A stretch of DNA of 64,000 nt. Origin: Selaginella moellendorffii (Eukaryota > Plantae > Lycopodiophyta). The stretch lies in assembly GCF_000143415.4 (NCBI RefSeq), contig NW_003314273.1, forward strand, positions 1,890,052 to 1,954,051. Direction: 5' to 3'. Shown one piece after another: positions 1 through 64,000 of the stretch (position 1 is the first letter of the stretch; each line of letters starts with the position of its first letter). The notes beneath the pieces are model-generated. The model was not told the DNA's origin. It saw only the letters and a list, made by a program, of their open reading frames with translations, and did not search any database. The position numbers were made by a program, and so were the translations under genes.

Positions 1-48
1 CCTGGCGTGCGAGCTTCCACAACATGCTCGCTCCAGGATTTGGGGATT

Positions 49-400
49 GAATTTGGGAGGGGTTACCTTCATAGTGAAAAGTTTTTCCTCCAAGAATCTG
101 GAAGCGAAGAGCCACGTCGATCTGATTGGAACTTCTTGCGGGATCCAATGTGTGAGCAGCAGCAGCACAGTGGCGATTGATGCGAGCGTCCACTCTGTTT
201 CCATTTCTCTTGGAAGTTGAAAAAAGAGTGAAACTTTGCCGCTGCTCGTCTCAGTCTATGGCGAGGCCGAGGCCGCTGGATCGTTCTGTGCCCACTGCAT
301 TCATTTCTTCCAGTTCCTGGTGTGCGACGTGCTAAGATCAATGCCCGTTGGTTTGATGGCTCCCAGCTCTGCGCAAGGTGAGAGCTTCGATGCCACCCGC
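49..400. repeat. Dispersed copy of 11,210-11,530, partly direct and partly inverted
   Basis: gaatttgggaggggttaccttcata...gagcagcagcagcac matches ~11,210-11,330 in direct orientation; ~258-398 matches ~11,405-11,527 as reverse complement. Confidence 0.85.
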
Positions 401-899
401 GTACCTGGTTGATCCTGAAGTCCCTTGAACCATCAACCTTTGGCTCACCTGGAGAAAGATATAGGAATGTGTTACTTACCGGGAAAGAACAACAAAGCCA
501 TAGCCACGAGGACTACGAACAAAAGAAGCGAAGAACTGAGAGAACAAGGAACGAAAGCTACTCACCACATGAAGATGAACTGCGAGACGACCGAGGGGAG
601 AAAGCACGCAGCTCCATTCCCGATGGCGGCGGCGGCGGCAGCTGGAAAGTTGAGCTTGGAAGTGAGGTTGAGCCGCCATCTTGGTTGCTTCGAGAGTTGT
701 CAAGAACAGCACTCAACTGGAAACAGTGCCGGCAATCACGGTCCCAATCCCCGGTAGAGTTCTCTCACTCCATCGGTGCTAAGAATCGATCTGAGCTTTC
801 ATATTGCTCGCCTCATTCTCGTCTGGATCGGGTAGAGCGCCGCCGACACGCCCGATATGTTCTCTCGAGATTCTACTCACTGTCACAGTTCGCATGAAA

Positions 900-2046
900 C
901 CACCACTGGCGCTATCACGAGCCATGGCGAGACAGGGCTTTAACGACGAGGTCCTGCCAGAAAAGATCACCCATTAACGGAGGAAAGTGGAGAGAAATTT
1001 GGATCACATACTTGTGTTTCTTGTTTGCTCATTCCTGGCCTCCACGCTTGATCTAGAAAGCCAAATATGTCGATCCATAGGAGGGAAGTAAAGCTTAAAT
1101 CTACACCACTAGCCGCGATCTTGGATGTCCAATCGTGAAAGGCACGCGGAGTGAAGTTCCACCGATTGGCACACCGAAGATGCTACGTTTCTCGTGCTTG
1201 TCCCAACCTCGGACGATCATTCCAGCCTCGAGAAAGGAGCAAAAGCAATACAGACTGTTTATATACATCAATCAAAGCTGCTGCTAAACAAAACCTTGTT
1301 CGAGTAGGCAATATCTCTAACCAGCTTCGCCAATTCCAGCCTTGACAATTGCTTGTTTCACCCATAAGGACGAAGAAATCACGAGAACAATCCAGATCGG
1401 CAAATGTAGACATGAGATTTTATCAGAAGCTTGCGATCCTGTACCTACACGCGACCCAAAGGAAAAGATGTACACTTTCAGGATCTTACAATCTGAAGCA
1501 ATTGCTAATCAAGTTGGCACAGCCTTTTCCGCAACAAGAATGCTTGCGCAGTCCGATGAGCTCAAACAACCTTTGCGAGCCGGCGAGCAGCGCCATCCGG
1601 GACGTAAGGCATGGTTTCCAGGAGCTCTCTCGGCTGGCTCAATCTCCACAGATCCAGCATCGAGCAGTAGTGTCTGGGCTGAGACTTGAATCCACAGTCG
1701 TTGCTCATCGAAACGAGAACTCGCGTCCCTTGCCTGCGTGGCTGCAAGCAACCAAAGCACTCACATACGCAACTTGGTCGGGGATCATCTCACGAAAGTG
1801 GTCAATCGCTTGCGTCGGAATGGCTACACGCGGAGATCACCGACTTCCACGACACAACGTTCGATCCAGGATGGAGTTCCAGGAGACGATGTTCCTCTCG
1901 GGCATGAGAGCGAGGATCTCCCAGATGCCCTTGTTGGGCATTCCCGCAAGGAGTGAGTTCAGCTCCATAGCTCGCACTCGGGCTCTTGACGCCGTGTTCC
2001 AGGTCACAAAGCTGGCGCGCGACAACGAGGCCCAAGATGCTGCCAA
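900..2046. pseudogene. Degenerate PLS-class PPR gene fragments on both strands
   Basis: Broken motifs: minus strand MPERNIVSWNSIL and SNVVSWKSVISACSH (1802-2046), plus strand IQHRAVVSGLRLESTVV. Frameshifts and stops, no continuous ORF. Confidence 0.6.
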
Positions 2047-2250
2047 GAGCCCGAGGTCTCCTCCGTAAGCTGCTTCTTAGTTTTTAGTTTTAAGAAAAAT
2101 GGAGGCCTCGGGCTCTTGGCTGTGGGGGATCAGCCCAAGAGACCAAAGCCTCATTCACCACACTACACCTGCCGCGTATAACACGAGGTGGCGGCTCGAT
2201 CTACCGTTGTCTTGGATCAACGGTAACCATTCTCTTGTGCATAAAATTTT

Positions 2251-2586
2251 AGGAGGTAAATAACGTTCAACAGTCGTATCTCAAGTTCATGTCCTTCGCC
2301 TACAGATGAATGCTTACTTGAACAATGCCGAAGAAGTACGATTGAAAACTGTAATGAACAAAGGAGACCTTCAGGTAGGCAGCTCACGTTTGTCCTGACA
2401 GCACATTTTAAAACTCAAAGCAATAGCTGCAAGCAAAAGTTGCACAAGCTGCTGCTCTGTCTGCAATTTCGTCTGGAACTGGATCCGTCGCTGACATCTC
2501 TGCTGCTGCTGCGCTGCCGTTGCGAGCTCCAAAATGTTTGTGCATTTCCACGAAGCAACTCTTGTTTGTTCCTCACGCCAGTGCAC
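2251..2586 (+). pseudogene. Captured BRF1 fragment (exons plus introns), left arm
   Basis: tacagATGAATGCTTACTTGAACAATGCCGAAGAAGTACGATTGAAAACT... is the reverse complement of BRF1 ~12,220-12,606, including splice sites. Confidence 0.9.
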
Positions 2587-3030
2587 TAGGAAGTATATAT
2601 TTTGTTGAAATAAAGCTTGCAATACAGAGCAAATTCAAAACCAGAGCAAACAACACAGCCCGCAACTGCCAGCTACTCCTGCTAGCTCACGAGGAATCGG
2701 CCAACCCCATGCATCAAAACATCACTCACTACAGCTGCATCATCGATCTCCTCAGCTGCACCGCACTCCCTTGTGGCCAAGGAGCTCAAGAAGGGAAACA
2801 ATGCAAGCAAATTGTTTGTACCAAAATGTAAACTAAGTTTTTCAAATCAAGATATTTACAAGATTCAATCGAATGACCCAAAGCAAAACTCTATAGGCCA
2901 TTGCAAGCGTGCCACCTTTCAGATATACGTGCCAAACTGAGCTTGGTCCTACTGATCGGCGTGAGGCCTCCGGAAAAGAATGAGTTTGTAAAAGTCCACC
3001 ACCGTGATCGTGATGGAAGAAAGACGGGCT

Positions 3031-4277
3031 CTACTGCTTGGTGTCCTTAAACCACCAGCTTGCTGGAACTCCAAGCTCTGCCTTGAGATAGTCCGATCTC
3101 TTGTTCACCAGTGCGATATCCCGGGTGCCCGAGACACTGAAGGGCTTGCTCGGCCCTTGGTAGCCATCAACCAGGTGAAGCAAGGCCTCCAAGTTGTGCA
3201 GATCGGTCAAGCCACCGTCTTCCCTCAGAAACGGAGAGATGTTGCTGCTGAGCTCAAACTCGGTGCCAACATGGGTGTAGGCCCATGGGAACCTGTGGAA
3301 GATGAGCGAGACAATATCACAGCTGTCCTCGTTGACAATCACCCCTGGAACTTTGGGCACCAGGTCTGCGGCATTGCGTGTCTGGAGGACTTTGAGCCCG
3401 AGCTCGAGGCACCTGTTCTTGAAACCCCGGTTCCCAACTCGGGGTGCCGAGAATGTGAAGACGGACACCGGGGTATTGCTCCCGGGCAGCCCAAGCTCTG
3501 TCACGTCGTAGGCGCTGAGGAGTGCAAGCGCGCCACCCAGGCTGTGGCCCGTGAACGTGATACTCAGCTGCTCGCCCTGGTAGAGCCCGACCAATCGCTT
3601 GATCTCCGAGTGGAGCTGCTGCCTCGTGCTCATCCCGGCCTGATCGCCGGGGACTGGAGACGTGTAGATGCTGAGAAATCCCGTCTCCACTTTCACGCCT
3701 TTGGTGTTGTGATCCGTGGGGTCGAGCCCGGTGGGGCGGAGGAGATCCTTGAGGTTCTCGATCCACTCGAGCTGCGTCACCGTCCCGCGCCAGGCCACCA
3801 CAATGTCGCGGCGTCCCAACCGTCGGATGGTCTCGTCCGACGTGGCAACCGCCACGAAGCCCATCCAGTTGGTGTCCGACGTCCACGAGTCGTCGCCGGG
3901 TTGGGCGTTGGAATTGGAGCGCTTGAAGAAGCTGGGCAAGCCCAGCTGCGATGTTGCGTAGAGATAGGCCGTGATTTCGTATCCCGTGCTTGGGAGTCCC
4001 ACGGATTGGAGGAGCTCCTCCTTGGAGAACTTCGTGTCTCCACAGAATTCCGAGCCCTCGCTGTATTCGAAGCCGTCGTAGCAAGCCTGCGCGAATTCGC
4101 CGTATCGGATGATCTCCCGCCGGAGCCGCTCGTCGATGGAGGCGTTGGCGGGCGGGAGGAGCGGACTCCAGTGGCATGCATCGCGCCAGCCTGAGCTCAG
4201 CGCCAACTGCGTCTCCTCGAGCTCGACAACGCGCGCGCCATGACCATCTCCTTCAGATCTCTCCAACGTTCTTCTCT
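3031..4277 (-). CDS. Phospholipase A1 (DAD1-like, lipase class 3), inverted copy with 5' end lost in the gap
   Basis: Protein identical to the plus copy; GHSLG nucleophile motif, RRDIVVAWRGT, YGEFAQACYD. Confidence 0.75.
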
Positions 4278-4377
4278 NNNNNNNNNNNNNNNNNNNNNNN
4301 NNNNNNNNNNNNNNNNNNNNNNNNNNNNNNNNNNNNNNNNNNNNNNNNNNNNNNNNNNNNNNNNNNNNNNNNNNNNN
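4278..4377. other. Assembly gap (100 N)
   Basis: Run of n. Confidence 1.
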
Positions 4378-4747
4378 CACTGGACGGATGAGAGGTGAAA
4401 GTTCAATGAAAGTCTGCTGGTCAAGACGCGATACCTCCTTGCGTATAGTTTGGTGGCTTGAACTTTGACTGTTATGCTTCCCATTCGAGAAGAAATTGAA
4501 GAGATCAACGCGAGAATTTCGTATATGCTTTTGACCCGGTGGCAAACTTTGAAAGCGATACTTCTATAAATCCTCTGCCAATCTCAGCATTCCACCAGCA
4601 ATTTACACCGAGGGAGAGCCAAGAAAAGGAGAAGTTTTTTACGAAGCGATCATCTGATTCATTGCAACCATACTAGCCAAGGAGGAGCTGATCGATCGAT
4701 AGGCGTATCAACAATTGTCCAAGCCCATCAGAGCGAGCATCGAGATC

Positions 4748-6073
4748 ATGGAACGAGTTTCATTGTCACTGTCATTCAAGCGAAGGACGTTGGAGAGAGA
4801 AGGAGATTCATTGTCATTCTCATTTAAGAGAAGAACGTTGGAGAGATCTGAAGGAGATGGTCATGGCGCGCGCGTTGTCGAGCTCGAGGAGACGCAGTTG
4901 GCGCTGAGCTCAGGCTGGCGCGATGCATGCCACTGGAGTCCGCTCCTCCCGCCCGCCAACGCCTCCATCGACGAGCGGCTCCGGCGGGAGATCATCCGAT
5001 ACGGCGAATTCGCGCAGGCTTGCTACGACGGCTTCGAATACAGCGAGGGCTCGGAATTCTGTGGAGACACGAAGTTCTCCAAGGAGGAGCTCCTCCAATC
5101 CGTGGGACTCCCAAGCACGGGATACGAAATCACGGCCTATCTCTACGCAACATCGCAGCTGGGCTTGCCCAGCTTCTTCAAGCGCTCCAATTCCAACGCC
5201 CAACCCGGCGACGACTCGTGGACGTCGGACACCAACTGGATGGGCTTCGTGGCGGTTGCCACGTCGGACGAGACCATCCGACGGTTGGGACGCCGCGACA
5301 TTGTGGTGGCCTGGCGCGGGACGGTGACGCAGCTCGAGTGGATCGAGAACCTCAAGGATCTCCTCCGCCCCACCGGGCTCGACCCCACGGATCACAACAC
5401 CAAAGGCGTGAAAGTGGAGACGGGATTTCTCAGCATCTACACGTCTCCAGTCCCCGGCGATCAGGCCGGGATGAGCACGAGGCAGCAGCTCCACTCGGAG
5501 ATCAAGCGATTGGTCGGGCTCTACCAGGGCGAGCAGCTGAGTATCACGTTCACGGGCCACAGCCTGGGTGGCGCGCTTGCACTCCTCAGCGCCTACGACG
5601 TGACAGAGCTTGGGCTGCCCGGGAGCAATACCCCGGTGTCCGTCTTCACATTCTCGGCACCCCGAGTTGGGAACCGGGGTTTCAAGAACAGGTGCCTCGA
5701 GCTCGGGCTCAAAGTCCTCCAGACACGCAATGCCGCAGACCTGGTGCCCAAAGTTCCAGGGGTGATTGTCAACGAGGACAGCTGTGATATTGTCTCGCTC
5801 ATCTTCCACAGGTTCCCATGGGCCTACACCCATGTTGGCACCGAGTTTGAGCTCAGCAGCAACATCTCTCCGTTTCTGAGGGAAGACGGTGGCTTGACCG
5901 ATCTGCACAACTTGGAGGCCTTGCTTCACCTGGTTGATGGCTACCAAGGGCCGAGCAAGCCCTTCAGTGTCTCGGGCACCCGGGATATCGCACTGGTGAA
6001 CAAGAGATCGGACTATCTCAAGGCAGAGCTTGGAGTTCCAGCAAGCTGGTGGTTTAAGGACACCAAGCAGTAG
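4748..6073 (+). CDS. Phospholipase A1 (DAD1-like/PLA1-I, lipase class 3), intronless
   Basis: ATG at 4,748; motifs RREIIRYGEFAQACYD, NWMGFVAV, ITFTGHSLGGALA, DLVPKVP, HNLEALLHLVDG; CTATAAAT at ~4,564. Confidence 0.92.
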   Translation: MERVSLSLSFKRRTLEREGDSLSFSFKRRTLERSEGDGHGARVVELEETQLALSSGWRDACHWSPLLPPANASIDERLRREIIRYGEFAQACYDGFEYSEGSEFCGDTKFSKEELLQSVGLPSTGYEITAYLYATSQLGLPSFFKRSNSNAQPGDDSWTSDTNWMGFVAVATSDETIRRLGRRDIVVAWRGTVTQLEWIENLKDLLRPTGLDPTDHNTKGVKVETGFLSIYTSPVPGDQAGMSTRQQLHSEIKRLVGLYQGEQLSITFTGHSLGGALALLSAYDVTELGLPGSNTPVSVFTFSAPRVGNRGFKNRCLELGLKVLQTRNAADLVPKVPGVIVNEDSCDIVSLIFHRFPWAYTHVGTEFELSSNISPFLREDGGLTDLHNLEALLHLVDGYQGPSKPFSVSGTRDIALVNKRSDYLKAELGVPASWWFKDTKQ

Positions 6074-6518
6074 AGCCCGTCTTTCTTCCATCACGATCAC
6101 GGTGGTGGACTTTTACAAACTCATTCTTTTCCGGAGGCCTCACGCCGATCAGTAGGACCAAGCTCAGTTTGGCACGTATATCTGAAAGGTGGCACGCTTG
6201 CAATGGCCTATAGAGTTTTGCTTTGGGTCATTCGATTGAATCTTGTAAATATCTTGATTTGAAAAACTTAGTTTACATTTTGGTACAAACAATTTGCTTG
6301 CATTGTTTCCCTTCTTGAGCTCCTTGGCCACAAGGGAGTGCGGTGCAGCTGAGGAGATCGATGATGCAGCTGTAGTGAGTGATGTTTTGATGCATGGGGT
6401 TGGCCGATTCCTCGTGAGCTAGCAGGAGTAGCTGGCAGTTGCGGGCTGTGTTGTTTGCTCTGATTTTGAATTTGCTCTGTATTGCAAGCTTTATTTCAAC
6501 AATATATATACTCCCTAG

Positions 6519-6820
6519 TGCACTGGCGTGAGGAACAAACAAGAGTTGCTTCATGGAAATGCACAAACCTTTTGGAGCTTTCGATGGCAGCGGCAGCAGC
6601 AGCAGAGATGTCAGCGGCAGATCCAGTTCCAGACGAAACTGTAGACAGAGCAGCAGCTTGTGCAGCTTTTGCTTGCAGCTATTGCTTTGAGTTTTAAAAT
6701 GTGCTGGCAGGACAAACGTCCTTTGTTCATTTCCGTCCAGAAGACAGTTTTCAATCGTACTTCTTTGGCATTGTTCAAGTAAGCAGCCAAAGGACTTGAA
6801 CTTGAGATACGGCTGTTGAA
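6519..6820 (-). pseudogene. Captured BRF1 fragment, right arm
   Basis: AYLNNAKEVRLKTVFWTEMNK versus BRF1 AYLNNEEEVRLKTVIWTEMNK; intronic sequence retained. Confidence 0.9.
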
Positions 6821-7269
6821 CCCTAAAATTTGATGTGGGTACCGTTGATCCAAGCCACGATGGATCGAGCAGCCACCTCGTGTTATACGTGGCGGGGCGA
6901 ATGTAGTGTAGGATTCCCTCTGGTGCATGAGGTCTCTTGGGCTGATCTCCCACAGCCAAGAGCCCGAGGCCTCCATTTTCTTAAAACTAAAAACTAAGAA
7001 GCAGCTTTTGGAGGAGACCTCTTGGCAGCATCTTGGGCCTCGTTGTCGCGCGCCAGAGACGCGATATCTTTGTGACATGGAACACGGGCGTCAAGAGCCC
7101 GGGTGCGAGCTATGGAGCTGAACTCGCTCCTTGCGGGAATGCCCAACAAGGTCTCATGCCCGAATTCCCGAATGGAATGGATGTCGGTGATCTCCTTCGT
7201 TGCTTGTTCTTTCCATTTCTATATCTTTCTCCTGGTGAGCGAAAGGTTGATGGTTCAAGACTAACACGA

Positions 7270-9472
7270 AATGTGTGTTAGTCTTGTAACTTATTTCTCA
7301 ACATCAGCCTACAAATAGTGCTCAAGAGTCCGTATATACCACATCCCAAGCCAGAGGGAAAGCCTTAAAAAAGTGGACATGTAATACTGTTTAAATTCTG
7401 TATTGTTTCCATGACATTTTGTGCGTCCCCTCCCACACAGAATGAGCTTTAAGACCATGATGATAAAAGTTATAGTCACAATCCTAATCCCACTTTTGAA
7501 TGAAGACTTACAAACACTAATAACGGGCTTTAGACACTGATGAGCATTACCTTTTCTAGCTATAGAGAAGAAAGCTATTCACCCTGAGCCTCAAAGTAAA
7601 GGAAAGAGAGATCCTCTACCTCATTCTAAAATGAAGCAAGGTGGAAATCATTGAAAAGGACAAGAAACTTGAAACAATTACTGTATTACAATTTTAGTAA
7701 CTCCTTATTTTTAGGTGTGTTTGAATGTCATTCCTGTTTAGTATTATTGAATAATCCATTTGATCAATAATTATAAACATGTTTATCATTTATAAATCAA
7801 AATTAATCTTATTGCATATCAAATTAGGTGGTAAAATAAATATTAATTTGCTGCACATTAATTAATCAAATGAAAATTTATGTCATAAACATGTTTATAA
7901 TTTATAAACACAAGATTAATCTTATTGAATATTAACCATTAAATGGCACCCAGAGGGTGACCCAGCCATGCACGTACGGAATAAACTAGAATATAACTAA
8001 TTCGTGTTTAGTAAAGTTTATAAATTATAAACATGTTTTAAATTTATAAATACAATATTAATCTAAATAAATAACAACCTAGATGGTAAAATATCCTAGA
8101 ATATCTAAGCATATTCTAGGTATATCCACTACCACTTTGCAAAAGAGGAAAGTTATAAATTATAAACATGTTTGGAAATTATAAATACAAGATTAATCTT
8201 GATGAATATTAGAACTAAATATATTTCACTTTTTCTTAGGCAAAGCTTAAATTATTATTAATACAATATTAATCTATTTAAATATTAAATTTAATTAGTA
8301 TATCTAATTATTAGAGGATCAGGTTATGAGACTTCTTGGGATGCAGGGGCAAGAGAAGGGGTGGGGGGGAGCTAGGGCTGGTGGAGGATTGGCTTGGGAA
8401 CAGCACGATGAGCAAAGGCAATCAAGATCTGAGCACAGTGAGGTGTGCCTCTATGCCCATTTAAAACTGGTTTGCTTTAAATATAATTAGATATACTTAT
8501 TAATATTAATATTTAATTAGATTAATCTTGTATTTATAATAATCTATGGTTTTCTTAAGAAAAAGAGAAACATATTTAGTTCTACCAAATAATTTTTATT
8601 CATTTTGATTAATCTTGTATTTTTATAATTTCCAAACATGTTTATAATTTATAACTTTCCTAAACACTTTCTTATTTTTTGTTTGCTTAAGCAAACATGT
8701 AGTGGATATACCTAGAATATGCTTATATATTCTTGTTATTTATATAGATTAATATTTTATTATAATTTATAAACATGTTTATAATTTATAAACTTTCCTA
8801 AAAATTCTAGTTTATTCTACCATTTAATGGTTAATATTCAATAAGATCAATCTTGTGTTTATAAATTATAAAATTTCATTTGATTAATTGGAACTGTTAA
8901 GTAAACCTGCAATGTGCAGTAGTATTTATTTTACCATCTAATTTGATATGCAATAAGAATAATTTTGATTTATAAATGATAAACAAGTTTATAATTATTG
9001 CTAAACAGGAATGACATTCAAACACCAATCTGCCACTCACCTAAAAATAAGGAGTTAGGAAATTGTAATACAGTGATTGTTTCAAGTTTCTTGTCTTTTT
9101 CAATGATCTCCACCTTGCTTCCTCTTTTTCCTTCAAGAGGGCTATCTCTCTGTCCTTCACTTTGAAGCTATCTGTGTGAATAGCTTTCTTCTCTATAGCT
9201 AGAAAAGGTAATGAAGATCAAGCTCATAAAGCCCAGACACTGTTATTAGTGTTTGTAAGTCTTCATTCAAAAGTGGGATTAGGATTGTGACTATGACTTT
9301 TATCATCATGGTCCTAAAGCTCATTCTATGTGAATTTAGACAGTATTAAATGTCCAAACTTTTTGAAGGCTTTCCTTCTGGCTTGGGATGTGAAGGTGGT
9401 TATGTTATATATGGACTCTTGAGCACTATTTGTAGGCTAATGTTAAGAAATAAGTTACAAGACTCACACATT
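7270..9472. mobile_element. AT-rich foldback element: ~1 kb inverted arms (7,270-8,312 and 8,483-9,472) around a ~170 bp purine-rich spacer; non-coding
   Basis: atgtgtgttagtcttgtaacttatttctcaacatcagcctacaaatagtgctcaagagtcc at the left end pairs with ggactcttgagcactatttgtaggctaatgttaagaaataagttacaagactcacacat at the right end; complementarity continues inward. No TSD identified. Confidence 0.75.
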
Positions 9473-10494
9473 TTGTCTTTGCAGTGCTCATTTTAGTTTG
9501 GTTCTGATTGATTGATCACACCAATGAGTTTTTTTTTAAAAATATTTATTTATCAGTTTATGATGGTAGAAACCAAAATGGAAGTAATTCTTATCACTAC
9601 TTGCATTCCAGACTTTGCAACCTAAATCTTTTAGAACAAACTTTTAGGCTAGTACATGCAAGAGTAGAAGAGAAATCAGCTCTTCAAACCACTTGAATCT
9701 TAGTCTTCCACTAGATTGGGCATTTAAGATTCTCCTGGATATAAGATTGTAAAGAAAAATGTGGAATAAACTGATCTTGACTAGGAACTCTTTGTTCGAA
9801 TTTTAAAGCATAATAATCTATTGCTCAAAGGACAGATATGAGTTTTTGAACAAAATTTACAAAGAAACATATAAATGCAACCTTTGTGAATTTTTTTAAA
9901 GATTTAGTTTCAAACTCATGTTATTGATATGTGCATTTTGATTTAAACATTTCTCTTCAATGCTTTGGGAAGAACTTAGATGCTTCCTAGCAGCAGCTAG
10001 TAGCTCATACAGTGCTTTGCCTAATGCATTGTTCGAAAAAATGAAAATACCTCTAATGGACTTTTGTACTGTTGTAAATTCCAATCTAAGCTGTGTTTTT
10101 TTTACAAAATCCCATCCCAACAGTGTTTCTCTTTGACACCTTTGTGTGAGCGCATTTGCCACAGCACCAACAATCGTATGCTCCGTGCATGTTAGCTTTC
10201 AGGTAAAGTCTAAAGCAGAAGGATGACTATAGACGTGAGAAACCTACTTGATCAAGTGTTCTCTTGCACTGAAGTAGTAAGCTCCTCATTATCACTATAG
10301 GAATTTTTTTCAATGATGCTTAACGGGACCTATAATTGAGCATCTATGGTTGGAATAAGTGGATTATGAACTCGACAAGTCATCTATCGCCACAAACGGT
10401 GCATGAAGGTCGCTAGAAACCAGTGGCTATTCAATTTTAAAATGGATCTGGGATTTCGTGGATGTTGTTTTGATTCTTTTGATACCAACAAGCG

Positions 10495-10900
10495 GCAAGC
10501 TACTTCACACAAGCAGAAACAACACTGCATCGCCCGCTAGACACCGGTGAGCCAGGAGCTTGGCCATGGAAGATGTTTCTGTCATCTTATTGTGCTTGAG
10601 GAAGCGGGCCTTGAACTCATCATCATCAATGGGCGTTGCAGCCAGGCTTGCTGCAACCTGTTTGGTGACATCCCGCGCTTGAGCAGGAAGCCCCGCCCCA
10701 ATCTCGACATCCTTGCCATGTACCAGCCGCGTCTCCCTGGCTCAAAATCCATTGGCGTCACGTAGTACACCGTCGACCCCGGGTCGCCGAGCATGCCCAA
10801 GTAGTTGCTCGCTTCAAGCTGCATCTGGAGGGCGTAGAAGGGGGAGGGAGGCTTGCCCTGCAGCTGCCGCCCAGGTCGAGCGGAACCCATACGAATTGCC
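10495..10900 (-). pseudogene. Unidentified GC-rich frameshifted gene fragment; part repeated at ~48,865-48,950
   Basis: Coding-like composition; gagccaggagcttggccatg-aagatgtttc is shared with ~48,900. Family not recognised. Confidence 0.35.
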
Positions 10901-11695
10901 TTGCCTATAAACCATGCATGAGCAACAAAAGTTTTCATAAAAAATTAAATCAATAAAAAATAAATAATCAGAATGCTGAAGAGAGGTTCGACAGGAAGCT
11001 GTGAATAGCTGAGCCACAGCCGCGCGTCTAACACGGCCATGTAGACGTTCTCCAAGTGTGTAAGGTAAGGGCACACAGTAATAAGAGGAGCAAGCCTTCC
11101 GCCGTCACCCAGCTCTAGCATTTACAGTCCCTGTTGTTTCATCTCTTTTTGTCAGTATTTTCATCTGGCTGCGAGGGAAACTTGCGAGGGATTTGGCGAT
11201 TTGGCGCTTGAATTTGGGAGGGGTTACCTTCATACTGAAAAGTTTTTCTTCCAATAATCTGGAAGAGAAGAGCCACGTCGATCTGATTGGAACTTCATGC
11301 GGAATCCAATGTGTGAGCAGCAGCAGCACTTGATGAGAGCTTCCACACTGTTTCCATTTCCACACTGTGAAACTTTGCATAAAAGTGATACGAGGAGATT
11401 CTCTGGGTGGCATCGAAGCTCTCACCTTGCCCAGAGCTGGGAGCCATCAAACCAACGGCATTGCTCTTAGCACATCGCACCGCAGGACGTGGAAGAAACT
11501 AAGATCCAGCGGCCTCGGCCTCGCCATTAGACGAGCCGATTCGCGAGGACCAATGTGGCCGCCAGGAAGATTTTTGGCTTTATGGGGGTAGCCAAGTTAA
11601 TCTGAACCGTTCAATTTAAACCTAAGTCCCTTGGAGAAAGATACTCGTGCATCAAATTTTGGTGATCGATCCATAAAATTAACTTTATAATCGTT

Positions 11696-14547
11696 TTAAT
11701 ACTCTTCATAGAACTCTTCTTCTTGCGGCTGCGCATAGAGTCCTCCCTCGCAATCTTCTTCCAAATGCTCTTCCTCTTCCTCTTCTGCTTCTCCTCCTCC
11801 ATTTTCCTGCCCATCTTCTTGTCCATGGCATTGATAATCCACTTCTTTCTTCTCGTCTATAACAGCGCTGCTGGGACTGATCGCATTTCCATCTTCTGGG
11901 AGTTTTGGAGATGATTTTACGTCCACCAATCCTTGCGGGTTCTCCTGTTCGGATCAAACATTGACGAACTTCATCGAGAAGAAAGCTTTCGCTCGTACCT
12001 CTCGGTCAAATAGCTTGTCCAGAACATCGAAGTTAACTCGTGATCCCAGCTTCTACACACACAAACAAGCAAACATAGCCTTAGCTGCGCTTACAGTGCT
12101 ATCAATCGACATAGCTCTCTCTCACCTTTGCTTCCAGCATCCGACGTGCTGCCTCTGCCGCGGACTCTGCCGGAGGTTTCTTTTCAGCAACTTTTCTCGA
12201 TTTTCTTGCCTGAACACATGCACTGGCGTGAGAAACAAATAAGAGGTGCTTCGTAGACGTGCACAAACCTTTTTGGAGCTCGCGACGGCAGCGGCAGCAG
12301 CAGCGGCAATGTCAGCGGCGGATCCAGTCCCAGACGAAATCGCAGACAGGGCGGCAGATTGTGCAGCTTCGCTTGCAGCTATTGCTGCTTCCTTGGCTTC
12401 CAGTTCCTGTGGATTTTAAAATGTCTTGCCAGTTCGGGCAAGAAAAGCGTGAGCTGCCTACCTGAAGGTATTCTTTGTTCATTTCTGTCCAGATGACAGT
12501 TTTCAGTCGTACTTCCTCCTCGTTGTTCAAGTACGCATTCATCTGTAGGCAAAGGACATGAACTTAATCAACTATATTAATGATTGCTGAACGTTACTTA
12601 CCTCCTCGTCGTCGAGATCCGACAAAGCCTCTTCCGCGAGTAAGTGTCCCGTTTCCGGAATTGTGTTTTCTTGAAAATCCTCCAAGACACTTTCCGACAT
12701 GGCTAGCTGCTTTAACTCGATGTCTTCATCAAGCTACAGATCACATAGTTAAATACATAAGCAAACAAGGGATTCAATACCTTCAAAGCCTTTCCTTTAC
12801 CACGCACAGGCGATTCTTCAGGGTCTTCTAAGAGAAACTCCTTCAGCTTTCTTTTCTCAGCATCAAAACGTTTCTTTTCGGCTCGTTGAAATGCAGGTGG
12901 ATTGGACTCTCCTTCCAAACCACCAGATACTTTCATAAACTGAAAAGCCAGATGTTAAAATGGCGAAAACTCAAGTAGAAAAAAAAAAAAAAAAACCTCG
13001 TCAAAGCAGCTTCTGCACAGACCATGGGCATGATGTGACGCACCTAGTTCTTTATGTTCGCAAAGAATTTCGGTTAAATGTCCTTTGAAATTCACATGAG
13101 GAACAGGCTCCTGAAGTTCCAACTCTTTTGCTTTAGCCTCGAACTCCTCGGGCTACAAGTTTTTACATAACGCGGCTATAAAGTAGTAACAATCTTAAAT
13201 ACATACCGTCAAGCTTCCTGATTCTGTATTCCCAAACTCGACAAGTCTCTTTGTCAGAGTATCGCCACAAACATGGACAACACTCACCTGCATGCAGACA
13301 TTTGCATCAAGCCACAGTACGAAAGGAAGTGCATTCTTACCACATCGCTCTTACTGCACTCAAAACCGTGAATTTGAGCCGAAACAAATAGTGCCGCACC
13401 ACAAACTCCACTTGGTTTTCTGCCTGTCTGTAACAGAGGTTATAAACGAATTGAAAATGTAAACGACCTGAATCCAATCCCGCTTCATACTGGCAACAAT
13501 TCTTAATGCGGTATTCGCAATGGCATGATGTTTCCGTCCGAAGGAGCCATTGCTTAATCCCAACAGTCCTATGCAGAAAGAACTAAGTCAGTCACAAAAC
13601 AATAGAATAGCTGAAAACTCATATACTATCTGTAAATCTGTGAATAAAGAGACTCGGATCGACAGGCTTTGCCATTATCGGATGTTCTTCTAGCCTTAGC
13701 AACCTGCATAGTTGCATGAACACAGCTCCAAGCACGTATCTGTTCAAACTTTCAGATTCTTTTGTCAGAAATGATTAGACTTCAAACGTCCAAACTTACA
13801 CATTTACTTGAAGCGAGTCTGAAAAATCGATAAGCAAATAAGGTTTATTTTCCTGCCTGAAAAATCAATGAGAACAAAACAAGGAAAAAAATAAATCCAG
13901 GGGACGAGAAACGTACCGGCACACTATGTATAAGCAAGCAGCTGCCACTTGTTGAGTACGTCTGCCTTTCGTGAAGCTCTTCTCCACCGCAAGCTGCAGA
14001 AAGAAAGACTTAAAAAACAGCTTTGGCAATAAGCATCGTACCACATACAGCCGGTGAGCAGCACCCACTGCATCATCTCTTCCACTGATTGATAGACTGT
14101 CCGCAATATCTCCGATTTCATTCCTTCCTGACCAGATAAACCATCAAACAAAGAAGAGCAACACCTACATTACAATCACAAACCTCTCTCCAAAGTTTTC
14201 TCGTGCGAGGCAGATTGAAAGCCACTATACCCCGGGTCGGATCCAATGCGTGAATATTGTCCAGATCGGATGATATTTCCCACCAGCTGACTCTACAAGT
14301 TCCACAAGAAAAAAGAATCAAGCACGCTACAACGAAGCTTCCCAAACCTGTCCAGCGGATCCCTTGCAAAAAGTAGGCTCGGACGAGTACACATTATCAT
14401 CAAGAACGCGGCCGCAACCCGTGCAGCACCTGGATCGCCACGATCGCGATAGAAAGAAAGGGGGAAATCCATCAAAACTTACGTGAATCCGTTGATGTCA
14501 TCCCTGTCCGCGATCTGGTCCTTGGCGCAATAGCTGCACCACACCAT
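11696..14547 (-). CDS. BRF1: RNA polymerase III transcription factor IIIB subunit BRF1 (multi-exon)
   Basis: N-terminal Zn ribbon MVWCSYC...CTGCGRVLDDNVYSSEPTF; cyclin-fold FTKGRRTQQVAAACLYIVCR; YLNNEEEVRLKTVIWTEMNKEYL; SRVNFDVLDKLF; acidic tail. Confidence 0.93.
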
Positions 14548-14710
14548 GATCTAGCAGAAGGCCAAACGATCGATCGGCGCGTGAGATCGCCGCCAAGAAC
14601 ACCGCCTCCTCCCCCATCTAATGCCACTGACCTAAATATGCCACAGACGCTCTCAAAAAAAGAGAATAGCGTCCATGTCAAAGCACTGTGGCCTTTGCCC
14701 GCGCCTCTTT

Positions 14711-14783
14711 TACCGTCTGGGGGGATCGAACCCTCGACCGTGTGATTAAGAGTCACTTGCTCTGCCAACTGAGCTAAGACGGC
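14711..14783 (-). tRNA. tRNA-Lys(CTT), slightly divergent
   Basis: GCCGTCTTAGCTCAGTTGGCAGAGCAAGTGACTCTTAATCACACGGTCGAGGGTTCGATCCCCCCAGACGGTA folds as a 73-nt cloverleaf with A and B boxes; one mismatch each in the anticodon and T stems; T7 run ~50 nt downstream. Confidence 0.85.
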
Positions 14784-14847
14784 ACGTCGGCGAAGAAGAC
14801 CAGGAGATTCCCATCACCGTTAAAGAATATTCTCTCTGTTATATCGG

Positions 14848-14869
14848 GCGAGGATCGAACCCGCGACCT
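14848..14869 (-). promoter_or_regulatory. Isolated tRNA T-arm / B-box
   Basis: AGGTC-GCGGG-TTCGATC-CTCGC forms a complete T stem-loop with no 5' tRNA half. Confidence 0.55.
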
Positions 14870-14893
14870 GGGTAGAGCTGTTTGGGAGCGAGC

Positions 14894-16130
14894 ATGACGA
14901 GGCGGAAGAGCGCCGATGGCGCGCCCAGCAAGGTAGGGTTCTTCCTCTCTCACAGGATTCTCGAGCTAGATTGACGAGCGTGCCCTGCTCCAGAATGCCG
15001 TGGATCCAATCCAGGTCTTCGCGGAGAGATTGAGGGATCACAAGAGCTTGGAGTCGCGATGGGCCGTCATGCAGGAGAATAGGGTGGAATATTTCCGGGG
15101 CAAGGATTTCGTGTCGATGCTCAAGGCCAATCCCGATCTCGTCAAGGATGGCCTCGGCAGCGACGAGGAGGAGGTCGCGAATCTCTTGCTGCGCACCAAG
15201 CTCATCTTGCGCTGCGAGCGAGTCGTGAAATCGCTACGGCCGGGCAAGAAGAAGCTCTCCAAGTGGCCGGCTCGTCTCCAACTGTGCCCGGTAAAAGGAA
15301 AAAAAACCTTTTGCCATTCCTCAAAATTTACGATTGATCGATCTTCTTCGCAGGACCAAAGTTTCTCACAAAACGATGCGTTTTACGCATGGACTTTTGA
15401 GAGGAAGCGGCCGCTATGGCAAACAGTGCTCTCGTTTTTACTACCAGTTTTGACGCTGGCTTGCTGCTTGTTTCCACTCTTTCCTCACTGGTGCAAGCTC
15501 GTTGTCATGTACCTGTGCCTCACGCTTTTGGTTTTGATCTTCGGCATACTCATCAGTAAGTCTCTCGTAGAACTTTGTCTTCCAAGTTCTTCCATCTCTC
15601 ATGGCTCTTCGCATGATATTTCCAGTCAGGTGGATGATCTTTGGTATTTCGTATATCTTACTCGGGAAGAGAGTCTGGTTCTTCCCCAACATTCTCGCCG
15701 ATGACGCCTCGTTCTCGGAGATCATCAAGTTCTGGCCCGAGCCGCCCAAGGAGGACGAGAAGCCACCCAAGTGGACCTCTCGCCTCGCCTTTACGTGCGT
15801 TACCATCGGCGTCGTGTGGTTTTGCGTCAGGCATTCTCCTGACGAGGCAGCGCGAGCCAGGTCCGAAAGTTCTTTGTGTTTGTCACCTTTTCTTGTGCTT
15901 GACATCGTTCTTGCAGGTACCAGAAGGGCGTTTCCAATATCATTGACGAAATTCTCGAGTGGTCGCCCAAGCTCGCGCTGTCCGGGAAAGTGGAAGAGGC
16001 TGCCCCCGCGAACATCACCGAGGCAACCGAGAGCACCCAGCCAGCGAATGAAAAACCGGATTTTTCGAACGCGACTGAAGGGCAAGACCACGAACAGGAG
16101 CAACAGCAGAGATCAGAGCAGGAAATATAA
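14894..16130 (+). CDS. SEC62: Translocation protein SEC62
   Basis: FAERLRDHKSLESRWAVMQENRVEYFRGKDF, PGKKKLSKWPARL, two TM segments, WFFPNIL; spliced reading ends with TAA at 16,130. Confidence 0.93.
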
Positions 16131-16202
16131 AGAATGTGAGTTCTTACAAATAATTTGGCGACTGGTTACTCGTTTTCAGACTCTTTCTCGCGGCTAAGGC
16201 TT

Positions 16203-17992
16203 TCATATGGCCATGTTTTCCTGTTCTTCCCTTTCTACGTCCGAGGCATCGTCTTCCAGGTGGGCTGCAAGTGTGCTCTTGTTATGAGCCATGAACTTGC
16301 TAGCTCCGAAGCCCGGTTGCACGATTTTGGCAATCAGGAGACCGATGGTTATCGACAGAGCAACAACGAGCATATCAAACACAAATGCCATGCCTGAAGC
16401 TACGTCCCTTCCAAACATGGCCGCAATGCCTTCCACTCCAAGGCCTCCAGGAACCAAGAGTAGAATACCGGACAGCACCAATGCGAGAGGCAATTCTCCC
16501 GTCAGGTGAGAGTACAAAGTTCCTGTGGAAAACGAGCTATCGTCTGGAACTTGAAACTTAAGACAAGAATTACCAGTGATCCCCACTGAGAACGCGGCAA
16601 GTACTGTCGATGCACTTGTTCCTAGCTTGTCTGTGGCATATGCAACGACATAGCCGACGGTCGCAGCTAGTCCCATCCCTGGCCATTGGCTCAACCGAGC
16701 ATTCAGCAGGATATTGGAAGCGACGATATATCCGACTAGCCTGCACGAGTGGAAGAAAAAAAAGCTCAAGCCTCTTTAACGCTTTTAAGAAAAGTACCAT
16801 AACGTGTTCCACCACTTCGAGATTGATGGAGGAGTACAATGAGCCTTGTCGTGAGCCTTTGACCACCACAAGAAGCTGTCCCCGATTGCCAATCCAAATC
16901 CAAGCTGCAAGGCCGAGAAGAGGCCATGAATTACGCGTGAGGTGCCGGTGACGTGAGACTTGGCAACCATCTCGCTCACACCAAGAGTGAGAGGCATCCC
17001 TGGAGAAGTAGAAGCCATTACGAGTGATTATCACAAGCAAGTGTTTGATATACCTGGAAGCAATTCCACCAGAGCCGAGAGTGCCAGTGAAGAAACACAT
17101 ATCTTCAGCTTCTTGAGGTAGATTGAAAATACTCTGGCCAGGAACGAGACCAGCACTGCCACAATGAATTCCATGACACTGGCGAAGAGTGGCCAGCGTG
17201 ATGCAACAATGTCAAGCACGCCGACCAAGAGTCCGAGAACAAAGCTGAAGAGAGCGTCACAGAGGTTTCCTGCCATGCTTAGTGAGAGTCTCTGCGGGTT
17301 TACTTTAAGAAGTGCTTACCATTGAAGAAGAGAAGCGAAGCCATTGAAGCAGACAAAGCGTAACTAAAGAGCCGCCACCAAGTTCCAAATTCCTGGGGCG
17401 CGGTAGCGATTGCTTTTAGTCTCCAGTAGGACAGGACGAGTGGAGTATCTCGCTTTCCCACGCTAATGGCGAGCTCGTCAGCCCGAGCGAGCTTTCCAAC
17501 ATCGAGTTCACTCTCAACAGTTATGAGATGAATCTCAGACCTGGGAAAGAAGAACGAGCGTTGTCATGGATTTGTCAAGCTACTCAAGGAGAAATTTACT
17601 TACGAGAGATCGTCGTCGATATCGTTGAAGGACAGAAGGATGAGCGTTGGAAACACAGCAATGTTGGTATCTACGTGAAGCCTCTCCGCCGCGCGCTCGA
17701 TCAAATGCTCAGTCCTCGACGCCGAGCTGCCGTAAGTGTGGAGAGCTATGGCAAGGCGGAAGAGGAACCTCCGCCGCAGCTCATGGCTACCGTTCTTGGA
17801 AAAATCACGATTCTGCGAGGTATCCACAGGGACTCGGCGATTGAAATACCTAGGGGAAGCCACGAGCGAGCCCTTCCTGCGGAAATTTGGAGATGGCGCT
17901 CCTCTTCCTCCTTCCTCGGCCGATGTCGACGCAGCAGCGAATCCACTGGTGGCCTCGATGAGCTTCTCCCGGATCCCTGACAGCCCCAGCAT
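16203..17992 (-). CDS. ThrE / Prm10-like threonine-serine exporter family membrane protein
   Basis: LAIALHTYGSSASRTE...VFPTLILLSF, LVELLPG, SGILLLVPGGLG; many TM helices; start codon uncertain. Confidence 0.75.
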
Positions 17993-18343
17993 TGGATCGA
18001 TCTTCGCATTTCCTGGAGATTAGGGCCGCGGCGATCGAGCACCTAGAATCGATCGCTTTCTCTTCTACTGCTCGAGAAAGAAAATATTTGCGCCGGGCGA
18101 TCGACGAATCGCGCCATGGCAGACGCCACGCCACGTAAATAAGAAGACAGAGGTTAGGGTTTTCGCGCCAGCATACTCTTAAAAAAAAAGTACGTGGCCA
18201 TGATTCGAACCGCGGTAATGCGATGGAATCTCGATGGGTGGAGCATATCCGATATTCTTTTGTCATATTCTCATGCCCGAAATATAAAGTCTGGGGTTCG
18301 ATTCCCTTTACTGCCACCACCTCTATTTTTTTGGCCTTCCACA

Positions 18344-20555
18344 ATGGGCTCCATCGCTGGCGAGGAAGAGCTTCAAGGAGCTGGCGATTGCGGTGGATGC
18401 TGCGGCATTGGTAGGGTTTACGTCAAGGAGGATGATCCGTCCCAGCCGGCGCAATGGCGGGAATGTAGCCTGGGGTTTTCCGAGATTTGCAAGGCGGAGC
18501 TGGTGCCGGATGCTCTCTTCCAGGCCAAGATCGATGGCGCCGGCGCTGGCGCCGCTGTGGACGATGCCAAATGCGCGTGGCTTCGATCGCAGCTCATTGG
18601 ATCGGGCTACGAGCTCTCCACTCCGTTTGGCAAGCGGGATCTATTCTACGCCGATTACACCGCCTCCGGCCGATGCTTGTTCCACATCGAAAGCTTCATC
18701 ACGCAGAATATCATGCCTTTCTACGGTGCGTTCTTCCTTGCTCCTACCAATTCCTTCGATCTGCTCGAAATATTTTGGTTCTGGTTCTTACTTTTACCTA
18801 TCGATTCCCAGGGAACACTCACGCCGAGGATAGCTTCGTGGGAGACACCACTTCCTTCCTGGTGAACGAATCCACTCGCTACCTCAAACATTCGCTTGGA
18901 GCTACCGCCGACGATGCGCTCCTCTTTTGTGGCTCCGGATGCACTGCTGCTGTGAAGCGCCTCCAGGAGGTCATGGGCCTCGCAGTGCCTTCCATTCTCC
19001 GGGACCGAGTTGTCAAGACACTCAAGGACGAAGAGCGCTGGGTGGTGTTCATTGGCCCGTTTGAGCACCACTCTAATCTCTTGTCCTGGCGCCAGAGTCT
19101 TGCGGAGGTGAGTCAGATCGATCGATATCTTGTCTCATGAAGTTTCGGCTCTACTGTAGGTGGTGGAAGTTCCCACGAACAAGCAAGGACTACTCGACGT
19201 GGAGTTTCTCGATAAGGCACTCGCGGATCCAAAGTTTGCGGGGCGTCCCAAGCTCGGCTCCTTCTCAGCATGTAGCAACGTTACTGGAATTCTCGCGGAT
19301 ACACGAGCAATCGCTAGGCAGCTCCACCGCCACGGTGCGCTTGCTTGCTTCGATTTCGCTAGCTGGTAAACATTTTCTCTTTTTTGTTCGTTTGGATAAG
19401 GCCAAGCCCTGGCATTGATTCTCACTCCCTCTTGCGCTTTCGATCAGTGGTCCTTACGTCCGCATCGAAATGCGCGCTGGAGAGCTCGATGGCTACGACG
19501 CGATTGCTTTGAGCCCCCACAAGTTCGTCGGAGGACCTGGAACACCTGGGCTGCTGCTGATCAACAAGAATCTCTACTTGCTGCGTGACAAAGCACCATC
19601 CACGCCTGGGGGTGGCGCAGTCGACTTCGTCAATGGCTACACGGAAGAAGTGAGCTCAAATCTGTGGTCCATAGCTGAAACGAAGAAAACGTGACTGATA
19701 CCATTTTGGCAGGATACTTTATACCTGAGGGACATCGAGGCACGAGAGGACGCCGGAACGCCACCGATTCTCCAGAAGATCAAGGCTGCTTTAGCGTTTT
19801 GGATCAAAGAGGAGATGGGATACGAGCTCATCGAGTCCAGAGAGCAGTACTTCATCACCACCGCGCTGAAGCGACTGTCAGCCAACCCGAACGTGATGCT
19901 GCTGGGAAACACGGAGGCGAAGCGTGCTGCTATTCTCTCGTTTCTTGTCTACGCGACGGAACCGGGTGACCAAGTTTTGGAGAAACGAAAGATCCTGCAA
20001 GGCCGGTTCATTGTCAAACTCTTGGACGACTTGTTCGGCATCCAGTCGAGAGGTGGCTGTTCCTGTGCCGGGCCTTACGGCCATGCTCTTCTCAATGTCG
20101 ACCACAACGTCTCCATAAAGCTCCGCGATGCAATCCAGAGAGTAAGTTTCCAATCCATCTAGACCATCTTCTAGCTCATTCTGTTGTTCCTTCGTGTCCA
20201 GGGATATGGTGGAGTTCGACTTGGATGGGCTCGCTTGAACTTTGCGTACTTCATGTCGATCGAAGAGTTCGAGTTCGTGCTGTCCGCTATCGAGTTTGTT
20301 GCCGAGTACGGCCAGCGTTTCATTCCGCTCTACGAGTTCAACTGGAGATCCGGAGCCTGGACGTTCATGCCCGAGTTTAAATCCAAGTACGCGGCACTAG
20401 CCGAGGAGGAGAAGCTTGAGGACGAGTTGCCGGAAGTGAAGCACAAGACGTATCTGGAAACGGCGATATCAATTGCGAAACTCCTGCCGGAACATCCTCA
20501 AGAGCGAGACGTCCCCAAATACATCGATCCGGTGCTAGTCGATTTTAGAGTTTGA
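18344..20555 (+). CDS. Class-V PLP-dependent aminotransferase / cysteine desulfurase-like protein
   Basis: YADYTASGR, GPFEHHSNLLSWR, FSACSNVTG, LSPHKFVGGPG (PLP lysine), QSRGGCSCAGPY. Confidence 0.9.
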
Positions 20556-20736
20556 TGAGAAGTAGCATTCGACAGTGGCTGGAAATGATACTGATAAAGC
20601 AAAAATAATAAACGTTTGTGTCAATGTCTTATTGACTATGCAATGGACCTTGGAATCAATCTAATGGGAAACATCCGTACCTGAGAAGCAAAAAGATTCT
20701 TTCCGGAATTTACAATGGCCCGCCTCGTTGGTGCTC

Positions 20737-21694
20737 CTAAGCAGGAATGGCAGCGACATTTTCTGTGGATGCTGGTGCTTGTTCCACTTGCGTGTTATTA
20801 ACATATTGATCGAGGCCATTGATACGGGTGATCCTTATCCGCGTGAGCATCTGGAACGCAGAATCACATAAAATCGTTAACATAGGACACGCCAAAGATC
20901 GCTAATAGTAAAACAAAGATTATACTTGGCGATGGCCCTTGGTCCTACGATAGTTCTTCCTTCGTTTCTTCTTGAACACGATGACTTTGGCATCTAGAGC
21001 CTGAACAAAGTCACTAGTGAGCAAAAAATAGATTATTTTGAGGAGCAACTTACATGCTCCTCCACAATCGCAGAAATGGTAGCTTCAGGCACAAATGGCC
21101 TTCCAACAACAGTTTCTGTTTTCGTCCCCAGTAGCATCACCTTGTGGAGCGATAACTATCCAAGAACACGAAAAGAAATCAAAAGCTTCGTTACAAAACA
21201 TAAAACTACCAAAGAAAAGTTTCACCTTGTCATTCACATTTGCGCATTTCAGCCTCTCGATGTAAAGAACGTCGCCTGGAGTCACTTTAAACTGCTTCGC
21301 TCCAATCTACGTAGACAGGAAAAAAAAAAAAGGCTTAAGATTTTGCGTAGAACACATTGAGCAATCAAAGCACCTGGAAGACTGCAAATGCGTCCTGCCG
21401 TGGGATAGCCAGAGGCTTGTCCACTACCAGGCGTCCAACGACGGTATAGCCCAAAGCCTTCATAATCTCATCGGAGTTCCTCTTTCGATCGACACCGCCA
21501 AAGGACATCACACGGACATCCCTCGGCTCCACCCCGGGCTTGAGATCCAGCTCCATTCCCAGGCTCTGGCTCTCGCGCCATAGAGAATGCAGCTTCCTCA
21601 GACCTAATCCAAACCTCTGCGGCGCCTCTGGACGATCGAACAAGGCGCCAGAGGAGCGGATCATCGCGATCGAGAGCCGCCTCCATGTCCCCAT
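20737..21694 (-). CDS. RPL21M: Mitochondrial ribosomal protein L21 (bL21m)
   Basis: FAVFQ, GDVLYIERLK, HALDAKVIVFKKKRRKNYRRTKGHRQ, LTRIRITRI; Arg-rich presequence. Confidence 0.88.
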
Positions 21695-21818
21695 TCTCGC
21701 GCTTAAACCCTACTTCTCCAAGCAAATATTTGGCTACCCTAAAATTCCCCAAGAGCCCTAGAAAACGAGGGTGTGGTGATTTTGGTCCCTCTCGGCAAGG
21801 GATCGCGGCGGCGCCATC

Positions 21819-22216
21819 ATGTAAGCCTCTCTCTTCCGGCTCACATTCCGTGTGATCTCGCCGTGGCTGCTAGGTCGGACGATGCGGAGGAGCTCCAGGA
21901 TCCCAAGCTTGAACTGGAGGAGATGTGCCGGCCGCGATGCGTTAAGCAATTTCTTGCCTACCAGGTAGAGCCCAAGCTTCGATTTCTTGCTCTGGAAACG
22001 CTCGGCGATGGATGAAACAGGCGTGTTGCAAGCGAATCGAGGACGATGACACTGGATCGAAGCATTGCACGGGGCAGTACCTGGATTTCTGGCACTGCAT
22101 CGACAAATGCGTGAGTTTTGCTCGATCAAGATCCCTTCTTTTCGCTGTTCTTGAGCTTCTTGCTTTTTGCCCTCTCTTGGCAGGTATCGAGGCGGCTTTT
22201 TGATCGATTAAAATGA
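21819..22216 (+). CDS. QCR6: Ubiquinol-cytochrome c reductase hinge protein
   Basis: Spliced MSDDAEELQDPKLELEEMCRPRCVKQFLAYQACCKRIEDDDTGSKHCTGQYLDFWHCIDKCVSRRLFDRLK; start codon split AT|G by intron 1. Confidence 0.93.
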
Positions 22217-22498
22217 GTAGATAGAAGAAGAAGAACAAGGTCGTGATCGTGTGCCATGCTCCCAGATCTATCGAATAAAAGGTCACGAATAAGCCACATT
22301 CCTGTGCTATCTTTAATGAGGACGAAGAGTTCCGTTGCTAGCTTAGAGGGGAAAAAGTCTTCGCTTGCGCCAGGAGCTAGGGTTCTATAGGTTCTTGGTG
22401 GCTCGATCGATCGATCGGCCAGCGCATCGCGAAATTTCGCATCGCAATGCTAAATGCGAGCTCCAGGAGGCAGTGATTGGCAGTGGCGCCGAGAGATT

Positions 22499-25387
22499 AT
22501 GGGATGTTTGGCGGTGGCGTTCTTGTTGTGCTCGATCCTGGCGCTCGCGGCGGCGGATCCAGCTCCTGGCAGGAGGATTCACACGCTCTTCTCGGTGGAA
22601 TGCAATAACTACTTCGATTGGCAGACCGTCGGGCTCATGCACAGCTTCCGGATCAGCGGCCATGTCGGGCCGATCACGCGGCTTCTCAGCTGCACGGACG
22701 AGCAGCTCCGGAGCTATGGTGGCATGGATTTGGCTCCCACGCATGTTGTTCCTTCGATGAGTAAGCATCCCGTCACTGGAGACTGGTAAGAAATTTCTCG
22801 TATCTATCTACATTTGTTCTAAGATGTGTTCTTCGTTCTAGGTATCCTGCGATTAACAAGCCGGCTGGAGTTGTCCATTGGCTCAACCACAGTGAGGATG
22901 CCAAGAAAGTAGACTGGGTGGTGATCTTGGACGCTGACATGATCATTAGAAAGCCTTTGCTTCCATGGGATCTAGGCGCAGAGAAAGGAAAGCCAGTCTC
23001 TGCATCTTACGGGTAAGTTTTCGCGACGTTCTTCAATCCGAGACAAGAGAAGTTCTTGATATTGTGATGTTTTTTCGTAGATATCTCATTGGATGCGATA
23101 ACATCCTTGCGCAATTACACACCGCTCACCCAGAGTTTTGTGACAAGGTTGGTGGTTTGATAGCTATGCATATTGACGACCTTAGAGCTATGGCACCTCT
23201 CTGGCTTTCCAAAACGGAGGAGGTGAGACAAGATAAAGAACATTGGGCCACCAACATAACAGGGGACATTTACAGCTCGGGATGGATCAGTGAGATGTAT
23301 GGTTACTCGTTTGGAGCTGCCGAGGTTTGTAATTAAGTTTCTGGGACAGACATTACAATCTTTTCATTTTTGTCACACAGGTAGGATTGCGTCACAAGAT
23401 TAACGATGATGTGATGCTGTATCCCGGCTACACTCCCAGAGCTGGTGTGGAACCTTCTCTGCTTCACTACGGACTCGGTTTTAAAGTAGGAAACTGGTCC
23501 TTTGGCAAAGCAAGTCACAGGGATGATAATATTGTCTACGATTGTAATCGTCTTTTCCCTGCTCCCCCACATCCGGACATGGTACGAACAATGTTATTCT
23601 GATTTCTGTGCTGTTCTCGATTAAGTTTCTTGTTTCCTGTTGTGCAGGTGAGAGGAATGAACGCAAACGAAGATGAAGCTCGAGGTTTTCTCTTAAGCGT
23701 TGAATGCATCAACACAATTAACGCGGGTCTTGTTCTTCATCACGAAAAGCGGGCCTGCCCGAAGCCCAAGTCAGATTATGTGAGCTTCTTGAACTACCTC
23801 TTGAAACCTTCAGCACACAGTAAGAAGGCTTCGGAAACAGTGAATGCCGAGCAGCAAGAACCTCGGCCATATCCGAAAATCCATACCTTATTCTCTGCTG
23901 AATGCTCTGCCTATTTTGACTGGCAAACGGTTGGTCTCGTCCATAGCTTCAAGCTCAGTGGTCAACCTGGATATATCACACGGTTACTTAGCTGCAGTGA
24001 GAAGGACTTGAAAAGTTACAAAGGAATGGATCTCGCTCCGACGCATCTGGTACCATCGATGAGTGTGCACCCTCTCACCGGAGACTGGTACGTCTTTCCC
24101 GATGTCTTGTTTTGCCTTTCTTTGGTGTCTCAATACGTCTTTGCAGGTATCCAGCCATCAACAAGCCCGCTGCAGTGTTACATTGGCTACATCACGTTGT
24201 AACCGATGTGGATTTTCTCGTTATTTTAGACGCGGACATGATCATGCGAGGACCAATAACGCCATGGGAGTTCAATGCAGAGCGAGGACACCCAGTTTCA
24301 GCTCCATACAAGTAAGAAAATCATCTGCTACCTCAAGTCGTGTTTGTTCTGATTGTGTGCTTGCTGCAGCTATCTGATCGGCTGTGACAATGAGCTTGCC
24401 CAGCTTCACACTCGACACCCGGAAGCCTGTGACAAAGTTGGAGGAGTTATTATCATGCACATCGAGGACGTCCGAGCTTTAGCACCACTTTGGCTTTTCA
24501 AGACTGAGGAAGTTCGAGCTGACAAAGCACACTGGGCGACCAACATCACAGGAGATCAATACGCACACGGCTGGATCAGTGAAATGTACGGATACTCTTT
24601 CGGTGCTGCAGAGGTAACAAAGAAAGTACCATACTATACTTTGGTCTTCAACTTTTCTTTTTCTTCGCTCTCACAGATTGAGCTAAGGCACAGGATTCGT
24701 GACGACATCATGCTGTATCCCGGCTATGTACCTCAAGAAGGAAGTGAGCCGAGGGTGTTGCATTACGGTCTCGAGTTCTCAGTAGGTGACTGGAAGTTCG
24801 ACAAGGCAGACTGGCGAAACGAGAACATGACGAGCAAATGCTGGAGGAAATTCCCAGAGCCCCCAGATCCGTCCACTCTCACGACTTCGGACAGAGGCGA
24901 GCGCCGCCGGGACGAAATAAGCATCGAGTGCATCAGCACAATCAACCAGGCACTCGACATCCATCACAGGAAGCACGGTTGTGTTGCTGCTGCTACGACT
25001 ACCACTACTACCACTACTACCACTGCTGCGAACTCCAGCATAGCATTCGGAAGCCGCGGAGAAGCAAAGCAAGGCTCTGAGGAAGCAGTGGTGGTGGAAA
25101 AGTCGGTTGACAGGGAGGCACTCAACAGTTTCATGGCATCCAATCGACGACGCAGTGTTTTGGAGAGATTCAAGCGGCTACCAGTGATAAGTCTCAGCCC
25201 GAGGTACTGGATGATCGCGCTGTGGACGCTCCTGGTAAGCTGCTTCCTGCTGGTTATCTCAGCAATTTATTCCAGGCAGCGCAATCACCATGAAAATGGT
25301 GGGACGAAGAAGATCTCAAGAAGGAGAAACAAGCTCCTGGCGGAGGAAGAATCAAATGGTTCTTCACAGTTGCTAGATCAGCCATAG
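22499..25387 (+). CDS. SERGT1: Peptidyl-serine O-alpha-galactosyltransferase (two repeated catalytic-like domains, C-terminal TM)
   Basis: Signal peptide; twice IHTLFSxECxxYFDWQTVGL...YPAINKP...ILDADMI...WISEMYGYSFGAAE. Confidence 0.92.
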
Positions 25388-25509
25388 CTTAGCAATTTTT
25401 GTTATGTGGAGTTGAAAATAAACCGTTGGATCGCGTGAAATGCGGCGAGCCCTTCGATCTTTTTCTAAGGTTTAAGTTAGGGTACAGTCATTTTATTTTG
25501 CTCCTCTCG

Positions 25510-28500
25510 ATGGGAGGAGCTGTGGCGGAGCGCCGCTTGAGGCCGCTATGGGACGCCATCGAATCGCGGCAGTACAAATCGGCGCTCAAGCTCGCATCGG
25601 CGCTGCAGAGCAAGCATCCCGACGCACCATACGTTGTGGTGAGTGATTTGTGGCATTGTGATGTGCGTTGTGTGGAAGAATGCGTCAAATTGTTGCATTG
25701 TGTCTTGGCACAGGTTCTCAAGGCTTTGGTTCTGGAAAGATTGGGCAAGCCCGACGAAGCTCTTGCCTTGTGTCGACAAGCCAAAGATATGCAGCCAGTC
25801 GATGACATGACTCTCAAGGCGTTGCAGCTTGTGTACCATCGACTGGGTTTATGTAAGTTTCTTCCTTTCGAGGTTAACTTAATATCCTGCCTGTTTTGCA
25901 AGTGGAAGAATCTACGCTTGCTTACGAGAATGCTTGCTCCAAAGATCCCGGAAACATGGAGCTCTTGATCAGCTTTTTCAACTGTCATGTTCGCCAATGC
26001 AATTACGTGAAGCAGCAACAGGTATGTAAGGTTTTGTGTTTTTCGTGACGTCTATCGGACGAGCTTTTCTGACAGGTAGCTATGAAAATATACAAACACA
26101 CCGGAGAGGAGAAGTATCTGTTCTGGGCGGTTTGCAGCATTTACCTGCAGGTATTGGCTTCGTATTTTTCTTGCCAGTTTGATTTTTCCTCAGGCACTTC
26201 AATGTAGGTTAGGCCCGGAAATGCAGCGGAAAAGCAATTACTGGCACTGGCCGAGGCATTACTGAAGAAAAGAATAGACGCAAACGGACTTCATGACTTG
26301 GAGGGTACTTCGTTCTTTTGTTTTGTTTCCTGCTACTAATGGCTGGTGTTATTCACCTGAAAGGTCTTCGTCTTTACATATCTCTATATCTAGCCCAAAA
26401 CAGAATTGAAGACGCTCTGGCTCTTGTGAAAGGCGAAACGGGTGCGTTATTTAACATTCCAATAGAACGCTTAAAACTCCAGGTGATAATGAACAAGGCA
26501 GGCATGTAGTGGTTTGACATCTTTTTCTATCAGGGTGAGCTCCTGATGCAAATGCATAAATACTCCGATGCGGTTGAGACTTACAGGGAGATCTTAAGCA
26601 TAAGGTTGGTAGTCTCGATCATTTGTAATTTACTCGTGTTTCTTGGCAGCTCAGATGACTGGACCGCTATCATGCAATTTATCAATGCGTCCTTGGAGCT
26701 AACTGGAGATTGCTCTACCGTGGACAAAGTTGCTTTGCAACTATCGTCTTTGAGTCTTTCAGCTAATGAGGTTCGATATTCCAACCAAGGATACTTCACA
26801 AACTCCATCTGTTTCTGGCAGACGCTTGAGCGGCTTGGGAAAGTAACTGATTTTGTTAGCAGTCTTCAACGTTTGGAAACAACCGAATTAAGGAGAGGTC
26901 CATTTCTTGCAATGGTGGAAATCGAGTTCAGAAGGCTACTGTATGGTTCCGAAGGTTCAAATGCTACAATGGCGTTGGCTGCAAGCATTTTAAATTATTT
27001 TCAACGGTGAGTGTTTTTGAAGTTATGAAGGAGGTCTCCTCTTACTCCTCTCGCAGTTTCGGACACCTGGCAGGTTTCTTCTCCGATGTGAAACCTTATC
27101 TGTTAGTCTTGGATCCCCGCTCTCAGGAGTGGCTTGTCAATCAGTTGGCTGAAGATCTTGCAGCTTTAGCAGACACGGCCGGACCTATTCAACTCCTTAG
27201 GAAAGAGATTTCAGCATGTCAAGTTCAAGAATATACAGGACACTTAGGAGGTGAGCTAGAATTTGTGTTAGATACTTTTAAAGTTTTACTACAGGTGATC
27301 ATTTGGAAGTTGTAAGGAGACTGGTGAGATTGTATAAGGACAACTTGAAGTATTCCGTGAATTTGGACCCTGAAGAAAACATACTTGGCGAGGAGTTTCT
27401 CGTTATGGCTGCTAGTCTGTTGGTCAAGGTAATGCATTTTGTCCTTCTAAAACTCAAGATCAAATGTTTGCATTGGCTTAGCTGTTTCTTCAAACGAGGC
27501 AATCTACCTATTTCCTTGAAGCGGCCGCTGTACTTGAATTTGGTCTGCACTTAAGGAGGTATCTAACATTATGAAGGTGCATTATGTTCAAACTTTATAT
27601 TCTTTTCGCACAGGTTCAACTCTCATTTCAAGGTTATGCTTGTTAGTCTGTATTCGAGCATCTTTGCGACTTCTCTTGCAGTTGAATGGTGAGTTGGTTT
27701 TTTTCAAGATCATTGTTTTCAGAAGTGTTTCGCTATCAAGGTTCCGGACTTTGGATGTGAAGAACATTCTTTTGGAGTCTGCTTCGCATCATATATTACC
27801 GCTATTACTTGCAGCGCCACATTCGTCTGCGTTGCTGAATGATACTGTCAAGTTTCATGACGATTCCCAGCATGAAGTGGCAGAAATGACCATCATGACA
27901 TATAGACATGGCAATTACTCAAAGGTTTGTGTTTCTTCGCTATTCACAGCACTAAGCTGTCAACTTGCAGATCGTGGAATTTCTGGAGCTGAAGGAGCGA
28001 CTTGAAAACTCTCATCACTATTTACTTGTACGAGTTGAGCTGTCAATTTTTTCTCTGAAGGACAAAGTTGAAGAACTTGATGCGCTAGAAGTATGTATTT
28101 TGTTGCATTCTATTTTCTCTTAGGACTACTTTACAGGCTACTCTCGCGAAATTGGAGAATGGTAATGATCTACTGAAATGGTCTTCGGAAAATCGTCTTG
28201 CAACACTGTCGTTCAATGAGGATTGTGAAAGTCGTCCCTGGTGGTCACCGGTTCCAGATCAAAATTTTTTGGCAAGAAGTTCTCCCTGTTCGACGCAAGA
28301 AATTGCCGCCATCTTTCCAAGCTCAAAGGCGAAGGTAACCGAATGAGTATAAGTATTTTATTCTCTCATATGGATCTTCTAGCAGGCACAAGTGACAGCA
28401 ACTGATCATGAAAGATGGCGAGCATCCGTAAAACGAAGAAGCTTAGTACCACGGCTTTTGTATCTATCCCTGAACGCGTTGTCGTTTGAGAAAGATCGCG

Positions 28501-29303
28501 ATGAGAGGCGCGAAGAGCTGCGACAACACCTCGAGTACTATCTGAAGAGTTTGGACAGAAATTGGAGCACGATAGATGACTTCATCTCGGAATGCAAGGT
28601 AGTGAGCGACCATCCAGTTTATAAGTTGAAGATACCAAGGCATCTCATCCTCCTTCCGCAGGACGAGAAGCTGAACCTTGACGTGGATGCTCAACTCTCC
28701 ATCTTGCTCTTCGTGCTAGGCTGGGAATTGGCCTCATGGTCGTCGTCATCAGAAGATAGAATCGTTCACTTGATGGCTCTCGTCGGCAAAACCTTGACAA
28801 CAGGTGCTACCAATCTACTGCAGTCGTGTGACGACACACTGGGTTTCGGAACAGGCATGCCGGCATTGGTGAAGGTGATCACGGAACCGGTTTCCTGGCT
28901 TGCACTGTCGGCACAGGCATGGACGAAAAAACTCCAGCCATCCTCCAAGAAGAAGAGAAGAGGACAAAGCGAGACAAGCGAAGATACAAGGAACCCATCC
29001 AGGATCATAGATGGTCTCCGGGGGCTCGTCGCCAGCACCACTTCAGCGATTGAAAGGGTGGTCTTGTGGCTGACAAAACGATCTGGAAGCCGAGAAGAGG
29101 ACGAGGTGGAGGCGCTGCTATTGCTGCTTAGAAGTGGGAGCGGCAGTGGAGTGGTGGAGCTGCTCGAGGGATCGTCTCCATTTGCGGCGTGGAAGGCCGA
29201 GGATTTGGCTGCGAGGATTGTGGCGAGCCAGCGTGAAGAAGTATCAAGGCTGGGAGAAGTTTGCAAATCTAGGCTCAAAATTTTGGTGAAGCCCAAGTTT
29301 TAA
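25510..29303 (+). CDS. NAA25: NatB N-terminal acetyltransferase auxiliary subunit (multi-exon)
   Basis: ERRLRPLWDAIESRQYKSALK, KQQQVAMKIYK, RGPFLAMVE, LDVKNILLES, LSFNED..SRPWWSP. Confidence 0.9.
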
Positions 29304-29381
29304 GTGACCATTAGAAAAACTGCCTAAAATTTATTTAAAATGATTCAAGTGTAAGATAGCTTTCTAGACTATCCAAACTAA

Positions 29382-29435
29382 ATCGAACCCGGGTCGTCCG
29401 CGTGACAGGCGGAAATACTTACCAGTATACTACAA
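29382..29435 (-). pseudogene. tRNA-Asp(GTC) remnant lacking the acceptor stem
   Basis: TGTAGTATACTGGTAAGTATTTCCGCCTGTCACGCGGACGACCCGGGTTCGAT: D arm, anticodon arm and T-loop present, both ends missing. Confidence 0.85.
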
Positions 29436-29642
29436 AGTTTAAACCATAAACCCTAGGGCTTTAATCGAAAAGGGGAATGGGGTCAGAGAGCACGAGGAAG
29501 AAGGCGATGTTAATGCCTCGAGGAAGAGCACGGTGGCTCACATTTGTCGACCAAAGGCTGCAGGTACCTGGCGCTCCATTTTCTTTCTCCATGAGTGATC
29601 TTAGAGCTCGGCCTTGTTTTGGGTCTTGTCTTGGCAATCAAA

Positions 29643-32600
29643 ATGCTAGCAGGCAATGGACGGAAGAATCGTCCCTTTGGAGACGCTAGATCCTTCGTCG
29701 TTTGCTGTTTCTTGGTGGAAGCGATACGAGGTAAGATCTTTCCAAGTCTCGAGCGAGCGAGCAACACCTCCGTGTGTGTGTTTTCTAGCGGCGTGTCCAT
29801 TCAATCTCACCGCGCTCGACTTTACTCGAGTCGCCTCCGCTTGTAGCGATCGATCCGAGAACTTTGCAAGGATCCCAAGTTGCTGCAAGAGAATTGACGC
29901 TCTGGTCGGGATCGCCGCTGCACAGCACGCAAACTCGAGCGGAGATCTCTGCCTGTCCAAGCCGGCGGCGAGCCTGTGCTTGAGCTCGCTGGTGGCAGCG
30001 CTGGATTCCAATGGCGTGCATCCACAGGCCTCGCGAGCTTGCGGAGTTCCAATGAGTCTGAGAGGCCAGTGCCAGTGCAAAGCCGCGGCGCGCGTTCGCG
30101 ACATTGTTGGAGCTCCCGGATTTGAAGGGGTGGTGGCGAGTTGCGAGTCTTTTGGCGGTGGAGAGATGAATAGCTCTCGGTGTTCCAGATGTTCCGCCGC
30201 TGCTACGAGGCTCGCCGCCTCCATCGCCGCTCCAAATCCGCCCAGAAGTTGTCAAGAGGCCGTGTTTGTGGCGCTGGCGAGCTTCGAGGATTTTAAGTCG
30301 GCCATGCACAAGGCTTCGTGCTTGTTCCAGCTCCAGCCTCCAAAAAAACTCACTGGTAAGTTTCTTTCTCCTAGAAGTTGATGGATCATTTTTTTCTTGT
30401 TTCGAAGGTCCTAATCCAGAGTTCACAAGTTCATCTTTTTCTTTCCAAGTTCTGGCTCAAGTTCTTGTACTAATAACCTCTTGTTACTTCTCTTGCAGAG
30501 TGTCCACTCAAGCTCACGCCTTGGCAGCTCCAAAACGTAGCAAACGTTTGTAGCAGCAGCGAAAGTCCAGAATCCTCCTGCTGCTCGGTTTCACTCCTTT
30601 TCCTCCGGATCGCGGCCTCGAAACTGGGTAAAACTTCTGGCGATTTCGCCATCCCCCAGAGGCTGGCAAGAGCTTGCATCGACGATCTCGGCCCCCGGAT
30701 AGCCTCGTCCAGGCAGAGAGTTTGCTCCATCTCCTCGGACAGCATCGCAAACTCGGCGAGGAGGGGGTGTAACAACATCGTGAGCTTGCGCGAGCTCGAG
30801 CACAGGCTTACGGAGCGAGACTTTTCCGTCTCGCGTGTTACGGAGACCTGTGATCGCTCTTCGTGCCTCGAGTGCCGACGAGCAGCCTTGGATGCCGCGT
30901 ATGCTGCTGCCTGGCCTTATGTCGACGCCACCACCTTGCAGCACTGCATGGACTTGACGTTTCTCATGCTGGCCAGCAACGCATCCGCGATCAGAGCAAC
31001 GCAAATCGGTGGCTGCTTGTACGCTCTGCCTGGTGAGTCTAATCGAGCGAGAAAGATCTTTGAAAAAAATCCTTTTTTTCCTCGTTCTTTTGTTTTTTTG
31101 TTCGTCATTCTAACGCTGTGAAGTTTGTTTCTGTCTTCCTTGACAGTGTTTACTCCGGAAGACGATGTTGCTGTGACCGCTGTGTCTTCTTCTTCTCCTC
31201 CTCCTGCATTGCCTCCAGCTCGTCCAGAAGACGATGTCTCGATGTCGTTGCTCCCAGATCCAATCAACAAGTTGGCACATCAATCTCCATCGCCGGTCAC
31301 GATCGTGTTGGCGATTGGGATTGGGATCACGGGTGCTACAGTGGCAATTCTCTTGGTGTTGGTGCTCCTGCTGCAACGTAAGAGAGAGGAGAGCGTGCCT
31401 CTGTGGAACAAAGATAGCGCTCTCGACGTCTGGCAAGGATCAGGTAACAAGAGTTGGAAAAATCTCTTCCTCTCTTTTTTGTTTTTGCTCCGGTCGAAAC
31501 TTTGTCTCTTTTATGGCTACAAACAAATATGTCCTTGCTTGCTGCAGAGGCTCTCCGCGCGCTGCGAAGGTTTAAGTACTCGGAGATAGAAAAGGCGACA
31601 AACCATTTCCATAGTTTAATCGGCCAGGGGCGCGGTGCTGCCAGCGCTGTCTACCGAGCAAAGTTTAAAGATGGCCTGGTCGCCGCAGTGAAGAGATTCC
31701 ATGCGGCACCTCAGCCGCAGAGCGAGGAGGAGTTTAAAAACGAGGCACATTTTCTGGGCCGACTCCACCACCGCCATCTCGTCAGCCTTCGAGGATTCTG
31801 CATGAGAAAGAACGAAAGGTTTGGTTTTTTCTTGGTGTTGTCTTACGTTACGTTGTTTACTTCTCCTTAATGCAGGTTTCTCGTCTACGACTTCATGGAG
31901 AATGGTAGCCTCAAGGAGCGTTTGCATTTGCACCACCGTGGTACCTCAACTCAAAAAAAAAAAAATCTCTTTGCAAAAAACGAGAACTTTTGTTTTGCAG
32001 GGAGAAGCAATGGCACGCTTTCATGGCAGAGACGGCTTCAGATCGCCATCGAAGTTGCAACTGGGATGGTAAGTTGTCAAAGTTTGTTAGTTTTAGACTT
32101 CTGGAATAAGAAGAGGTTTTTCTTTCCCTGTGGAGTATAAACTCATCACTGCTGCGTGGGCTCTATCGCTAGGAATATGTACACTGCTACTGCGAGCCTC
32201 CACTGTGCCACGGGAATCTCAAGTCGAGCAACATATTGCTGGACGAGAACTTCGTGGCCAAGGTAAGCAAAGACGGTGACACTGTGTTTTTGTTTTTGGT
32301 CTTCTTCATATCTACGTCATCTTCACGGCCTGTTCCTTGTTTGTTTGTCCAGGTCGGGGACTTTCGTCTTCCAGCGGCTGCCCCTTTTGGTTGTACGCCA
32401 GGTCTGTCGAGTCTATCCTTTTCTGTTTCTTTTTTCGCTCGCTTTTCTTCTTTGTTTCCTTGTGTGTTCTTCGTAGTACTACTCTTGCGAAGCTTAAAAA
32501 TGTGATTTTTGGTTGAGCAGACAGTGGCTACGTTGATCCCGAGTTCTCCCACACGGGCGTTCTCACGGAGAAGAGCGACGTTTACAGCTTTGGCGTTCTC

Positions 32601-33101
32601 CTCCTGGAGCTCGTCTCGTCCAGGCCCGTCACCACCGCCGGCGACAAGCACATCCTCGACTGGGCTCACGAGTTTTACAACTTCTCCGACGCTCGCCTGG
32701 TGGAGATGGTGGACTCCACTCTGCGGGACCAGATCGATCCCGACGAGCTCAAGAAGATCATCACAGTGTCGAGGCTTTGCTCGCAGAGCGAGGCAGCATC
32801 TAGGCCCAGCATGAAACAAGTCGTCAATCTCCTCCTGGACAACGCCATCGCGATCTTCCCGCCGCTATCCTTCTCCGCGACGATCAAAGATGACGATGGC
32901 GATGGCGATGGCGATGGAAAGCAGCACAGGAGAGTAAATTCGGACGATTCGCTCTCGATCCACTCGGCCACGGGGATTCCATCGTTTAGCACCGCGACCA
33001 GCAATGCCAAAAACCTCTTCCTCTTCTCCACAAGTCCTCACGCACCGTCCTTCTCGTCATACTCCACGTACTCGCCCAGCTATTCGTTAAGATTCTCATA
33101 A
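29643..33101 (+). CDS. Receptor-like kinase with two Cys-rich SPARK-like ectodomains; probable pseudokinase
   Basis: Two repeats starting CPF/CPL with CC and CxxC cysteines; TM IVLAIGIGITGATVAILLVLVLLL; kinase AAVKRF, YCEPPLCHGNLKSSNILL, GDFR, KSDVYSFGVLLLEL. Start approximate. Confidence 0.82.
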
Positions 33102-33150
33102 CTATAACACCAAAACTAAAAGGGGGGGTTTAAAAGTAAAAAGGATTCCA

Positions 33151-33271
33151 GGATATTCTCATGCGGGGATATTCCTATCTGGCAGTATAACGACGTCTGG
33201 GTATATTCAAATAGCATGGCGATAGGCCACTGACCAGAGATGCCGTCCACGTGGTTGAATCGGGGATATTC
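33151..33271. promoter_or_regulatory. Cluster of four P1BS (GNATATNC) elements with a G-box
   Basis: GGATATTC at 33,151, 33,167 and 33,264; GTATATTC at 33,201; CACGTG at 33,248; further ACGTGG cores at ~33,360 and ~33,384. Confidence 0.7.
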
Positions 33272-34126
33272 TTACGTATTAAAACGAAAAAGCGTTGTGC
33301 TGACATTGACGCATGGGCTTGAGCGTCCCAGCTGGCAGACACGTTGCCCTAAGTCGATGACGTGGAATTAGATGAAGTGGGGGACGTGGCATTTTTGTTT
33401 TGCATTTTTTAGGGAGCCAGGCATCCTGCCAAAGAGGGAGAGAGTGTAGCAGTCGCCGCTCGCTCGCTCGCTCGCTCGCGCTCGCCCTATTTCTCCCCGC
33501 GAATCTCCAATCCTCTCTTCTCGCAGCCCCAGCGCCAGCGCCATCGCGGTGATGCGATGCGATTCTTCTTGTGCTTGAGCGCTCCACGCTGCTTGCCAAG
33601 GCGATTGACAGGAGAATCTCGTGTTCTTGCCCACCTAATCAATGGGATTCCTCGCTGATCCAGTGCCGGGGCTGGGATTGGACGAGTAGGGTAGAAAAGC
33701 GGCGAGCAGTGGCGAAATTTCTTGGCATTGGAGGAGGTTACTGTGGCATGCGGATCAGGCGAGCGGCGGGAGCAGCAGGAGCAGCGGAATTTCTTGCGGC
33801 GATTGGTGGCGCGGATCGTCATGGCGAGGTTCATACCGACATCGATTAGTTCGCTGCTGCTACTGCATTTCAAATCGCCATGTGAGTGTTTCCAACCCTC
33901 TCTTCTTTGGTAGCTGCCAGATTGAGGAGCATGCAGCGGCTCACCGAAAATTTCCTCCTCCATAGTCACCGCCAGCATCATCCATGCTTCTCTTCTTATG
34001 CCGCCACTTCTTCGTTGCCAGATTCTTCACGCCCCTTAGATTTGTGGATAGATTGCAATCTCTGGATGCAGCAGCCCGGATCATGGATCACACCTTGGCC
34101 GTTTCTTAGGCATCGAATGAGCAAGC

Positions 34127-39571
<5,445 letters not shown>

Positions 39572-39870
39572 AGAGTTTTGTCTTCCATCAGGCAGCAGCG
39601 ACATTCTTGAAAGAGTTCCAATCAGACCGGGGAGGAAACGTTCACACAAAAGTTTTGCGTCCATCCTGGCCGAGGTAAAATGTTCTACAGAGATTTTTTG
39701 TAAGCCTTGGAACCATGTATCGAAAATTTTCCAGGTAGAGAAGAGAAGGAACTTGCGGTCATGTTGTCTAAAACACGAAAAGAAAAATAACTACGTTATA
39801 TTGTTCTATGTACAAATTTGTTCTTTTTGTTTGGTTCCAAACTACTCAAATGTTTGATAAGAACTTCTGT

Positions 39871-39945
39871 AGTAATGATAAGAACGTTTGATCAAGAGGA
39901 TGTTTTTATAGTGATGATAAGAATGTTTTATCAAGAGGATTTTTC
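39871..39945. repeat. Two-copy ~39 bp tandem repeat
   Basis: agtaatgataagaacgtttgatcaagaggat followed by agtgatgataagaatgttttatcaagaggat. Confidence 0.8.
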
Positions 39946-40189
39946 AAACTATAACATAATAATACAGGATATTAATCCGCTCGAGCTCGCTCCTCTTGAA
40001 GCGCTCGTCAAAGAAAAATTCCACTCTTTGTACAAACGCAAGTAATATACGTATCTTGCAATCTTACACCAACCAATATCAACCGTCACGATTACTGCCA
40101 CGTCTGTGCCAAGACTCGGCCTCGCTATGTGTGATCTTTAAAGGCCGAAGCAAAAGTTTTCCTGGAATGTGCCACCGCAGCACCGCGCA

Positions 40190-41848
40190 ATGGACAGCAA
40201 ACCCAGAGGCTTTGGCACCCGAGTGATTCCGCTTGGAGAGATCGAGGTCCTCGAGGCCGAGCACCTGGAGAAGATCTGGGAGACGAGCGATGGAAGAGCT
40301 CTCTTTTACAAGCCTGTCCAGGTACCAGATGGGTTTCATGCGCTTGGCTGTCATGCAAGACGAACAGAGGTACCTGATAGCTTGCTGTTGTTAGTGCGAG
40401 GCAGCGGCGTCACCGCCGGTGCCTCCAAACCAGCTCCTCTCGCTCCACCCGTCGACTACTCACTCGTCTGGAAGAGCCCAGTTAGAAACGAGAATGAGAC
40501 GGCCATGGCTTTCTGGTTACCTCTGCCTCCCGCTGGTTACAAGGCACTCGGCTTCGTCGCCAGCGTCACCAAGCCTGGAGTGGACGAGGTTGCCTGCGTT
40601 CGAGAGGATCTCACCAGCGATGCCACTATCTCCAACTCCATCTTGGCCTCTTCGTCCTCTTCCGTGTCCAGTTCTTCCTCTTCTGTTTTCACCGGATTGT
40701 TCCAGTCCCTGTGGAGTAGACTTCTAATGAGCAGTAGCAGCGTCGCCGACAACAACACCGTGGAAAGCTTCTACGTCTGGCAAACACGGCCGCGTGAGGT
40801 GGGAGTCACGGCCAAGGGGCTGAGCACCGGCACCTTCTACTGTTCCTCGTCCTCTTCATCCCCTCTGCCTTCCATAGCCACGCTCCAAAACGTGAGCTTT
40901 GATCTGCCTTCCTCCATGCCTAGCTTGCAGCAGCTCGATGCTCTCGTCAAGCGCTACGCCCCGATAATGTTCCTGCATCCGGACGAAGACTTCTTCCCTT
41001 GCTCCGTCGAGTGGTTCTTCCAAAACGGAGCTCTGCTCTACAGCAAACAGAACCCGTCCGCTCCGGTACAAATCACTGCGAACGGTGCGAATCTGCCGGG
41101 TGGCGAGACCAACGACGGGAGCTACTGGCTCGACTTGCCACGCGATGCTGCAGCTGCCGAAAAAGTGAGAAGAGGAAATCTAGAGAGCGCAATCACGTAC
41201 CTGCACGTCAAGCCGGTATTTGGCGGAACGTTCACCGACATGCAGTTCTGGTTCTACTATCCTTTCAACGGCCCGGCAACTCTCAAAGTCGGGCTCATCA
41301 ACGTCAAGCTCGGGAAAATCGGGGAGCACGTCTCTGACTGGGAGCACCTGACCCTTCGCGTGGACAACTTCACCGGGAATTTGTCCAGCGTCTATCTCGG
41401 ACACCACAGCTCCGGCACCTGGTATCAGCCTTCCGACTTGGAGTTTGATAGCACCACCACCTATAGGCCGTTTGTGTACGCGTCCAAGCACGGCCATGCC
41501 CTTTATGCTCATCCGGGAGACAACCTCCAAGGCGACGAAGAACGCGGGCTCGGGATACGCAACGATACAAAGCGGAGCAGCTTCACCTGGGACGTTAGTA
41601 AACACCAGCTGATATCTGCAGCTTACTTGGGTGTAGAGGAGCCACCTTGGCTCCAGTTCATGCGTGAATGGGGCCCCAAGATCCAGTATAACTCCAGGAC
41701 CGAGCTGGAAAAGGTGTTCAAATTCCTTCCCAAAAAGATAAGGAGGTCCATCGAAGATATCTTTAACAGGTTTCCGAACGAACTGTCTGGCGAAGAAGGT
41801 CCCACTGGACCCAAGCAAAAAAACTTCTGGACGGGAGACGAAAGATGA
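40190..41848 (+). CDS. Vps62 / DUF946 plant protein
   Basis: FYKPVQVPDGFHALG, FWLPLPPAGYKALG, YAPIMFLHPDE, GEHVSDWEH, YASKHGHA, EEGPTGPKQK. Confidence 0.9.
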   Translation: MDSKPRGFGTRVIPLGEIEVLEAEHLEKIWETSDGRALFYKPVQVPDGFHALGCHARRTEVPDSLLLLVRGSGVTAGASKPAPLAPPVDYSLVWKSPVRNENETAMAFWLPLPPAGYKALGFVASVTKPGVDEVACVREDLTSDATISNSILASSSSSVSSSSSSVFTGLFQSLWSRLLMSSSSVADNNTVESFYVWQTRPREVGVTAKGLSTGTFYCSSSSSSPLPSIATLQNVSFDLPSSMPSLQQLDALVKRYAPIMFLHPDEDFFPCSVEWFFQNGALLYSKQNPSAPVQITANGANLPGGETNDGSYWLDLPRDAAAAEKVRRGNLESAITYLHVKPVFGGTFTDMQFWFYYPFNGPATLKVGLINVKLGKIGEHVSDWEHLTLRVDNFTGNLSSVYLGHHSSGTWYQPSDLEFDSTTTYRPFVYASKHGHALYAHPGDNLQGDEERGLGIRNDTKRSSFTWDVSKHQLISAAYLGVEEPPWLQFMREWGPKIQYNSRTELEKVFKFLPKKIRRSIEDIFNRFPNELSGEEGPTGPKQKNFWTGDER

Positions 41849-41971
41849 ATGAGGTAACCTGTTGTTGCAAGCAAAGAAAAATTACATATGGGCGAAGTTC
41901 TGGTTGCGTAGGAACACTAACCTGATCGACGCCAAGCTGTGTGGCCTGTAATCTGTATGGTACAAGATTGT

Positions 41972-44527
41972 TCATTTCTCTTCCTCGTCCGAAACAGTTG
42001 TGTCAAAAACTGGTTCCGGCTGAGTTTGTGCGTATGCAGGAGCAATAAACTTGGGATCTTTTGCAGCAAGTTCGGCATACTTCAATATTGCTTCCCGAGG
42101 ATCCTCCTCCATCCAGTTCTCCGTCATTGCTCCACCCTCCTGCAGTTCATACGAGTTTTAGAACCAGTGGTTTGGCATAAAAGAGATGCTTACCTTCAGT
42201 AAGTATTGAGTGAGCAAGCTTCCCTTTGTCGCACCCACACGACCACCATGACCAGGACCATTGATGGGTAGGTCCGGTCTCCGGGATTTCAGAGGATCAT
42301 TTCGAGCCTTTTCTCGTTGACGCTTGCGGCTTGGTTCGTCTCTGAACATAGGTAGAGCATGCGGATTTCTAACCACTGGTGGAGCTTCAAAGTCGTCCAC
42401 AGATTTTTTTCGTGGAGCCCGCCCAACACAAACCAACGCTCCTCTCTTGCTCAAAACCGGGTCGTACAATACGTGAGTATTGCCTTCTCTTTTGTCGCCC
42501 GTAGTGGCAAATATCTGATGGTTTCATTTCGTTAGCACGAGAAATTGAACATCTAAATGCCAGAGTCAGTACCTGATTCAATCGCGGATGCCAAGCACAG
42601 CAAACAACACTTCCTGACGAGGATATCCCGGTTTTCCGAACAAGCTCAAGTTGCCTTTTGTCAAAGAAGTAAAGCTGTCCACCGGCATTTCCTCCCTTCT
42701 CAACAGAAGTACCAGTTAGAATTAGGTGCTCATCTGGACTGAAGGCCAAATTCGTTTGTGCGTAAAAACAAGGAAGCCCTGAAAACACTTTCAGAGGTTC
42801 TCGAGCTTTCCGGATGTCCCAAACCTGGAGCAAGGTGTCAGCGGAAGAAACATAAAACGAAAATAGGAAAACTAACTTTTAGAGTAGCGTCGGTGCTCCT
42901 GGAAACCATTGTGTAACCATCAACAGAAAACCGGATCGCAGTTACGTCGTCACCCGCGGCATGGGCCTTACTCAGATAAATATCCGGACGGCTGCCCCAT
43001 CCTGGTTTGATAGACCAGATCTAGGAAAAGAAAAAAGGCTTGTCAGACGAGAAAACAAGACATAAACCCTACCTGGATGGATCCATCTGCCAATCCCCCC
43101 GCGATCGTTTTTCCTTCTAAACCCCATGCGCAAGCCGTAACAGAAACACGACCTGGTCTTGCAAGTTTAGGCTTGATGACCTGCAAACTGGGAAGTTAGA
43201 AGACAATTCAAGATTTTCTAGAACCACTTACCTGTTTCTGAGATTTCAAGTTGGTCACGTCCCATATTCGTAATGATCCATCTTCCGACGATGTTAATAT
43301 CGTGTTCTTCTCCGACGGATGCCACTCACCACCCGTCAAACCAGAAATATGCCCGCTAGTGTGCTTCAAGTCCCGTATGTACATATCACCTTTGATGAAT
43401 TCGCCTAATGAAAGACCGTCTCTGTCAAATATCTGTCGCAAGATGCGTGTAAGTAGCTTCAAAACAGACAAATGAACCAAATACAAACTCACCTTGGCTC
43501 TTGCAGACCCTGTCACAGCAAGAAAACGATCCGCCGAGGGACTCCAGCTAATTGCTCGCATCTGATGTCCTTCAAACGGCTCAATCCGCCTGAACGACTG
43601 CAGACGGGAATCCATGCCTTGGAAATCATACATCCGGATCGAGTAGTCGTAGCTCCCTGTCAAAACTCTGGACCCAGAAGGATCAATGGCCAAAGCGGCA
43701 ACAACCTGGAACTCACAAGCATTAGAATGAAGCTCAACAAAAAAAGAAAGAAAAAACGAAACCAATATGAGTTCGAACGAACCTTTGTGTGTCCCCCGAG
43801 AATAATCTCATTGCTTAGAGGAACATGATATTCGTCATCGTCCTCTTCTTCTTCTTCGTCACTATCACTGCCAGCTCCATCGTTTGGTCGAGGAGGACCG
43901 ATCAACGCAGGCTCGGTATCATCTTTCTCGTCACTTAGAGCAGCCGTAGACGGTCTAGGAGGTCCAATCAATTCTTCTGCTGCTGCCTCTTCCTCCTCTG
44001 GTCTCGGCGGCCCAACCATAGAGCCGTCTTCTCGAGTGCTCAAACTTTGCTCGCTTGGACGCTCCAAGTTATGGTTAGCTTCCGCTACTTTCTTCAAACG
44101 CTCGCTAAGATTTTTGTTAAGCTGGGTCTCGTCTTCGCTGCTCGATCGCTTTGTGAGCGTGTGGACAACCTCTACAGATGCTATCGACTTCTCTTGCCTT
44201 CCAAAAGACACGGGAAAGTGGCCTCTCAGCTGGTCTGCCTCGTAAAACTCCTCCTAGAAGAAAAAGAAAATATCGCGTGAACAAGCGCTGCATTGGTATT
44301 GCCTGGAAATCTAAGAACTTACCATGGTATTCGCAGAGGGAGTAGCAGCAGCACGCCCTATATTGCGAGTTGTGAGAAGAGAAAAATCAGTAGGTTCTTA
44401 CCATTGGAGCGATGCTGAGCTTTGGCGATGGCGCGCATCTGAGCCTGGAGCGCATCGATTAGCGAGGAATCGCAGGAGAATCGACAGAACTTACCATCTC
44501 TCGCGCGTCATCTTCGTCGGAGGACAT
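41972..44527 (-). CDS. WDR70: WD-repeat protein 70 (GAD-1 homolog)
   Basis: LSNEIILGGHTK, YDFQGMD, KGDMYIRDLKHTSGH, PHALPMFRD, EEDPREAILKYA, APAYAQTQP. Confidence 0.92.
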
Positions 44528-44603
44528 TCTTCCCTTGTCTCACAAAACCCTAAACGAGAAAAGGGAGAAAGATATTTCTAGGGTTCTTGGCCGATTTGCG
44601 GCC

Positions 44604-45818
44604 ATGTCGTGGTGCACGATTGAATCCGACCCAGGTGAGAATCCCTTGCTACTCAGCTGATGCGATTGAGATCCTTGCCTCGCAGGCGTTTTCACGGAGC
44701 TCATCCAGCAAATGCAAGTCAAGGGCGTCCAGGTAACCTGTTCGTCAAGATCTTCCACTGGATGATCGCGATTTCTATCGAAACCTCTTGCAGGTGGAGG
44801 AGCTCTACAGCTTGGATTTGGAATCGCTCTCGTTGCTCCGGTGAGTGAGAGCTGTTTTAAGCAGGAGAAGAAGAAAATAAAAGGAGTTCTAAGGATGGTT
44901 TTTCCAGGCCTGTCTATGGACTAATCTTTCTCTTCAAATGGAGGCCTGGGGAGAAAGATACTCGGCCCACTGTGAAGGACAACAAATCGATTTTTTTCGC
45001 GAGCCAGGTGAAGTGAAGCTCGATGTTCTAAGTTCTTTCGCTAACTTGGAAAGTTTCACGCAACACAGGTTATAAACAACGCTTGCGCTACTCAAGCAAT
45101 ACTTTCGATCCTGATGAACAGAGTGGAGATCGATATTGGTCCCGAGCTTTCGATGATGCGAGAGTTCGCCAAGGATTTCCCTCCGGAGCTCAAGGGCCTG
45201 ACCATCAACAACAGCGAGGCCATTCGCACTGCTCACAACAGCTTTGCGAGGCCGGAGCCTTTTGTTCCCGACGAGCAAAAGTTTGCGGACAAAGACGACG
45301 ACGTCTATCACTTCATCAGCTATCTCCCGGTGGACGGTGTTTTGTACGAGCTGGACGGACTCAAGGAAGGGCCGATCAGTCTGGGCGAGTGTGGCAGTGG
45401 AGACGCTGATAGCATGGAGTGGCTCAAGATGGTCCAGCCAGTGATCCAAGAGAGGATCGAGAAGTACTCCAAGAGCGAGATCCGCTTCAACCTCATGGCC
45501 GTGATCAAGAACAGGAAGGATCTCTACAACCAGCAGCTGGCGGAGCTCGACAAGCGGAAAACCGAGATAAGTGGCGACGACGGCATGGACGTCGACTCCA
45601 AGAGCGGCAGCGGCAACGAGGAGCTGGCACAGATCGACGCGGAGATCGCTCGACTGACCGAGAAGATCACTCAAGAGGATGAAAAGTTCAAGAAGTGGAA
45701 GACTGAGAACATCCGGAGGAAGCACAACTACATCCCCTTCCTCTTCAACTTCCTCAAGATCCTGGCAGAGAAGAAGCAGCTCAAGCCGCTGATTGAAAAG
45801 GCCAGGCAGAAGACATAG
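44604..45818 (+). CDS. UCH2: Ubiquitin C-terminal hydrolase, UCH37/UCHL5 type
   Basis: [57 protein letters not shown]. Confidence 0.93.
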
Positions 45819-45881
45819 ACAAGAAAAGCTCGAAACCTCAGACGACGAACGCTGGTAACAAATTTTTCTCTTTTCTAACTC

Positions 45882-46503
45882 TCAGTAGAAGACGTTTCCC
45901 AGTGCCTCTCCCAGGATCTCGTCGATGCTCCCCTTGACATCGACGTAGTCCTCGTCGTCCAGCAGCGCCACGAGCGACGCATCATCCTCGTCAAAGATTT
46001 GCTGCTGCTGCTCAAAGAGATTGGGAGGAGCTTCATTGGCAGGAGGAGGAGGAGGAGGAGGAGGAGGAGGGAACTTCTCGTCGACCGTCGTGTTCTTGCT
46101 CTTGCTCGAGCTCTTGGTCCTCGAGCTCCCGTCGTTATACTTTGGAATCTTGTTCTCGTGGTCGGGCTTCCAGGAGTAGTAGTGGAAAGTCTCGGATTTT
46201 CCTTTGGGCTCGTTCTGGTCGACTTTGACCACCACCTGGGCTCCGCAAAGCACCGCGAGCTCGTAAGCCTTCTTATACAGCCCGCCGTTGCGCTTCCGGA
46301 ACGTTTGCTTGCGCGTCGTCTGGTTCTTGATGAACGCGATCTGGATCTTTTGCTTGCCCTGTTTGAGCTTGAATTTCTGCTAAGACGATCGATCGATAGA
46401 TCAATGGGAGAGGGAAGAACAAGAACAATAGAGAGAATAAGAGAGCGATGTTCTCGCTTGGAATTAAACTCACTTTATCAGGTTTGTCGGCTTTGTCGGC
46501 CAT
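45882..46503 (-). CDS. Type I MADS-box transcription factor with a short separate N-terminal exon
   Basis: Manual translation of 46,376-46,220 gives GKQKIQIAFIKNQTTRKQTFRKRNGGLYKKAYELAVLCGAQVVVKV; no K-box; poly-Pro and acidic tail. The MADS box is missed by the ORF track. Confidence 0.88.
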
Positions 46504-46659
46504 TCTTTAAAGTTGTCGGCGCCTCCAAAAGTAAAAAGTTGGGTTTGTCGGCCTTTTTAGGGGCAAGATGTTTAGGGCGGGGATTAACCAAATCTGGAAG
46601 AAATTAAGATTAAGCTGTGTGGTCGTCCGGGGAATCGAACCTCCGCCCACTCCCGCGCG

Positions 46660-48607
46660 ATGGGGCGGACCACTAATGCCAGTGGCACTAGCTCCGGCCG
46701 GAGGCGCGGGCGATCCGAGGAGGAAGAAGCTGGCGCTAGCGGCGCTGGCGGCGACTGGGATCATCCTGCGGCGGCGCTCCATCGCCAGCAATCCATGCTC
46801 GTGGATGGTAAGCGCCGCAGCTTGTCCGTGCCGATTTGCAAGGATTTCGGGCGGGGGCGGTGCTCCAGGCCCGTGCACGAGTGTCGCTATGCTCATCCTC
46901 CTCCCACCGTGGCCGTGGAAGGGTATGCTCTCTCTCGAAATCTCTGGGTGTGGCTCTCAAATCCCTAGTTGCGAGGGTTTTCTCTCAGCGATCAGGTGAC
47001 CATTTGCTACGACTCTCTTCGAGACAGATGCGCTCGTGGGATTTCGTGCCGCTACTTCCATCCGCCGCATCACATTCGCGTGTAAGATCACGATCTTTGT
47101 CCTCTCTCTCTCTTGCATTTGAGACGCCTAGCCTACGATCTCCTTGTTCTTCATCAGTGCCACACAAGAAGCCGTCGGCATTGATCCATCGCCGCTGGGG
47201 CTCGAGGTACGTGATGGATTTCTCGAAACATCGTCCATAAGCGCTAACGATTGATTCCTCTTCGAATTCTCCCAGCTGCGAGCATCCAATTTGCTGCTTG
47301 GTCCTTCCCCGACATCTCTTATCACGATCTCGAGGCCTTCGATCGAGGTGCTTCCTCCATGGTTTCTTTATATTCCTTTTTCCATGGATTTCTCCATCAT
47401 GGTTTATCGAAACTTTGGCATTTCTTTGTCAGGTTTGTAGGGACTTTGTTCGTGGGCGATGCAAGCGTGAATCGGACGAATGTCGTTTCGCTCATCACGT
47501 CCCAGCAGCCGGAGATGGCGATTATGCTATAGTGTGTGTCCGTCTTTTGCTTCCTCCAGCGATCACTCAAACCCGCTCGTTCTTACAGGTCTGCCAGGAT
47601 TTTATGCGCGGAAGATGCGAACGAGAGACTTGCCGCTACTTCCATCCCCCGGATCATCTAAGATCTCGTGTGAAAGATGTAAGTACAGACGTCCGTACAG
47701 ATTTTCTTTGTTCATCCGTAGTTTTTTTTGTTCTTTCTTGCTAGATTGGAGGTGTTCCTGCTGCCGTGTCAAATCCTCCTCGATACGATTTACCAGGTGT
47801 CTACTGTTCTTATCCAGGATACGAGAACCAGGTAAAGTCGTACTCTACGTGATTAGCTTTCGCAAACTCTTACTGTCAGGCGAAGCGAATGAGGCTGGAT
47901 GAAGTGCTTCTCGACAAGAGCTCAAACCTTGTAAGAAGACTGTTCTTAATTGTTTTCGGGAAGGTTTTCACGAATTTTTTCCAGCTTCTGGAAGCCGCTG
48001 GCCAATCTCTCCCTGTGTTTAGACCGTGCTCACCTCCACGGAATGGTACAATGACCGAGCTCCTTCTTGCCATCACCCGTGAGTGAGAATGTTTTACAGA
48101 TCAAGACAGGCTCCCGGCGTGCCGAGATTTCTTGCGTAACAAATGTGCCAGAAGCTCGTCCTGTCGATTCGTCCACCCAGCTCCCTACACGCAGGTAGTC
48201 AACTTCGGAGCAAGAGTGCGTACTAGAGTACTGATTTGTGGAACTCGCAGGTGGTCGACGGCTATGTAACTCTCTGCCGTGATTCTCTCCGAGGCAAATG
48301 TTTAAGGGAAGCATGCCGCTTCCACCATCCGACGCAATCGGCTTTCCAGCAACGCGATAACTTCGAGAGCTCCAACACGGATAACTTCTATGGGAGCCGA
48401 GCGGCAGTAGTAGCAGCTCCGGACTCGTTTGGAAGCCTCTCTCCAAACGAAGACGATGACAATCCAGGCGATCAAGGTACTCCGAATCACCACAGGCTAC
48501 AACACTCTCCCGCTCCTCCTCTTGATCATCTTCCTCCTCCCCCTCCTCCACCTCTTCCTTCACCTCACCTCCTCCAACAGCTTCTCCATCTTCTAGTCCT
48601 GCAATAG
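46660..48607 (+). CDS. Muscleblind-like RNA-binding protein with three tandem CCCH finger pairs
   Basis: Spliced fingers CKDFGRGRCSRPVHECRYAH, CYDSLRDRCARGISCRYFH, CRDFVRGRCKRESDECRFAH, CQDFMRGRCERETCRYFH, CRDFLRNKCARSSSCRFVH, CRDSLRGKCLREACRFHH. 3' end approximate. Confidence 0.85.
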
Positions 48608-49126
48608 AGAGAAGCAATTTGGCAGAGGCAATGTCATGGCATATATATAATCTTTCTCTCGAATCGTGCCACAGTTGGAGATGACTAGAGCTGCCGGACT
48701 GCTCCTGCTCGCTTCCTTTCGGTCAGATGCAAAAAATGCCACTGACTCTACCGCGCTGCGCTAGGTACCCTCCTCCTTTTTGTAGCTACTAGAACCTCTT
48801 CAATTCTAAGATATTCCAGCAGATACTGTAAGTTTGCAAGGTCATCTCTTTACGAAGCTCAACCTCACGCAAGCAGAGACGATGTTGTTGTATATGCGGC
48901 GAGCCAGGAGCTTGGCCATGAAAGATGTTTCACTCTGTTCTTGAGAAGGTCGAGTCCTCCATCCGAATTGCCGTGTCTATAGCATGAGCACAACAATTAT
49001 AGTCCCCGCTCCAAAATAGGTGCCTTGAAACAACTTGATAAACAGACTAGAAAATACCTGCATTGATCTAGGGACCCCTTATTTTTGCTTCTTGTCCTTA
49101 AAAGAACAATATTGGCTATTTGTGTC

Positions 49127-49861
49127 ATGGATTCTTCTACATCCAAGGATTCCGAGGGCAAGGAAAACATTTATGTATTGCTGCTAATAGGGCTGTTGCT
49201 TGTAGTGTTTCTCCCACTAACTATCCTGGCTTTTGTGGCGGATACCAATCGTCACGAACCATGGTGCGACTTCAAGGACATCAAGGTTTTACACGTGGAG
49301 CTCCCATCAAACTCAACTCCGAGGTTTGTCTCGGATGTAGAGCTCCAGTTTACCTGCTCGAATCTCAAGCATCGCAAGCACGAAGGTCTGCTGGACGTGG
49401 AGTTTGATGCAATGGACGTAAGTTTGAGCTACCGTGGTGTCGAGCTCGCCAGTTTTCATTCCCCATGTTTGTGCTTCCGAAGAGCAGGAGTGTTTCTGTG
49501 ACACGGAGGCTTTTGGTGAACGAGACGAGCCTTCCCGTGGATAAGTTGGAGCTGTTTGAAGCGGATGTCGCATCGGGCAAAGTCCCACTCTCGGCAGCTA
49601 TTCATGCTAGTGCTCAGTGGGTTCACAGATTCGGCCGGGGTAGCTGATCTTACCTGTGACTTGGGCATGCTTCTTCCACAGAAGGGTGAAACCAAAGCGC
49701 AAGATATTGTGTTTGATGGTCAGCAGCTGTGCCCTGTTTACTTGTCCTGTCCCTATTGTGGTTTCAAACAGAGGGATGGTGTAGTTCAGGCCCCAGGCCA
49801 GGAAGGTGGAAGCACCAAAAGCCTTGAGGGTATCGGTGTGGAAGCCTTTGCCAGTCGATGA
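49127..49861 (+). pseudogene. LEA_2 / NDR1-HIN1-like gene with frameshifts
   Basis: N-terminal TM followed by VEFDAMDVSLSYRGVELA and FEADVASGKVPL...LTCDL, spread over three frames. Confidence 0.55.
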
Positions 49862-50431
49862 GATCGCCAAGCTACACACTAAGTTTTATTATTTATATAC
49901 AATCTAGTTAGATTTTTATAATTTCTATCAAACTAATATATAACGACAGAATATTCTTGATGCTAGTAAAAACTACATGGCGATCTACCATATCAACTTG
50001 GCATTGATCCATCAACTGACCTTCTTCTGTGGATTTAATCGCCACAATCGTTGTGGTTTGGTAGATCTCCTTGGTTGCTCGTGACGCTGAATCGAAGAGG
50101 AGACAGTCTTGATTTTCTTTTTGGTAACAGTTTGACTGACTTCTTCAGCATATCTTCTTTAAAGACACAGAAAAAAGATGACTTACCAACGACAAGGAAA
50201 AATCAAGCATACCTCATTCCACAATACCATTTGAGTTTTGCCCTGCAAAGCAGACCATGTTCAGAAACTCCGTAATCTTCATATTAAATCCAACAGAGCA
50301 TAAAAGCAATCCTGTGTCAGCTGTGTCCAATGCATCCTGTCACTTACAAGAAAGAGCTCCACCATCCACAGACTGAAGGATGAGATGACCCTCCGCAACT
50401 TGAGCGTTGCATCCACTGAAGAGATATGTGG

Positions 50432-50615
50432 AAGCTATCGGCGTTCTTGTCCTGCTTCTTCACAGAGTTTGTGGACTACAGCTTCACGGCCAAGATGGAG
50501 GAGCAAGTCGACGCTGTTTCGTCCAGGAGCATGAAATGGAAGGAAGTGTTGCAGCAGTTCTGGCCAAATTTCCACGACAAAGTTGCGGCCACGGCCAAAG
50601 TTCCGACTCAACAGG
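50432..50615 (+). pseudogene. Orphan exon of a bacterial-type (organellar) type IA DNA topoisomerase
   Basis: LSAFLSCFFTEFVDYSFTAKMEEQVDAVSSRSMKWKEVLQQFWPNF resembles the TopA VDYDFTAxMExxLD motif; ends at cag|gtag; no other exons seen. Confidence 0.72.
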
Positions 50616-50880
50616 TAGACATGCTCGCCAGAGGATGACTCAAGTATACATGATCAAGAGACATGCCTAAACCTAGATCATTGAGCTGGCACTATCACCT
50701 AAAATCATGTCATAGAGAGTGTATGTACTGAACATCCACGGCTTCAGCCCCAAGGTTGAAGACACTCCCTCTTAAGTGGCCAGCCCCAAAGATGCCAAAT
50801 TAATCTATCTTATCTGTGTTTACTGCTTGACCCAAGAGTAAAATGAATCACAATGCAAAAACTGCAAGCCTTCATTTGCA

Positions 50881-51590
50881 GGACAGAGAACCAGGTAAAG
50901 TCGTACTCTACGTGATTAGCTTTTGTATGTCCTCAAACTTTTGCTGTCAGGCAAAGCGAATGAGGCTGGATGAAACGCTCCTTGACCGGCACCACAAGAA
51001 CTCAAACCTTGTAAGAAACTGTTCTTAATTGTAATCGTTTCGATGTTTGGAAGGCTGGGAGACATCCAAGATGCAAAGAGGTTTTTCGATTCGATGCCCC
51101 CCTTTCGTTTTAGAGAAGTTTTTGACGAATTTTTCCAGCTTATGGAACCTGTGTTTAGACCGTGAGTGAGAATGTTTTACAGATGGCTCCCGGCGCGCCG
51201 TGATTCTCTCCAAGGCAAATGTTTAAGGGAAGCATGCCGCTTCCACCATCCGACACAATCGGCTTTCCAGAAACGCGATGACTTCGAGAGCTCCAACATG
51301 GATAACTTCTATGGGAGCCGAGCGGCAGTAGTAGCAGCTCCGGACTCGTTTGGAAGCCTCCCTCCAATGAGAATCCAGGCGATCAAGGTACTCCAAATCA
51401 CCACAGGCTACAACACTCTCCCGCTCCTCCTCTTGATTATCTTCCTCCTCTTCCTCCTCCTTCACCAACACCTCGTTTTAGAGAAGCAATTTGGCAGAGG
51501 CAATGTCATGGCAAATATATAATCTTGCTCTCGTACCGTGCCACAGTTGGAGCACCTCTTCAATTTAAGATATTCTAGCAGATTCTGTAA
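50881..51590 (+). pseudogene. Truncated duplicate of the 3' part of the Muscleblind-like gene
   Basis: Matches ~47,820-48,830 including introns and 3' flank, with internal deletions. Confidence 0.9.

Positions 51591-64000: not shown

Follow-up and report, generated by a model that had tools for sequence, protein, structure and literature searches.

The locus at positions 46660 to 48607 of the window, the 64,000-nt stretch of Selaginella moellendorffii DNA analyzed here, raises the question of whether a land plant encodes a protein of the Muscleblind/MBNL family. Muscleblind/MBNL proteins are among the best-studied splicing regulators because their sequestration causes myotonic dystrophy. The papers that we found, together with a 2025 review, state that nothing resembling Muscleblind exists in plants, fungi, or bacteria and date the origin of the family to early animals. 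A reading made from the sequence alone had called the family animal restricted, as those papers indeed state, and had proposed that this locus codes for an MBNL-type regulator with an extra finger pair, retained or acquired by a non-seed plant.

The gene lies on the forward strand. Its coding span (46660..48688), from the ATG at 46660 to the stop codon of the fully spliced form at 48686-48688, comprises 12 exons with a consistent reading frame and GT..AG at all sites. Exons 1 to 6 are located at 46660-46922, 46989-47081, 47158-47206, 47276-47347, 47433-47531, and 47589-47678, and exons 7 to 12 at 47745-47831, 47880-47930, 47985-48045, 48100-48194, 48251-48476, and 48675-48688. Transcript evidence was drawn from public RNA-type runs in which about half of the words sampled from the stretch occur. 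All 10 introns predicted from the sequence (48 to 85 nt, GT..AG throughout) were recovered as spliced joints in contigs of three to four runs each, from a set of four runs of four studies. The RNA contigs also revealed an eleventh joint, 48476|48675, which was absent from the sequence-built model and was found in four of four runs. The corresponding last intron (48477..48674, forward strand, GT..AG, 198 nt) is alternatively retained, as unspliced contigs spanning 48452-48702 coexist with the spliced joint in the same runs. Its splicing yields a 399-residue protein with the C terminus ...GDQVGDD, and its retention yields a 438-residue protein with a proline-rich tail and a stop codon at 48605-48607. 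The gene had initially been given the extent 46660-48607. The start stands, whereas the end is the stop of the intron-retaining isoform, the database protein stopping at 48686-48688. Two alternative splice arrangements were discarded. Joining the exon 2 donor at 47079|47080 directly to 47433 was rejected because the small exons 47158-47206 and 47276-47347 restore the frame, in agreement with the RNA joints. An exon 9 donor at 48078 would leave an intron of 21 nt, and the RNA supports the donor at 48045. With every joint seen in public RNA-type runs, the exons are joined in transcripts, and the gene is expressed and spliced as modeled.

The translation of the 12 exons is identical over 399 residues to the S. 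moellendorffii protein XP_024529961.1 / EFJ29436.1, encoded on a 2.9-Mb scaffold. RefSeq calls it "zinc finger CCCH domain-containing protein 28," a name that derives from rice OsC3H28. A gene for a UCH-type deubiquitinase adjoins it on the scaffold. A second Selaginella copy, 97% identical and located on a different scaffold, is probably the second haplotype or allelic copy; it has a three-residue insertion, which is carried by a variant joint in one RNA run.

The spliced protein of 399 residues contains six CCCH fingers in three tight pairs with the spacings originally described, all encoded on the forward strand. Pair 1 (46837..47061) is composed of ZnF1 (residues 60-79, 46837-46896, C-x7-C-x6-C-x3-H) and ZnF2 (residues 94-112, 47005-47061, C-x7-C-x5-C-x3-H), and intron 1 (46923-46988) interrupts the linker between them. 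Pair 2 (47436..47645), with ZnF3 (residues 161-180, 47436-47495, C-x7-C-x6-C-x3-H) and ZnF4 (residues 194-211, 47592-47645, C-x7-C-x4-C-x3-H), is interrupted by a 57-nt intron (47532-47588). A 56-nt intron (48195-48250) likewise interrupts pair 3 (48120..48328), formed by ZnF5 (residues 296-314, 48120-48176, C-x7-C-x5-C-x3-H) and ZnF6 (residues 329-346, 48275-48328, C-x7-C-x4-C-x3-H). The linkers within pairs 1, 2, and 3 have 14, 13, and 14 residues, respectively. The two linker sequences quoted in the sequence-only reading, VAVEGDQVTICYDSLR and VVDGYVTLCRDSLRG, are correct; each crosses a splice junction, confirmed by spliced contigs in the four runs of the four studies, so that reading had spliced the gene correctly. 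Low-complexity linkers connect the three finger domains.

We compared these features with those of Muscleblind/MBNL proteins, scoring the finger spacing of rat MBNL3 and coral Mbl by the same procedure as that of the Selaginella protein. The animal proteins have tandem pairs with C-x7-C-x6-C-x3-H followed by C-x7-C-x4-C-x3-H and linkers of 13 to 16 residues. The plant protein shares this arrangement, with exact spacing in ZnF1, ZnF3, ZnF4, and ZnF6 and x5 in ZnF2 and ZnF5, in which it differs. Both have HPPxHL tails behind their even-numbered fingers, as well as lead-ins of the LEV/IEV or DRL type. As anticipated from the sequence, the Selaginella protein has tails of this type (HPPHHIR and HPPDHLR) and a DRL lead-in before ZnF5; the IEV/LEV lead-in is kept before ZnF3 only. 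The motifs that flank the first pair of MBNL1, namely, the RD/KWL "LEV box" before ZnF1 and KxQL/NGR after ZnF2, are absent around plant pair 1, which has SLSVPIC ahead of it and HIRVATQEAVGI behind it, and the linker sequences of the plant and animal proteins are unrelated. Even in distant animal homologs, however, the MBNL1 flanking motifs are only possibly present (Oddo et al.).

To place the protein among CCCH families, pair 2 alone was compared with all solved structures using phmmer, with an 82-residue query read through the stop-free 57-nt intron. Six MBNL1/2 entries were retrieved with E values from 8.6e-16 to 2.6e-12, the best of them for ZnF3/4 of MBNL1 (8.6e-16). The next family was CPSF30, at an E value of 0.15, leaving a gap of some 14 orders of magnitude, and chance is far from accounting for the MBNL matches. 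The ZnF2 exon alone had significant matches to MBNL chains only, and the ZnF6 exon alone showed the same pattern. The Pfam family zf-CCCH_10 matched the two pair 1 exons (2.2e-08 and 1e-13) and six stretches of the whole protein (6.6e-63), and pair 3 had Pfam matches as well. The top Pfam family of the Selaginella, rice, and coral proteins, each matched in six stretches, was zf-CCCH_10, and so was that of rat MBNL3.

Broader searches gave the same picture. When 1.84 billion representatives were searched exhaustively by HMMER, the 82-residue pair 2 query returned 289 proteins below 1e-10, the best being six-finger proteins of 350 to 450 residues, followed by four-finger proteins. Cluster look-ups showed that, among those named, the leading group consisted of streptophyte six-finger proteins and the remainder of animal Muscleblinds. 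In a full-length word search, the named matches that came after the plant orthologs were muscleblind-like proteins of corals, spiders, fishes, mammals, and birds or uncharacterized animal proteins, and no other CCCH family was named among the matches. The nearest ESM Atlas clusters were muscleblind without exception. By BLASTP, residues 53-347 of the Selaginella protein aligned with residues 44-396 of the Muscleblind of the coral Stylophora in a single collinear alignment that covers all three pairs (34% identity, E value of 2e-52). Identity between plant and animal finger domains is 40 to 50%; outside the fingers, this alignment showed no plant-animal conservation.

The compact tandem-finger fold of MBNL, as in PDB entries 3D2N and 3D2Q, is predicted for pairs 2 and 3. 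The AlphaFold2 model of pair 2 (pLDDT 89) matched 3d2q_A in a Foldseek search of the PDB with TM scores of 0.75/0.80 and an rmsd of 1.8, and that of pair 3 (pLDDT 80) matched 3d2q_B with TM scores of 0.74/0.77 and 3d2n with a TM score of 0.80. For both pairs, the 10 best PDB matches were all tandem domains of MBNL1/2, with TM scores of 0.59 to 0.80 and rmsd values of 1.4 to 1.8 against crystal structures, and the first fold match outside MBNL was CPSF30, with a TM score of about 0.35. These models are not independent of MBNL, as the alignments used as input contained animal sequences and the training set probably included MBNL structures. In MBNL1, the residues that intercalate at the GC step of bound RNA are Phe202 and Tyr236 (PMC9780971). 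The equivalent site, two residues after the third Cys, is occupied in Selaginella fingers 1 to 6 by Y, Y, F, Y, F, and F, and Arg is found at positions C3+1 and C2+2 in all six fingers. A predicted two-finger fold, an intercalating aromatic residue, and conserved Arg residues are thus shared with Muscleblind/MBNL proteins, including Mbl of Drosophila and MBL-1 of Caenorhabditis elegans.

The resemblance to other CCCH proteins is more distant. CPSF30/Yth1 also has serial CCCH fingers that bind single-stranded RNA, but its sequence matches are at chance level (E values of 0.15 to 0.4), and its fold matches have TM scores of about 0.35 with rmsd values of 8 to 12. TTP/TIS11 and the plant RR-TZF proteins are tandem CCCH RNA binders as well. 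TTP/TIS11-type fingers have the spacing C-x8-C-x5-C-x3-H and an 18-residue linker. In our searches, TTP and TIS11d appeared only at E values above 0.1 or TM scores below 0.3, the E value for TTP being 0.13 in the PDB search. RR-TZF proteins are defined by C-x7-8-C-x5-C-x3-H followed by C-x5-C-x4-C-x3-H, with an arginine-rich lead region (Wang et al. 2008). The spacings of the Selaginella protein differ from both the RR-TZF and the TTP types.

The PDB search, the exhaustive search, the predicted fold, the RNA-contact residues, and the coral alignment all agree with the MBNL-type identity first proposed for this locus. It might be argued that this is a plant-specific CCCH family that has come to look like MBNL by convergence on a common scaffold. 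CCCH fingers are indeed short and constrained, and Pfam places those of the Selaginella protein in a general family named after ZAP. Nevertheless, the distance of about 14 orders of magnitude in E value to the next family, the match of the predicted two-finger fold, beyond single fingers, to MBNL alone, and the collinearity of three pairs with the coral protein make convergence very improbable, as do the grouping of the third pairs in one clade and the intron position in common with coral described below. Animal contamination or an assembly artifact has next to no likelihood. The gene sits on a 2.9-Mb Selaginella scaffold beside the deubiquitinase gene and has introns of 48 to 85 nt, its 97%-identical haplotype copy is on another scaffold, it is contained in the RNA of four studies, and orthologs occur across streptophytes. 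An MBNL-type assignment is thus supported by sequence, predicted fold, RNA-contact residues, and the collinear three-pair architecture. We consider it highly probable that the locus, which is the gene for XP_024529961.1, encodes a true homolog of animal Muscleblind that is probably its ortholog and that belongs to a streptophyte-wide family including rice OsC3H28.

Members of this family were found in the streptophyte algae Mesostigma, Klebsormidium, and Closterium; in the liverworts Marchantia, Riccia, and Calypogeia; in the lycophytes Selaginella and Diphasiastrum; and in the ferns Ceratopteris and Pteridium. Among seed plants, they are present in the conifer Cryptomeria, in the magnoliid Magnolia, and in many monocots, including rice (OsC3H28), maize, oil palm, pineapple, asparagus, iris, orchids, and several grasses. 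Retention by a non-seed plant, as initially put forward, was therefore too narrow a description. This streptophyte family, with its three MBNL-type pairs, takes in rice OsC3H28 (LOC_Os04g35800) and the monocot and Magnolia proteins of the "protein 28" group. Outside streptophytes and animals, the euglenid Eutreptiella has three MBNL-type pairs. No fungal, chlorophyte, or other protist member was identified among the nameable hits, most of the 150 listed representatives having no taxon. A search with the Magnolia protein, in which all 297 candidates were scored, returned none from eudicots or mosses. Since eudicots prevail in public plant proteomes, this blank is reasonable evidence, though no proof, for loss or strong divergence. 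That apparent absence would account for the family having been overlooked.

The third finger pair, which had been taken for a plant extra, is also found in animals. Six-finger Muscleblinds with three pairs are present in early-branching animals, such as the sponge Sycon and the corals Stylophora, Pocillopora, and Porites, and also in a tick, a hemichordate, the tunicates Ciona and Styela, an oyster, a snail, and an isoform of fly mbl. The order of the three plant pairs is collinear with that in the coral, sponge, tunicate, mollusc, and fly isoforms. A hagfish protein retains one half of pair 3. Human MBNL1 to MBNL3 have lost this pair, whereas the Selaginella protein keeps it. In the literature searched, we found no paper discussing a third pair in animal Muscleblinds.

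We built a tree of 114 finger pairs from an alignment of 67 columns. Plant and animal third pairs formed one clade, with supports of 96/73 with all rows and 100/98 under a site-mixture model without the long-branch rows. Within it, the animal third pairs were a clade (97/89), and the plant third pairs fell on one side of a branch, weakly (41/0). Plant pair 1 and animal pair 1 each formed strong clades (99/99 and 100/99). The plant second pairs did not form a single clade, and in the first tree that of Mesostigma fell with those of animals. For pairs 1 and 2, orthology pair by pair was not recovered in the free tree, but the AU test does not reject it (P values of 0.38 and 0.55). The same test does not reject a tree uniting all plant pairs, as expected for an independent triplication (P = 0.28), so that positive support is confined to the third-pair clade. 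Pair-by-pair orthology between plants and animals appears likely from these sequences, and a three-pair ancestor of the plant and animal Muscleblinds is suggested as the better-supported reading, although it is not settled.

One intron is consistent with a common origin. The intron at 47348-47432 (47347|47433, ...IE|VC..., phase 0), which precedes ZnF3, has the same place and phase in Stylophora mbl. It lies at a GAG|GT proto-splice site, so a parallel gain is possible. For pairs 1 and 3, the associated introns of the coral gene lie elsewhere; thus, one of the three finger-pair introns is common to both, which is suggestive only.

A family shared by animals and green plants might also have been transferred horizontally, in ancient times, between an early animal and an early streptophyte lineage or through a third party, rather than inherited vertically. 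The distribution is patchy, the named hits coming from animals, from streptophytes from Mesostigma upward, and from one euglenid, with no fungus, chlorophyte, or other protist among the nameable hits, and a cross-kingdom identity of 40 to 50% in the finger domains is in line with such an event. The absence argument is limited, however, by the many listed representatives without a taxon. In addition, plant pair 1, animal pair 1, and animal third pairs form clades of their own, the introns are short and of the plant type, and the tree roughly tracks the species, from zygnematophytes to liverworts, ferns, and monocots. Acquisition by the plant is not favored, since the plant pairs are not nested within animal clades; an ancient transfer is possible but unlikely. 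The most far-reaching reading is that a six-finger Muscleblind with three pairs predates the plant/animal split, and so did not arise within the metazoans, was kept in streptophytes and lost in eudicots, including Arabidopsis, and in mosses, and that it reads YGCY-type motifs and controls splicing in plants. We propose this reading tentatively, as sequence comparisons and analogy leave it somewhat short of probable as a whole. If it is true, loss from the main plant models led to the belief in the field that plants lack Muscleblind.

What the protein may do can be considered by analogy with MBNL. As in MBNL1, each pair would carry two GC-binding pockets that face opposite ways, and would bind GC-containing (YGCY-like) motifs in single-stranded RNA. 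Three such pairs on flexible linkers might read clustered YGCY-like motifs and could loop the RNA. In this way, the protein may regulate the alternative splicing of pre-mRNA or another nuclear step of mRNA fate. The small exon at 47880..47930 (forward strand), between pairs 2 and 3, codes for a basic KRMR motif (...QAKRMRLDE...). Streptophyte members keep this motif between these pairs, with the consensus YxxQxxKRxRxx in an alignment of 21 sequences, and animal Muscleblinds have a KRP/KRH motif at a similar place. In human MBNL1, KRPALE acts in nuclear import. The KRMR motif is a candidate nuclear localization signal and would likely serve in import.

MBNL-type RNA binding by the Selaginella protein is quite probable, judging from its sequence, and a splicing role, for which we argue by analogy, comes close to an even proposition without reaching it. 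The protein might belong to the same family and bind RNA in the same manner and yet have its main role elsewhere, in mRNA stability, localization, translation, or polyadenylation, all of them tasks that MBNL performs in animals. According to PMC5041496, animal Muscleblinds also control alternative polyadenylation, stability, and localization. Moreover, regions outside the fingers aid splicing activity in animals (Oddo et al.), and these are not conserved between plants and animals. On the other hand, splicing in mouse cells is still regulated by distant animal homologs that are poorly conserved beyond the fingers (Oddo et al.), and the KRMR motif suggests nuclear import. A main role outside splicing is thus possible, though we regard it as rather less than probable.

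The connection between these plant proteins and Muscleblind was already present in databases. An isoform of the second Selaginella copy is named "muscleblind-like protein 3 isoform X2" in RefSeq, and the NCBI record of the Marchantia ortholog is named "muscleblind." In the literature searched, by contrast, we found no paper on plant Muscleblind homologs, none linking the OsC3H28 group to Muscleblind, and no binding or splicing data for any plant member. OsC3H28 was listed with six CCCH motifs and without mention of Muscleblind (Wang et al. 2008), and later rice papers merely list the locus. A plant circRNA review cites Lai et al. 2018 for muscleblind "homologs" in Arabidopsis. As we found no eudicot member of the plant MBNL-type family, those are probably generic CCCH proteins. 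The novelty of the link is thus moderate, since it is absent from the searchable literature only. The gain is limited by the "muscleblind" label already on some database genes and by a function in plants that is inferred.

Clear orthologs that extend through the green lineage, from a basal streptophyte alga up to rice, nevertheless change the account of the origin of the family, and they suggest that the ancestral Muscleblind had three finger pairs, not two. They also provide plants with a candidate sequence-specific factor for splicing or circRNAs; little is known of such factors in plants, according to the plant circRNA review. Marchantia, rice, and maize are genetically tractable plant systems in which to study Muscleblind. 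The angiosperm members differ from the Selaginella protein in that they are shorter, with about 275 to 350 residues, and have a pair 2 linker of 10 residues. Some of them, such as those from Iris, Asparagus, and Dendrobium, carry duplicated pairs.

Many animal Muscleblinds, from sponge through tunicate and fly, were found to carry a third finger pair at the C terminus (database proteins P0007, P0012, P0016, P0017, P0020, P0024, P0025, P0026, and P0035). The mbl gene of the coral Stylophora pistillata (gene record L001, 501-21245) is an animal gene with this third pair. The hagfish protein P0027 has one finger of the pair left, and none of the mammalian MBNLs among the matches listed possesses the pair. 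We found no mention of the third C-terminal pair of animal Muscleblinds in the literature searched.

Three MBNL-type pairs are also present in P0018, a 582-aa protein of the euglenid Eutreptiella gymnastica, and they group with one another in the tree of finger pairs. This protein could point to a wider eukaryotic range of MBNL-type proteins. Alternatively, its gene could have been brought in with the green-algal plastid donor. As for the plant members, the internal linker of pair 2 is cut to 10 residues in all angiosperm members compared, and some monocot members, from Iris, Asparagus, and Dendrobium (P0005, P0010, and P0014), have additional, lineage-specific duplicated finger pairs.

The runs that yielded the spliced joints of the Selaginella Muscleblind-type gene also yielded unspliced contigs across intron 1 (window 46663-47081), intron 2 (47052-47187), intron 6 (47649-47754), and intron 9 (48024-48128). 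These contigs could represent intron retention, pre-mRNA, or some DNA. If retained, intron 1 would introduce a stop codon.

Beyond the stop codon, the RNA contigs revealed a GT..AG joint at 48762|48821 and a second, variant one at 48764|48825. The 3′ untranslated region of the gene seems to contain introns, and transcripts with introns there can be targeted by nonsense-mediated decay. A loose end at window position 48931 runs on for 255 letters elsewhere.

The open reading frame a short way 5′ of the Muscleblind-type gene (45114-45818, + strand) belongs to a deubiquitinase of the UCH37/UCH-L5 type and covers its C-terminal half, with domain scores of 2.6e-28 for Peptidase_C12 and 2.9e-20 for UCH_C. 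A contig of approximately 1.4 kb of its transcript, from the RNA runs, ends near 46523. The GC content of the window is around 50% outside four AT-rich blocks (8001-10000, 54001-56000, 58001-60000, and 62001-64000), in which it is 0.28 to 0.34.
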